A stretch of DNA of 64,000 nucleotides from an uncultured Nitrospiraceae bacterium (GTDB taxonomy: Bacteria > Nitrospirota > Nitrospiria > Nitrospirales > Nitrospiraceae): positions 896,001 to 960,000 of the forward strand of contig CAVSTP010000002.1 in the NCBI GenBank assembly GCA_963730935.1. The letters run 5' to 3'. A model generated the notes under the pieces. It searched no databases. It had not been told where the DNA came from and saw only the letters and a list, made by a program, of their open reading frames with translations. Position numbers and translations under genes: made by a program. Each line of letters begins with the position of its first letter. The stretch's first letter is position 1. Shown here one piece after another: positions 1 through 64,000 of this stretch.

Positions 1-1082
1 TGATCCTGGGGCCTGTCGTCGGAGTTTACCTGGATCGCGTGAACAAGAGATCCGTGATGATCGGGGTCGATATGGCACGCACGCTGCTGGTCCTGCTCAT
101 TCCGCTCCTCTACGCGTGCAATGAATTGACGCTTGAGCGGTTGTATGTGGCGGTCTTTCTGTTGGCAGTGGTGTCCACTATCTTCGGACCGGCCCTGTCA
201 TCGGCCGTGCCCCAGATTGTGCGCCGGGATCAACTCACTGCAGCCAATGCCTTGCTGCAGACGACCACCAACATCGGCCTCCTTGTCGGCCCTCTCGTCG
301 GCGGTATCGGTATCGCACTCGTCGGCTCGCAAAATGTCTTGTATGCCGATGCGGCGACTTTTTTCGTGTCAGCCCTCTGTCTAATGGGGGTTCGCGTCCG
401 CATTCCTGAGGTCTCCCCGCATGACCAGACGTTTCGGGGTACCTGGGGGCAGGAATTGATGGCCGGGGTCCGATTCGTCTGTTTCACGCAGACGGTGTTG
501 GTCCTCCTGTTGGCGGCCGCCCTCTATAGCCTGGGGATCGGCGCCTTCGCCTTTATGCTACCAATGTTTGCCGAACAGAATTTGGGCGCCGGAGCTGTGG
601 AGATGGGGGTGCTCTGGTCCGCCTTAGGCGCCGGGATGCTGGCCACTTCAATCTGGTTGGCCTCACTGGCCCAAGGCGATCTGGCCGGACGCTTTACGCT
701 GATCTGTCGTTCGATGGTCGTAGGTGGAGTGGCGATGTGTGGCCTCAGTCTGCTCACGGCTCCGCTGATCGCCGGAGCCGTAATCTTGATCATCGGCGGC
801 AGCACCGCCCTGTTCATGCCGATTGTCTGGGGTGTCCTTCAAGAAGTGACCCCGGCGCCGCTGATGGGGCGTGTGTTCACGACGTTCAGCACCGGTTCGA
901 TGGCCGCCGGGATGGCCGGCATGGCCGGATTCGGCTGGGCCGCCGATACGATGGGACCTCATGTCAGTCTACTCGGAATCGGTGTGGCCCTGCTCGGTAC
1001 AGCTTGCGTGGCCGCCCTGTGCAGCCGCCAGTTTCGCCGAATTGCCGAACGGTATCGCGCGCCGGTTGTGCCGGGTTCATAG
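1..1082 (+). CDS. MFS transporter (5' end outside window)
   Basis: Frame is open from the window start (ILGPVVGVYLDRVNKR, MFS motif-A-like); many TM helices; LQEVTPAPLMGRVF near the C-terminus. Confidence 0.9.
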   Translation, partial: ILGPVVGVYLDRVNKRSVMIGVDMARTLLVLLIPLLYACNELTLERLYVAVFLLAVVSTIFGPALSSAVPQIVRRDQLTAANALLQTTTNIGLLVGPLVGGIGIALVGSQNVLYADAATFFVSALCLMGVRVRIPEVSPHDQTFRGTWGQELMAGVRFVCFTQTVLVLLLAAALYSLGIGAFAFMLPMFAEQNLGAGAVEMGVLWSALGAGMLATSIWLASLAQGDLAGRFTLICRSMVVGGVAMCGLSLLTAPLIAGAVILIIGGSTALFMPIVWGVLQEVTPAPLMGRVFTTFSTGSMAAGMAGMAGFGWAADTMGPHVSLLGIGVALLGTACVAALCSRQFRRIAERYRAPVVPGS

Positions 1083-1190
1083 TTCTTTGCGGGGAGCATC
1101 CGTGACGTGAAGCCCGGGAGGGTCATCACACATGGGGCCTATGATGAACTCCCTCACCCCTGAGCCCCACATCCCAAGGAGGGAAGAGCA

Positions 1191-1481
1191 ATGAGCATCC
1201 ATCTATTCATAAGACGCCTCGTCATCTTCACATCGTTGGTGCTGATCTGTGGGCTCCCTGCGCTGGCTACGCAGGCGGCGGATCAACCTTCGGGAGGGTC
1301 CCCTCCTGTTGTTTTGACGGGAGAGCCTGCCATGGTGGAGGCGGGTGTCGCGGACACTCTGAAGGCCTGCCTCGCCAGAATTCCTAAGGGTGGTAGTGCC
1401 GGTCAGCGCATGCTGGCTAAACAAAGCTGCAAACAGGACGAGGGGACTCGGAAAGCGAGCCAAGACGCACCCAAGTTCTGA
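1191..1481 (+). CDS. Small secreted hypothetical protein with two Cys in the mature part
   Basis: AGGAGG RBS, signal peptide (ALATQA), DTLKACLARIPK...QSC. Confidence 0.75.
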   Translation: MSIHLFIRRLVIFTSLVLICGLPALATQAADQPSGGSPPVVLTGEPAMVEAGVADTLKACLARIPKGGSAGQRMLAKQSCKQDEGTRKASQDAPKF

Positions 1482-1781
1482 ACGCCCGTCTCGCCGAAAC
1501 CGGAGCGAGGTTGGAGCGTAGGCCTAGACACAGGTCGAAATCTCAAGAAAGGAGAGGACTTTCTCGCGATGGAAGCGAGGCCTTTTTGGCAACTAGGATG
1601 AGCACAAAAAATCATATGTGCAGATTTACAGCAAGGAACCGGCCTCGAACCGGTAGGGATTCTCTGACTTTGGTAAATTTCCGACCGCTGGGATAGGTCG
1701 GTCGGCAGCCCCTTTCATTCAGGGATCTGCTGATCGAGCCATTCCGGCTGTCGTGTTCTCTTACATTCACCGTAGGTTGAA

Positions 1782-2336
1782 ATGAATTCCACGAGAGTGC
1801 GCCATTCCGTATGTGTATGTATTGTGTTGGGAGGAGGCCTGCTGTGCAGCTGTGCCCTTACTGAGCGAGTCATGCCCCTCACGATGTCCCACGGCAACGT
1901 GGTGGCAGTCCTGAACACCATCGACCAGATCGAAGCTGAGGCCGGCGAACTGGGGCAAGAGAAGGGAACATCACTAAACGTCCGTTCTTTTGCCTCCCGT
2001 CTCGCTCATGAACATAGGACTTCGATCGTCGACAGGCAGCATCTCGCCGAAAAAATCAATGTACAGCCCAACAAACCGTCACTGGCATCGGCGCTGGAGG
2101 AGATGCAAGTAGAGTCCAAGCGTCTGCTCGAAAAGAAGTCCGGCCGTGACTTTGACGAAGCGTATATCCAGCAACAGATCAGCATTCATCAGCAGATGGT
2201 CGGACTCATCCAGGATACAGAGGACTCAATGGACGACCCAGCGTTACGCCAGCATCTCCGATATATCCGTCCGGACCTGCTCAGTCATTTGTCTGCCGCT
2301 CAAGCCATCGACCGCCAGTTGTCGGCTCAACGGTGA
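1782..2336 (+). CDS. DUF4142 domain protein, probable lipoprotein
   Basis: LCSC lipobox-like; EAEAGELGQEKG, VRSFASRLAHEH, GRDFDEAYIQQQISIHQ, HLSAA match the DUF4142 ferritin-like pattern. Confidence 0.8.
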   Translation: MNSTRVRHSVCVCIVLGGGLLCSCALTERVMPLTMSHGNVVAVLNTIDQIEAEAGELGQEKGTSLNVRSFASRLAHEHRTSIVDRQHLAEKINVQPNKPSLASALEEMQVESKRLLEKKSGRDFDEAYIQQQISIHQQMVGLIQDTEDSMDDPALRQHLRYIRPDLLSHLSAAQAIDRQLSAQR

Positions 2337-2493
2337 GCCAGCAAATCCTGCACTCTGAGGCTTGATAACATCTGTCAAATCTGCGGTTCTTTCAACCTCC
2401 GGTCTGCCTTAACCCCACAAGAAACCACAAATCAGGGTGCCCGCAACATGGTGAGAGCTGGGCCTTCTAATACGTCCTAATGATGTGAATTAG

Positions 2494-3006
2494 TTAGGTG
2501 ATATCGGCTATTGCACGGATCTCTTGCTCCGCCTGCAGCCAATCCTGAACCTCACCACCATCGTGACGGCCCCGGGCTTCATACAGCTCATATGCTCGAC
2601 GGGCAACAAACGCATCTTTATGCTGCTCGGCATGCATCTCCTGCATGCAGGTCCTGACCGCGGCTTGTAATTCCCCGAGCAGATACCGACCCTTTACGCG
2701 CGCTGGTATCGAGATGACTCTGGTAATTCCGCTCGCATAAGCCTCTTTGAGAACCGGCATCATAGAAGACCCCGATAACAGGAGGATGGTCCCGCGATAA
2801 CCATGATCGCGGAGTTCTCTCAACTCCTCAGTTCCGCTTGGATCGCTCACATAGAGGTCCAACAAAATGAGCACAGGTCTATACTCGATAAGCATTGATA
2901 ACCGTTCCTCTCGATGAGAGGGGATCGTCACTGAATAGCCGCTGGCCTGCAAGACCTCATTTAATTGTTCCCTAAGATCAGACCGATGGGTCAGCACCAT
3001 GATCAT
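2494..3006 (-). CDS. Atypical receiver domain fused to C-terminal DUF2934
   Basis: PVLILLDLYVSDPSG receiver core; VARRAYELYEARGRHDGGEVQDWLQAEQEI is the DUF2934 signature; AGAGGAG RBS. Confidence 0.8.
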   Translation of the reverse strand: MIMVLTHRSDLREQLNEVLQASGYSVTIPSHREERLSMLIEYRPVLILLDLYVSDPSGTEELRELRDHGYRGTILLLSGSSMMPVLKEAYASGITRVISIPARVKGRYLLGELQAAVRTCMQEMHAEQHKDAFVARRAYELYEARGRHDGGEVQDWLQAEQEIRAIADIT

Positions 3007-3212
3007 TTTGACTCTCCTCTGGACATCTCGTTGTCCCGTGTAATGCGGAAGCTAGCGTTGACTGGAAGCGCGCATGAACCGAAGCATCGAGCGGGCACTG
3101 GAACGGAAAAGATCGAACCCGACATGTGACTGACTTGCAGGGCAGTGTAAATGGGTTAAGCGATCACTGTCTCCTATCAATTGCCCTAGGGAAACAAAAT
3201 GGCTCTATGTCG

Positions 3213-3977
3213 CTAGAGCGCTGTCGGCCGTGAGTCTGCCGAGTATTTACTATGCAGTTTGACCGGGATCGCCCGCTTTCTGCGCATACGGATATTCAGC
3301 ATCTCAACTGCGACTGAAAATGCCATGGCAAAATAGATATAGCCCTTTGGCACATGCACATCGAACCCTTCCACCATAAGCGTGACTCCCACGAGGATCA
3401 GAAACGACAAGGCCAGAATTTTGATCGTTGGATGTTCATCAACGAAGCTCCCGATGGACTTCGCCGCAATCAGCATGACGACAACCGCGAGGATAATGGC
3501 GATGGCCATGACAGATACCTCCTCAACCAATCCGATCGCGGTGATCACGGAATCTAGCGAGAAGACAATGTCCAGGAGCGAGATCTGGACCATTGCCATC
3601 CCAAGACTGCTTCCTAGTACCGCAGTATCCTTTTCTCCGATTCCCTCTAGGCTGTAATGGATTTCGTGCGTGGCCTTAGCGAGGAGGAACAGCCCGCCTC
3701 CTATTAAAATCAAATCGCGTCCGGAAATCTGGTTGCCAAGCAGAGCAAACCACGGTTGAGTTAAGCCCATGATCCAGGAGATCGAAAACAATAACCCCAG
3801 ACGAGCCAGCATCGCCAAACCAAGGCCCAGTCTTCTCGCAAGAGTCCTCTGAGCTTCTGGTAGCCTACCGACCAGCACGGAAATGAAAATGATGTTGTCG
3901 ATTCCGAGGACAATTTCCAACGCTGTCAAAGTCCCCAGCGCTATCCACACCTCCGGATTCGCGAGCCAATTAAGCAT
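3213..3977 (-). CDS. TerC family integral membrane protein
   Basis: LEIVLGIDNIIFI, LDIVFSLDSVITA, VPKGYIYFAMAFS; AGGAGGAG RBS. Confidence 0.95.
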   Translation of the reverse strand: MLNWLANPEVWIALGTLTALEIVLGIDNIIFISVLVGRLPEAQRTLARRLGLGLAMLARLGLLFSISWIMGLTQPWFALLGNQISGRDLILIGGGLFLLAKATHEIHYSLEGIGEKDTAVLGSSLGMAMVQISLLDIVFSLDSVITAIGLVEEVSVMAIAIILAVVVMLIAAKSIGSFVDEHPTIKILALSFLILVGVTLMVEGFDVHVPKGYIYFAMAFSVAVEMLNIRMRRKRAIPVKLHSKYSADSRPTAL

Positions 3978-4537
3978 CGACTCCTCCTAGGTTTAGGGGC
4001 ATCCTTCAATGATTTGGTTGGGAAAGAGGACGTCGCAAAAGTTCTGAATCTCTTATTCTTCACGACGAGAATATTGCCTGCCGTAGCACAATTTAACCTA
4101 GCTGATGTTGATCCAGATTGCCAAACCAAGCCTCTCTATTACGAATCACCCATTATCAAGCTCACGGTGGATGACGCCGCGGTGGCCGTGGCTGAAGCTG
4201 AACTGGAGCAGACCGCGGCAGCGGATGCGGCGGGCGAGGAAGTCGCGGACCCGGGCACGGAATGGGTGAATTCACCTTACGTCTTTCGTTGAGTTGAGGG
4301 GGAGCTGAAGATGGGGCAGACGAAGAAGGTTCAAGAGGAGGCTGTCCCGGCTATGCAAACCGCTTTCGAGAAACTCCACTCACGGCCCATATCGGTTCGG
4401 CCCTGTTTCACTGATAGATGGCGGCATAACAAGAGCAATATTGATCAGACTACTATCCGTTTTAAAGACAGAATGGTCGACACGGTATCAAATATACTAA
4501 CGCTTGGTATCGCTTTCTCATATCGTAGGGGAAAACC

Positions 4538-4744
4538 ATGAACGTGGATCAGTTAAAGGTGGACTGGCTGGGGTTCAAAGGCGATGTCAAACAGCTATGG
4601 GACGCGTTTGATTTGTCTCAAACAGAAGAAAGCTACGAAAAAATTACCAGCATGCTTCAGGAACGGTACGATAGTAGGCGGGTCGGCTTGATCCATGAGC
4701 GGTACAGCGAGAAGAAGAAAGAACTCATAAGCTGGATCGGCTAG
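4538..4744 (+). CDS. CsbD/YjbJ-like general stress protein, divergent
   Basis: MNxDQLKxxWxxFKGxVKQxW and LQERY motifs. Confidence 0.6.
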   Translation: MNVDQLKVDWLGFKGDVKQLWDAFDLSQTEESYEKITSMLQERYDSRRVGLIHERYSEKKKELISWIG

Positions 4745-5050
4745 TGGCATCGTAAAAAAGGTTCACTTTACTAGGATCTGGTACTTTGTCGTTGCTGTAA
4801 TTCTTGTTACGCAGGCCGCAATGACTTCGACAACGCATGCTGGTGACCAGGATGGCTTTAAAGGGCTCGCCGTCAGCCTTTTGCATAGTTGTCCGCTTCC
4901 CAGAGTTGCGATCGGTGAAGATGTTGCCGCTTCTCTTTCCTCTGTTCGTGATACGCAGTAAGCATACTCTCCCTGCCCATAATTATCCTGGGCACCCTGT
5001 CCGAACCATCCCCCTTGCTCAGCAGAGACGTAGAGAGGGGTAGAGGGATT

Positions 5051-6004
5051 ATGGCGTTAGACCTTAGGTGCTCATCCTGCGATTCTGACAATATCCAGCG
5101 TCTCAGTGTACTGAGGGGTCAGGAAACCGTCGGCGGAACAATCGGCCAAGGGCAAACATCTCTGGCTGGGTCGTTAAAAGAGCCAAGTAAGCCCTGGGCT
5201 TCGACGGTTGGCTTCATCGTTGGTCTGTGTACCCTGCCGATATTTTCTGGGCTTGCTGGTGGGCCTCGAAGTTCTCTTCCTGTTCTTGCTTTCCTGCTGG
5301 TGTGGCGGGGTATTCGATACTGGATGAGCCAAGGCTATGAAATCAAGTATCAAGCGTGGAAAGACAACCTTGATGAAAACTTCATCTGCCTTCGCTGTGG
5401 GAACATCTTCAGTCCGCCTTCCGACTCCGGCGATAGGTGGAGCACCCTTGGTATCGAGAGAGACATACAATTCAGCAACAAGCGGCTTGGCTATGCCGTG
5501 ATGTTCGGGGTCGCCATTGTTGGACTCGCAGCCTATGCGGTCTATGAATCCCAGTCCAAGCCAGGTCAAATGCCCAAGCGCTCTGAACAATCGGAGCCAT
5601 CCAAGGCGACAATGGTGCCACCGGGCAATTTCCGCGGTCTCAAGTGGGGTTCATCTCCAAATGCGAGTCTAAAGAAATACTCTGGCCCAACATTCGACGG
5701 AATCACGGGGTATGTTCAGGCTACGGGTAAGACCCCATCCCCTCTATTTGAAACCCCAGTTGTAGAAGAGCTGTATTCCTTCGCCAACGGCAAATTCTAC
5801 AGCGGGGATGCGTTTTTTGACGGGCGCGACAATTTCGCAAAGGTGAAAGCGGCACTTTATCAGGCATACGGTCAGCCATCATTTGTTAACGAAAAACTAG
5901 GTATTTGGAAGTGGAAATGGCAGGGCACCAAAATCGAAGTGCATCTTTCGTATCAGACAAAATTCTCTCGAACATGGGTGACATTCCAAAACTACGCAAC
6001 CTGA
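5051..6004 (+). CDS. Hypothetical membrane protein with split zinc-ribbon-like Cys pairs and a C-terminal extracytoplasmic domain
   Basis: CSSC...CLRC flanking two hydrophobic segments, a third TM, then a soluble domain; GAGGG RBS before ATG 5051. Confidence 0.7.
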   Translation: MALDLRCSSCDSDNIQRLSVLRGQETVGGTIGQGQTSLAGSLKEPSKPWASTVGFIVGLCTLPIFSGLAGGPRSSLPVLAFLLVWRGIRYWMSQGYEIKYQAWKDNLDENFICLRCGNIFSPPSDSGDRWSTLGIERDIQFSNKRLGYAVMFGVAIVGLAAYAVYESQSKPGQMPKRSEQSEPSKATMVPPGNFRGLKWGSSPNASLKKYSGPTFDGITGYVQATGKTPSPLFETPVVEELYSFANGKFYSGDAFFDGRDNFAKVKAALYQAYGQPSFVNEKLGIWKWKWQGTKIEVHLSYQTKFSRTWVTFQNYAT

Positions 6005-6035
6005 GAACGATCGGATTGGTGGAACCTAAATCCAA

Positions 6036-6191
6036 ATGAGTGACGAACGCCCGAAACGCGAGAGTCGTTCTACTGAAGAAGAAGCTTTCCGAGCCAATAA
6101 GCTGCAATGGTTCTTCTGGCTCGTGTTCATGCTAATTGCCTTCGTGCTGTCAATGGCATGGTACCTACCCGGGTGGAGAATGCCAGGGTAA
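6036..6191 (+). CDS. Putative 51-aa single-pass membrane protein (not in ORF track)
   Basis: Hand translation MSDERPKRESRSTEEEAFRANKLQWFFWLVFMLIAFVLSMAWYLPGWRMPG. Confidence 0.5.
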   Translation: MSDERPKRESRSTEEEAFRANKLQWFFWLVFMLIAFVLSMAWYLPGWRMPG

Positions 6192-6707
6192 CTAACCGCT
6201 GCACGGTGCATGAACGAACAATCTTCAATATTTGACGGCCTTCATTAAGTTTTGTTATTTCACGCTTTCCTCCCACTCAATGATCACAACGAAATAGCAT
6301 GCTTTTCCGTTTCGGATCTTGCACCTACTTATAACCCTCCTAGAATAGCTTTCCTCGTGAGGCCTTGATGTTTCCTGCTTGGACTCTCTCAGGTTTCGCT
6401 ACAGTCTTGAATCACATACAACCGGTCGGCAAGTCGCTCACGATTCTTTTGAAGGTAGCTTTTGAGGCACCGCCTTTCCTCACAGAGTCGGCGATTCGCT
6501 GGCAGTGTGATTAGAGAAAAAGCTGAAAAATTGTGGCGAGGATACAAGCCGCCAAGCGACTGTTCGCTTCGAATGTTCCACACCCATGAAAATTAGTGCC
6601 CACGTCCGGGGAATGCTGAACTTGTTATGGGAATGGGCAGATGATAGTGTCGTTCATGATCGCATGGCTTCTACTTGCCACTAGGAAGAACGCCGAAGAG
6701 GTGCCCC

Positions 6708-8777
6708 ATGAAGCTGACGGGACAACAGACACGAGATAAGAGCAATCCCACGCCGACAGAGCACCTCAGGTCGACCGAGACCAAGCCGGGATCCGGGAAA
6801 GAGCCGGTGAAGATACCGCCAGGCAAAACATGGTTATGGTTCACGCTGATCTTGCTTGGGAACTATATCCTGGTGAGCCTGCTCATGCCGGGACCTGAAG
6901 AGCCGGTTACAGTGCCTTATACCCTCTTCAAGGAGGAGGTTGCCAACCGCCACGTCAAGGCGATTCACAGCCAGGGCGAGACCATCACGGGTCGCTTTGC
7001 GTCGCCGGTCACGTACCCGAAGGCGGGCGATGTGCAGCCCAGCGGCGAGTCTCACACCGCGAAGGAGGGGGGTGGAGATTCTCGGGGCGCCTCCCAAACG
7101 GTGACGATCTTCACGACGACACTGCCCTCCTTCGTTGATCCGGGGTTAGAAGCGTTTCTGATCGATCACCAGGTCGAAATCAGCGCCAAACCGATCCAAG
7201 CAGGCGGCAGTCTCTGGGCGACGCTCCTTTTCAGTTTCGGTCCGGGCCTGCTGTTCATCGGCTTTTATATCTGGCTGTTCCGGCGCGCGGCGCAACAGGG
7301 CGGCGGCATTGGAGCCGGCCTTATGGGCATCGGCAAGAGCCAGGCTCGCCGCTACGACCGGGAGAAGGATACGAGGGTTACCTTCGACGATGTCGCCGGC
7401 ATCGATGAAGCCGAGAACGAGCTGGTTGAGATCGTCGATTTTCTCAGAGACACCGATAAGTACACGCGCCTGGGAGGAACCGCTCCGAAAGGCGTTCTCT
7501 TGGTTGGTGCGCCCGGTACAGGGAAGACACTGCTGGCGAAGGCGGTGGCAGGAGAGGCGGGGGTACCGTTTTTCTCGATGAGCGCCGCAGAATTTGTGGA
7601 AATGATTGTGGGCGTTGGCGCGGCGAGAGTGCGGGACCTCTTCAAGGAGGCGCGGGCGCACGCCCCTGCGATCATCTTCATCGACGAGCTGGATTCCATC
7701 GGTCGCGCGCGGGGGCGGTCGGCGTTCGGGGGCTCGAGCGAACAAGAGCAGACCTTGAATCAAATTCTGACCGAAATGGACGGTTTCTCGAGTCGGGAGG
7801 GTATTATCGTATTGGCGGCAACGAACCAGCCGGAGGTCCTGGACAAAGCGCTCCTGCGACCGGGTCGTTTCGACCGGCGGGTCGTCGTGAATCTTCCAGA
7901 CAAGACCGGGCGCGAGGCGATCCTTAAAGTTCACACCCGCACCGTGCCGCTGGCGAAGGACGCCATACTGGCGGACCTTGCCGCCATCACGCCAGGCCTT
8001 TCGGGGGCCGACCTGAAGAACTTGGTCAATGAGGCAGCGCTGCTGGCGGCTCGCCGCGAGCAGAACGACGTCCGTCACAAGGACTTCCTCGACGCGCTGG
8101 AGAAGATCGTGCTCGGGCCGGAGCGTCCGATTCTCATGAGCCGTGCCGACAAGGAACGCATCGCCTACCACGAGGGTGGACATGCCATTCTCGGTCTCGT
8201 GGTGCCCGGCGCCGATCCGGTGAACCGGGTGACGATCGTGCCGCGAGGGCAGGCCCTCGGCGTGACCTATCAGCGTCCCGATAGCGATCGCTACAACTAT
8301 CCGGAAGCCTATCTCCGCGCGAGAATCGTCGGGATGTTGGGAGGCCGGGCGGCCGAGGAGATCGTCTACGGCACTAAGACGACCGGAGCCGAAAACGACA
8401 TCGAGCAAGCCACCGGCTTGGCTCGGCGTATGGTTACTCGCTGGGGCATGAGCGAGCGGATTGGACTCGTTCAGCTGGCGCCCAAGGAGAACTCCTACCT
8501 GGGCTCGGATGGTTTTCCAGGAGAGAAGCCGTTCAGCGAGGAGACGGCGAAAGCCATCGACGCCGAGGTGCTCAAGATCATCGGCGAGAGCCACGATGAG
8601 GCCAAGCGACTCCTGACCGCACACCGTAAGCAACTCGATGCGCTCGCCGAAGCCCTATTGTCGCGGGAGACGCTTAACGAGCTGGAGATCCTCGAGGTTA
8701 CGGGGCTTCCTCCAGCGCCGGCTTTACAGACGACGATGCTGGACCTTCCTGGCGCGATCAAGAAGAGCGCCGCCTAA
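6708..8777 (+). CDS. ftsH: ATP-dependent zinc metalloprotease FtsH
   Basis: Two TM helices, Walker A GAPGTGKT, Walker [25 protein letters not shown] zinc motif. Confidence 0.97.
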
Positions 8778-9018
8778 GGCGTGACCTGCGATAGTGACCT
8801 GAGGCGTGCACATGCCTGTCCTACGGCTTCGTGCCTGGAGAATCCCCACAACATCTTTCTGCCAGAGTGCGATTCGCCGCCCGCGTTCGAGACGCAGTTA
8901 CGGCGGGCCCACCTCTGAGCCGTTGTTTAAGTCCTAAACAGCGGTCTCCTGTAGACTTCTATGAATGCCTCTTGTTTTCCTATCCCCGAATATGTTGCTT
9001 CTTGCCGGGGGGAAGCCA

Positions 9019-11031
9019 TTACTCCAAGAAATTGCGCGGAGGACTGGCCACACCATTCCGACCAACGGCTGGTACTTCTACTTGCGCATCTGTCGCCGTA
9101 GGAGTTCCATTACTATTACCACTGCTGGTCACACCACTTTGATTACCAGGATGTCCATTGGGAATGAACAATTGCGGGTGATCAAAGGGTGCTTGCTCGT
9201 GCAAGACTCGCGGATCAGTTAATCCGTTTCTCATGAAGATAACCAAATCGGCTTGTTTCTCGTTAGATAAGCCCAACGGATCAGCTGATGAATTAAAATC
9301 TCGACCACGATTGTAAAATTGTACGACCTCCTCCAGCGTTGCCATCCCACCATTATGGAAGTATGGAGCGGTCAAGGCGATGTTGCGTAAGTGAGGTATT
9401 TTAAATCTTGCGGTACTGTCGGTTCCTCCTCCTAGATCCTCCAAAGCGGGCCTCACACCGTAGTTCGCCTGAAAGCCATTCGCGAACGCATTAATTAGTG
9501 GATTACCAGAATCAGTTGATGTTACGCCCGCAGTTCTTCTTACAGAAGCCTTGGTGAATTCTGGAATCGTGTGGCAGCTGTTGCAGTTCCCTCCGCCATT
9601 GGCGACATTATTGACAAACACCGTCAGGCCCCTAATCTCTTGCGGAGAGAGGGCACTAGTATCACCCGCCTGGAATCTGTCAAACGGTGTTTGGTCCGAC
9701 ACGAGCGTAGACAGATACTTTTGAATGGCTAAGCCGGCAAACAACGAGAAGTTCCACTGCCTGAGCTCATATTGATTTGTAGGCGAAGGCTGGACGACCG
9801 CGCGGTTACCCAAGATTGTGTGAGTTCCATCAGAATTAACCTGAATGATTTTGTTTGAATTCCACCATTCTGGCTTGAAGCTCTGTTTGATCAGAATATC
9901 GTAGCTTGGTGTCATCAGACCAGGCTGCGGCGATCTGCTATCAGCCCCTAAAACACCGTCTTCAGGATGTACCCGTTGTTTCGCAAGGGGTCTCAGGGTC
10001 ATGAGTTTTGCCCCTCCTTTCCGAAGGAACTTGCTGCCGATTTCTCGGTGAGTACGGCCATCGGCGGACATTTCAAATATGCTTAACTGCGGCCCAGTAA
10101 CGAGGGAAGCAAGAGAGGAATTGTTGAGCCCAATTTGAACTTGGGTGAGTGTGTTCGCATTGGGTGCCCGGTAAACAAACGCTGTTGTGTCGGCTGCGCC
10201 CTGTATATTCACCCCGTTGAAGGTTTCCTTAGCGCGACCATCCCAAAACTGCAGTTTGTTGAAAATCGCATCGAATACCGTTGGAGCATTCCGCGGCTCA
10301 ACTCGGCGTATATTGATTCCATTGATACTGAAACCGTCCTGATCGGGCATGGATTGAACATTATCCGCTGCTTGACCCGGAACGGTGCTGATCAGCACGG
10401 AATAAAATACACCCTGGGATGAGGCGACATCGTTCGTATCCGACAGGAGCGTACTCGGCCCGGCTGGGCACTGTGAACTCACTGGCGCATCGACGCGACA
10501 GTTCGGATTTGAAAGCTTCCGAAACGGGAAATCGGCGGCGGTGAGTTGATAATTCGGCCCACCTCCCACTAATGAGGAAAATGACTTATCTTGCGGCGAT
10601 GCTAAAAGGCCCGGGCTAATCTGATTCTTCGATCTGTTATCAGCTCCGGCATGAAAGTGACAACTTGCACAGGATTGCATGCCGTCGCTGCCGAGTTGCA
10701 TGTCCCAAAACAGAGCCTTCCCTAGCTTCAGTAGGGCTGTTTCGTCTTTAACAAAGTCACTGAGATTGGCGGGTGGCGCCACCGCCGTAAGGCGTGGCGG
10801 TGGGGATGATGCAGTAGGATCTGCCGCGGTTGCCGGCGGCTTACTTGTTATGGCATCGAGTGGGGCTGGATTCTCAGCTGGTCCCGCCAATATGAGACTT
10901 CCACCTACGATTGGTGACACGAAGATAAGAACTTCCAGCAAGCGCACGACCCTTTTCAAGGGCAAACTTTCTTCAAATCTTGAGCAAACACGTCTGCACG
11001 TGCCAAACAACCCTGCTAATCGAGTATTCAT
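9019..11031 (-). CDS. Large di-heme cytochrome c peroxidase / MauG family protein
   Basis: LGKALFWD, CASCH and CNSCH heme sites, QFWDGRA, FKIPHLRNIALTAPYFHNG. Confidence 0.9.
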   Translation of the reverse strand: MNTRLAGLFGTCRRVCSRFEESLPLKRVVRLLEVLIFVSPIVGGSLILAGPAENPAPLDAITSKPPATAADPTASSPPPRLTAVAPPANLSDFVKDETALLKLGKALFWDMQLGSDGMQSCASCHFHAGADNRSKNQISPGLLASPQDKSFSSLVGGGPNYQLTAADFPFRKLSNPNCRVDAPVSSQCPAGPSTLLSDTNDVASSQGVFYSVLISTVPGQAADNVQSMPDQDGFSINGINIRRVEPRNAPTVFDAIFNKLQFWDGRAKETFNGVNIQGAADTTAFVYRAPNANTLTQVQIGLNNSSLASLVTGPQLSIFEMSADGRTHREIGSKFLRKGGAKLMTLRPLAKQRVHPEDGVLGADSRSPQPGLMTPSYDILIKQSFKPEWWNSNKIIQVNSDGTHTILGNRAVVQPSPTNQYELRQWNFSLFAGLAIQKYLSTLVSDQTPFDRFQAGDTSALSPQEIRGLTVFVNNVANGGGNCNSCHTIPEFTKASVRRTAGVTSTDSGNPLINAFANGFQANYGVRPALEDLGGGTDSTARFKIPHLRNIALTAPYFHNGGMATLEEVVQFYNRGRDFNSSADPLGLSNEKQADLVIFMRNGLTDPRVLHEQAPFDHPQLFIPNGHPGNQSGVTSSGNSNGTPTATDAQVEVPAVGRNGVASPPRNFLE

Positions 11032-11086
11032 AGCACCCCCTCTATGTGTTAGAGCTCAGCATGCTCGTACTCATAAGCCGAGTAGA

Positions 11087-11432
11087 CACTAGGGATCGCG
11101 ATAACTGACGACACCGCATTGGGGGTAACCCCATTGGCGTCCGAAAGGCTAAAGTGAAGCTTGACGCACTCTTCTCAAGCTTTTAAGAAAACCGAGGAAC
11201 TACGAGGTGCGATCTGCAGCTTGGAAGAGAGGACGCAGCAGAGGGGGGTCCGTCTGGGATGGACTGGAAGTATAACGATGTATTTCGTTCCGCCTAGACA
11301 TGGGCTGTTAGTAAGCCGAGAAGCAAAATATAGATAGTTATTTTGTGCGATACTGGGGAAAGCCCTGGTTATGGCTTCTCCGAGCCCTTAAGATGATTTC
11401 CTGATCTAGCATAATCACTAGGCGAGGCGATG
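11087..11432 (-). promoter_or_regulatory. Conserved non-coding leader/promoter element, copy A
   Basis: Colinear identical blocks shared with 50946-51247; minus-strand -10 TATACT at 11269-11274. Confidence 0.8.
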
Positions 11433-11674
11433 GGAGCCGTATATGGCCACCCGTCATGCCTTCGAACCCCCCGTGATTATCGCTGGGTTTGCTGACGTTC
11501 CACACGACTCCGTCCATCTGCTTCCCCGTTGCACCGGATTGCAGAATCCGCGTCAAGGACTCGATGTGAGGTGGGAGATCTCTTGAAAAGTCGAGGGGGG
11601 GATGCCCTTTGAAAGTGGCAGGTGAGCCATCCCCGCGTCGTTAGTGACTAGAAGTGTGGTTGGAACGGGCCTTC

Positions 11675-12361
11675 TCACGCCGACGCTGTGAGTTCCACCA
11701 GGCCATACTGGTGTGCGCAGATGAGCAGTTTCTGCCGATTGGAGACGCCCAGTTTGTCGAAAATGCTGGTAAGGTGGTGGCGCACAGTCGTTTCCGAAAT
11801 ACACAGACTGTTGGCGATATCGCGGTTCGACAATCCTTTCCCAAGCAGGCCAATCACTTCTCGCTCCCGGTCCGTCAATGCATCAGTGCATCGCGTTGGA
11901 TCAGCCACTGCTTTACGCTTGTCGACTTTATTGGTGATAGGGGGTTGGTTCGATGTAGCTCTCAGCGCGACGGCCAGACCCTTCCCCACACACTCAACAG
12001 TAGCCAAAAGCACTCCGGGCTGTTGACATTTCATGACGATTTCGTCGGCCCCGGCAGCCAGCGCTTGACGGGCACGATCCATTTCATCCCACCCGCTCAG
12101 TACGATAATCCGACATAGCGGGTCTTTTTGCCGAAGGGTATTGATCGCTTCCACAGATTTTAGATCCGACTCAATATCCACAAGAATCACATCCGGTCGT
12201 TGCTGCGCTATGAGATTGCATGCAGAGCTGCCCCCAGAGGACTCTCCGACCACCACAATGCCGACATGTTCTTCAAAAAGTCGGCGCAATCCCAGGAGCA
12301 GTAAAATGTTGTTGCTCACGATTGCAACTTTAAGAACAGGAATTCTCTGCTCTAACGTCAT
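11675..12361 (-). CDS. NarL/LuxR family response regulator (orphan)
   Basis: Receiver PDVILVDI; HTH LTDREREVIGLLGKGLSNRDIA...TVRHHLTSIFDKLGV. Confidence 0.93.
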   Translation of the reverse strand: MTLEQRIPVLKVAIVSNNILLLLGLRRLFEEHVGIVVVGESSGGSSACNLIAQQRPDVILVDIESDLKSVEAINTLRQKDPLCRIIVLSGWDEMDRARQALAAGADEIVMKCQQPGVLLATVECVGKGLAVALRATSNQPPITNKVDKRKAVADPTRCTDALTDREREVIGLLGKGLSNRDIANSLCISETTVRHHLTSIFDKLGVSNRQKLLICAHQYGLVELTASA

Positions 12362-12539
12362 AACAAATACCCCGCATTAAATAACGTATGACTGATGGCC
12401 TAGGTAATTATGCAGATGCACTCCAATAGACGACGAGAGTTTTGCACAGGGGACGAATGCTACACAATGACCCCCTACGTAAGAAGGGGGCGATAAAGCC
12501 TGTTGAAATGTGGCTTTTCAGGAATATGCCGCACTTAGG

Positions 12540-12967
12540 AAGGCCAGTTTATCTCCCTTATTGTGTAGCCAAGCATGCTCCTGGTCCGTGCTTGGTCCGG
12601 TTCCCACCGACAGCGTTCTCCTACGTAGTGCGTCCTCCAGAATTCGCAAGTGGAGCCACCTTTTACAGGGCACGGTCCAAGAAATCGCACAGGCTTGATT
12701 ATTATTGTGCAGGCCTCATTTTTCGCCCTGATGGTAACCCTAGTTTCACCAATTATTGCCGCTATGCCTTCACACAGATCCTGCTGTACTGAGTGCTACG
12801 CACAACGTGTCATTCCTGCGTTGCGAGAGAGTTACGTTGATGTTATATCTGGCCGCGGACTTCTTAACTTAATAAAGGTCAGTTTATCTCCCACATTGTG
12901 CAGCCAAACATGTTACCGGTCCGTGCTTGGGCCGGTTCCCACCGGCAGGATTCTCCTACGTAGTTCG
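12540..12967. repeat. Two 93-bp direct repeats (12540-12632 and 12875-12967)
   Basis: Ungapped alignment by eye, 80/93 identical, 335-bp offset. Confidence 0.9.
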
Positions 12968-13022
12968 CTTTCCGAACCCGGGAAAAAAGCATAAAGCTCC
13001 GATGTAGAACTTGCCTTTCCTA

Positions 13023-13088
13023 TGTATAAGTTTCTCCGCGCTTGTATAAGTTTCCCCGCGCTCGATGTACTCACTCGATGTACTCACA
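13023..13088. repeat. Adjacent tandem repeats, 2x20 bp then 2x13 bp
   Basis: TGTATAAGTTTC(T/C)CCGCGCT twice, then CGATGTACTCAC(T/A) twice. Confidence 0.9.
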
Positions 13089-13167
13089 TGGGACTGAGAC
13101 GGCGAAGCTATATCTTTCCTTTGAACCTTTTCACTTTGAAACCATTATGGCAAGAAGGAGTGCGGCA

Positions 13168-13680
13168 ATGTCGCATAAGGTGAACACTTCATTGCCTTAC
13201 TGGTTCGCGCTTCGCACTCGTTCACGGCACGAAAAGGTCGTGCGAGATCGTCTTGAGGGAAATGGGTTCGAGCAGTTTCTTCCCCTCACAAGAACGCTGA
13301 GGCGATGGTCGGATCGCAATACATGGACGCAGTTCCCTCTATTTTCAGGTTATTGTTTCGCCCGATTTGCGTTGCACTCACGATTGGACGTTCTGCGGAT
13401 TCCGGGCATCATCAACATCGTGGGAATCGAGGGACCCGAACCGATTCCTGAAAAAGAACTGGACGCGTTGAAAACCGTTTCCAACAGTCAACGCGCCTGC
13501 GATTCGCACGACTATCTGAATGAGGGGACATGGGTCGAAGTTGTGCGGGGTCCGCTCACCGGAATACGAGGGCAATTCATAAGAAAAGCAGGTCAGGATT
13601 GTATCGTGCTTCGTGTTCAACTCCTCCAGCAGGCGGCAGCTGTTCACATTGATGCAAGTGAAGTAGTTAGGGTCGGCTGA
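13168..13680 (+). CDS. NusG-paralog transcription antiterminator (UpxY/RfaH-type)
   Basis: WFALRTRSRHEKVV, FLPL...WSDR...PLFSGYCF NGN domain, KOW VEVVRGPLTGIRG; AAGGAG RBS; first gene of a polysaccharide locus. Confidence 0.92.
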   Translation: MSHKVNTSLPYWFALRTRSRHEKVVRDRLEGNGFEQFLPLTRTLRRWSDRNTWTQFPLFSGYCFARFALHSRLDVLRIPGIINIVGIEGPEPIPEKELDALKTVSNSQRACDSHDYLNEGTWVEVVRGPLTGIRGQFIRKAGQDCIVLRVQLLQQAAAVHIDASEVVRVG

Positions 13681-13765
13681 TTGGAGGTTCTTGTCTTATT
13701 TGTCACTTCTCGAACTAACCGAGCGATCTGTCACCGCACAAGCAGTGAAGAAGAGGCCGGTTCGA

Positions 13766-14038
13766 ATGATGCGATTCTCAGAGAACGAGAGAAAGAAGAT
13801 TCTGCAGGAAGGTCACGATCGCGGTGGAGTGAAAAAGGTTTGCGAGCGCAACGGCATTTCGATCAGGACCTATTACCGCTGGCAAGCCATGTTTGCCCAG
13901 CAGGAAGAGACGCGCATGGCAGAGATTCGAGCCTTACAGCAGCAAAATCACCGACTAAAAGAAAAGTTCGCTGAGCTGTCCCTTGATTATCAAGCTCTCC
14001 GGGCTGCCTTGATTGCTGATGTGAAATGCGAATGTTGA
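13766..14038 (+). CDS. IS3-family OrfA-like helix-turn-helix/coiled-coil protein, no OrfB
   Basis: RFSENERKKIL...VKKVCERNGISIRTYYRWQ...IRALQQQNHRLKEKFAELSLD. Confidence 0.75.
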   Translation: MMRFSENERKKILQEGHDRGGVKKVCERNGISIRTYYRWQAMFAQQEETRMAEIRALQQQNHRLKEKFAELSLDYQALRAALIADVKCEC

Positions 14039-14234
14039 TTGAGGCTCTCGGTGCATGAAAGCGCGAAAAACCTTTCGTGTTTGAAGACCGAGACTCCACA
14101 CTCGAGCAATTCAAATACAACGCCAGCACGGCGATGGTCGCGGTGCAGGTCTTCGAATGAGTCTTCGAGATTCCTAGCCCTCTAACCCCCGATCCATACA
14201 AATAGTCATTCATTGAGCGCAGGAGACTGAAAAG

Positions 14235-16460
14235 ATGAATCAGTATAGAAACAGCCTGGCATCATTACAGGTTAGCGGTGCCGACAGAACCGACAATACC
14301 ACCGCAGAGTATCTGAGCTTCTGCTGGCGGCGCCGGTGGCTGATCGTTGTCCTCGCCACGGGCGCCGCGACCATCTCGGCGGCATGGTCTTATATGCAGA
14401 CGCCGATCTACCAATCCAAGGCGACGGTGGTCATTGAGCAACAGGGGCCAGGGGCCCTAGAGAGGGACAAGAGCTATTACTGGGATGTCACCCCTGAATA
14501 TTTCCAAACGCATTTTGAATTGATGAAAAGCCATCGAGTGCTCCAGCAAACGGCACGGCTTCTCGATTTGCCGCAGAGAGCGGATTATCGGCCCCAACCA
14601 TCCAAGACCGCGGAGTGGCTTTCCAACTCTCTGCCGGAATTCCTCCGTGCAAGATGGATCAGCACCGCGAACGATCCCGCACCCTCTCCGGAAGAGACCG
14701 AAGACCGGATGTTGAAGCAGTTCAGTCAGCGGATCGAAATCATGCCGATTCGAGGGGCACGGCTGGCCCACATTCTTGTCAATTCGAAAGACCCCAAGTT
14801 TGCCGCGGAGGCCGCCAATACCTTGGCAACCGTCTACATCCAGAGCACACAGGAGTTGAACTCGTCTTCCAAAGAGAAGGCGTCGAAGTGGTTTACCGCC
14901 CAGTTGGACGAATTGCGCAACAGAGTGGAGCTCTCCAAGCGGGCGTTGTATGCCTTTCGGGCGAAGCACGGGCTCCTGCAAGGACAGCAGGGTCAGGCCG
15001 TGGCAGGCCAGAAGCTCACCGAATTGAATTCCGAGTTGTTGAGGGCGGAAATGAGGAAGGCCGAGACCTTCTCTCGTTTCAATGAAGTTCAATCGGTTCT
15101 GCGTAAGCGTGACGAACAGGGGGTGGATGACTGGTCCAATCTGGATGCGTCCACGGAAGTGTTGGCCTCACCGCTGATTCAGACGCTGCGGGCTCAGGAA
15201 ATCAGAGTCTCAGGGCAGGTCGCAGAACTTTCGGACAAGTACGGCCCGCTCCATCCGAAGATGGCGCGCGTGAAAGCCGAGTTGCAGGATCTCAGCGAGC
15301 GCATTCGCCGCGAAGTGCAGAAAATCTACGATTCGGTCAAGCGCGAGTACGATGTAGCGGTGGCTCGTGAACGCGCCATCAAAGAGGCGCTGCACCGCCA
15401 CAACCAGGAAAAGCTCAATCTGGAGCAGTACGAAATCGAACACGGCATATTGGAGGGGGAAACTCAAAGCAACCAACAGCTATACGACATCTTTCTGAAG
15501 GTGGCCAAAGAAACGGACGTGTCCTCGGGGATCAGGCCGAGCAATGTGTATCTGGCCGATCCTGCCGTATCGAGCGTGATTCCGGTGAAGCCAAGGAAAA
15601 TGCTGAATACGATTATGGGTTTCCTGTTGGGATTGATGACCGGTGTCGGCCTAGCCTTGGTGCTCGAGTGGCGGGACCGCAGTCTCAAAGGACCCGACGA
15701 TCTGGAGCACTATCTGCCGCAAGTCTCCTTGCTGGGGATGCTGCCGCTGATGCCCAATAGGGAGGTGGCAAACGGGGCGTTGCACTTGCCATCGGCTACG
15801 AATCCGTCGAGTCCCTTCACCGAAAGCGTTCGTGCGATCCGCACGAGTCTTTTGCTGTCGAGCCCCGACGAATTGCCGTTGTCCGTGCTGATTACGAGCC
15901 CAGGCGAAAGCGAAGGAAAAACGACGCTCGCGGTGAGCCTTGTGGTGGCGATGGCGCAATTAGAGCATGCCCGGGTGATTCTCATTGATGCGGACCTACG
16001 CAAGGCCGTGGCGCATTCGATCTTCGACGTTCAGACGAATAATGGCCGACCGCCAGGCCTGGCGGATTATCTGGAGGGAAGGGCCAGTAAAGAAGATATC
16101 GTCTATCCGACGAACATTCCCAATCTTTCCGTGATCCCACGCGGAAAACGAGCGCCCAACCCCTCCGAGCTGCTCCATTCGAAACGAATGGGCGAACTGC
16201 TCCGGTGGTATCGTCAAGAAGGTATTCAGGTCATCGTGGACGCTCCTCCGGTCTTGGCCTTCACGGATTCGGTCGTGCTGGCCACGCAGGTGGACGGAGT
16301 GCTGCTCGTGGTCAGCGCCGGTCAAACAACGCGGGAAGCCTGTCGGTTGACCGTTCAGCGCCTGGCCGATTCCAAGAGCAAGCTGCTCGGATGCGTGATG
16401 CAAAAAGCGCGTCCGATCGATGTCCCCTACTACGCCAGAGCCTACTACAAGCGCCAATGA
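14235..16460 (+). CDS. wzc: Polysaccharide co-polymerase / tyrosine autokinase (Wzc/GumC)
   Basis: Two TMs, coiled-coil periplasmic region, KYGPLHP, Walker A SPGESEGKTT, LIDADLR, VDAPP, C-terminal Tyr cluster PYYARAYY. Confidence 0.95.
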   Translation: MNQYRNSLASLQVSGADRTDNTTAEYLSFCWRRRWLIVVLATGAATISAAWSYMQTPIYQSKATVVIEQQGPGALERDKSYYWDVTPEYFQTHFELMKSHRVLQQTARLLDLPQRADYRPQPSKTAEWLSNSLPEFLRARWISTANDPAPSPEETEDRMLKQFSQRIEIMPIRGARLAHILVNSKDPKFAAEAANTLATVYIQSTQELNSSSKEKASKWFTAQLDELRNRVELSKRALYAFRAKHGLLQGQQGQAVAGQKLTELNSELLRAEMRKAETFSRFNEVQSVLRKRDEQGVDDWSNLDASTEVLASPLIQTLRAQEIRVSGQVAELSDKYGPLHPKMARVKAELQDLSERIRREVQKIYDSVKREYDVAVARERAIKEALHRHNQEKLNLEQYEIEHGILEGETQSNQQLYDIFLKVAKETDVSSGIRPSNVYLADPAVSSVIPVKPRKMLNTIMGFLLGLMTGVGLALVLEWRDRSLKGPDDLEHYLPQVSLLGMLPLMPNREVANGALHLPSATNPSSPFTESVRAIRTSLLLSSPDELPLSVLITSPGESEGKTTLAVSLVVAMAQLEHARVILIDADLRKAVAHSIFDVQTNNGRPPGLADYLEGRASKEDIVYPTNIPNLSVIPRGKRAPNPSELLHSKRMGELLRWYRQEGIQVIVDAPPVLAFTDSVVLATQVDGVLLVVSAGQTTREACRLTVQRLADSKSKLLGCVMQKARPIDVPYYARAYYKRQ

Positions 16461-16514
16461 CGGCGAAGCAATAGATCAATCATTGTCCGCCTGAACGGAA
16501 CAGACAGGATCCGT

Positions 16515-17989
16515 GTGAGCAAACCCAGAGAGTCCTTTCATGAACGGTCGGTTCCGGACATCTCGCCGCTGAAACCGGTAAATAATGCCATTCAGATGGG
16601 ATGGCGGTGGTGGAGTACTGGCAGGAACGATCGGTCAATCGTCGCATCTTCGCGGCGATGGTTACCGTCGGAAGTTTGACCGTTCTGGTTAAGCTTGTCG
16701 CGGCTCCAAGGAATTGGTCATTGCCTATCGGTTCGGTACAAGCGACGTCTTGGATGCGTTTCTAATCGGCGTTGCTCCTGCCGCAATTCGCAACTGAGCT
16801 AATAGGGGGAGCGCTGAACGGGGCATTAATTCCCACCTACGTTCAGGTTCGTGAACACGAAGGGCAAGTGGCTGCTCAGCGCCTATTCTCGGGCATCATG
16901 GTGGGAGCCGTTTGGCTCTACAGGATCGAGGGCTAGGTCGGCCTGTTGGGTCCTTTCATCCTGCCGGTCTCTGGCGTCCGGATTTCATCCCGAGAAGTTG
17001 GCGCTGACCAGGCAGCTGTATTTCCTCTTATTGCCGAGTACTATTGTTGGCGGAATAGCGGCACATATGGAGCGCGATTCTGAACGCCGGCGAGCGATTC
17101 GCATTGGTGGCCGTTAATTCCTATAGTGACGCCGTTTCTTACAGTGTGTCCTGCTTGATAGCGGTCAGCAGGATGGAATATTTGTTCTTGCGCTGCGACG
17201 GTGATGGGATTAGCGTTGGAAGCTGGCCTCTTAGGGTGGGAACTCAGGAGGCGAGGTATTGCACTGATCCCCCGCTGGTATGGCAAAGCCCGGCGTAAGA
17301 CAGGTACTATCGGCAATATATCCCACGTGGCGGCATCCTTTCTTGATGGGCAGCACGACGTTGTGGCTCAGTCCGTGGCGGCCAGGCTTGGACCGGGAAG
17401 CGTATCGGTATTGGCATACGGCAGCAAAGCCACAACACTACTCCTGGGAGTCGGCTCGGTTGCGGTCAGCACAGCGGTTTTGCCACATTTCTCTCGGATG
17501 GTTGCCATTGGGCGACTCGGTCGGCGTGCGCCATACGTTAAAAACCTATTCCCAGACTGATACTCCTGGTGACGCTCCCGCTGACTGCCGTCCTCATCTA
17601 TTATTCGGAACCCATAGTCAGAATCTTCTTACAGCGAGGCGCCTTCACCGCAAGCTGATACTTACCTGGTAGGGCAAGTCCAAGCAATTTATCTCCTGCA
17701 AGTTCCGCTCTATGTGCTCTGTATCTTAAGTGTGAGGTTGATCTCTTCGTTTAGGGCCAGCCATCTATTGCTGTTGGGAACCATCATCAACTTGATCGTG
17801 GGCATCGTCTTTACTTATTTATTTGCGGAGTGGTTTCAGGTAGTAGGTATAGCCTTGCCATCAGCCTCATGTATCTCATTTCTACGATCTATTTCCTGTC
17901 CACCGCAATGCGCCTGGTAAGCAAGCCGTCGGTCTCTCCTCGAACAATTTAACGGAGATATCGGGCAAATCGAACCAAACATATCCTGA
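16515..17989 (+). CDS. MurJ/MviN-like flippase, multiply frameshifted (approximate ends)
   Basis: Fragments RIFAAMVTVGSLTVLVKLV, KELVIAYRFGTSDVLDAFLI, ARLGPGSVSVLAYGSK, STAVLPHFSRM, FLQRGAF in shifting frames. Confidence 0.8.
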
Positions 17990-18032
17990 AGCTGGCACGC
18001 TAGAGCGCATGACATCCACAACAATCGAATTC

Positions 18033-19146
18033 ATGCGGATCACGCTAATTATTTCTACACTCGGGGCGGGAGGCGCCGAACGGACGATGTCCCTCATGGC
18101 AAACTATTGGGTGCCGCATGGCCGGAACGTCACGCTTATGACCCTAGCTCCACAGAGGCAGATTGGTATGGACTGGATCCGCGGGTCAAGCGAGTTGGAT
18201 TGGGCCTCATGGAATTCCTGTGCACTTCGTTGTAGCGTGTGGAAAATAGCCTCCAAAGAGTGGAGGTCTGCGTCAAGAAATCGAAGGTCCCGGCCGGATG
18301 TCGTTATTAGCTTCGTGGAAAAGACAAATGTGTATGGCCCTGGCGAGCAGCTTGGGACTGAGGAGGCCCGTTATCACGTCAGAGCGAATAGACCCCCGCC
18401 AATATTGTGACTGGCTTTGTCTGGGAGAGAATGCGGCGACTGATGTACCCCGGGCAGCCGCGTCGTGATGCAACCACATGACGTTACGTCATTGGGTGAG
18501 CGCATGGTGAGGGAGAGAGTCTATGTCATACCTAGCCCAGTCATGCCCGATAAGGATACGGAGCAGACGATCCTCATGGTGCCTAGGGGTTCAGCACGGC
18601 AGTAGCCGCTATGGGACGCTTGAAACGACAGAAGGGGTTTGATCTACTGCTGCAGGCTTTCGCCCGTGTTCGAAGCAAGCATGAAATTGGTCCTTGTTGA
18701 TACTTGGAGAAGGTGAGGAGCGGCATGTTTAGAAGCATTGGTGAGGGAGTTGGGCCTTAAAGATCGTGTGGCTATGCCAGGGCTGAGTACAAGATCCCTC
18801 CCAGATCCTTCGTCGGGCAGATCTCTTTGTCTTGTCCTCGCGATATGAAGGATTTCCGAATGCTCTTCTGGAGGCGATGGCTTGCAATTGCCGGTGATTC
18901 AGCACTGACTGTCCCAGCGGGCCGCGGGACATCGTGCGAAACGGCGTTAACGCAGTTCTCATTCCTGCCAATGATGTGAATGCCTTAGCCAGATCCATGG
19001 ATTGCTTGATGGGAGATGAAACGGAGCGTCAGCGTCTTGGCGCCAATGCAGTGAGAGGTTACCGAACGGTTCAGCCTCGAAAAAATCATGAACATGTGGG
19101 ACAAGGTATTAACCCGTATATGTGGTCAAGCCGAACACATGAGTGA
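18033..19146 (+). CDS. GT4 glycosyltransferase, frameshifted
   Basis: [56 protein letters not shown]. Confidence 0.85.
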
Positions 19147-19971
19147 ACGGGTCATACAACTGAGGGTCGAAGATCGGCGGTTTGCGTTCGGAGCGAACTG
19201 GAGCCGGTATCTGGAAATCCTGAATGACATCCGCATACAGAATGCGGAAGAATCGCTGAAGCAGATGCTGAAAATTGCAACATTACATGACAAGACATTC
19301 CTAGATATCGGCTCCGGTAGTGGTCTTTTTAGTCTAGCGGCCCGGCGGTTAGGCGCACTGTGTTCGCTCCTTTGATTACGACCCGAAATCGGTTGCATGC
19401 GCGGTGGAGTTGAAGGCTCGGTATTTTCCAGGACGATGGCCAATTGGACGATTGAACAAGGGTCGGTGTTGGATGAAAAATACGTCCATTATCTGGGGAA
19501 ATTCGACGTAGTGTATTCATGGGGTGTTCTCCAACATTCGTGACAATGTGCCCCGCTCTCGTAAAACTCTGCGTACCGTTTCGCCTTGTGGGCTGTTGTC
19601 TGCCTCGATTTACGATGATCAAGGGCGGCCGAGCCAGTTAACTGTAAGAAGGTGAAGAACCTTTACAATCAACTGCCGAGCGGACTAGAATAAATTGTCC
19701 TAGCACCCGCCTTCTTACGTCTTTGGGGACCAACCACCATCCGCGATTGCCTATGCGGGAAGGCCATTTCACACGTGGCGCAACGATTTTCTCAATCGTG
19801 GGATGTCCCCATGGCGAGATATTGTTGATTGGGTCGGCGGCTATCCGTTTGAGGTGGCCAAACCCGAACAGGTCTTTGAGTTCTATCGAGATACAGGTTT
19901 TAATGCTTATGACTCTTAAGACAGACGGTGGTCGTGGATGCAATGAATTTATATTTAAGAAAGATGAATAG
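19139..19971 (+). CDS. Class I SAM-dependent methyltransferase, frameshifted
   Basis: RFAFGANW, FLDIGSGSGLFSLAARRLGA, FDVVYSWGVL, DWVGGYPFEVA, GCNEFIF. Confidence 0.85.
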
Positions 19972-19981
19972 GGACGAGCCA

Positions 19982-21098
19982 ATGAAAATTTTTTTTCTCA
20001 TTTGTTTGCTGAAAAGTGGAGGAGAAGAACGACAACTAGTCCTACTTTCCAAGGGGCTTAGAGAATGCGGCCACGAGGTCGTGATCACCCTTTTTTATTC
20101 GGGCGGGCCATTGGAGAAGGAACTGGCGAAAGCCAAGTACGGATCAGGCACTAAACAAACGGGGGCGGCGGAATCTGATCGGTTTTCTCGAAGGCTTAAT
20201 CCAAGGCTTGCGGGAGGAACAGCCGGATATTATGCATGGTTATCACTATGATCAAAACCTTGTACTCGCGCTCAAGTCATTCCCGCCCACTAAAAATCGT
20301 ATGGGGTATCCGATGCTCCAGATGGGCTTATCGAGAGAGCGAATGGCTAATCGACTGAGTTGCAAATTAAATTGTTGGTTGTCCGGGTTCCCCGATACCA
20401 TCATTGCCAATTCTCATGCCGGTGGCGAGTACCATCTATCTCATGGATTTCCAGCGGCGAAAATGATCGTGATTCAGAATGGTATCGATACGGATCGGTT
20501 TCGTCCGGATCTTGCGGCGCGAAACTGATACGATCGGAGTGGGGGGACCGCCAGAATGAAAAGCTTATCGGTTTCGTCGCGCGGCTGGACCCCATGAAGG
20601 ATCACCCAATCTTTATAGAGGCCGCGACGTTACTGGGGGAATAAACGGCGGGATATCCGCTTTGTGTGTGTTGGAGCCGGCCCCGATGAGTATCGCGCGA
20701 CCCTGCAGACACTTGCCAAGAGCTTAGGTTTGGAAAAGCGCCTAATCTGGGTAGGAATTCGCCAGGACATGCCCGCTTTTACAATGCCCTGGATATTGCC
20801 GTCAGCAGCTCGTAGGGCGAGGGATTTCCTAATGTCATTGGTGAGGCGATGGCCTGCGGAGTGCCCTGTGTCGTACAAACTTGGTGATTCGGCCTGGGTA
20901 GTGGGGGAGACTGGTGAGGTCGTCCCGCCCAAGGATCCTGTCGCGCTGAACAAAACCAATAAGAGGTTGGTTGATCAAAGCCCGCGCACTCCGGCTCAAA
21001 TTCGGCGGCGCATCCTGGAGCGATTGTCTGCTGAGACGTTGGTTGTCGAGACGGCGCGCGCGCTCCTCACGTTGCTCTGCGGATCCGCGACACCCTGA
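19982..21098 (+). CDS. GT4 glycosyltransferase, frameshifted and with an in-frame TAG
   Basis: GGEERQLV, IANSHAG, IQNGIDTDRF, VARLDPMKDH, SSS*GEGFPNVIGEAMACG (TAG at 20813). Confidence 0.85.
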
Positions 21099-21191
21099 CG
21101 GGTGACGAGTCTCAAAACCTACGCTGCAAGCGGCTTCCTCGGGGATGCTATAAACTAAACATCTTTTAAGGAGTAGAAGGAGCAACCAACC

Positions 21192-22378
21192 ATGAGAATT
21201 CGTCGTTGCTTCAGGATCATCGTGTTGGGTGTGGCTGTCGTGCCATTTCTTGTGACGCCAACATCCTGGGCAGCTCAATCCTACACGATACAGGAATTAA
21301 CCGTTACAGATAGCATCAAAGCGGTTGGTCCAAACCTTTCCGGCCAGGCGGCTGTCCGGTCCGGATTTATCTCGGCCCATTCGTTTCGCTCAACGCGTGG
21401 TGCACAAGGACAGAACCAAGTGCAGAGCCAAGGAGCCCAGGAAGAGAACATTGGAAAGCTTCCCAACGGCGATCACACCACCGCACACGGGATCAACGAT
21501 GCGGGCACCGTCGTTGGTTCGGCAAATACCAGTTTTGGATCGTCAATGTCGTCCTAATATTCAGCCAACCGTAAAACCCGTCGACAGCATCGGGACAATC
21601 GAGGTCCCACCTTCCAGGAACTGCCCTATAAGCGCGGTGCATGCCGTGATCTGGATGAAGAGCGGGGGGCTGAGAGACCTAGGCACGTTGGCCGGGGACA
21701 CGGCCAGCGAAGCCTTCGGCATCAACAATTCTGGTGCTGTGGTCGGCTATTCAAGCGGTCCCAAAGGGGCCGGCGGTAGTGTGGGCACCAGATGGGGGAA
21801 CGATGCGAAATCTGGGCACATTGCCCGGCGGAAATAGCAGTAAAGCGTTTGGCATCAGTGATACTGGCCTCGTGGTAGGCGGTTCGGCGAGCCCTTTCGG
21901 GAATCGTGCCGTGCTGTGGAGCCGCGGTAGTATCCAGAATCTTGGTACGCTCCCCGGGGACATGACCAGCGAGGCATTTGCCATTAGCAATAACGGTAGC
22001 GTCGTCGGATATCTCGTGGCTTGGGCGGTGTACGGCATTTCTGTGGACGTCGTCGAAAGGGATGCAAAGCCTTTCCGCCTGCCCGGCGCTACCGTCACTC
22101 GAGCCTTGGGTCTGAATGAGCAAGGCGACGTAGTCGGCAGCTCAGGAAGCGGATTAGGCGATACAGGGAGTGGTCTCAGAGCTCGGGCGGTTCTGTGGAG
22201 TTCTGGCAAAGCGCCGCAAGACCTCAATACGCTTGTGCCCGTCCCTACCGGTGTTGTCTTGTTGGAAGCGGTTGGTATCAATGGAAGAGGACAAATCCTA
22301 GTCTTGGGTGGTGATGAAAAGAATGCACATGGATTTCACGAGGGCTCGAGCCGTGTGTTTTTGCTAACACCGAACTGA
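21192..22378 (+). CDS. Secreted HAF-repeat protein, frameshifted
   Basis: Signal peptide; repeated (D/N)LGTL.G...S.A.(G/A)I...G.VVG units; AVGINGRGQI near the C-terminus. Confidence 0.8.
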
Positions 22379-22454
22379 ACTCGAATGCCGCCTGGGAGAT
22401 TGATGAGGGACTCGAAGTGGCGTTGATGGCGAGAAGAGCAAGGAAATATCAACT

Positions 22455-24597
22455 ATGAAGAGACATGACATCTCTAGATTGTTGACCGCTCTTTTCATGA
22501 GCTGTCACATCTTTATTGGCTCCGCGCATGCACAAACACCATCTAGGTCGGCCAATGGGAGCTGGGGCCGATCTGGGATATTGCCCCGATTAATATGATG
22601 GTGGTCCCGAGCGGGAAGGTGATGTTTTGTCCCGGGAATACCATTAGTGGGGACGATGCCCGCATGTGGGATCCGACCACCAATACGCTGACCAGTCTGG
22701 CGAAGGCCGGGTACGATTTGTTCTGTGCCGGCCATGCCTTCCTCGCTGACGGGACTATCCTCGTCCCGGGCGGCAACCTGCTGACACCCTTCAACGGGTT
22801 GCCGTATGCCAGCATCTACAACCCGCTACGAATGTCTGGACCCGTCTGCCGGACATGAACGCCGCTCGCTGGTATCCCACCACCACCACCACTGCCCAGG
22901 GGGCAGCGCTGGTGATGACAGGCATGATCGATAGCGTGCAATTGGAAAATCCATTGCCTCAAGTCTGGGAACCCGGGAATGGGGACGTGGCGCAATCTCA
23001 CGAACGCGGTTCGGAAGATCTATAATTATTCGTGGGTATATTGGACCCCGTTCGGGAATGCCATTGTGGTTGGGCCCAATCCAACCACGAGCTATCTCGA
23101 TATCTCGGGGACCGGCGCTTGGACGATCGTCGACATCGTTCAATTTCCCCGTCATCCGGGATTACGGCTCGTCGGTCATGTACACCCCGTGGCAAAATTC
23201 TGATCGCCGGCGGCGGCCAGCCACCCACCAATACTGCTGAAATTATCAATCTGGATGGCGGGACCTGGCAATATACCAATCCCATGGCGTTCCCACGACG
23301 ACACATGAACATGACGCTGTTGCCGGACGACAACGTCCTTGTGACCGGTGGCACCAGCGGCGATGGATTCAACGATACGACGCAGCCCGTCTATGCAGCG
23401 GAAATGTGGAACATCTACACCAAAACCTGGACCACAATGGCCAGCCAGACCGTGGGGCGGTTCTACCATTCGAACGCCCTGCTTTTGCCGGATGGGCGAG
23501 TCCTCAGCGCCGGCGGGGACTTTGCCTATCAGACCGAAATTTATTCGCCGCCGTATCTCTTCAAGGGGCCACGGCCGACGATTACCTCCGCTCCTACCAG
23601 CGTCGATATTCGAAACGTTCTTCGTTGGGACGCCGGATAACATTGAAAATGTCAGGATTATTCGCTTACCGGCAGTCACACATGCCTTTGACCAGAACCA
23701 ACGGATCCTACTGTTGAGTTTTACCGCAGCCACAGGTGGGCTCAACTCACCGCGCCCACAAATCCCAACGAAGCTCCTATCGGCCATTACATGCTGTTTG
23801 TCCTGGGCAGCAATAACGTGCCGTCAGTGGCGAAGATCATACAGATCGGTGTCCCGGGAGGTTCCCCGCCGCCCCCGCCGCCGCCCCCTCCGCCGCCGCC
23901 CCCTCCGCCGCCCCCTCCGCCGCCCCCTCCACCGCCACCTCCTCCGCCGCCACCTCCTCCGCCTCCGCCGCCACCTCCTCCGCCCCCGCCGCCCCCTCCG
24001 CCCCCGCCCCCGCCGCCGCCCGACATCCCGGCGGCACCGAGCGGCCTAGGGACGACGTCCGGTCCAGTAGCCAGATCACTCTGACCTGGGTCGATAACTC
24101 GGGCAATGAGAGTGGTTTCAAGATAGAACGTAAAACCGGGACCGGCGCTTTTTCTCAGATAGCAACGGTCGCCGCTAACGTTACGACATACCTAAACAGT
24201 GGTCTGACACCCGCGACCAATTATTCCTATCGCGTGCGTGCAACGAACAGAGTGGAGACTCGACATATTCCAACACGGTGAGCGCAACGACATCGGGCAT
24301 CATAAACGTGGCAACTGCCGTTCTCGAAAGCGGTTTTGCCTATATATGTCACCCAGGATTTTGGAACCCCCGCGGATACTAATAGTGCTCCGACACGATC
24401 GGTGCTACGCATTTTTGAAAACGGTATCGAGCTGGCCCTGCACACTCGTCGCATGCGGCGATTCGCAGTACTGGGCGGGGCGGTTTAGCCATTGGCAGGA
24501 GCCAAGATCGTTCGATCTATATTTCTCGTCCTCTAATAACACGAATCCGAAGACCAATGGACGAACATACACATATCGGATCGGCACTCAGCCGTAG
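22455..24597 (+). CDS. Galactose-oxidase-like copper radical oxidase (AA5-like) with polyproline linker, FN3 and an extra C-terminal domain; frameshifted
   Basis: Signal peptide (SAHA), DLFCAGHAFLADG, MNAARWYP, GRFYHSNALLLPDGRVLSAGG, EIYSPPYLFKG, VTHAFDQNQR; then Pro52, LTWVDNSGNESGFKIERK FN3. Confidence 0.88.
23866..24021 (+). repeat. Run of 52 proline codons (CCN)
   Basis: All four Pro codons are used; flanked by GGS and DIPAAP. Confidence 0.95.
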
Positions 24598-24772
24598 AAG
24601 GCTTTGGTCGGCTGGGCGCTGGGCCCATTGCGTCGTGGTGGGCAGACCTATCACTTGAAGGCTCCGCGCCCTCCAGTTCACAATCATCCAGACGGGATGA
24701 GGACGAGAACGTGGAGTAGCTTGTTGCTAGCAGTACCGATTTAGGAACGGCTCGTTCGCATAGGACACTTCA

Positions 24773-26002
24773 ATGGGATCAAATTATTATCACAAGGCCG
24801 TAGTCGTAGCTACTGTTGGCATTTTCTACACAGCTATCGACAATTACGTTTATGTGAATCTAGGATGGCAGCTACTTGAAGCCCCGAAACACTGGATGCT
24901 GTTGTTGTGCCTGGTATCATTGCCGATACTAATCACGCACATGACAACAGGGAAGCGGTTTGACTTGCCTGTCACAATCTGGTGCTTCGGATTTGCACTC
25001 CTGACAGTGGTGTGGTTTGTTCCGTCCTCGCAGTCGGACATGGCGTGGCAGGAAGTGCGATGGCGTTTCGTAGCGATTATCCAGCTCCTCACTTTTCTCA
25101 TGATATTCCGGGAACCGGGCTCGGCCAGATTCGCAAGAAAAACGCTGGTGGTCGCGGTGCTGTTTGGAGTGGCGCTCAATATTTATGAGGTGTTTGTTCC
25201 CCTATCCTTTAGCCATGTGATCGGCCGTTCAGCCGGTCTGTATGTCAATCCCAATATGGCGGGGGAAGCGTTGGTTCTGGGGATGATCCTCAGCGTCACC
25301 TTCTTAGCACCTCGATATCGAGTTCCTTTTGTTCTACTGACGGGGATAGGGATTCTTTCAACCTTCTCTCGCGCAGCCATTCTCACGTGGGTGATCGCCG
25401 TCGCCGGCCTCATACTCCTCGGCAGGCTCTCCGTGAGACACATTGTTACATCAAGCGTTGTGTGTCTTCTCCTGGCCACCTTTGTCTTATTGCCTCGGTG
25501 GGACCAGCTCCTTACGACGTGGGAAAGGACCGGCGTGCTCAATATCAACGTGCTGCAACGAATCGAGTGGCTCACCAATCCTGTCGGCGTCGTCGATCTG
25601 TCCCGCTGGGAGCGAGAATATGTGGCGAAACAAGCCTGGGACAAGATTGCGGAAAGTCCATTCATAGGGAGCGGGACAGGGTCCTCACGTGGGGCATACA
25701 CTGAGACGCATAACACGCATTTAGCGTTCATGCAGGACCATGGCCTCATTGGGGTACTGATTCTTCCCTTGTTCCTATTCGCTGCGACGTGGCGCGCTCG
25801 CGGAGAGACAAGATCGGTAGCCATCGTCTTTGGCTGCGTTATTGTGGTACTAAGCTTCTTCACGCACGAACTTTTTCATACGGGATACAACTTCATCGTT
25901 CTCTCCTTGATGGCCGCCATGAGTCGCGATGAAGGAACCCAAAGGACGGTTATCATGGAAAAGAAAGAATCGGTCGCCGCAAGAGTGTTGGCCCGCGCCT
26001 AA
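24773..26002 (+). CDS. O-antigen ligase / Wzy-like polymerase
   Basis: About 10 TMs, GLYVNPN, TFSRAA, SPFIGSG, ETHNTHL...DHGLIG. Confidence 0.88.
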   Translation: MGSNYYHKAVVVATVGIFYTAIDNYVYVNLGWQLLEAPKHWMLLLCLVSLPILITHMTTGKRFDLPVTIWCFGFALLTVVWFVPSSQSDMAWQEVRWRFVAIIQLLTFLMIFREPGSARFARKTLVVAVLFGVALNIYEVFVPLSFSHVIGRSAGLYVNPNMAGEALVLGMILSVTFLAPRYRVPFVLLTGIGILSTFSRAAILTWVIAVAGLILLGRLSVRHIVTSSVVCLLLATFVLLPRWDQLLTTWERTGVLNINVLQRIEWLTNPVGVVDLSRWEREYVAKQAWDKIAESPFIGSGTGSSRGAYTETHNTHLAFMQDHGLIGVLILPLFLFAATWRARGETRSVAIVFGCVIVVLSFFTHELFHTGYNFIVLSLMAAMSRDEGTQRTVIMEKKESVAARVLARA

Positions 26003-26255
26003 GTTTCTTGCATTCTTTGACGTGTGGCCATTGAAAGGTTGCTGGCTCCTAGAACATACGGACCCGCTCAGATTCGGCAAGGAATCGTCTATCGGTTATC
26101 GGTCAGCAACTTGGTTGCCAATACGGAGTGCCGCCAAATGCGTTAGTCACATATCCGATGAACGATGTCCTGCAGTCAAAAGCGTTTGAGTCGACCGCGA
26201 GTGGGGATTAGTCAGAGCCTAACTTTCTCGAACGTCAACGTAGCAAGAAACTGTC

Positions 26256-27521
26256 ATGCCGATACGACGGTGGAGAAGCAACATATCCTTGATTCTTGTC
26301 GCACTTCTGGTCGGAATGCTGCTCGGTGAAATTGGATTACGCGCCATAGGCGTTTCCTATCCAATTTTTTCTCAGATAGATGGGGAGCTGGGCGCGTCGT
26401 TACGCCCGGGGGCATCAGGCTGGTACATGAGAGAAGGTCAATCATATGTCCAGATTAATAGTCGAGGGTTGCGTGACCGCGAACATGTCCTCTCAAAGCC
26501 GCCCCATACGCTTCGGATTGCAGTCCTAGGGGACTCATATGCTGAAGCCATACAGATACCTATGGAGGACGCATTTTGGTCGGTTGTTGAGCGCGAGATC
26601 AAAGGGTGTCCGATTTCTGCCGGTCGTGAGCCAGAGGTCATCAATTTCGGCGTATCAGGGTATGGTACGGCGCAGGAGTTGTTGATGTTTCGCCAGCGTG
26701 TATTGCTCTATTCTCCTGATATTGTCGTGCTGGCATTTGTTACTGGTAACGACATCCGGAACAATTCCCAAGTTCTGGAGAGAGAAAGCAGGAGACCCTT
26801 TTTTCTTTTTATCAATGGCCAGCTTATTCCGGACATGACATTTCGTGAGTCATTGGGCTTTCGTCTCCGAGAGACAGCCATCGCACGATGGATAAAGGGA
26901 ATATGGAATTCTTCTCGTATTTTTCAGACCCTCGACGAGGTCCTACGGATTGCCAAAGCACGCAGTGCACAGGTTCACCCACATAGTCTCAACATTAAAA
27001 GCGTCAACGCGACTGAAAAAGCTGATGAAGATCTTGCCGCTATGCACTGGGATGGTTATGGAGAAGCGGGGCTGGATGCGATGATATATGTTGAACCACG
27101 AAGTTCGGCCTGGAAGGAAGCGTGGAAAGTCACCGAGGGACTTCTTGTTTTGATGCGAGATGAGGTTATGGCAAAGGGTGCGGATTTCATGGTTGTGACC
27201 TTGAGCAATAGTCCTCAGGTCCACCCCGATCCGATGATGCGCCTAGCCTTTGAGAAGCGTTTGAACGTAGCGCATTTGTTCTATCCCGATATGCGGATTC
27301 GAGAGCTTGGAAAACGTGAAGGCTTTGCAGTTCTCAACTTGGCTCCGTTGTTCCAGGTTTATGCGGAGGAGCACAGGGTGTTTCTGCATGGTTTTGCCAA
27401 CTCCGGCATAGGGACTGGCCACTGGAATCAGGAGGGACATCGTCTCGCAGGCAAGCTGATCGCGGAGAAGCTGTGTTCGGACACACTTCGCAACAGACAC
27501 GGAGTCCCTGGCTCGATGTAG
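26256..27521 (+). CDS. SGNH/GDSL hydrolase-family protein (possible polysaccharide O-acetylation)
   Basis: N-terminal TM, INSRGLRD, VLGDSY, NFGVSGYGTAQ, GNDI, GHWNQEGH. Confidence 0.88.
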   Translation: MPIRRWRSNISLILVALLVGMLLGEIGLRAIGVSYPIFSQIDGELGASLRPGASGWYMREGQSYVQINSRGLRDREHVLSKPPHTLRIAVLGDSYAEAIQIPMEDAFWSVVEREIKGCPISAGREPEVINFGVSGYGTAQELLMFRQRVLLYSPDIVVLAFVTGNDIRNNSQVLERESRRPFFLFINGQLIPDMTFRESLGFRLRETAIARWIKGIWNSSRIFQTLDEVLRIAKARSAQVHPHSLNIKSVNATEKADEDLAAMHWDGYGEAGLDAMIYVEPRSSAWKEAWKVTEGLLVLMRDEVMAKGADFMVVTLSNSPQVHPDPMMRLAFEKRLNVAHLFYPDMRIRELGKREGFAVLNLAPLFQVYAEEHRVFLHGFANSGIGTGHWNQEGHRLAGKLIAEKLCSDTLRNRHGVPGSM

Positions 27522-27541
27522 GCGCGCCCCGTCCTCGGTAT

Positions 27542-28807
27542 TTATTGAACCCTGAGATTAATGGGAGGTTGGGGCGGCGTATGATCGGTTGAAGCCGGTT
27601 GAGTTTGGACAATATAGACATCCGTCCGTCCCCCTGCCGATCCCCAGTTGCTCGTCCAGGCGATCAAACTGCCATCCATACTGATATTGCCTTTCGGCTG
27701 GGCGTCATAGCTGCCATTCACGCGCGAATGATGATGGGCATAGCGCCGCACCGAGGCGCTGCCGTTCGTGGCCAGCAGGAAGGCTTCTTGGTCATGGGCC
27801 ACCAGCACGGTGCGGTAGGGATCGAAATAGCGCGTGACGAATACCCACTGATCTGGCCCGACTAGGGAGAAGTGTTCGCCATAATTCGACCCGAAAGGAT
27901 CGGAGCCGACCGGACCCAAATAGGTCACGGTGTTCGGCGTGGCGAGTTGCCGAGCGCACATGCGGCTGCCACTCCCGCAGCGGGACGCCACCATGCCGCT
28001 GCCCATGGCACGGTGGTTGAATGTTTCATTGGTAATGGCGGTTTGCGTAGGGCCAACCTGTAAATCCCACACTGACCCACCGCTATCGCGGAGTACGACG
28101 AGGTAGCGACCGGATTTATCGATTTCGACTTCGTTAATATCGCTGGCCACCTGATGGACCAGCACGGTGTTGGTACTGCGCCGATACGCGACATAGCCGC
28201 GTGTCCCGCCCCCTTCGTAGTGAAAGGCATGGACGTCATCATTATTGCTCACGCTGTTTTGCGTACAGTGATTGCCGCCGCCAATGATGCTGGAAAAGTC
28301 GCGGACCACGGTATTGGTCCATGTGGTGCTGGTACCGGATGGGATGGTGATTTCGTAGAGGATCGGCCCCCCGCAGGCGAAATATTTATTGGCCGTCGTG
28401 CGGCTCCATTGCGCCCCGTATTCCTGTAACCCTCCTGGGGGATTGGCCTGGATGCGTCCATTGCTGCGCGTTAACGTGGTGGCGTTGAAATCCCACACCT
28501 TGAGTCGGTTATAGCCGGAGAGGCAGACGGCGGCAGCTTTCGTATTGTTTACATTGAATGTCGGTGCATTGGAGTAGATCGTCCAGCAGTCGGTGGCTGA
28601 ATCGGTGCTGTCTGTCAGGCGCATGATGGTCGTCCCGAACACCGGGTCCACGATCTTGGCCCCGGCCTGCGGGAGCGATGGGGGAGAGGGCTCGGTATAC
28701 ATGTTTAAATCGGTCTTGATTGTCTGAGCAAAGGTTCCCGTACTGATCCACAGACTCGCTCCTAATAGAGCGATACAGAGTACGATGCGGAGTCCTTCGT
28801 GCATCAT
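27542..28807 (-). CDS. Secreted beta-rich (propeller-like) hypothetical protein, antisense to the EPS operon
   Basis: Signal peptide, DPVFGTTIMRLTD, QPKGNISMDGSLIAWTSNWG, C-terminal DHTPPQPPINLRVQ. Confidence 0.8.
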   Translation of the reverse strand: MMHEGLRIVLCIALLGASLWISTGTFAQTIKTDLNMYTEPSPPSLPQAGAKIVDPVFGTTIMRLTDSTDSATDCWTIYSNAPTFNVNNTKAAAVCLSGYNRLKVWDFNATTLTRSNGRIQANPPGGLQEYGAQWSRTTANKYFACGGPILYEITIPSGTSTTWTNTVVRDFSSIIGGGNHCTQNSVSNNDDVHAFHYEGGGTRGYVAYRRSTNTVLVHQVASDINEVEIDKSGRYLVVLRDSGGSVWDLQVGPTQTAITNETFNHRAMGSGMVASRCGSGSRMCARQLATPNTVTYLGPVGSDPFGSNYGEHFSLVGPDQWVFVTRYFDPYRTVLVAHDQEAFLLATNGSASVRRYAHHHSRVNGSYDAQPKGNISMDGSLIAWTSNWGSAGGRTDVYIVQTQPASTDHTPPQPPINLRVQ

Positions 28808-28898
28808 CCGGACTAGTCTCCTCTACAATGCTCTATAAGTAATACTTCCACATTTCCCGATGCCGCCCAAGGCAGAAGATGTAAGACGACTTTGGGCT

Positions 28899-28914
28899 TG
28901 CAACCTGCATGCCA
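28899..28914 (-). promoter_or_regulatory. Sigma54 -24/-12 promoter
   Basis: Minus strand TGGCATGCAGGTTGCA, about 90 nt upstream of the 28807 start. Confidence 0.75.
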
Positions 28915-29218
28915 AGTAGGCACTGCAGCGGGAGGAGCTGCAATGTCGCTATTTAGTGTCCATATTATTTGGGATATGGAGCGATTCACCAGCATTCTGG
29001 TCAATCGTGAACACTGGATGGGAATGAATTTCAGGAAATACTGCGATAGACAAATTTGTTCGGGGCAAAGGGAGATGTCGACTGTATTGTCGTGGGTTGG
29101 AACATCATCGTCTCTTTTTCTTATATATGTTCTTATAAAGGGCTTGGGAGTCCTTGTCAGTAATGATATCTGCCGCTTCTGAGAAAACATCCTTCCAGAT
29201 CTTCCAGGCAGAGAGTCG

Positions 29219-30388
29219 TTGGACGAATGTCACCGACCTATTTCTATTTTGTTCTTGATCACCGGACTGATCGCTGACGGCGCCGAGAGAATGCTGTATC
29301 GGCTTATCTCCCGGATGGATAGAACGAGATTTGTCGTCACGGTCGTCAACATGGCCGATGTTGGCTCTCTCGGAGAACAGATACGGGCGGTGGGTGTCCC
29401 GCTCCGCTCATTGGGCATGAGCCCCGGCGTACCTAACCCGATGAGTTTTCTTCGGCTGGCTCGCTGGCTGAGACAGGATCCTCCTGATGTAATCCAAACG
29501 TGGATGTACCATGCCGACCTCGTCGGCGCCTTGGCGGCCAAGGTGGCTGGAGACATCCCGGTGGCATGGGGTATTCGCCATAGCGATCTAAGTAATCACG
29601 GCAGCCGGCGATTCACGATCCACACTATGAGGGTATGTGCCAAAGTGTCCAGGTGGCTTCCCGCGCGAATCGTCTGCTGCTCGCAAGCTTCTCAGCGGGT
29701 GCACACAGCGCTGGGCTATGCGTCCCAGAAAATGATCGTGATCCCTAATGGCTTCGATCTCCATGCGTTCAAGGCCGATCCGGCTGCACGCGAGTCGGTT
29801 CGGGCGGAACTGCAGATCCCGCCTGACGCGCCTCTTATAGGGTTGGTCGGTCGCTTTAACCCGCAAAAGGACCATCGTAATTTTGTGCGCGCTGCGGCAT
29901 TACTTCATCGCTCGCGGCCAGACGTCCATTTCCTGCTCTGCGGCGATGATATCACCTGGGAGAACGCGGAGTTGAGAGGGTGGATTGAGGAAGCGGGGAT
30001 AAGGAAGCAGTGCCGATTGTTCGGCAGGCGTAAAGACATGTCGCGTCTCACCGCCGCTCTTGATATTGCGGCTTCTTCGTCATCGTTTGGAGAAGGCTTT
30101 CCCAATGTGATAGGGGAAGCGATGGCATGTGGCGTGCCCTGTGCGGTCACGGACGTGGGGGATTCCGCGCTGATCGTGGGGCAGACGGGCCGGGTCGTGC
30201 CGCCTCAGAACCCGAAAGAGCTGGCGAAAGCCTTGCACGAGTTAGTGGAACTTGGGCGTGAAGGACGGACCCGGTTGGGAATGGCCGCTCGCCGTCGCAT
30301 CAAAGAGCATTTTGATTTGCCGGACATTGTAACGCGGTACCAGAACCTGTATCAGGAACTTGCGATGCTCGCGGGTGTTAGGATTTGA
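29219..30388 (+). CDS. GT4 glycosyltransferase
   Basis: GAERML, PDVIQTWMYHADL, GRFNPQKDH, SSFGEGFPNVIGEAMACG. Confidence 0.93.
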   Translation: MDECHRPISILFLITGLIADGAERMLYRLISRMDRTRFVVTVVNMADVGSLGEQIRAVGVPLRSLGMSPGVPNPMSFLRLARWLRQDPPDVIQTWMYHADLVGALAAKVAGDIPVAWGIRHSDLSNHGSRRFTIHTMRVCAKVSRWLPARIVCCSQASQRVHTALGYASQKMIVIPNGFDLHAFKADPAARESVRAELQIPPDAPLIGLVGRFNPQKDHRNFVRAAALLHRSRPDVHFLLCGDDITWENAELRGWIEEAGIRKQCRLFGRRKDMSRLTAALDIAASSSSFGEGFPNVIGEAMACGVPCAVTDVGDSALIVGQTGRVVPPQNPKELAKALHELVELGREGRTRLGMAARRRIKEHFDLPDIVTRYQNLYQELAMLAGVRI

Positions 30389-30390
30389 AC

Positions 30391-31180
30391 ATGTGTGTGC
30401 ATGTTAACTATCTCTATCTCTTGAGCAAAGCGACATTCGACTCACCGTCAAGGTGGCCCGGTGATTCTGGATTATGGTTGTGGCAGCGGCGAACTCATTG
30501 AGGAAGGGAGACAGAGCGGGAATCCAAATCTATGGTGCCGAAATCTTCTACGAAGGAGACACCGGCCGGCATGAAATCGAGAAAAAAGGATGGTTCGGCA
30601 CAATCGTAAGGGAAATAGAAAACGGCGTAATTCCATTTCATGATGATTTTTTCGATATGGTAATCAGTAACCATGGTAGTTGAACATATTGAAAATTTGG
30701 ATGGAGTACCCTTTACGAGATTCATTCGCATCTTAAAACCCGGGGGAACATTTTTGTGCTTGTTTCCGACCAAGGAAAGGATCAGAGAAGGACATTGCGG
30801 CCTTCCATTTATTCACTGGTTTCCAAAACGGTCGAAGCTCAGGTTTTATTATGCCGTCGCGTTGAGAAAAATTGGGTTTGGATACCACAAAGGAGACAAA
30901 TCCGCATCACAATGGGCGAGCGATTTTCTCCAATGGTTGGATGCCTTTACGTATTACCGAGACCGGGCAATCCATCTGTGGCGAATTTAAGAGATATTTT
31001 GTAATTTCCTTAATTGAACATGATTACATCATTTTTCGTCTGAACAGGCATGGATGGAGTTTCTTGTCCCGCATCTTTCAATTGCCTTTGATCCGACCGC
31101 TCGGTTGCCATCTGTTTCGTCGGCTGGCCGGGCTCGTCATCTTAGCCCGCAAGGGAGAGCATCCCGACCGGAGCCTGATG
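30391..31180 (+). CDS. Class I SAM-dependent methyltransferase, frameshifted (end approximate)
   Basis: ILDYGCGSGELI, IPFHDDFFDMVISN, EHIE, RILKPGG, EGHCGLPFIHWF. Confidence 0.8.
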
Positions 31181-31300
31181 ACCGGAAAACGGCAGGAAGT
31201 GTTCGGCAGCATCGCTTCTTCACCGGCGCAAGTGAAAAACTTCCAAGACCTCCCCTTTAAGCACGATTCCAAAAACGGCTATTTATTGAGAGGCATATTC

Positions 31301-33318
31301 ATGTGCGGGATTAGCGGGTTTCTTGATACATCCAATCGGTTCGGAAACCATGAGCTTCAGGACATAGTCTTGAAGATGGTGGATACCCTTCACCATCGTG
31401 GACCGGACGATAGCGGCGCATGGGCGGATGCGAAGCCGGAATCGCATTAGGGCATCGGCGGTTATCGATCCTCGATCTTTCTCCGGAAGGCCACCAGCCG
31501 ATGCACTCGGCCTGTGGACGATATGTGATCAGCTTTAATGGAGAGATCTACAACTTTAGGGCGCTGCGCAAGGAATTGGAAGGCTTAGGGTATGAGTTTC
31601 GTGGCCACTCGGACACTGAGGTGATGTTGGCCTGCATTTCGCAATGGGGTCTTGTCTCGGCAGTGAAACGTTTTAACGGATGTTCGCATTTGCCTTATGG
31701 GATCGTGGAGAAAGACAGCTACACCTGGTTCGTGACCGTCTCGGAGAAAAGCCGCTGTATTATGGATGGATGGGCAAGACCTTTATGTTTGGCTCGGAGT
31801 TAAAGGCATTGCGGGCACATCCGGATTTCAAGATTGAGGTGGATCGAGATGCGCTTGCCCTGTATATGCGGCACAATTATATTCCCGCTCCCTATTCGAT
31901 CTATCAGGGCATCCATAAGGTGCTCCCCGGAACGATCGTGACGATGTCCCGGACGTTGGGATTCCTCCTCACCTCACGCCCTATTGGTCCGCCAGGCCGC
32001 CGCTGAACGAGGCGTGGCTGAACCCTTTACTGGATCGAGATGAGGCCGTGGCCGGCCTGGATGAATTGTTGCGAGATGCGGTGAAACTTCGGATGCAAGC
32101 GGACGTGCCACTGGGGGCATTTCTTTCCGGCGGGATCGATTCATCCATGATCGTGGCGCTGATGCAGGCCCAAAGCGGGAGGCCGGTCAAACCTTTACCA
32201 TCGGTTTTTACGAGGCGCTACAACGAAGCCGAACATGCCAAAGCGGTGGCACAGCATTTGGGAACGGCCCACACCGAACTCTACGTGCGGCCAGAAGAAG
32301 CGATGGCGGTGATTCCGCGGTTGCCAGTCCTGTATGATGAGCCATTTTCCGACTCTTCGCAAATTCCCACTTTTCTGATTTCTGAACTGGCTCGGCGGGA
32401 TGTAACGGTCAGCCTGTCAGGCGATGGAGGGGATGAACTATTCGGCGGGTACGATCGCTATTTTTGGGGCATGAGCATTTGGCGGAAGATGAGCTGGATG
32501 CCGCTAGACCTAGGGGCTTGGCCGCCAAAGGCTTGAGGATGCTTTCACCCGACACGTGGGAGACAATCTTCCGATCTGTGGCCCCTATGCTTCCCAAGAA
32601 ATTACTAGTCGCCGGAACCCCGGAGACAAAGTTCACCGACTTGCCGAGTTATTGATGGCCGAAGGCCGGAAGCGCTCTATCTCGGTCTGGTTTCCCATTG
32701 GAAAACCCCGCCCCATTAATCAGTGGGGCTTCGGAGCCAGCGACGGTATTCACGGACCGACTCAGTGGGCCGATCTGCCGGATTTTCCTCATCGCATGAT
32801 GTACTTCGACATGATGATCTATTTGCCAGACGACATTCTGGTCAAAGTGGATCGTGCCAGCATGGGCGTGAGCTTGGAGGCGCGCGTGCCGTTTCTGGAT
32901 CATCGCGTCGTCGAGTTTGCCTGGCAAATTCCCCTCTCCATGAAAATCCGAAAGGGCCAAGGGAAATGGCTGCTGCGCCAGCTGCTCTATCGATATGTGC
33001 CGAAGGCGTTGGTCGAACGACCGAAGATGGGTTTTGGCGTCCCGCTCGATATCTGGTTGCGGGCCGTTACGCGAATGGGCCGAATCTCTTTTAGATGAGA
33101 AACAGTTGCGCGACCAGGGATTCTTCGATCCAAATCCAATTCGTGAGATGTGGGCCGAGCATCTCTCCGGCCGACATAATTGGCAGTATCACCTGTGGGA
33201 TGTGCTCATGTTTCAGGCGTGGCTGCAACACGAACGACATAAGAAGCCGGAATTATTTTCTCTTTTTCCTTTTTTGACCCATACACACATCGCGCGTCTT
33301 ACCAATGCTAGACAGTGA
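31301..33318 (+). CDS. asnB: Asparagine synthetase (glutamine-hydrolysing)-type amidotransferase, frameshifted
   Basis: [75 protein letters not shown]. Confidence 0.92.
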
Positions 33319-33630
33319 AGATATCACCACCGACCATCGCAGGTCCTAGTACGAAGGAAGTTCTCCATCGTAAGGATCGGACAATCAGGTGCGAGTGGGA
33401 GAGATGGCGATCGAGCCGCGAAGGATTTCAATCAATCAAGTATCGCGTGAGTATTCCTGTGGGACATGTTCCAATCCTCATCAAGTCTTCGATCTGACCC
33501 TTATCTTCAAAACGATTCTGGCGCTGATTCCAGGAAAGTATGTTGACCCGCTTTCAACGTCCTAAGCCGATGTCCGCGATGAGATCCAGGTGTACACCAC
33601 ATGATTTCTACGCATAGGAGGTCATGAACC

Positions 33631-34861
33631 ATGGGAATGCTCCAGGTCGGTGGTGCAGAAGGGATGACACTGCCTGTCGGCTCTACAACGTCCGGCAGTG
33701 TTCCTTCTGCACTGTCCGCCTATGAAGGTCAATTTGCCGGACTCTTTCCAAAAGATACTCAGGCGTTCGCTTTTTGGAAGGGCCGAGTCGCGTTGTACGC
33801 CATCTTGGAATCTCTGGGCATCGGTCCTGGTGATGAGGTCATCGTCCCTGGTTTTACATGTGTGGTCGTGCCCAATGCCGTCCTCTATCGCGGCGCACGC
33901 CCGGTCTATGTCGATATTGAAGGCACCTCGTTTACCATGGACGTTTCTGATATCGCCAAGAAAATCACCAGCCGGACCAAGGCAATCATAGTCCAGCACA
34001 CATACGGAATTCCTGCAGAGATGGATGCCATCATGGCTATCGCGGTCCGAGGAGGGATTCCTGTCATCGAGGATTGCGCACATGCGCTCGGCTCGACCTA
34101 CAAAGACAGAATCGTCGGCTCAATCGGTGCCGCGGCTTTCTTCAGCTCTCAATGGTCAAAGCCGTACACGACAGGTATGGGGGGAATGGCGGTCTCTGCG
34201 GATCGGAGCCTTTGCCTGAAACTGGCATCGATTCAAGCTCGCTATTCCCGACCCGGGCTCAAGGAAGTCAGCCTGCTCCGTCTTCAAATGAGTATTTACC
34301 ATAAGTTCTTCGTCGCCGCGGCTTTTCTGGATGGCGATGAGGATGTTGAATGTACTTAGCAAGACAGGGTTGTTCATCGCGTCGTCTTCACAGGAAGAGC
34401 TAATGGGCGCGAAACCCGCCGGATATGAAAAGCGCATGTCCGAATTCCAGGCTTTGCGCGGCGTGATAGAACTATCGCAGCTCGGGGACAATCTCGCTTC
34501 TCGCGAGCAGCTTGCAGATCGGTACAGCCGGCTACTTCGTGATAGCGGGCTCAAGCCGGTGACAATTCCGCCGGGAAGTAGGCCAGTGTTGTTGCGCTAT
34601 CCACTTCTTGTGAAAAATAAGCCGGCAGTACTAGCCGAAGCGCAACGACGCGCCATTGAAATAGGAAGTTGGTTCGATTCCGTCATCCATCCTTCAGGTT
34701 CACCGCTAAAGGATATGGGGTATTTGCCTGGGCAATGTCCGGTTGCAGAGCGCGTCGTCCAGCACATGGTGAATCTGCCTCTGCATCGTAGAGTGTCTGA
34801 ATACGACGCCCTACGCGTAGTGGACTTCATTAACGAGATGCGAGGACGTGCATACGTCTAG
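33631..34861 (+). CDS. DegT/DnrJ/EryC1 family PLP aminotransferase, one frameshift near 34320
   Basis: GDEVIVPGFTC, VIEDCAHALG, FFSSQWSK, VNLPLH. Confidence 0.88.
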
Positions 34862-35218
34862 CAGTGAGCGCAGCACAAGTAAGAGTTCGCTCGACTGCAG
34901 CAATCTCCTGGTAGAGTATGTGCGTGGTAGGAAGGTTGAGCGCGTTTGACATTCACGCGAAAGCCTAAACACCGTGTGGGACGCATTTGGCATGGTCGAA
35001 AGTGTGGCTTGGCTAGAGCACGCAGCCTGGTTTTCGAAGGAGCAACGGCAGTGAAGAAGTTATTTGACGCGATTCGATTGGCTATGGTTGTAACCGCATT
35101 TATAGTTGCAGTTTCCTTTCTCAGTCCCTCGCCGCGTGACGGAGAAGGACTGGGAAAGAGCATGCGCCTCTCGTTCTCATATACCTCACTAACGCCGGAA
35201 GCCTAACATCGAGGAATC

Positions 35219-36430
35219 ATGCATACTGCAACTCAACTCACACATGACGATCCCACAACCAAGTCCAGAAGGACTCCAATGGCTATTCCTGGAGTGGGAT
35301 ATTCCCGGCAGAAAACCGCGCCCCTCCTACTACTGAATGACGAGAAGTATTTTCACGTCCATCGGTTAGATCACGCCAGAGCGGCTAGGGAAGCCGGCCT
35401 AGAGGTAGTTGTTTCCACCCGTGTGGAAGTTGATGGGAAGGGGATCGAACAGGAAGGATTTCGGTATCTCCCAAATCCCTTCAAGAGAGGCATTCGACCG
35501 CCCTTGCAGGACCTATCCGCGCTAGCGAAATTGACTAAACTTTACCAACGAGAGAAGCCCGACATTGTCCATCATTTTGCATTGAAGCCCGTTCTTTACG
35601 GTTCGTGGGCTGCGCGGCAAGCCGGGATTCCGTCCGTGGTCAATACATTCACTGGCCTTGGATTCGCATTCATGAGAAATGAGTGGCGATCTCGTCTGCT
35701 GCGCATCGGACTGACGGCTGCTTTACGTTCCGCGCTCAGCATTCCTAATTCCCGTGCGCTGTTCGAGAACGCAGCAGATCGGGATCGATTGATTGGCGCC
35801 AAAGTCGTGCGGCGGGAACAAACCGCATTGGTCAGGGGCACCGGCATAGATATCGGAAGGTTTCACTTCACATTGGAGCAGGAAAGCACACCAGTAGTTG
35901 TGCTGGCATGCCGAATGCTGTGGGACAAAGGAGTGGGCGAATTCGTTCAAGCTGCGAAATTGCTGAAGGAGAAACACGTCCCAGGACGGTTCATCCTCGT
36001 CGGTACCCCTGATCCTGACAGTCCGACGACAATCTCTGAGGCTCAACTGTTAGCTTGGCAACAAGAGGGGAATGTCGAATGGTGGGGTTATCGAGATAAT
36101 ATGCCCGAGATTCTCGCCTCCGCTCATGTAGTAGTGCTCCCCTCATACTACGAAGGGCTTCCAAGAATTTTGCAAGAAGCATGTGCTAGCGGTCGCCCGA
36201 TCGTGGCCACCTCGATCCCGGGTTGTTCCGAGGCTGTGCGGCATGGAGAAAACGGTTTCCTTATGCCGCCGAGATCTCCAGTCGCGCTAGCTGAGGCGAT
36301 TAATATGCTCCTGGAAAATCCCAGCCTCCGACGCCGTATGGGAATGTGCGGACGCGAGATCGCACAACGTGAGTTTTCGGCGGAGCGCTGTTGGGAAGCA
36401 TCGCGCTCTATCATGAATGCTGATAGAACT
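35219..36430 (+). CDS. GT4 glycosyltransferase (3' end frameshifted)
   Basis: PDIVHHFALKPVLYG, RMLWDKGVGEF, LPSYYEGLPRILQEA. Confidence 0.88.
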
Positions 36431-36451
36431 TTCCGACGCCTAAGTTTTAAA

Positions 36452-38440
36452 GGTGGATTCCACAGTGGGAGTACAGTGCTGCTAACTTCCTTTCTTGTCG
36501 TTCTTATTGCTTGGTGTCCTCGCTGGTGTTGACGCCGATCGTTCGCGATGTGGCCGTTCGTCTCGGCGCGGTGGACAAACCTGGAGAACGGAAAATTCAT
36601 CGTCTTCCGGTCCCGAACCTCGGCGGGGTTAGTGTTTTTCTGTCCGTATGTCTCACGATTTTCATCGCCCACGAGCTTCAACTGATCAGCGGAGGAGTCA
36701 TCTTTGGTGTTGGAGAACCTACAGAGATACTATGGGGGATAGTCATAGTCTTTCTTATCGGCGTCTATGATGATCTCAACCCTGTCCCACCGTGGGTGAA
36801 GTTTTTGTTCCAATGTATTGCAGCCGGTATCGTCATCTGGTCTGGTATTCGAATCGATGTGATTTCGATCTTCGGTTCAGGTTCCATCAATCCCGGGATA
36901 TTCGCGGTCCCACTCACCTTCTTATGGATCGTCGGCCTGACCAATGCCTTTAATCTCATCGATGGATTGGACGGGCTGGCGGCTGGCTTGGGCATTATTG
37001 CGGCAACAACGAGCGCGATAATCTTTTTCATTGCCGGAGCGGCGCCATCAGAAGGTGCGTTGCTGCTCATACTGGCAGGGGCTCTGGCTGGATTTCTCCG
37101 CTATAACTTCCATCCCGCTTCGATCTTTCTGGGTGATTCCGGAAGCCAGGTTATTGGGTATATGTTGGCGACATTATCGGTGGCCGGGTCTCAAAAGGCG
37201 GCCATTGCACTGCCGGTAATCATTCCGCTGCTGGTGTTCGGCTTGCCCATTCTGGATACATTACTGTCAATGCTTCGCCGAGCCGGAAAGGAATTACGAT
37301 CCCGCCCAGAAGATCGCATAAGTCTCACAAGGTGGATTCACTCGATGAAGCGAATGTCCGTAGCGGACCGGGATCATGTTCATCACCGCCTGCTCGCGAT
37401 GGGTTTGACCCATCGCGCTGCTGTACTCATGCTGTATGGTCTCGCGTCAGGACTTTCGCTTCTTGCGTTCATCGCGGTCATTGCAGATTATCGCAATGCC
37501 GGGGCAATTCTTCTGACGGTCATCATTGGCGCATATGTTGGTATTCGGAAGCTGGGCTACGAAGAAATTGCCTTAGTGAAGACCAGCGCCCTGCTACAGT
37601 GGGATGAGCGAATGATCCTGACGCGATTGTCGTCCCTCGCCCTTATGGATGGTGCGTTAATCACTACCGCGTACTGGGGCGCATTCGCCTTAAAATACGA
37701 CGGTGCGTGGGCATCCGGGATTACGAGTTGGTTTGTCGTTGCCTTTCCGGTTGTGCTTATCATTCAGATCGGTGTCCTTCGAGGCTTAGGTCACTATCGA
37801 GGTATCCGACGCGCGATGGGAATTGCAGATCTTCTTCCCCTGGGTTTGGCGGTTGCCGTTGCCGTCGTCCTTTCTTATGTCGTATCGGCGATCAGTTCAA
37901 CTCCCTCAGGCGTTGCGAGCTTCTTCGGCATCGATGGGATACTTTTGGAAATCCTTGTCATCGGCGGGCACAGTGCTTACATGGTTCTAGCTCATCTGCG
38001 CCGCCGGGGCACAGTGAGCAAAGATGTTCATGTTCTCATTTATGGAGCAGGGCGACGGGGTGAATCGATAGTGAGGGAGTTACAGGAAAATCGAGGTCTC
38101 GACCTGTGTCCGATCGGCTTTCTGGATGATGATCCGAATCTCGCTGGACTCAAGCTCAATGGTGTACCAGTACTCGGAAGCTAGTCGGGACCTGGCTACT
38201 GTCATTCGTTCTCAAAAAGTCTCGGCGGTGGTCATCTCCACTCATAGGATCCCTGCTGAGCGCCTGGTCTCTCTCATGAAACTCTGTTCAGAACAACGAA
38301 TGCCCGTTTTGCGATATGATTTCCAATTAGAGCGCCTATCAGGCGTCGGATCGTCTTTGATTCGTGAAAATGCAGAACGGAGGGACCAAATCGCGACGGG
38401 GAGTAGAGTGGCATCGGTACGAGAGTATTCTGCTCCGTAA
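36452..38440 (+). CDS. MraY/WecA-family initiating phosphoglycosyltransferase fused to a CapD/PglF-like membrane plus Rossmann segment; frameshifts at both ends
   Basis: RKIH..PVPNLGG, GVYDD, NAFNLIDGLDGLA, FLGDSG, DRDHVHHRLL; then VLIYGAGRRG, PIGFLDDDP, NGVPVLG. Confidence 0.85.
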
Positions 38441-38886
38441 AGGTGGCCACGCCCTGGCTCTCGTATAGGGAGAAGTTCTAATGACTCTGAACACGCTTAC
38501 TTCCTGTGTCAATCTCCGACTTGTCCACAGTTCCACAATACTTGCACTCGGGCTGAAGCCTGCGGCGGCTTTACAGAAGGGAGGAGTTAACCGATACGGC
38601 AGATTTGTGCTCGTCTACTGGTTCATTCAATTACCTCGATCACGTCTCCCGTCCCTGCCGACCAGAAGGCTCCGAGTGGGGGAAGCTTGTAATGATAAAC
38701 TCTCCGACCTCCCTTTCGTGAAAGATCGTTAAAGCCCGTGCTTGTTAGCGCCACGAGATCCTGATTCAAACATCTCAACTTCTGTAGAGCTGTGGACATG
38801 GGGAAATAACTTTGCGTCTGCCTAGACTCTGCGCGGATTATCATCCCCTTCTAGAAGTCGCTCCTAACTTGGAAAGGTAAAACCAC

Positions 38887-40098
38887 ATGTCACTGAATGC
38901 ATCCGGCATGTCCGTTCGAGAGAAATTTCTTCCCTTTGCATTGCCTTCTATCGGAGAAGACGAGATTCATGAAGTAGTGGACTCCCTGCGTTCCGGCTGG
39001 ATTACAACTGGCCCCAAGGTAAAGCGATTCGAAGGAGATTTCGCTGGATACGTCGAAACCAAGCACGCGATCGCCGTCAACTCATGCACGGCAGCAATTC
39101 ACGTTGCACTAACTGCCATGGGTATTGGTCCAGGGGACGAAGTGATTGTGCCGACGCTGACATTTTGCTCTACGGCAAATGTGGTGGTTCACCGCGGGGC
39201 AAGACCGGTGCTCGTCGATTGCGGCGAGGACTTTAATGTGAAGCCCGAGGATATTGAGCAAGCCATTACCCCTCGCACTCGAGCAATCATTCCGGTTCAC
39301 TATAGTGGACAGGCATGTGAACTGAATCCCATCTATGAGCTTGCGCGGAAACACAATCTCGCAGTCATTGAGGATGCTGCCCATGCGGTGGGTTCGGAAT
39401 ACCATAACCAGAAGATTGGGGCTGATCAGCTGGGACATGCTTTGGATGCAGCGCAGCGTGTGACGTGTTTCAGTTTCTATGCAACAAAGAACCTGGCGAC
39501 CGGTGAAGGCGGCATGATCACAACCGCTGATCCAAAGCTCGCCGAGTTCATGCGACTTTTGAGCCTCCACGGCATGAGCAAAGATGCCTGGAAGCGCTAC
39601 AGCGGGTCCGGTTCCTGGTATTACGAAGTGCTCGCAGCGGGATACAAAGATAACATGACGGATATTCAGGCAGCCATGGGGATCCATCAGCTCAAAAGGC
39701 TTGACGAGTTCATCGAAAGGCGCGCCCACTATGCCAGGCTCTATGATGAAGCCTTTGCGGCCATGCCTGAAATCGACACGCCGCTCGTGCGAGCCAATCG
39801 AAAGCACGCATGGCACCTGTATGTCATTAAGTTGAGCCTCGAACGATTGGCTATTGATCGTTCGCAATTCATTGAACAACTGCGCGCCCGCAACATCGGC
39901 GCAAGCGTCCATTTTATTCCCGTGCACCTTCATCCCCACTACCAAGATCGATTTGGGTACCACAGGGGTGATTTAAAGAATGCCGAGTACCTCTACGACC
40001 GAATCGTCTCATTACCGCTCTATCCGGGAATGACCGAAGAAGATGTCCAAGACGTCATTGGGGCGGTCCGAGATGTGATTTCCTCGAACAGGAGGTGA
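38887..40098 (+). CDS. DegT/DnrJ/EryC1 family sugar aminotransferase
   Basis: SGWITTGP, AVNSCTAA, IEDAAHA, FSFYATKNLATGEGG, SLPLYP. Confidence 0.95.
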   Translation: MSLNASGMSVREKFLPFALPSIGEDEIHEVVDSLRSGWITTGPKVKRFEGDFAGYVETKHAIAVNSCTAAIHVALTAMGIGPGDEVIVPTLTFCSTANVVVHRGARPVLVDCGEDFNVKPEDIEQAITPRTRAIIPVHYSGQACELNPIYELARKHNLAVIEDAAHAVGSEYHNQKIGADQLGHALDAAQRVTCFSFYATKNLATGEGGMITTADPKLAEFMRLLSLHGMSKDAWKRYSGSGSWYYEVLAAGYKDNMTDIQAAMGIHQLKRLDEFIERRAHYARLYDEAFAAMPEIDTPLVRANRKHAWHLYVIKLSLERLAIDRSQFIEQLRARNIGASVHFIPVHLHPHYQDRFGYHRGDLKNAEYLYDRIVSLPLYPGMTEEDVQDVIGAVRDVISSNRR

Positions 40099-41678
40099 TT
40101 CTGATGTTAGCGACTGAACATGCACGTCCTTCACGTCCTTTGTTGGAGGCCGGTGTGCGAATGGCAGCCGACGTCGTGATGGTCAACGCAGCTTGGGCTG
40201 CCGCCTTGCTTGCACGACTCGGCTTCGAGATTGGCATGCAAGAGCAGGGGGTACCTCACAGAGGATTGATAGAGTACGTGGATATATTCTTCGGCACCTT
40301 TGGGATTCTCACGATCATCTCACTGGTCGTGTTCTGTGCTAGTGGATTTTATACGCGTGGCAGATTCTATCAGGGCAAATATAAGGCGCTCGTTGTAGGT
40401 CAGGCGGTCAGCGTCAGCTATCTCGCCTTTGGGTTTGTCGCGTTCTTCTTTGGTATTGCTGTGGGGCTCCCCCGTGGGGCATGGTTTGTGGGCTGGATCC
40501 TCACATGCGCCTTCCTCATTACGGCGCGGCTGTGGTCCATGTTATGGAAAACCTTTGTTACTGGTGAGACTGAAAAACGGGATCCGACTGTTCGACCGCA
40601 AAGTGCTAGGAGAGTCCTGGTCATTGGCGGCGCGGGCTACATCGGTTCGGCGTTGCTTCCGAAGCTCTTGGAACGCGGCTACCATGTGCGTCTCTTGGAT
40701 CTGTTCCTGTTCGGAAGAGAGCCCATTGCGAATCTTCTTGGTCATCCCAATCTTGAAATTATCGAAGCTGACTTCCGGCACATGGACAAGATAGTTCGGG
40801 CGATGCGGGGAATGGACGAGGTCATCCACCTAGGAGGCATCGTTGGCGATCCCGCTTGCTCGCTAGATCAAGAACTCACCGTCGAAGTAAATTTGATCGC
40901 CACACGGATGATTGCAGAGGCTGCGAAGGGCAGCGGCATCCGACGATTTTGTTTTGCCAGCACATGTTCGGTGTATGGCGCCTGTGATCAGATTCTCGAC
41001 GAGCGATCGGAAGTGAATCCTATCTCCCTCTATGCGCAGAGCAAGCTCGCCTCGGAAAATGTGCTCAGGACAATGGCTGACGAGTCTTTCTGCCCGGTCA
41101 TGCTGCGTTTTGGCACGGTCTATGGGCAATCGGGGCGAACGAGATTTGATTTGGTCATCAATTTGCTGACCGCCAAAGCATTCGTTGAGGGAACGATTAC
41201 CGTGTTCGGTGGGGGACAATGGAGACCCTTTGTGCACGTCGATGATGCCGCTCTGGCATTGGTAAAAGCGGTTGAAGCACCGGCAGAAATGGTCGGCGGT
41301 GAAGTGTTCAACGTAGGTTCCAATGAACAGAATTATCAGCTCGGAGAAGCTGCGCAAGCGATCCAGTCATTGGTTCCGAAGGCCGGCATTGTGGAGATGG
41401 GAGCCGGTACGGACTTTCGCAATTATCGGGTGGACTTCACGAAGATCACGCGAACGATGGGTTTTATCCCGCGGTGGACATTGCAAGAGGGAATCAAACA
41501 AATCATTGCCGCCTTGGAAAGCGGTGAAGTGGAAGACTATCGGCATTCAATGTATAGCAACGTGAAGTTCCTGAGCGAGGATAGTAACTGCCACCTGATC
41601 CGACGGGAAATGGGATGGGCGGTGCGCTTGATGAATCAAGGGGTTGAGCCGCGAACAACGGTTGGCGCTATCAACTGA
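40095..41678 (+). CDS. NAD-dependent epimerase/dehydratase with an N-terminal membrane domain
   Basis: Four TMs, then VIGGAGYIG, ASTCSVYG, YAQSK, LRFGTVYG. Confidence 0.9.
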   Translation: MILMLATEHARPSRPLLEAGVRMAADVVMVNAAWAAALLARLGFEIGMQEQGVPHRGLIEYVDIFFGTFGILTIISLVVFCASGFYTRGRFYQGKYKALVVGQAVSVSYLAFGFVAFFFGIAVGLPRGAWFVGWILTCAFLITARLWSMLWKTFVTGETEKRDPTVRPQSARRVLVIGGAGYIGSALLPKLLERGYHVRLLDLFLFGREPIANLLGHPNLEIIEADFRHMDKIVRAMRGMDEVIHLGGIVGDPACSLDQELTVEVNLIATRMIAEAAKGSGIRRFCFASTCSVYGACDQILDERSEVNPISLYAQSKLASENVLRTMADESFCPVMLRFGTVYGQSGRTRFDLVINLLTAKAFVEGTITVFGGGQWRPFVHVDDAALALVKAVEAPAEMVGGEVFNVGSNEQNYQLGEAAQAIQSLVPKAGIVEMGAGTDFRNYRVDFTKITRTMGFIPRWTLQEGIKQIIAALESGEVEDYRHSMYSNVKFLSEDSNCHLIRREMGWAVRLMNQGVEPRTTVGAIN

Positions 41679-41713
41679 CCTTCCTCACGATCCTGTCATT
41701 GCTTGCATTCCTT

Positions 41714-42731
41714 ATGAGTCAGATGAACGGGCTTACCCGAAAGGGCGTTCTCGTCATTTCCCTGGACTACGAGTCCTATTGGGGTGTCCGTGATAGTGTC
41801 TACCATTGAACAGTATAGAAAAAAGCTTCTCGGAGAGCGTCGCGTAATTAAAGATCTATTGGAACTTTTCCAAGAATATGGAATTCACTGCACTTGGGCC
41901 ATTGTCGGATTTCTGTTTGCCGAAACACGCGATGAATTGATAGAAGCTGTGCCGAGCACTCGCCCACAGTATCAAGATCTTACCTTGTCGCCGTACAACT
42001 CTCTCGACAAAATTGGCAAGGACGAGCATGAAGACCCTTTTCACTATGGCGCTTCTCTCATCGCCCTGATTGCTGCGACTCCTCACCAGGAGATCGGCAC
42101 CCACACCTTCTCGCATTACTATTGTTTGGAAAAGGGGCAAGGCGCAGATGCGTTCAGAGCCGACCTAAACGCGGCGATCGATATCGCGGGGAAACGGAAT
42201 CTCCGGCTGGAGAGCATTGTTTTCCCCAGAAACCAATGTAATGGACAATATCTGAGAATCTGCAAGGAGGCCGGAATCAAGGCCTATCGAGGCAATGAGC
42301 GTTCGTGGATTTATCGGGCCAAAAGCCGAGAAGAGGAAACGTTGCTGAGAAGGGGCGTGCGCCTCATAGATGCCTATCTCCCCGTTGCCGGTCATAATTC
42401 TTATGGTCTTGACAACTTGGGAAGCGAGTTGCCGTTCAACATCCCCTCGAGTCGTTTTCTCCGCCCTTTCTCGAGCAAACTCCGAATCTTGGAACCACTT
42501 CGGATCAGCCGCATACAATCCGAGCTCCGGTACGCGGCGAAAAATGGATTAATCTATCATCTTTGGTGGCACCCGCATAATTTTGGAGACCATACGGACG
42601 AGAACTTGCGGATCCTCAAGAGCATTTTAGATTGCTTCCGCTCCATGAAGGAAGATTACGGCATGGACAGCTTCACGATGGGTGAGCTAGCTCACACGCG
42701 GATGGCTGGCAATGGGAGGCATGGGACATGA
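41714..42731 (+). CDS. Polysaccharide deacetylase family protein (frameshift near 41790)
   Basis: VISLDYESYWGVRD, TWAIVG, EIGTHTFSH, VFPRN, HLWWHPHNFG. Confidence 0.88.
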
Positions 42732-43653
42732 CTTCAAGGATAGGTGCCTTCTTGCCTTGGTGGGGACGTATCGCAACTAAGATTGTGCTGGCTCGTGTCC
42801 CGGTGGGTTACCGTTTGTGGAAGCGGCTGCACGTGTTCGAACTTGGCGCGATGGATAAGCCCACCTATGCATATGGCGTCTTCCGGAGAGCACTTCGATG
42901 CAGTCCGGTCACGCAGAGAGCTAGACAATTTCGTTGGACTGGAACTAGGGCCGGGTGATTCTCTGCTTTCAGCGATGGCGGCTCATGCCCATGGCGCGTC
43001 CGCATATTATCTCGTTGATGCCGGGTTTTTTGCTCAGGCGCCTGTCGCACAGTATCGAGCCATGGCCACATATCTTGCGGAGCATGGGCCGAACGGTCTT
43101 CAAAGGAAAAGACCTGACTTCCATTGATGCCATTATGAAGATATGTGGAGCGTCGTATGGCACCTTAGGGCTGAACTCACTGCGCACGATTCCCGATGGA
43201 TCGGTGGATTTTGTCTGGTCGCACACCGTTCTTCAACACATCAGCAGAGCCGAGTTTCTGGAGACGATGCGAGAACTCCGGCGCGTTCTGCGTGAGGACG
43301 GCATCAGCTCACACTGGGTAGATTTGCAGGATATGTTGGGTGGGGGCCTGAACAATCTCAGGTTTCGGGAATCCGTCTGGGAATCGTCTTTTATGGCCGG
43401 ATCCGGTTTTTACACGAACCGCATTCGATATTCTGAGATGCTGGCATTTTTTAGAGAGACAGGATTCCAAGTCGAGGTGGTCGACGTGATACGCTGGGAC
43501 GGGCTCCCCACACCGCAGTCGAAATTGTGCGATCTCTTTCGGGATCTGCCTGAGGAAGAGCTCTGCGTCCGGTGCTTTCATGTCATTTTGAGACCTAGCA
43601 GGAAGGCCTATAGTAAAGAGGCACAGGGAGGAATTTCGGTATTGCAGCGATGA
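42728..43653 (+). CDS. SAM-dependent methyltransferase, frameshifted
   Basis: LELGPGDS, SVDFVWSHTVLQHI, RRVLREDG, YTNRIR. Confidence 0.82.
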
Positions 43654-43926
43654 GGAGGAACATGGGCCCTGGGAGCCGATGAAGATATAGTGACGCGTTG
43701 CTCGAGGTCTTGTGCGAGATCCTTGGAACCCATGCCGAATTGGTCAGCATGGGCTGAGCATTTCTTCGGAAATGCGTCGCTAGGAGTGTTATGTCGAGAT
43801 GTGCTCTTCATGCCTGGAACCGCGAACGTCTTGAGATGCGCAAGCCATCAAGGTTAGCAACTGGAGCCAATGATGGGTGTCAAGACAACTGACCGTGGAA
43901 ATGAAAGTGATTGGTGATGCCACGCT

Positions 43927-43963
43927 AGACGATATCCTGGTCGTTCCCAGAAGTGTTTTTAGA
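43927..43963 (+). pseudogene. Relic 3' end of a third OPX (wza-like) gene copy
   Basis: 33/37 nt identical to 44796-44832; reads DDILVVPRSVF. Confidence 0.7.
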
Positions 43964-44049
43964 GCGGCCCCTGGTGACGTGGGCCGGGAATCTTCTCAAT
44001 CAACAACCAACGTGGAGCAGCATAGGGGTCGAGTTGCCGAGGGAACATT

Positions 44050-44832
44050 ATGGCACTTCCTGCAGGGCTAAGAAACGTGTTGCTTATCTGTCTGGGGCTA
44101 GTCTTATCGCTCGACACGGGCACCTGTTTCGCCTCCTCGTCGCCTTCGCTGCAAGGCTATCGGCTGGGATCGAATGATGTGGTGCAGGTCCACGTTTATG
44201 GCGAGGACGATCTCAATGTGGAACGCAAGATCGACGGCGACGGGAACATTCAGTATCCGCTGCTGGGGATTCTCTCGGTTGCCGGGAAAACGGCCCGAGA
44301 GTTACAGGATGAACTGACGACCCGGCTGGAAAGAGGTTACATTCGACAGCCCAAAGTAACCGTGTATGTCGTCAAGCACCGTAATTTCTACGTCAGTGGG
44401 GAAGTAAGAGCTGCCGGGGGGTATCCGTACGAAGAAGGCCTGACCGTCCACAAGGCATTGAGTATGGCGGGCGGCTGGACAGAGAAGGCGGAGCGGGGAA
44501 ACGTCAAAGTGAATCGGGTGATCAACGGTGTAACAGAATCGATTGAGGTTGCGTTTGACGAACCGGTGCTGCCCGATGATTTTATCGTCGTTCCACAGAT
44601 GAGGAAAATCTATGTCAACGGGGAGGTCAAGCGAGCAGGTGATTATCCGTATGAGCGAGGCTTGACCGTTCATAAGGTGATAACCATGGCCGGTGGCTTC
44701 ACGGACAAGGCGGCGGAGAGCCGCACGAAGGTGCTCCGGAAGGTCAACGGGAAGGAGCAATCGATTCCAGTCGATTTGGAAACGATCGTCTTGCCAGACG
44801 ATATCCTGGTTGTTCCCAGAAGTTTCTTTTGA
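44050..44832 (+). CDS. Short OPX polysaccharide export protein (Poly_export + 2 SLBB)
   Basis: YRLGSNDVV, DGNIQYPLLG, YIRQPKVTV, two Y(V)xGEV SLBB units, ends VVPRSFF with no outer-membrane helix. Confidence 0.92.
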   Translation: MALPAGLRNVLLICLGLVLSLDTGTCFASSSPSLQGYRLGSNDVVQVHVYGEDDLNVERKIDGDGNIQYPLLGILSVAGKTARELQDELTTRLERGYIRQPKVTVYVVKHRNFYVSGEVRAAGGYPYEEGLTVHKALSMAGGWTEKAERGNVKVNRVINGVTESIEVAFDEPVLPDDFIVVPQMRKIYVNGEVKRAGDYPYERGLTVHKVITMAGGFTDKAAESRTKVLRKVNGKEQSIPVDLETIVLPDDILVVPRSFF

Positions 44833-44977
44833 GATGAAACACCATGGCCAGGTTTTGATTCTCTTTCCGAGGGCGTGCCGGCCAGGTTTTCAGAGAAAAT
44901 TGAATTTCCCGCAGGAATCCAGCTCAAAAACGCAAAATCACTTACACCTTCACTGAAGCTTGTGCCGAGGTGACATC

Positions 44978-46433
44978 ATGAAACTTTCAGCAGGGTTAAG
45001 AAACTTGTGGCTTGTATGTCTGGGGTTGCTCTTATCGCTCGACACGGGCACCTGCCTCGCATCTTCGTCGTCTTCGCTACAAAGCTATCGTCTCGGGTCT
45101 AATGATGTGTTGCACATACAGGTCTATGGCGAGGACGACCTTAATGTTGAACGCAAAATCGACGGTGACGGGACCATTCACTACCCGTTGCTCGGGGTCC
45201 TCTCCGTCGCAGGAAAAACGGTTCGAGAGGTACAGGAAGACCTGACGGCCCAGTTGGCTAAAGGTTATGTTCGAAAACCCAAAGTCACGGTGTACGTTGT
45301 CAAACACCGCAATTTCTACGTCAGCGGGGAAGTGAAAACCGCTGGGGGGTATCCGTATGAAGAAGGGCTGACCTTGCATAGGGCATTGAGCATGGCCGGC
45401 GGGCGGACCGAGAAGACGGAGCGAGGGCCCGTGAAGGTGACCCGGCTGACTGGGGGCATCGCCGAGACACTGGTGGCCACGCCAGAGATGGCGGTGCTGC
45501 CCGATGACATTATTGTGGTCGAGGCCGGCAACTACAAATTCTACGTCAGCGGGGAAGTGAAAACCGCTGGGGGGTATCGGTATGAAGAAGGGCTGACCGT
45601 GCATAAGGCAATTAGCTGTGGCCGGCGGGCGGACCGAGAAGGCGGAGCGAGGGCCCGTGAAGGTGACCCGGCTGACTGGCGGCATCGCCGAGACACTGGT
45701 GGCCACGCCAGAGATGGCGGTGCTGCCCGATGACATTATTGTGGTTGAAGCCGGGAACTACAAATTTTACGTGAGCGGGGAAGTGAAGAATCCTAGCGGG
45801 TATCCGCACCGGGATGGCTTGACGGTTCATCAGGCTATTGCGATGGCCGGGGGTCTGACGGAGAAGGCCGAGCGCGGGACATTCCAGACGCTGCGTCGGG
45901 ACAACGGGCATGAAAAAACGATCGCCGTGGGGTTAGACAGTCTGGTGATGCCCGATGACATCATTGTTGTGGCGGAAGGGCAGCGCGTGTATGTGAGTGG
46001 CGAGGTGAAGACCCCGGGACGCTACCTCTATGAAAAGGGGCTGACCGTGCACAAGGCGATCAGTATGGCCGGCGGCTGGACAGAAAAAGCGGATCGGGGA
46101 ACCATCAAAGTGAATCGAGTGACCAACGACGAGACTCAATCAATCGAGACCACGTTGGACGCACCGGTGCTGCCCGATGACTTTATCGTGGTGCCGCAGT
46201 TGAAGAAGATCTATGTCAACGGAGAGGTGAAGCGAGCGGGAGATTATCCCTATGAGCGGGGCCTCACTGTCCATAAGGTGATTACCATGGCGGGTGGTTT
46301 CACGGACAAGGCGGCGGAGAGCCGTACGAAGGTGCTCCGTAAGGTTAACGGGCGGGAGCAGACAATTCCGGTCGATTTGGAAACCATCATCTTGCCAGAA
46401 GATATCCTCGTCGTTCCAAGAAGCTTCTTTTGA
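44978..46433 (+). CDS. OPX polysaccharide export protein (Poly_export + 5 SLBB), one frameshift near 45617
   Basis: Paralog of 44050-44832; five YVxGEV units; ends VVPRSFF. Confidence 0.9.
45314..45790 (+). repeat. Intragenic near-identical tandem repeat with 225-bp period (SLBB duplication)
   Basis: TTCTACGTCAGCGGGGAAGTGAAAACCGCTGGGGGGTATC at 45314 and 45539; a third unit starts at 45765. Confidence 0.92.
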
Positions 46434-46499
46434 TCCTGAGACCTATCTCTGAAGGTCTTGTTCGTTTACGTTACGTATAGCTCGTGCCCGTGAATGTTG

Positions 46500-46539
46500 C
46501 GCCGGCGTGGAATTTGCCCTCCTGCCGGCGTTTTTTTTT
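46500..46539 (+). terminator. Intrinsic terminator between the OPX genes and the beta-barrel gene
   Basis: CGCCGGCG...TGCCGGCG stem followed by T9. Confidence 0.75.
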
Positions 46540-46805
46540 GTTCGCCGGCGCCTGCGCGGAGGAAGAACGAACTTTGGCTGGAGTGGGCTGGAACAATGAG
46601 ATAGAGTGAGGCGGCGTCGAGTGCAAAATGAGCAGAGTGGCTAATAAACTGAGGAAGTCAGGACAACCACAGTCTGAGCCGACCCAGCACGATACAAGCA
46701 AAGAGAGGTAGCAGAACGGCGGTGCATTCCTTAAAGGGACCGATCGTCTGCTAGGGCCATCCCGCACCAATGTCCTGCAGGGTCATATTGTTGAGTAACT
46801 GAAAG

Positions 46806-48251
46806 ATGCTGTCTTGTACTTTCAACGGTGGCGTGCGGATATTGCAGTGTTCGAGCCGTCTACGCTTAGTCCTTGGCGCATTGGTCCTTGTCAACATGAT
46901 CTCTGTTCCAGGAAAAAGCTGGGGCCAACAGCCAGTAGCGCCTAGCCCGGTAATGGGGGGAATGGGCAATCTCTTTATCTCTCAATTTGCCAATCCCGCG
47001 GTCGTGGGCGCACTCTATGGTATCCCGAAGTTTCCGCTGACCGGCTATTATCCTGTGTACCCCGGTGGGTTCGCTCCGATTAACCCTGAACCCGGCATTG
47101 AGGCGGGGCCTGTACAGCTGCATCCTACGATGGGTGTTGCCGAGATGTACACAGACAACGTCTTTCGCACCCCTAGCGGCACCAAGAGCGACTTCTATAC
47201 GACTCTGGCGCCGGGCATCCAGGCCCAGTTGCCCTTTGCGGGTCGACATCTCTTCATGGTCGATTACCGCACCAACATTCAATATTATTCGAAATTCACA
47301 ACAAACGATGTCCAGGACCAAACGGCGTCTGGTCTCCTGCACTTCAACTTCCCTGGGGGCCTTAAGGTCGATTTGCAGGGGGAGCATAAGCTTGGACACG
47401 ATCCAAGGGGATCGGCAGCGGATCTCCAAACACTGGAGGTCAACAAGTGGACGACGAATGGATTCACCGGACAGGCCGAATATCAGGGTGGCCAGATTGG
47501 GGCCATCGTGACCGGGGGATTTACGCGATGGACTTTTTTGAATAACAATCAAGGTCCCATTCGGGATGGTGTCTACAACTACGGCGGGTTCTCACTCCTC
47601 GGGAATTTTTTTGCTAACACATCCCTAGTCGCTAATTTCCGCGTCCTCAGCACCGCTTATGACCAGAATCAAAATTTAGACAGTACCATTTATACAATGA
47701 GCGCAGGAGCACGATGGACGCCGACCGGGATAACCACGGTTGACTTTCTTGCGGGTTATCAGGTTTTGCAGCTTACTCATGCTCCGGTTAACCAACCGCC
47801 TCCGATCCTAAGTCAGTATAATAGACCACCAGGCTCACCCTCCTCCGCTTCGGGTCCATTCCTCTCAGGGATTCTCACGTGGATTGCGACTCCTACTTTA
47901 AAGCTTGCCGTTCAACCATACCGCTCAATCCAACCGAGTGTGTTTGCCGGCACGTTCTTCTTTACTGCGACAGGCGTGAACCTCTCTGCCGTGCAGACAG
48001 TGACCGACCGGATCGAGCTGACTGCAAATCTAGGATATGAAGACGATGAATTCTCTGAATCCGGCGGGTCTGCACCAGTCGGGCCAGCCAGAAACGACAA
48101 GTTGCGAAACATAGCTGTGGGACTGAATTACCGTGCCGTAAAATGGGTTGGGCTAGGTTTCCAATACGTCTATGAAAACAGGAGCTCTAATCAAGCCTCC
48201 TTTAATTATGATGCAAGCACGTTCATGCTGTCTGCGCAAGCGCTCTTCTAA
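46806..48251 (+). CDS. Outer-membrane beta-barrel protein associated with polysaccharide export
   Basis: Signal peptide, EMYTDNVF, alternating amphipathic strands, terminal Phe (LSAQALF); adjacent to OPX genes. Confidence 0.85.
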   Translation: MLSCTFNGGVRILQCSSRLRLVLGALVLVNMISVPGKSWGQQPVAPSPVMGGMGNLFISQFANPAVVGALYGIPKFPLTGYYPVYPGGFAPINPEPGIEAGPVQLHPTMGVAEMYTDNVFRTPSGTKSDFYTTLAPGIQAQLPFAGRHLFMVDYRTNIQYYSKFTTNDVQDQTASGLLHFNFPGGLKVDLQGEHKLGHDPRGSAADLQTLEVNKWTTNGFTGQAEYQGGQIGAIVTGGFTRWTFLNNNQGPIRDGVYNYGGFSLLGNFFANTSLVANFRVLSTAYDQNQNLDSTIYTMSAGARWTPTGITTVDFLAGYQVLQLTHAPVNQPPPILSQYNRPPGSPSSASGPFLSGILTWIATPTLKLAVQPYRSIQPSVFAGTFFFTATGVNLSAVQTVTDRIELTANLGYEDDEFSESGGSAPVGPARNDKLRNIAVGLNYRAVKWVGLGFQYVYENRSSNQASFNYDASTFMLSAQALF

Positions 48252-48724
48252 CGATCTGACTGCTGGCTTTAATTCACGGACTATTGCTGGGCTATTAAGA
48301 TTTCTTTTTGAACCGGTTCTAGAATAGGCAAGGCCACGGAGATAAAGACACCGTGCGCTCTGATATGGCTCATGTCCGTCCTGCCGGTCGTCGTCCCACG
48401 CTTCGATCAAGCTGTCGATGCGACTGCCCCCGCGCCTTGTTGATCCAAATCCCCATGCATGCTGTGCCGTATGCTGTTCGGCTGTCGGTGATTCACAGAT
48501 AAGACCTCGTTCCCATTCTTCGGCTAGGCGTGGGAGTCCTCAAAGAGGGCCTCGCCCTGCCTGAACATGGCCGAGGGTTTCCCCCCAGGGGAACCGCTAG
48601 GTATGCGTTGTCCGGTAAGGACGGTAGACTGATTATCCGAAAGGCATGAAAGAACAATCGTCATGGCCTTTGGGTAACAAGTCAATAATGTGGAAATAAC
48701 TCCGGGTGATCAAGGAGGTTCAGC

Positions 48725-48943
48725 ATGATTCGTATTCTATGCACTCTGACCGTTGTCCTTATGGCCGGTGCCATGGTCGCTGGCTGTGCTGATGACCCCT
48801 ATCCCGGTCGCCAACGACCTGCGAACAGCTTCGAGAACGTCGATATGGGACCGCCACAGTCTGGTCAACAATACCGTTTCGACGAACGTCCGCCAGCTTC
48901 AAACAGTGATCCTTATAGCCGTAGCCAACCTGGGCGCTATTAG
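48725..48943 (+). CDS. Small lipoprotein
   Basis: AAGGAGG RBS, VAGC lipobox. Confidence 0.75.
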   Translation: MIRILCTLTVVLMAGAMVAGCADDPYPGRQRPANSFENVDMGPPQSGQQYRFDERPPASNSDPYSRSQPGRY

Positions 48944-49015
48944 CGGGACGCTGAAAAGGGGAATTGGGTTCCTTGGGGCTCGGCAGGGGAAGGAAATCGA
49001 TATGGAGGTTTGTAC

Positions 49016-49267
49016 CTATATTGAAGGATGCGCTTCATCCGTCGGTCTATGTTTTCGCTTCCAACGAAGATAGGCCATGTTTAGGATTTGAAAATGCTTA
49101 TCGATAAACACGAATTCTTCCTCATCTAAGGCCCTATCGTCATAGAGCAGATCCCGCAAGACAGAAGCGGATTGCCCAAATTGATGAAGTACGTCGACTC
49201 TGTCGTCCTTCGGAACATGTACATCATGCACGCTGATCTTTTCGCCTACTGGATTTTTGGAAGCCAT
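49016..49267 (-). CDS. Hypothetical protein
   Basis: AAGGGGT RBS, 83-aa ORF with protein-like composition. Confidence 0.55.
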   Translation of the reverse strand: MASKNPVGEKISVHDVHVPKDDRVDVLHQFGQSASVLRDLLYDDRALDEEEFVFIDKHFQILNMAYLRWKRKHRPTDEAHPSI

Positions 49268-49505
49268 GTTTTACCCCCTTGCGTACTTTAAGGATACTTC
49301 TGCCCTGACATGGCTGACACTGGGGTAAGTCTAGGGGGTTCTTGGCTATCTCATACTCTGACGGGGGCAGCTGGCTTCGATGCCGCCCCCGGTTGTTTGC
49401 CGATCCTCCAGTTGTGCTGCACGGCATCCTTCACGAGGGATGGGCGTGTCCCCTCGCATATCCGCAAGTCTTCCCCTTCTCGCTGCCTGCGAAACACAAT
49501 CCTGC

Positions 49506-50891
49506 CTAGAGCGATCGCAAGAAATTCATCACATTTTGTTTATCGATCTCATTCAAAGCATTGAAATTCTCAATGACTTGATTCGCTTCAGAGGGTGGAA
49601 TAACGCCAGCGCCCGCGCTCGCATGGGCCCGGATGGCTGCCAGCAGATCTTTTGTGCGTCCATCGTGCAGAAAAAAAATCCGTTTCCCAAGACCCCACAG
49701 TGGTGCAGTTCGAAACTCGTCTCCGGCGGCAGCGCCCTGGCTAATGCCATCGGCGAGATTCGGTCCCATGTTGTGTAGGGCTAAATCAGAAAATAAATTC
49801 ACCTCTTTCCTCTGCAAGGCGGCGACTGAAGACTTTCCAGTATGAAGTGTAGGGGTATGGCATAGAGCACAGCCGGTATCTTCGAATAGCTTTCGACCGC
49901 TCACAGTTGACGCATTGTCTGGGGTGGGCGTCGAAGGTGCGAGCAGTCGCATGAAGACCGCGAACTTTACCACATCGCTCGGCGCTTCCAAGGGGTTGAC
50001 CGCGTCGAAATGCGTTGGACTTTCAGGCGTGCTATTGAATTTACACCCTCGAGCTTCATCGCGCTCCTGAGGAAACAGATCACTCGTCACTCCTTGCTCT
50101 ACGTTATAGGCCTCACCAGAGAACAGCTCGAGTGATTTGTTCTGCGCTTTCCACCCAAATCGAGTGATCGTTCCGTCGTTACCGCTTACGTTTGGTCGGC
50201 CCGTCATGTTCGGTTTTCCCCTAATGCCTAACGACAGTTTGGTGGCAGCATTTGCTTGTAGGTTGTCCAGGATCGTATCGTCGTCGATGGCTTCGATGAG
50301 CCCGGCGCCAAAGGTAGGAGTCGGTATTCGAAGAGCCACATTCTGCGTTGCCACGGCGGTGCGGAAGTCCGGCTGATGCAAGACGCAGCCTGGGGCATCG
50401 CTGCGGCCAGTGATGGTGAAAAGCGCTTGCACACCGCCATCTGGTAAGCCGTTTGGAAGGAATTTGAATCGCGCTTCCCGTATCGGTCCGTCGACAGTGA
50501 TGAAAGACGGTATTTCGTTGGTTGCTCCGGCTTTTTTGGCCACAGCGATTTGAGGATTGACTGCCGGACTGCTTCCCCCAATATCTGGTTGGACATGACA
50601 ACCGGCGCAACTATCGAGGTTGAAACGCGGCCCAAGACCTGCTTCTGTATCGGGCAATGTGCCTTGTACCGATCCAACCTCCTCGAATACTTCTCGACCG
50701 ATGGCGAAGGCCTGTTGCTCAACTGACGTGAGGCCCGGAAGCATTCCGCCGGCTCCATTGGAACCAGGGCGCACCCCGGGATCGCTGGCCGTAAATTTTG
50801 CGATCTGAGATTGGACATTGATGGCAAATGCTACGGCCACAATGAAGACGAGCGTTGACACGCCGATCGCGCGACTCATTTTCCCATTCAT
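49506..50891 (-). CDS. Di-heme oxidoreductase (DHOR-like) family protein
   Basis: Signal peptide, GLGPRFNLDSCAGCH, RFGWKAQ, AYNVEQG, GCALCH, LFSDLALHNMG, EFRTAPLWG, FLHDGR. Confidence 0.9.
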   Translation of the reverse strand: MNGKMSRAIGVSTLVFIVAVAFAINVQSQIAKFTASDPGVRPGSNGAGGMLPGLTSVEQQAFAIGREVFEEVGSVQGTLPDTEAGLGPRFNLDSCAGCHVQPDIGGSSPAVNPQIAVAKKAGATNEIPSFITVDGPIREARFKFLPNGLPDGGVQALFTITGRSDAPGCVLHQPDFRTAVATQNVALRIPTPTFGAGLIEAIDDDTILDNLQANAATKLSLGIRGKPNMTGRPNVSGNDGTITRFGWKAQNKSLELFSGEAYNVEQGVTSDLFPQERDEARGCKFNSTPESPTHFDAVNPLEAPSDVVKFAVFMRLLAPSTPTPDNASTVSGRKLFEDTGCALCHTPTLHTGKSSVAALQRKEVNLFSDLALHNMGPNLADGISQGAAAGDEFRTAPLWGLGKRIFFLHDGRTKDLLAAIRAHASAGAGVIPPSEANQVIENFNALNEIDKQNVMNFLRSL

Positions 50892-50945
50892 GAGAGCCTC
50901 CCTTCGCACAGTCGGAGAGATTTAGTCGTACAGAAACCCTACTTG

Positions 50946-51247
50946 CACTAGGGATCGCGATAACTCGGCACGCCCCATTGGGGGTGGCCCCAGTGGCGTC
51001 CGAAACGCGCGGAACCGCGACGTCTTATCAGCAGATTGGAAGAGAGGAAGGCAGCAGAGGGGGGTCCGTCTGTGACGGGCTTGAACTATAACGATTCATT
51101 TCGTCCGGCCTAGACATGGTGTGTTCGCAAGCCGAGAGCAAAATACGCGTATTTTTCTTGAGGGTCACTCGGAAGAACCCTGGTTATTGAGCGTTGGAGC
51201 CCTTGGGAGGATTTTCTAATCTAGGATAATCCTTAGGCGAGGCAATG
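50946..51247 (-). promoter_or_regulatory. Conserved non-coding leader/promoter element, copy B
   Basis: Homologous to 11087-11432; minus-strand -10 TATAGT at 51085-51090. Confidence 0.8.
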
Positions 51248-51371
51248 AAATTCTAAACCAGTCATCCACCCAAGATTCTCTTCTCATCACCCGACGATAG
51301 GTCAGCGCGTGAGGTGGAGTGTGGACAGTTGTCCCTGCCGGACGACTCATTTCGTCGCTGGAAGAAGAGCA

Positions 51372-51409
51372 CGAGAGGAGGGTGGCGCAATCGCCGTTCC
51401 CTCCTCTCG
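51372..51409 (-). terminator. Probable terminator hairpin after the His/Pro-rich gene
   Basis: CGAGAGGAGGG...CCCTCCTCTCG inverted repeat 16 nt past the stop codon. Confidence 0.65.
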
Positions 51410-51425
51410 CTTTAGTGATTGGACA

Positions 51426-51800
51426 CTAACAGCCGATACACGGAGTAGGACCGGGCGGAGGAGGAGGCGGTTCAACAGGTGGTGGCGTCACCGGCGGCGG
51501 CGTCACAGGTGGCTGCGTCACCGGCGGATCATCGTGACCGCCGTGACCACGGTGACCGTGCTTGTGTTTCTTGTGGAACAAGTGCTTTGCCCAGCCGTAG
51601 TGGTGACGCTTACCGTGATTGTCACGATCACCGCGTTCCCAACGGTCGCCACGGTCGGCATCTCTCTTGTCATGATGCTTTTTCAGGTCTAGACAATACG
51701 GGCGGCATACCGCTTGTGCCGGCGCCGGCATCAGAGCCGACGTCAGTACACCAATGGAAAATGCCCCCGCGAGGACGAGAGCTAAACGACGTGCCATCAT
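51426..51800 (-). CDS. Small secreted His-rich, Pro-rich, Cys-capped protein
   Basis: AAAGGAGG RBS, signal peptide (APAQA), CRPYC, His/Lys/Arg-rich middle, PPVT repeats, terminal CIGC. Confidence 0.8.
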   Translation of the reverse strand: MMARRLALVLAGAFSIGVLTSALMPAPAQAVCRPYCLDLKKHHDKRDADRGDRWERGDRDNHGKRHHYGWAKHLFHKKHKHGHRGHGGHDDPPVTQPPVTPPPVTPPPVEPPPPPPGPTPCIGC

Positions 51801-52104
51801 ATGGATGCCTCCTTTGCAGTCCTTCAGCATCATCCTGATGCCGAAAGATCGACCAACACCAGGCAATGTGAGCAGAAGTCATGCCAAGAGAGGATGTAAG
51901 AAATACAAACGACTAGCTGATTGATGATCCGTACCATTATGTTTCAGCGGCCGACAAATCGCTGCTCGCGACACACCCACCGTCTCTATGATGCTCATAA
52001 TGCTATCAACCTGACGCGCTTCAGCTTTGCCTATTCCTCTTTTGCTCTCTACAATAGGAATCTCAATACACAATTTTCGAAGGACACTCACAAGCGAGGG
52101 CATT

Positions 52105-52404
52105 ATGCGATCAATAACACTTCTGAGAGCGATCGTCGTATTTCTTCTTCTGGCCTGTTGGATAGGCTTGGTACCTCTTGGCGAGAGGGGTCACATCCAT
52201 GCCGCTGAGCAGGCCGATTTGCTCGACATCAACACTGCCACTACTGAGCAATTGAAGGCGCTGCCCGGGATTGGCGACGCCTACGCAGAAAAGATCATCA
52301 AGGGCCGGCCGTATAGGAGCAAGGATGAGTTAGTGAAGAAGCAGATTCTTCCACGAGCGACTTACGAACAAATCAAATACAAGATCATCGCGAAGCAGAA
52401 GTGA
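52105..52404 (+). CDS. ComEA-like helix-hairpin-helix DNA-binding protein
   Basis: Signal/[28 protein letters not shown]. Confidence 0.9.
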
Positions 52405-52586
52405 GTCTTTTTGTCTAGATGGTCCGGGTAGAATTGGTCAGAAGATAGAGGGATTGAGCGATGGAGCGAAACGAATATGATCAGCTTGAAAGAGCTGTGG
52501 CAAACCGAGCACTCACATCAAGGGCTGGAAACGCGGGAACTATCAAGCTGGGGACATAAGGCGGGATAGGTCTGTTGGGCGAGATC

Positions 52587-53177
52587 TTAACTATTTCGTG
52601 AGGTCATTCTCACATTCCATTCACGCGCCAATTTTTGCGCCTCGGCAACCTGACTCGGACTCATTTCATCGGCCACCCGATCGCGCCATCTTTTACCTTC
52701 GTCATACCCATGTGCGGTCGCCAGGTTGTACCACATATGCGCTCGCACGAGATCATGAGGCACCCCGTGGGCTGTATGATAAAGACGACCAATCACGAAC
52801 ATCGCCCGGCCGTGACCCTGTTCAGCCGCTAGACCACACCAGCGTAGGGACTCTTGGTAATCCTGAGGCACGCCTTGCCCTCGCTCAGACAACTCGCAAA
52901 TTTTGTATTGTCCGTCCCGATTTCCCTGCATGGCAGCGAGCCGATACCAATGGGCGGCTTCCGTATAGCTCTGCGGCACTCCCATTCCCTTTTCGTATCG
53001 CAGGCCTAGATTGTATTGATCCTCGGCAGTTCCTCTCTCGGCGTTTGCGAGAAGATGTTCCGTCTCAATTGCTTGATCAGTGAGTCCATCGGATGGCACT
53101 GGCTTTCGATCCATGCATGCAATGGAGAGCATGGACAGGGCCATCACCAGACAGAAGAGCGGAACGCGCGTGGTCAT
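52587..53177 (-). CDS. Sel1-repeat lipoprotein
   Basis: SIAC lipobox-like; QYNLGLRYEKGMGVPQSYTEAAHWYRLAA repeats; start at MTTRV. Confidence 0.88.
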   Translation of the reverse strand: MTTRVPLFCLVMALSMLSIACMDRKPVPSDGLTDQAIETEHLLANAERGTAEDQYNLGLRYEKGMGVPQSYTEAAHWYRLAAMQGNRDGQYKICELSERGQGVPQDYQESLRWCGLAAEQGHGRAMFVIGRLYHTAHGVPHDLVRAHMWYNLATAHGYDEGKRWRDRVADEMSPSQVAEAQKLAREWNVRMTSRNS

Positions 53178-53604
53178 GTTCTCACCTTGTAGTGGAACCG
53201 GGCACTCTTCCGCCTCTGGGCATTCCCCTAGTTTTTGGGCCGAAGCGAAAGAGACAGTACAGTGCGGCTGAGTGAGGAGCGTGCAAAACTCCCGAGAAAC
53301 ACTGAAATAATCAAGTGTCGAGTTAGTCGGTCGATTTCTTGAATGTCGCTCACCTCGCTCCATGTCAGGATAGACGGCTGAGACCTGTAGTTGGTTACAC
53401 AACTAGGGGAGGCAGGTGAGAGAAAGATGAACGATTCGTTTGGCCCATCATGGTCCGCAGTGGTGCTGGCCCAGGCGGTGTGTACGGTCGTCAGTAACAA
53501 AAATCTGTCCGCCGATTACCAAAAAACGCTCTTCGTTCACCTCCCATAGGCAGACTTCCTTCAAACATTCCATTGCGTTATGGGCTTCTTGAAGCCCCGC
53601 ATAT

Positions 53605-53620
53605 CGGCATGACACTTGCT
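53605..53620 (+). promoter_or_regulatory. Sigma54 -24/-12 promoter of the minor pilin operon
   Basis: CGGCATGACACTTGCT, 50 nt upstream of fimT. Confidence 0.7.
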
Positions 53621-53669
53621 CCCTTCTGCGCACGGTCGGGTCCCGTGTTTCCAATGAAGCGATAACACT

Positions 53670-54131
53670 ATGCCTTCAAACCACGTACAAAATGACAGCG
53701 GCTTTACTCTCCTGGAAATTCTCATTGCCTGCAGCATCCTCGGCATTCTCACGGCGCTGGCTGTGCCCTCGTTTTCGTTATGGATCGCGCGACAGCAACT
53801 TCGTCAAGCCACCACCGAGCTGGCGGGTAACTATGCGATGGCGAGAACTGCAGCGATGAGCCGCGGATCCGGAGTCACGGTGACGACGGCAATGACCGGT
53901 GGAAAAGCCACTCTTACATTCGGGGGAAACGTCTTTAAACCCGTGACACTCAGTGAGCGCGTCACCAATATCACTGCCGCCACAGTAGGCTTCAATCCAT
54001 ACGGGGGACGTTCCGGAGGAGGCGCAGCCAACACGCTCATCGTGGTGACCCCCTCGCAGGGCCAAGCCTATTCCGTCGCAGTCAGCCCTTCGGGGAGAGT
54101 CTTTTGGTGTGCCACGTCCTCGTGCCCTTAG
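53670..54131 (+). CDS. fimT: FimT/FimU (GspH-like) minor pilin
   Basis: G/FTLLE prepilin cleavage site, ARTAAM, terminal Cys pair. Confidence 0.85.
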   Translation: MPSNHVQNDSGFTLLEILIACSILGILTALAVPSFSLWIARQQLRQATTELAGNYAMARTAAMSRGSGVTVTTAMTGGKATLTFGGNVFKPVTLSERVTNITAATVGFNPYGGRSGGGAANTLIVVTPSQGQAYSVAVSPSGRVFWCATSSCP

Positions 54132-54148
54132 CGTAGGAGGAGACTGTC

Positions 54149-54655
54149 GTGGTCGGATCCAAAATCGTGGTGCAAGATGGCGGCTTTACCATGATTGAAG
54201 GGTTGGTCGCCGGCGGAATTCTCGCGGGAGTATTGCTCGGCATCAGTGGACTGCAAACAATGGTCATGACGCAAAACGTGGATTCGAAAGAGCGCACGGT
54301 CGCGATGAATCTCGGCACCGAGATGATCGAACGTATTCAAAGCAATCGGCAGAAGGTCCTCGAGTACAACAACATCAATACCACGGCTGGCACGCCTTGC
54401 CCCCAAAGTGTCACGACGCAACGGCAGACGTACGGTGATTGCCAGCAGTGGCGGACCATGATGACCAGTTCAAACCTGAATGGCGTGAGAGGGACGGTGG
54501 TGGCGACCCGGATCGATCCTGATCCCACGACGGGTGTACCGACGCTGAATCGCATGAACGTTGTCGTCGTCGTCAGTTGGAACGTGACGGCAAAAAACAG
54601 TTTTTTCGGAACGACCGTGAGCACTACTCTGCAATCCGTCATCGCTCCTGAGTAA
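54149..54655 (+). CDS. pilV: Type IV pilus minor pilin PilV
   Basis: G/FTMIE site, EMIERIQSN, operon position. Confidence 0.85.
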   Translation: MVGSKIVVQDGGFTMIEGLVAGGILAGVLLGISGLQTMVMTQNVDSKERTVAMNLGTEMIERIQSNRQKVLEYNNINTTAGTPCPQSVTTQRQTYGDCQQWRTMMTSSNLNGVRGTVVATRIDPDPTTGVPTLNRMNVVVVVSWNVTAKNSFFGTTVSTTLQSVIAPE

Positions 54656-54665
54656 GAAGGAGATT

Positions 54666-55790
54666 GTGACCGTGACGATCGTCTCATCAGCATCAAGTCG
54701 GATCAAGGATGACACAGGGTTCACCATGATCGAGGTGATGGTTGGCGCTGTGTTGTCATTGATCGTTGTCGCAGCTGCGTTGGCGCTGCTCATGGTCAGC
54801 CAAAAGACCACGATCATCAGCGGTCAGGTGGCTGCCACGCAGCAGAATTCACGGTCTGCGATGGAACTGCTGGCTCGTGACCTTCGCTTGGCCAGTTACA
54901 GCTATGTGGGAAACGATCCCGCCGCACCAACCATTGGAACCTGCAGCGTCAGCAGCGGCGCGATGACCATTCCCGTCGGACTTCGGCCCAACGATCGGAA
55001 CCCCGCCGGTGCGGATAACGGCCCGGACGGCATTTCGATGGTCGCGCCGGTGCTCAACGATGTCGTCGCCCCGTGGGTGCTCTCAGGCAATGTTGGAGGG
55101 ACAGGGCCGGGCCCGGTTCCGTTCAACACGGTGCCTCTGTCCGCCGCCGCCGTTGCCGACATGGTTAGTCAAGGCCTGGCAGCGGGCTCGGTGATCTCGA
55201 TCAGCGGAGCCGATGCGAGACTCGTGCAGACCGTGGGTGCAACCTCCCTGACGCTTTCCACCAACTACGAAGCAAAGTTTCCCTCCGGAGCTCCAGTCTA
55301 TTTACTTCAGTGCGTCACCTACGCCATTTCGACGGCGCCGGCGGTCTGTGGCCCTGGCAGCGCGACCTGTCTGACGCGAAACGGAGTCGCGATTGTCGAC
55401 GGCGTCGAAGACATCCAATTCTCGTATGGCTGCGACGGATGTAATCCTAGTGCACCTAATCCTGGGCTGCCTGATGGGATTGTGGACCAACAGAGTGGTG
55501 GGGCGCTTTCGGCCTCCGGCCCTTCGAGCAGCGATTTTGTCACGAACAGTGCCTGGAACGTGTCACCGATGACGCCGGACAAGATCAAGCAAGTGCGTGT
55601 CACCATCGTAGCCAGACAGCTGCAGACGGACGGAGGTTTTGGCGAGGTGAGTGTGAGTGGTGTGAATACAACTGGCCCGGTGATCGTGAGCGATCACAAC
55701 CCGTCCGTAGACGCAGGCTACAACGCCACCACCTATTCGAAATTACGGCGCCGTGTGGTGACCAAAATTATTCAGCCAAGAAACCTGTAG
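54666..55790 (+). CDS. pilW: Type IV pilus minor pilin PilW
   Basis: G/FTMIE, LARDLRLA, IVDGVEDIQFSYG, VRVTIVAR, terminal PRNL. Confidence 0.9.
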   Translation: MTVTIVSSASSRIKDDTGFTMIEVMVGAVLSLIVVAAALALLMVSQKTTIISGQVAATQQNSRSAMELLARDLRLASYSYVGNDPAAPTIGTCSVSSGAMTIPVGLRPNDRNPAGADNGPDGISMVAPVLNDVVAPWVLSGNVGGTGPGPVPFNTVPLSAAAVADMVSQGLAAGSVISISGADARLVQTVGATSLTLSTNYEAKFPSGAPVYLLQCVTYAISTAPAVCGPGSATCLTRNGVAIVDGVEDIQFSYGCDGCNPSAPNPGLPDGIVDQQSGGALSASGPSSSDFVTNSAWNVSPMTPDKIKQVRVTIVARQLQTDGGFGEVSVSGVNTTGPVIVSDHNPSVDAGYNATTYSKLRRRVVTKIIQPRNL

Positions 55791-55795
55791 TCGCG

Positions 55796-56422
55796 ATGAA
55801 CATTGAAGCCAAGGATGCAAGCATGATCAGTGAGCGGGAAGGAAATCAGCGCGGTGTGGCATTGCTGACGGTCATGATCATCGCGCTGATCATGACCATT
55901 TTAGGAATCGCGGCGATCACCGTCTCAGGATTGGAAACACGGATGTCCGGCTTCGTTCGCACCAAAGAAGTGGTATCGACTGCGGCTGAGTCCTGTGAAG
56001 GCACCGCAGTCAACATCATCCAGCAGACGCTGTATTACGGCCTTATTCAGCCGGCATTTCTCGATAACGCGGTGCCGCCAGGACCGATTCCTGCCTCGAA
56101 TAGCGCCACGGTGTTCAGTGAGATCTCCGGGCAGCCGCTGCCGTCTCCTCCGGCTCCTGTCAATACGATCGCGGAGAATTATAACGATAGCGCGACCACG
56201 GCGCCCAATCTGCAGCTCACGAACATTCCGGGGTATACGGTCCGAGGAGATATCGACCGGATGTATAAGCATTTAAAAGAAGGTCAGGGCGATCTCAAGG
56301 AAATCGTGTACCGTATTACCTGCGTGGCGACGAATGTCGCAACGGGTTCGGCGAGCACCATCACATCTGTATACAAATGCACCGTGGGTGACACGTGCAT
56401 GAAACAGATCGGGAGTTCGTAG
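55796..56422 (+). CDS. pilX: Type IV pilus minor pilin PilX
   Basis: QRG/VALLT without Glu5, AAES, YRIT. Confidence 0.85.
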   Translation: MNIEAKDASMISEREGNQRGVALLTVMIIALIMTILGIAAITVSGLETRMSGFVRTKEVVSTAAESCEGTAVNIIQQTLYYGLIQPAFLDNAVPPGPIPASNSATVFSEISGQPLPSPPAPVNTIAENYNDSATTAPNLQLTNIPGYTVRGDIDRMYKHLKEGQGDLKEIVYRITCVATNVATGSASTITSVYKCTVGDTCMKQIGSS

Positions 56423-56433
56423 AAGGAGGCGTC

Positions 56434-56757
56434 ATGAGAACGGCTCGACAGGCCTTTATCGCATGCATGACCGCGATCTTTTTCACGATGATTGGCGCGA
56501 CGGTCGATGTCCGAGACCTTGGTGCGGAGATCTCGCCGGCCATGTTGGCCACGTTCAAAGCAGGCACGGTGACAAGCGTTGGCTCCACATCGATCGGGAT
56601 CAGCGGGGTCGAATACCGCATCAAGATGAATGCAGAAATTCTCGATCACAAGGGATCGGAGATGAAACTCACGGAAGTGCATGTGCGATCAGACGCCAGG
56701 TTTCATCTCACTAAAGACAGCGAAATCGACATGATGGTGGTCAGGAGGCCCCAGTAG
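56434..56757 (+). CDS. Small exported hypothetical protein in the pilin operon
   Basis: AAGGAGG RBS, N-terminal hydrophobic segment, GTVTSV...ISGVEYRI. Confidence 0.75.
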   Translation: MRTARQAFIACMTAIFFTMIGATVDVRDLGAEISPAMLATFKAGTVTSVGSTSIGISGVEYRIKMNAEILDHKGSEMKLTEVHVRSDARFHLTKDSEIDMMVVRRPQ

Positions 56758-56840
56758 TGGGGAGCAAAGAGGGGATCTTGGCCATGACGTCACAAACAGA
56801 CAACGACAAGCATGTGTCGACGAATCGGGGAGGGTGCAAC

Positions 56841-59800
56841 ATGAAACAATTACGTTCAGCCCTTGCCATCATGACGCTTGCGATACTTGGAGCATCGATG
56901 AATCCTAGCGCCGCCAGGGCGCAAGTCAATGCAGACTATACGTCCACGCCGCCGTTCATCAACGAAGTGGCGGTCCCAAACATTCTCATTGTCATGGATA
57001 ACTCCGGAAGTATGGAGAACAGGGCTTGCGAGTCCACGAGCTGCGGGATTCTGCCGAGCGGAGCTACTTCCACGGTTACGACCTTCGACGCCACGACCAG
57101 GTATAACGGCTTCGCCGATCCCCTCCGCTGCTACGTCTGGGATGGTACGGACAAACGGTTCGAGAACGGCACGGCGAAGGCAGCGCTTAACACCACGTGT
57201 GGAATTACTGAATGGGACGGAAACTTCGTCAATTGGGCGACGTTCCGGCGGTTCGATGCGGTGAAAAAGGCGATGACGGGCGGCAATTGTTGGCACCCGA
57301 CCGCTTCACCCGTCCGCAATACGGATGGAACCTGTAAGCCGTCCGGGACGCCCTCGCTGCCGACGGTCAAGGTGCAGAATACTGGAACGAACACCGAAAC
57401 CACGCCGGCCATTCCATACAGCGGAGGCACAGGCAATTTGACCTATAAGGGGCGGATTCCGACGTCTGCTCATCCTGGGAACCCCGCGAATCTCTATGTG
57501 CAAATTCAGAGCACCGGCGATTTGTGCATCGACGACGACAACAGCGGCGGCTGTCCGGATAGCGGCGGCTTCGCCGAGACCATAATTACGGGGATCGCCT
57601 TTGCCATGTACAGCGAGCCGACGGGAGTCATCCAACAGGTGGGCGCAAAGGCTCGATTCGGGCTGGCCGTCTTTAACGGCGGATCCAGCGATGACGGTAT
57701 GAAGGTCTTGACACCGATCGGTTCTCCACAGTCGATCGATTTCTCGGGAACGACCGTCGAGACCTTTAACACCAATACGGCGGCCATGATCGACTCGGTC
57801 GACGAGGCCTTTCCCGACACCTGGACGCCGCTCGCCGAGACGCTCTACGATTCCGTGCGCTATATCGCGCAAATCAATTCTGCCTACTATCCGACTTCGT
57901 ACGTCTATCCGATCGCGTTTTCTGACACTCGCTCGAAGGGAGTGGCTTATAAAGCGACCGGTATCGGATCGTTAGGGGGATCAGAAGACACGGCCTTGAC
58001 GGGTTCAGAGACTTGCCCGGCAGGCTACATCACCAGCGCCTGCGGCAGGGATCCCTATTTCTTCGGCAGCCACCATACACCGGCCTGGGCATCTACGTCA
58101 CAGGTCGTCAATTGCTGCAAGACTTTCATCGTGATTTTCACCGACGGGGAACCGACGCAGGACCAAAACATTCCCGCGTCGCTCCAAGACCTTGCCCACG
58201 CGTACCACGGCGTGCATTGCACCGGCAGCGACGGCGCGGCGCCTCCTCGGCCCATTAATAGTACATGCAATACCAATGCAGCCACGCCTTTCAATGAACT
58301 TCTGGGCGAGCACAAGACTGATTATGCGGACAACGGCAGCGGGTATCTGGACTCCGTCGCCTATTGGGCGCACACGAACGATATGCGTCCCTGCAGCGGG
58401 ACTTCCGATGCCGCCATTGCCGTGATCGGGACGACGGGCCACTGTCTTCCGGGCACCCAAAACGTCTCCGTCTATACGTTTTTCGCGTTCGGCAACATCA
58501 ATGGTCGGGGCATTCTGTCGCAGACGGCAAAAGTAGGGGCCTTTGACGACAGCAACGGCGATGGAATCCCGCAAACGGGAGAATGGGATAAGGAAAACAA
58601 TTATACCGGGTGCCGCGACGCCTGACGGCATTCCAGACGCCTATTTCGAGTCATCCAACGTTGACGATCTCCAAGACAAGCTGATGGCGACGATCTCCAG
58701 CATCATCCGGAGAAGCTCGTCCGGTGCCGCGGTTTCGGTGTTGGCGACCTCGAGCACCGGCGAAGGCGCTCTCTATCAAGCGTACTTCTACCCGAGCACG
58801 CTCGAGGAGGATACCAACAACGACGTCAAATGGATCGGATACACGCAGAGCTTATTTGTCGATACGTTCGGAAACATGCGTGAGGATACGATCCAGGACG
58901 GCAGGCAGGATTACACCAAGGATCTCATTATCAAGACGCGTCTTGGTGCTGGGAACATCGTCCTCGTCGATAAGTATCAGGATACTGATGGCAATGGTAT
59001 TGCGGATACCCCTGGCACTTGCTACGAGTGCAGCAAGCTCCTGAGCGACATCAAGCCAATCTGGGAAGCCGGGAAGCAACTGGCCGCGAAAAGTGCCAGT
59101 AGAGGACGATACTGACCTGGGTGGATAGCAACCACAATGGGATCGGCGATACCGGTGAGCAGATGGACTTTTCGACGGCCAATGCAGGGACGTTCGGACC
59201 CTATCTGCGTGCCGGAGCGGCTCCATACACCGCGAATGCGATCATTAACTTCGTTCGCGGCTGCGAGGTCTCGACCTGCGCTGATCAGACCGGTCTCCGC
59301 GACCGGAAGCTGCAAGTGCCGCCTGGTAGCCACACCCTCAAGCTCTGGAAGCTGGGAGACGTGATCGATGCGCCTCCGACGGTCGTGGCGGCGCCACGAG
59401 ATCGCTACGACATCATCGAGGGAGACCCGAGTTACACCGCGTTTTTTACCAAGTACCGCACACGTCGGCAAATGGTCTACGTCGGCGCCAATGATGGAAT
59501 GCTCCACGCGTTCAACGGCGGATACTACCATCCCGGCGACGATACGAGCGCGAGCGCGCCCGCGGGGGTGGTCGAGCACGGGTGGTTCACGACGAACCCC
59601 ACCGATAACAGCTCGCGGTGCTCCGCTCGGTGACGAGATGTGGGGCTTTGTTCCGTATGAACTGCTGCCGTATTTGCAGTGGCTGACCAGGCAGGATTAC
59701 CAGCACGTGTACTACGTCGATTTGCCGCCCGTGGTCAAAGACGTGCGGATCTTTACACCCGATGCCGACCATCCGAATGGATGGGGCACAGTGTTGATCG

Positions 59801-61186
59801 GTGGATTTCGTCTGGGAGGAAGCTGCAACGCCTGCACGGCGGCGGGCGGGGCTCCAAAGATGACGGTCAACATCAGCGGGACCAATTATGACTTCTACAG
59901 CGCGTATTTTGCGTTGGATATTACCAATCCGGAGGTCCAGCCGAAGCTGCTGTGGTCCTTCTCAAGAAGCGATCTCGGATTGACGACGAGTGTGCCCACG
60001 GTAGTCCGCGTGAATCCCGGCGGCCGATTCCATACCGATAAGACCATGGCCAAATGGTTCATGGTCGTCGGCTCAGGACCGACCGGCTACGATGGCAGAG
60101 CGGGCCAAATATCGAAGGTCTTCGTCGTCAACATGGCCACAGGCCCAACCACGGTGAAAAACGATTATTGTCGGGAACGGAACCGTCAATGGCGTTGTCG
60201 GCGACATGAAATCGTTGGATCGAGACCTCGACTACCGGACCGACGTCGTGTATTTCGGGCGAGCGATGAACAATACCTCGCCCTGGCACGGAAAGATTTA
60301 CAGGCTGACCCTGGGCTCGGCGCTTCCGTTCGGCGGAGCGACAGATCCGGACACGTGGGGCGTTGCAGGGACAGGTGCAGCAGCCCCTAACCGACAGGCA
60401 ACAGAAATACTCGACACTTTTGGCAGCCCGTTAACTGAGCTGGGCCCGGTGGTAGCGGCCCCAGCCACAGCCGTCGATGATACGTCCAAGGTATGGGTCT
60501 TCTCTGGAACTGGACGATATTATGCCGCCGCCGACAAGACGGACATGTCAACGCAATATGTGGTCGGAGTGAAGGATACGGTCATCAACGGCGCCTGCGC
60601 TCAATCGAGTACCACCAACTGTTGGGCCAATAATCTCTTGGATGTGACCGCTGCGACGATTTGCGTCGTGGGCGTGGGAAACTGCGGACAGACGTCGGGA
60701 ACAAACCAGGTGAGCGGCATCTCCGGCGTCACGACGATGGCCCAGCTCATTTCGCTCGTGGGGACGAAGGACGGATGGGTGACCAAACTCCTTCCGGCCT
60801 CAGGGCCGGGAGTCGGGGAACGAGTCTTGAGCGCGCCAACGGTCTTCGGCGGCGTCGTCTTCTTCCCGTCGTTCACGCCGACGAATGACATCTGCGCGTC
60901 CACGGGTACGAGCAGTCTCTACGCGCTCTTCTACAAGACCGGAGGCCCATACTCTGAGCCGATCATCGGGACAACGGCCGGGGCAGGTGGAGTCGCAAAC
61001 GTGAACAAGTCGACTTCGCTGGGATCCGGCATGGCGTTCGGAGCGGTTCCTTATGTCGGTTCCGGTGCGGACGGAACGAGTCCGTACAAGTTGTTCATCA
61101 ACACCAGCAGCGGCTCGTTGAGCCCACAGGAAGTCAATCTGGCTATTGATCCACGAGCACACTTCGCATCATGGATCAACATGTAA
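56841..61186 (+). CDS. pilY1: PilY1/PilC-type pilus adhesin, about four frameshifts
   Basis: vWA-like ILIVMDNSGSM, TPLAETL, FTDGEPT; LGDVIDAPP, VYVGANDGMLHAFN, EMWGFVP, GTGRY, GERVLSAPTVFGG. Confidence 0.92.
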
Positions 61187-62205
61187 TCAGATCGCCGCTG
61201 TTGGATCCCACGGATGGGGCAGAGAAGAGTCTCTTCTCTGCCCTCCGTCTCTTCTCAACGGTTTTCTTGCTCGCGCTCATATCGAGCACTCTTTCTCCTG
61301 GATGCTCACGTGAGCGGCCTGCCAACCCGTCAGCTTCTTCTCAGCCTTCAGGCGCCTTGTCTCCGCTTTCGATCATCCGGAGCGCGGCCGTGGTGCCAGA
61401 CCCGGTGTTGCGGGATTCGCCGATCGAGGTTGACATTGATGTCGATGAGGGCCGAGGCGAGGTATTGACGTACGAGTACCAGTGGTTCCTCAACCGTGTG
61501 GCCGTGCATGGGGCCACCACCGACGCATTTGACCCCGCGAACCTTCGGCGCGGCGACGTCATCCACGTCGAGATCATCGGTACCGATGAAAAGGGAGCAC
61601 GAGCGTCATATCGAACTCCAGCGGTGACGGTTGTGAACACCCCGCCTGTCATCAAGAACGTCGTGATCGAACACGACCTTCCTCACCGTCGGCTGGTGGC
61701 TAAGGTGCAGGCATCAGACGCGGACCAGGATGACATCCATTTTGTGTTTCGATGGTTACGAAATGACAAGATAGTATCGGAAGGACCGAAAGAGATATTC
61801 GAGGCGGCCAGTGTAGCCGAGAACGAGGTTGTGACCGTGGAAGTGATCCCGTACGATGGAGACGGCGCAGGCGAACCGGTGCGGGCGGCCCCCCTGGCTG
61901 GTAGCAACAATGCTCCGAATATTGTCAGTCATCCGAACGTGATGGCGAATGCGGAACTGTACGAATATGCCGTCGAAGCAAAAGATCCTGAGGGGGGCGC
62001 AGTCGTCTTTGAACTCGAAACAGGTCCGGCCGGGATGGTCATTGATAAGGCATCAGGTCGCGTGGTGTGGAAGGTGCCGCCTTCACTCAAAGGCACCCAT
62101 CACGTAAAGATTGTGGCCGCCGATGCGCAAGGTGCAAGGAGTTGGCAGGAATTTGATTTATCCATCCCCGCCTCACCGGGCAGAGAAGTAACACCCACCA
62201 GCTAG
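61171..62205 (+). CDS. Ig-like repeat protein, probable lipoprotein
   Basis: SPGC, YEYQWF, VNTPP, DADQD, NNAPNIVS, AKDPEG, GPAGMVID..SGRVVW. Confidence 0.8.
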   Translation: MDQHVIRSPLLDPTDGAEKSLFSALRLFSTVFLLALISSTLSPGCSRERPANPSASSQPSGALSPLSIIRSAAVVPDPVLRDSPIEVDIDVDEGRGEVLTYEYQWFLNRVAVHGATTDAFDPANLRRGDVIHVEIIGTDEKGARASYRTPAVTVVNTPPVIKNVVIEHDLPHRRLVAKVQASDADQDDIHFVFRWLRNDKIVSEGPKEIFEAASVAENEVVTVEVIPYDGDGAGEPVRAAPLAGSNNAPNIVSHPNVMANAELYEYAVEAKDPEGGAVVFELETGPAGMVIDKASGRVVWKVPPSLKGTHHVKIVAADAQGARSWQEFDLSIPASPGREVTPTS

Positions 62206-62257
62206 CGTCACGTAGTCGCCGCTTAAAAACGATCCTATCTCGCGGTTCAACTTTGTC

Positions 62258-63895
62258 TTAGTCCAGCTTGAGGGCTGGGCTTGGCACGGAGGACTCGCTG
62301 TCCACCGGTGGCTCGGCGGGTGGGAGGATGGGAGCACGCCGTTGAAGTTTTTCAAGCGTTTCCTGCTTGAGCTTTGTGGGCTCTTCGATGCGGTTCTCGC
62401 GCTGAAGCGCATTGAGTTCGGCAGCTTTCCGTGCGTTCAGCTCCACCATGTCCACTTCATCCCTCACAAGAGAGGGGGTCAAGAACACGAGCAGGTTAAG
62501 CTTCTCTTGCTGCCGGCTTTGGAACCGGAAGAGCCATCCCAACAGTGGAATATCGCCTAAAAACGGAATCTTGCTCTCGCTGATGGTCAAATTATCGCGG
62601 ACGAGGCCGCCGACGACGAGGGTTTGGCCATCCCTGGCAATGGTGGTCGTTTCCATGGAGCGTTTGGTTGTCGTTGGTCCAACGGGAACGGTTGCATTGC
62701 CGGTGCCGATCGTCTGGGCCACAGCTTCCGCAATGGCCGTGATCTCCTGCTTGATTTCGAGGCGAATCAGATCGTTCTCGAGGACCTGCGGAGTCAACTC
62801 CAGGGTGACGCCGACGTCTTTCCGTTCGATGGTGACGAGCGTACCGCCCGTGATACCTTGCGCCTGGCCGGTCGGAAACGGCCGGTTTTCTCCCACCACA
62901 ATCTTCGCCTTCTGATTGTCGGCTGCCAACACATGCGGTGTGGACAAAACGTTCGTGTCGGTCAAGTTCAGAAGGAGATGTAAAAACGCACGGATATTGA
63001 CGGTGTTGAGCAACGGAATCGTTCCGCCGCTCGAGGCGCCCGCGGCGATGCCGAGGATGGTCTGAGCCACAGTGGAAATGTCTTCCGGCGCACGATTAAA
63101 GCCGTAAATTCCTTGGGCGTCCCCGTTTTTTGCCGCCCCAAGTACTTGAACAGGATCCGTTCCAATTTGCCTGAGTCTGTCGACTTGGACTTCCAAAATC
63201 ACCGCCTCGACGAAGACTTGCTTCCGCCGGCTATCGAGATCCCTGATGACCGAGGCCAGCCTGCTATAGGCCATCTTAGTCGAGCTGATAATGATGGAGT
63301 TGGTCGCCTTATCGGCGAATACCTGAACCGGTGCCTCGAACTCCGTGAGCGGCCTGATCGGGGGTCGGACGCCAGGGGTCACCTGTGACACGGTCTGTGA
63401 TCTGGCGACCAAGTTCGTCAAGACCGCCGCCAAGTCGGTAGCGTTGGCGTGCTTCAGTTTATAGACGAACACGCCGCGCTCGGGCGGAAGCTCACCCATC
63501 GGGACGATCTGATACACAGGACCCCTGGGGACGACCGCCAGCCGACTCACTTCAAGCGCAGAGACGAAAAGATGATACGCCTGATCCGGCGTCACCTTCG
63601 TTGGAGAAAATACCGAGATCTTCCCGCCAGCTTTTTTAACGGTATCGTCCAACACGAAATTCTTGCCCGTCAGCTCGCTGATAAAACGAACGAAGACGGA
63701 AAGATCGACCTCGTTGAAATCTAAAGCGACCCGCCCGCCGCTATTCGGTTGGGAAAACGCAGGAGAATGGAGCAGCATTCCGGCGACCGCAGCGATCAGA
63801 CACGTCCGAAGGACCCAGATTTTTCCTAGTTGCCGGCGCCTGGGAAGGACCCGCTTGAGGCCAGCCAGGAGGCCGGCAGACGGAAGGTGTGTCAT
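62258..63895 (-). CDS. gspD: Type II secretion secretin GspD, compact form
   Basis: N0 LDFNEVDL...TGKNFV, KQVFVEAVILEV, NVLSTP, KDVGVTLELTPQ, KIPFLGDIPLLGWLF, LLVFLTP. Confidence 0.92.
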   Translation of the reverse strand: MTHLPSAGLLAGLKRVLPRRRQLGKIWVLRTCLIAAVAGMLLHSPAFSQPNSGGRVALDFNEVDLSVFVRFISELTGKNFVLDDTVKKAGGKISVFSPTKVTPDQAYHLFVSALEVSRLAVVPRGPVYQIVPMGELPPERGVFVYKLKHANATDLAAVLTNLVARSQTVSQVTPGVRPPIRPLTEFEAPVQVFADKATNSIIISSTKMAYSRLASVIRDLDSRRKQVFVEAVILEVQVDRLRQIGTDPVQVLGAAKNGDAQGIYGFNRAPEDISTVAQTILGIAAGASSGGTIPLLNTVNIRAFLHLLLNLTDTNVLSTPHVLAADNQKAKIVVGENRPFPTGQAQGITGGTLVTIERKDVGVTLELTPQVLENDLIRLEIKQEITAIAEAVAQTIGTGNATVPVGPTTTKRSMETTTIARDGQTLVVGGLVRDNLTISESKIPFLGDIPLLGWLFRFQSRQQEKLNLLVFLTPSLVRDEVDMVELNARKAAELNALQRENRIEEPTKLKQETLEKLQRRAPILPPAEPPVDSESSVPSPALKLD

Positions 63896-63983
63896 CCGTT
63901 CAGACCCGGTAGTGGGTGGAGCCAAACCATGGGGGAAACCGTACCACAAGCCTCCACAATGACACAACCAAAAGGGGGTTCCG

Positions 63984-63999
63984 GGCAGTTATGGTGCCG
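63984..63999 (-). promoter_or_regulatory. Possible sigma54 promoter for gspD
   Basis: Minus strand CGGCACCATAACTGCC; lies at the window edge. Confidence 0.35.
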
Positions 64000-64000
64000 G

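Follow-up and report, generated by a model that had tools for sequence, protein, structure and literature searches.

The leader and arrest peptides compared here are of several kinds. TnaC, with about 24 residues, has an aromatic residue about ten positions before its terminal Pro and a C-rich stretch after it, belongs to a single locus and stalls at its own stop codon. MgtL, the leader of mgtA, is a short, C-rich, proline-containing leader with acidic residues on which a ribosome could gate Rho, and it serves a single locus, a metal transporter with a tested Mg2+ response (PMC12856214). SecM, ApdA/ApdP, RQH and uA_LPPP carry a conserved motif of RAPP-like or LPPP type that ends in Pro-Pro near the end of the upstream ORF (uORF), usually behind an exported N-terminus and before secA, secDF or yidC (PMC10987492). 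At the Rae1-sensitive spyA/bmrX and the SPP site of fliY, a short ORF or XPP pause controls mRNA fate, and no multi-copy peptide family is described in the abstract (PMC12407103). The closest concept is the mycobacterial Cys ribulon, in which several unlinked operons are each led by a polycysteine, leaderless short ORF; ribosome pausing was proposed as the coordinator, sequestration of the Shine-Dalgarno (SD) was shown at one locus, and the ORFs, described as independently evolved, have a run of Cys codons only (Canestrari et al., 10.1101/834739). Among the systems compared, SecM-type, MgtL and TnaC leaders thus have one target each, and the Cys ribulon consists of simple codon runs.

The window analysed here is a 64,000-nucleotide stretch of DNA from an uncultured Nitrospiraceae bacterium, in which a preliminary description had found two matching stretches about 40 kb apart. 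The shared stretch reads as a duplicated promoter-leader cassette, composed of putative dyad operator(s), a putative promoter, a short leader ORF and a decaying spacer. Its conserved core is an unannotated short ORF for a peptide of about 20–35 residues with the motif RYxSSPSQ(T/S)DPP, which belongs to a family known from two Nitrospiraceae genera, where a genome may hold as many as nine copies. Coding-type selection, copy number and a position about 100 nt 5' of a same-strand gene are established for this family. What sets it apart from the systems compared is a homologous 12-residue motif reused at many loci. The explanation to which sequence comparison inclines us, by a modest preference, is a cis-acting, conditional ribosome-stalling leader peptide that forms a multi-locus "ribulon".

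As in the Cys ribulon, several unlinked transcripts are each led by a short ORF, but the Nitrospira copies are homologous, have twelve ordered residues and are not clearly leaderless, and they precede surface and envelope genes with no evident amino-acid pathway. An amino-acid attenuator or Cys-ribulon type was rejected on the ordered, mixed motif and on downstream genes that are not those of His, Ser or Pro biosynthesis. TnaC is similar in length, aromatic-to-Pro spacing and the C-rich stretch downstream, whereas the Nitrospira stop codon lies 1–16 codons past PP, the motif survives in a long ORF and nine loci are involved. The MgtL leader shares the features given above, but the genes behind the Nitrospira leader are diverse, and we know of no sequence likeness between the two. 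At about 19 residues when PP is reached, the Nitrospira peptide is too short for the pulling-force sensing of Sec-type arrest peptides. Membership of the Sec/YidC arrest families was rejected since no secA, secDF or yidC occurs among the downstream proteins scanned, and also on the motif itself, with its Q(T/S)DPP and polar 7-residue N-terminus; neither "DPP" nor "Nitrospir" occurs in the main text of PMC10987492. The peptide would work like a leader or arrest peptide, yet it belongs neither to the arrest families that monitor Sec or YidC nor to the amino-acid attenuators or the riboswitches.

Duplicated cassette and the genes behind it

BLAST within the genome aligns positions 11087–11432 with the second stretch about 40 kb away, with 77% and 85% identity over two collinear pieces (E 4e-45 and 3e-12), in agreement with the collinearity noted beforehand. 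The five identical blocks are present in both copies (11087/50946, 11235/51051, 11292/51108, 11363/51178 and 11419/51234), and the copies end 55 nt (copy 1) and 54 nt (copy 2) before the downstream ATG, as had been described. BLASTN detects no third full-length copy in the 4.05-Mb genome (G000). Pfam confirms the di-heme pair, CCP_MauG (PF03150) after copy 1 and DHOR (PF06537) after copy 2, and the two proteins are indeed dissimilar (best BLASTP E 0.33). The stretch had also been called non-coding, which does not hold, as each copy contains a conserved short ORF on the minus strand (11200–11301 and 51028–51117). The downstream genes and their immediate 5' features are as follows.

9019–11031, minus strand: downstream gene 1, CcP/MauG-family di-heme protein, 670 aa (Pfam)
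49506–50891, minus strand: downstream gene 2, DHOR-family di-heme protein, 461 aa from its ATG (Pfam)
11036–11043, minus strand: CcP/MauG Shine-Dalgarno, with predicted base pairing to the 3' portion of the leader ORF, which is rich in pyrimidines (MFE and centroid)
50896–50905, minus strand: DHOR Shine-Dalgarno, with predicted base pairing to the 3' portion of the leader ORF (MFE and centroid)
11087–11106, minus strand: 20-nt block of copy 1, containing a dyad half-site (alignment)
50946–50965, minus strand: 20-nt block of copy 2 (alignment)

DNA searches for the cassette covered 61, 33 and 371 genomes, plus a metagenome scan. A DHOR ortholog in G030 is preceded by the cassette, and collinear copies in G032 and G028 stand before a fibronectin-III lipoprotein without a heme motif. 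The metagenome scan returned 16 cassette loci, 8 before a CcP gene, 3 before a DHOR gene and 5 of the lipoprotein class. The 3' 20-nt block of the cassette aligns with the Shine-Dalgarno and first codons of the relatives' lipoprotein gene and is probably a decayed remnant of that gene start; because of this alignment, the cassette was probably captured from a fibronectin-III lipoprotein locus. Collinear copies differ by an in-frame 6-nt deletion and by TGA/TAA swaps. An exact 21-nt block was absent from 185,579 genomes, a set that possibly lacks the near relatives. Contigs from RNA libraries extend over the leader (X5, 11098–11285; X4, the leader of a relative; X1, including the promoter); they tell nothing of strand, start or level, may be DNA and carry no weight here.

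Some further observations concern individual loci. The DNA upstream of one CcP/MauG ortholog (L021, G007:C77:1-600) passes from the 5' edge of the cassette directly to the ATG, and its reading frame departs from homology after 86 residues; the genome, G007, is fragmented and 59% complete, and the loss of nearly all of the cassette from its CcP fragment reflects either faulty assembly or a deletion. At L004 (G000:C3:855292-855310), the end of an unrelated gene matches 19 nt of the 3' block (E 0.03), by chance or through a dyad half-site. On the plus strand, window positions 14235–48251 hold a long polysaccharide cluster with a Wzc-like protein, export proteins and a porin, situated between the two cassette copies; it is headed by a NusG-family paralog (13042–13680), followed by an ORF with an IS-type helix-turn-helix (13691–14038).

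Coding character of the conserved core

When further copies are compared, BLASTN matches narrow to about 45 nt with the translation RY(T/S/I)SSPSQTDPP. The two leader ORFs of the window are listed below.

11200–11301, minus strand: leader ORF of copy 1, 33 aa, with the core RYTSSPSQTDPP at 11242–11277 (codon test; HMM E 2e-10)
51028–51117, minus strand: leader ORF of copy 2, 29 aa, with the core RYSSSPSQTDPP at 51058–51093 (HMM E 4e-8)

Copy 2 has a second possible in-frame ATG at 51097–51099, and a 1-nt deletion downstream of the core in copy 1 gives the two peptides different C-terminal tails. A 22-nt block to which the preliminary description had drawn attention consists of the codons for Q-T-D-P-P-L-L.

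Among the eight copies found by BLASTN only (seven distinct cores), the variable codon positions are the third in 12 of 12 codons, the second in one and the first in none. Pairwise codon differences between these eight copies number 176 synonymous against 17 non-synonymous in the leader frame, with 0/193 and 16/177 in the other two frames. An ATG exactly 7 codons (21 nt) 5' of the Arg codon of the motif is present in 48/103 loci and a stop 4 codons (12 nt) past the last Pro in 50/103, both positions having lain outside the search patterns. All three stop codons are in use among the 103 loci (TAA 42, TAG 33, TGA 27), the stop falls 1 to 16 codons after PP and is occasionally lost, and the T/S site is encoded by ACN, TCC, AGT and AGC, that is with both Ser codon families. 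The typical layout is M-x6-RYxSSPSQ(T/S)DPP-x4-stop, with a polar N-terminus of 7 residues. Since variation sits at third codon positions while start and stop positions are kept, selection acts at the level of the peptide, and the comparison makes it very probable that a translated leader ORF is under selection. The copies are related by descent, so that codon bias and p-values are overstated; amino-acid invariance within pattern-found loci is partly circular, and no weight is placed on it. Many copies have a near-cognate start codon or no clear start, and the uORF Shine-Dalgarno is close to background (mean -2.9 vs -2.4 kcal/mol; 22% vs 23% at -4 or below).

The leader peptides have no profile match in Pfam (0/3 peptides), NCBIfam (0/50) or the PDB (0). 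No mention of the motif was found in the main text of mostly open-access literature, and topic searches, judged by title and the start of the abstract, returned nothing on it.

Size of the family and genes led

The genome G000 contains 9 six-frame matches to the motif with at most 3 mismatches, whereas 20 shuffled versions of it averaged 0.5, and a profile HMM recovers the same 9 ORFs. BLASTN detects just 2 of these 9 genomic copies, and on this ground, together with variation at third codon positions, a MITE or dispersed DNA repeat was rejected as far as nucleotide identity goes. The DNA pattern matched in 46/371 family genomes, where a reversed control gave 2 matches in total. With a 23-position profile, strong hits (E <1e-5) were obtained in G000 and 21/32 other g1 genomes, in 23/85 g42 genomes, in 2/134 g40 genomes and in 0/39 g39 genomes. 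No motif was found in the 325 other-family genomes among the 401 genomes of the phylum that were searched, nor in viral contigs (0). Scanning 185,579 species brought up 53 loci; records titled Nitrospira, Nitrospiraceae, Nitrospirales or Nitrospirota account for 50 of them, and of the other three, one is titled "uncultured bacterium" and two come from other taxa with near-Nitrospira loci. The latter, MAGs titled Pyrinomonadaceae and Xanthobacteraceae (L092, L132), have closely Nitrospira-like loci and are probably mis-binned contigs.

In total, 103 distinct motif loci were collected, nearly all from Nitrospiraceae, after L170 and L171 (weak g40 matches) and L079 had been dropped. The weak g40 HMM hits in G178 and G190 were rejected as antisense chance matches on reading; G179 and G180 scored alike, and only the former two were read. 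The only strong g40 copies (L077 and L078, in G198 and G283) have a sugar epimerase downstream and a clear hairpin with a U-tract in the spacer. They are the best candidates for classical attenuation, though candidates only, and such single g40 copies may stem from binning contamination. Single copies before a sugar epimerase also fit an action through the general translation machinery.

Nearly all motif loci (100/103) lie outside any ORF of 150 or more aa, and in 99/103 a same-strand ORF of at least 50 aa starts no more than 420 nt downstream, the other 4 being cut by the end of the locus; the median spacer to the downstream gene is 101 nt in the 71 loci kept. The genes led are mostly surface-polysaccharide, lipoprotein or small unknown genes. 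Among 54 downstream proteins scanned, 35 have no Pfam match at E 1e-4; those matched include sugar epimerases, glycosyl-, acyl- and methyltransferases, a Wzt transporter, a glycoside hydrolase, FG-GAP and fn3 lipoproteins, a PEP-CTERM protein, DUF1328, DUF5989 and a LuxR regulator. Two apiosidase-like lipoproteins are also found among the downstream genes. The flanks of most copies are mutually unrelated. Di-heme genes are led in 5/103 loci by called ORF, or 6/103 if L039 is counted. Consistent di-heme genes downstream had been proposed as a check, and the check fails, given these 6/103 loci and the same cassette before a non-heme fibronectin-III lipoprotein. The preliminary description had itself named unrelated downstream genes as evidence against its reading, and the downstream genes are of this kind. 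Motif-bearing records include those titled CG24A, RSF11 and palsa_1310, which we take to be complete ammonia oxidisers.

Promoter region and DNA dyad

The upstream third of the cassette similarity is promoter DNA with a dyad, and the features assigned to it are these.

11353–11368: 16-bp dyad CYRGGR-N4-YCCYRG, copy 1, 0 mismatches (pattern scan)
51168–51183: dyad, copy 2, 1 mismatch (pattern scan)
11406–11421: upstream dyad, copy 1, 2 mismatches (pattern scan)
51221–51236: upstream dyad, copy 2, 1 mismatch (pattern scan)
11325–11330, minus strand: putative -10 hexamer TATTTT, 22 nt past the dyad, copy 1 (alignment)
51140–51145, minus strand: putative -10 hexamer, copy 2 (alignment)
11675–12361, minus strand: NarL/LuxR-type response regulator adjoining copy 1, a candidate reader of the dyad only (Pfam)

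The genome G000 holds 42 perfect dyads, 24 of them non-coding (by a crude mask, 21% of the genome is non-coding), compared with 9–23 sites and 1–8 non-coding ones for eight control patterns. A dyad lies within 250 nt upstream of 34/98 motif loci, and the box is also found upstream of the diverged copies L025, L027, L071, L138, L182 and L183. Operators of the RcsAB-box/NarL-LuxR type are dyads with a 4-nt centre upstream of polysaccharide-related genes; the Nitrospira dyad may resemble them, and a NarL/LuxR regulator adjoins copy 1. The CTAGGG-N4-CCCTAG-type dyad looks like the operator of a global regulator and would be a putative activator site about 42 nt before the presumed transcription start. 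At the -10 place, TAnnnT is kept in copy 2, in G030 and in the partial copy L018, and not in G032. A sigma-70 consensus scan called no minus-strand promoter in either copy, the putative -10 hexamers included. On the plus strand it gave one weak sigma-70-like match per copy (11388–11415 and 51203–51230), overlapping the upstream dyad; at one per copy against 0.3–0.5 expected, such matches are near chance. The "-10 box" TATACT/TATAGT of the preliminary description is instead formed by Tyr-Thr/Ser codons and is present in just 6/103 loci. One locus (L018, G030:C6:5707-5760) has the operator and -10 part alone before an unrelated gene, with no leader ORF, and promoter and leader modules can therefore travel separately.

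With a dyad that is a genuine genome-wide motif (42 perfect, 24 non-coding, near 34/98 motif loci), that accounts for the upstream third of the similarity, and with a weak uORF SD, a duplicated promoter with transcription-factor boxes only has to be weighed, the ORF then being a neutral remnant of an old gene or an untranslated, codon-periodic DNA or RNA signal. It is nevertheless improbable, as start and stop positions are conserved with three different stop codons and both Ser codon families, no parent gene appears in 1.84 billion proteins and the flanks of most copies are unrelated.

RNA structure of the leader

A riboswitch-like or protein-binding cis-regulatory RNA had been proposed for the two copies. 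The cis-acting 5' leader on the minus (mRNA) strand is retained from this proposal, but what is conserved in its core is a peptide and not a fold. The structural elements are given below.

11111–11140, minus strand: hairpin, copy 1, whose inner part (11119–11134) fits the dyad with 2 mismatches (fold and dyad scan)
50970–50999, minus strand: hairpin, copy 2, whose inner part (50978–50993) fits the dyad with 1 mismatch (fold and dyad scan)
11157–11182: inverted repeat AAGCTTGA-N10-TCAAGCTT, private to copy 1 (absent in 8/8 metagenomic CcP-class loci)

The hairpin is present in both sequences and its outer stem shows some covariation, but TGGGG-loop-CCCCA is found in 2/103 loci and is lost in orthologs. 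The spacer inverted repeats likewise exist in the sequence, but the AAGCTT repeat is deleted in 8/8 metagenomic CcP orthologs. In 10 collinear copies, 86% of the cells of the hairpin are paired and 4 pairs are changed on both sides; the covariation score was reached by 2/500 shuffles and comes mostly from the outer stem, the 10 rows being kin and the control kinship-blind. Of the 10 rows, 4 break the inner U-A pair and 5 the inner G-C pair. Three DHOR orthologs (L041, L048, L049) have the hairpin deleted and a fourth locus, L037, has it half-deleted. The hairpin is local to a subfamily. It is read as a local accessory, namely an RNA stem, an operator or both. Taken as a whole, the leaders have folds no more stable than those of shuffled sequences (z -1.0 and -0.16). 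As expected by the preliminary description, no known RNA family was recognised, Rfam giving 0 hits in the window at gathering score and none on the element at E<=1 (4 loci).

A riboswitch-like RNA structure that controls heme and peroxide enzymes jointly is by now largely refuted and highly improbable. In its favour are an outer stem with G-U-tolerant and two-sided changes in the 10 collinear copies and the di-heme gene after both window copies, but the leader folds do not exceed shuffles, the hairpin is missing or halved in the four loci named, its inner pairs are broken in 4/10 and 5/10 rows and its inner part fits the genome-wide dyad. The longest identical block is moreover made of codons, and a di-heme gene follows in 6/103 loci. 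A fold common to all representatives was rejected on the orthologs without the hairpin and on the 0 consensus pairs in 27 other spacers.

The motif within an oxygenase

In G335 the motif occurs in frame at about residues 53–69 of a 329-aa PhyH-like 2-oxoglutarate oxygenase (G335:C4:111244-112227; L175:1242-2231, minus strand; proteins P0003 and P0123–P0129), at a place where homologs have two residues. The insert of 15 residues is in frame in 8/8 members of one oxygenase cluster, which makes up the one motif-bearing cluster among 120 homologs listed (1/120), and it tolerates the same substitutions as the free leader ORFs. A related protein, P0140, has a leader-type N-terminus joined to the rest of the oxygenase; the fusion suggests recombination at the motif. 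When 1.84 billion proteins were searched with a profile, 55 matched, 49 of them new and consisting of short or over-extended motif ORFs or oxygenase fragments, and no parent gene of the motif is among these new hits. Retention of the motif inside a full-length oxygenase rules out a strong constitutive arrest, and a portable protein tag fits it equally well.

Such a tag, for binding, modification or degradation, or else a trans-acting small protein, with the copies as first genes of co-regulated transcripts, is a rather unlikely explanation that still carries appreciable weight. The in-frame 15-residue insert with its shared substitutions, the lack of a conserved RNA switch downstream and a stop that wanders 1 to 16 codons past PP, or is lost, all agree with it. 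Fixed orientation at a short distance from unrelated genes in 99/103 loci does not, a single trans factor would hardly need nine dispersed copies, and no partner gene was found, the oxygenase occurring in 2/5 motif-bearing genomes tested. An internal conditional pause site would explain the oxygenase insert as well.

The oxygenase was missed with this query in the other three genomes, some of them 99% and 94% complete. Because it was found in just 2/5 motif-bearing genomes, it is not a required partner, and it was rejected as the cognate enzyme on the same count. In G000 it lies two genes upstream of one motif copy. This position, the multi-copy short peptides and the fusion into the oxygenase recall scattered RiPP-type precursors modified by the 2-oxoglutarate oxygenase or by the di-heme enzymes, a reading to which we give very little credence: the query detected no such oxygenase in 3/5 motif-bearing genomes, there is no hypervariable core and no recurring neighbour gene for modification or export, and the di-heme enzymes look exported while the peptide, as read from its sequence, has no signal sequence.

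Proposed mechanism

In the conditional ribosome-stalling leader peptide that we modestly prefer, the ribosome would pause at Asp-Pro-Pro with the preceding ten residues in the exit tunnel; a nascent peptide of 19 residues, the usual length here at PP, would lie within that tunnel. The pause would depend on a cellular condition, such as the supply of EF-P or tRNA-Pro, an ion or a metabolite. The paused ribosome could then cover a C-rich, G-poor stretch that otherwise would act as a Rho loading site or as a partner of the downstream SD, and one signal would tune many unlinked surface-polysaccharide, lipoprotein and stress genes, including the two di-heme genes. Through the shared peptide, the ribosome probably switches nine different genes on or off together. 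More tentatively, the motif may be a homologous, sequence-specific nascent-peptide sensor that was copied as a regulatory module into the 5' leaders of up to nine unlinked envelope and stress genes per genome, and grafted into an enzyme in one lineage; the response of the ribosome to one signal would then define a regulon that has no transcription factor of its own.

DPP stands among the strong pause motifs that depend on EF-P (PMC4739656). The genes rho and efp are present. The Pro codons of DPP are CCY in 51/64 loci at each site, compared with 0.42 genome-wide, and the base content is C 0.43 and G 0.17 in the core and C 0.35 and G 0.18 in the tail. Twenty loci in which the gene start was doubtful or the match due to chance were taken out manually before the folding tests, and filters removed further ones; 71 and 64 loci remained. 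Folding predicts, for both window copies, pairing of the downstream SD with the 3' part of the ORF, which is rich in pyrimidines, and predicted pairing of the SD with the TDPP region is about twice as high in native as in synonymously recoded sequences (0.166 vs 0.086). Overall SD accessibility is alike (0.305 native vs 0.315 recoded, p 0.52), and with a simulated ribosome footprint a gain above 0.2 is seen in just 14/71 loci. The output step would most likely be Rho gating or SD occlusion. An intrinsic terminator as the common output was rejected, terminator-like hairpins occurring in 12/88 spacers. For 27 main-subfamily spacers RNAalifold returned no consensus pair, and a common spacer fold was rejected on this result; single spacers fold with z from -2.2 to +1.3.

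The pause could also act with the opposite sign, as a destabilising signal that recruits a Rae1-like endonuclease or uncouples transcription, the leader then repressing its gene. Rae1 cuts upstream of SPP-stalled ribosomes and within short ORFs in B. subtilis (PMC12407103), G000 encodes an NYN_YacP protein of the Rae1 family (G000:C4:1224204-1224575) and repression would be the natural effect of the oxygenase insert. This variant is nonetheless decidedly unlikely, as NYN_YacP is present in 70/72 family genomes, motif or not, and is available rather than linked. A Rae1-like nuclease as dedicated partner was rejected as non-discriminating on the same 70/72 genomes; among 14 control genomes, NYN_YacP was found in Bacillus and Synechococcus only.

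If the conditional-stalling reading is true, a regulon could be built in a new way, from one homologous motif that stands before dozens of different genes and is tolerated within a protein. The motif would in addition provide a natural mutational scan of a tunnel-interacting sequence, with more than 100 variants in which fixed and free positions are visible. The motif occurs in two genera of Nitrospira-type nitrifiers, in which gene regulation is little studied, and points at the control of surface polysaccharide and envelope. Six loci (L081, L092, L110, L135, L168 and L177) share sequence in the spacer after the stop codon, with a CGCCGUC/GACGGCG stem in some members.
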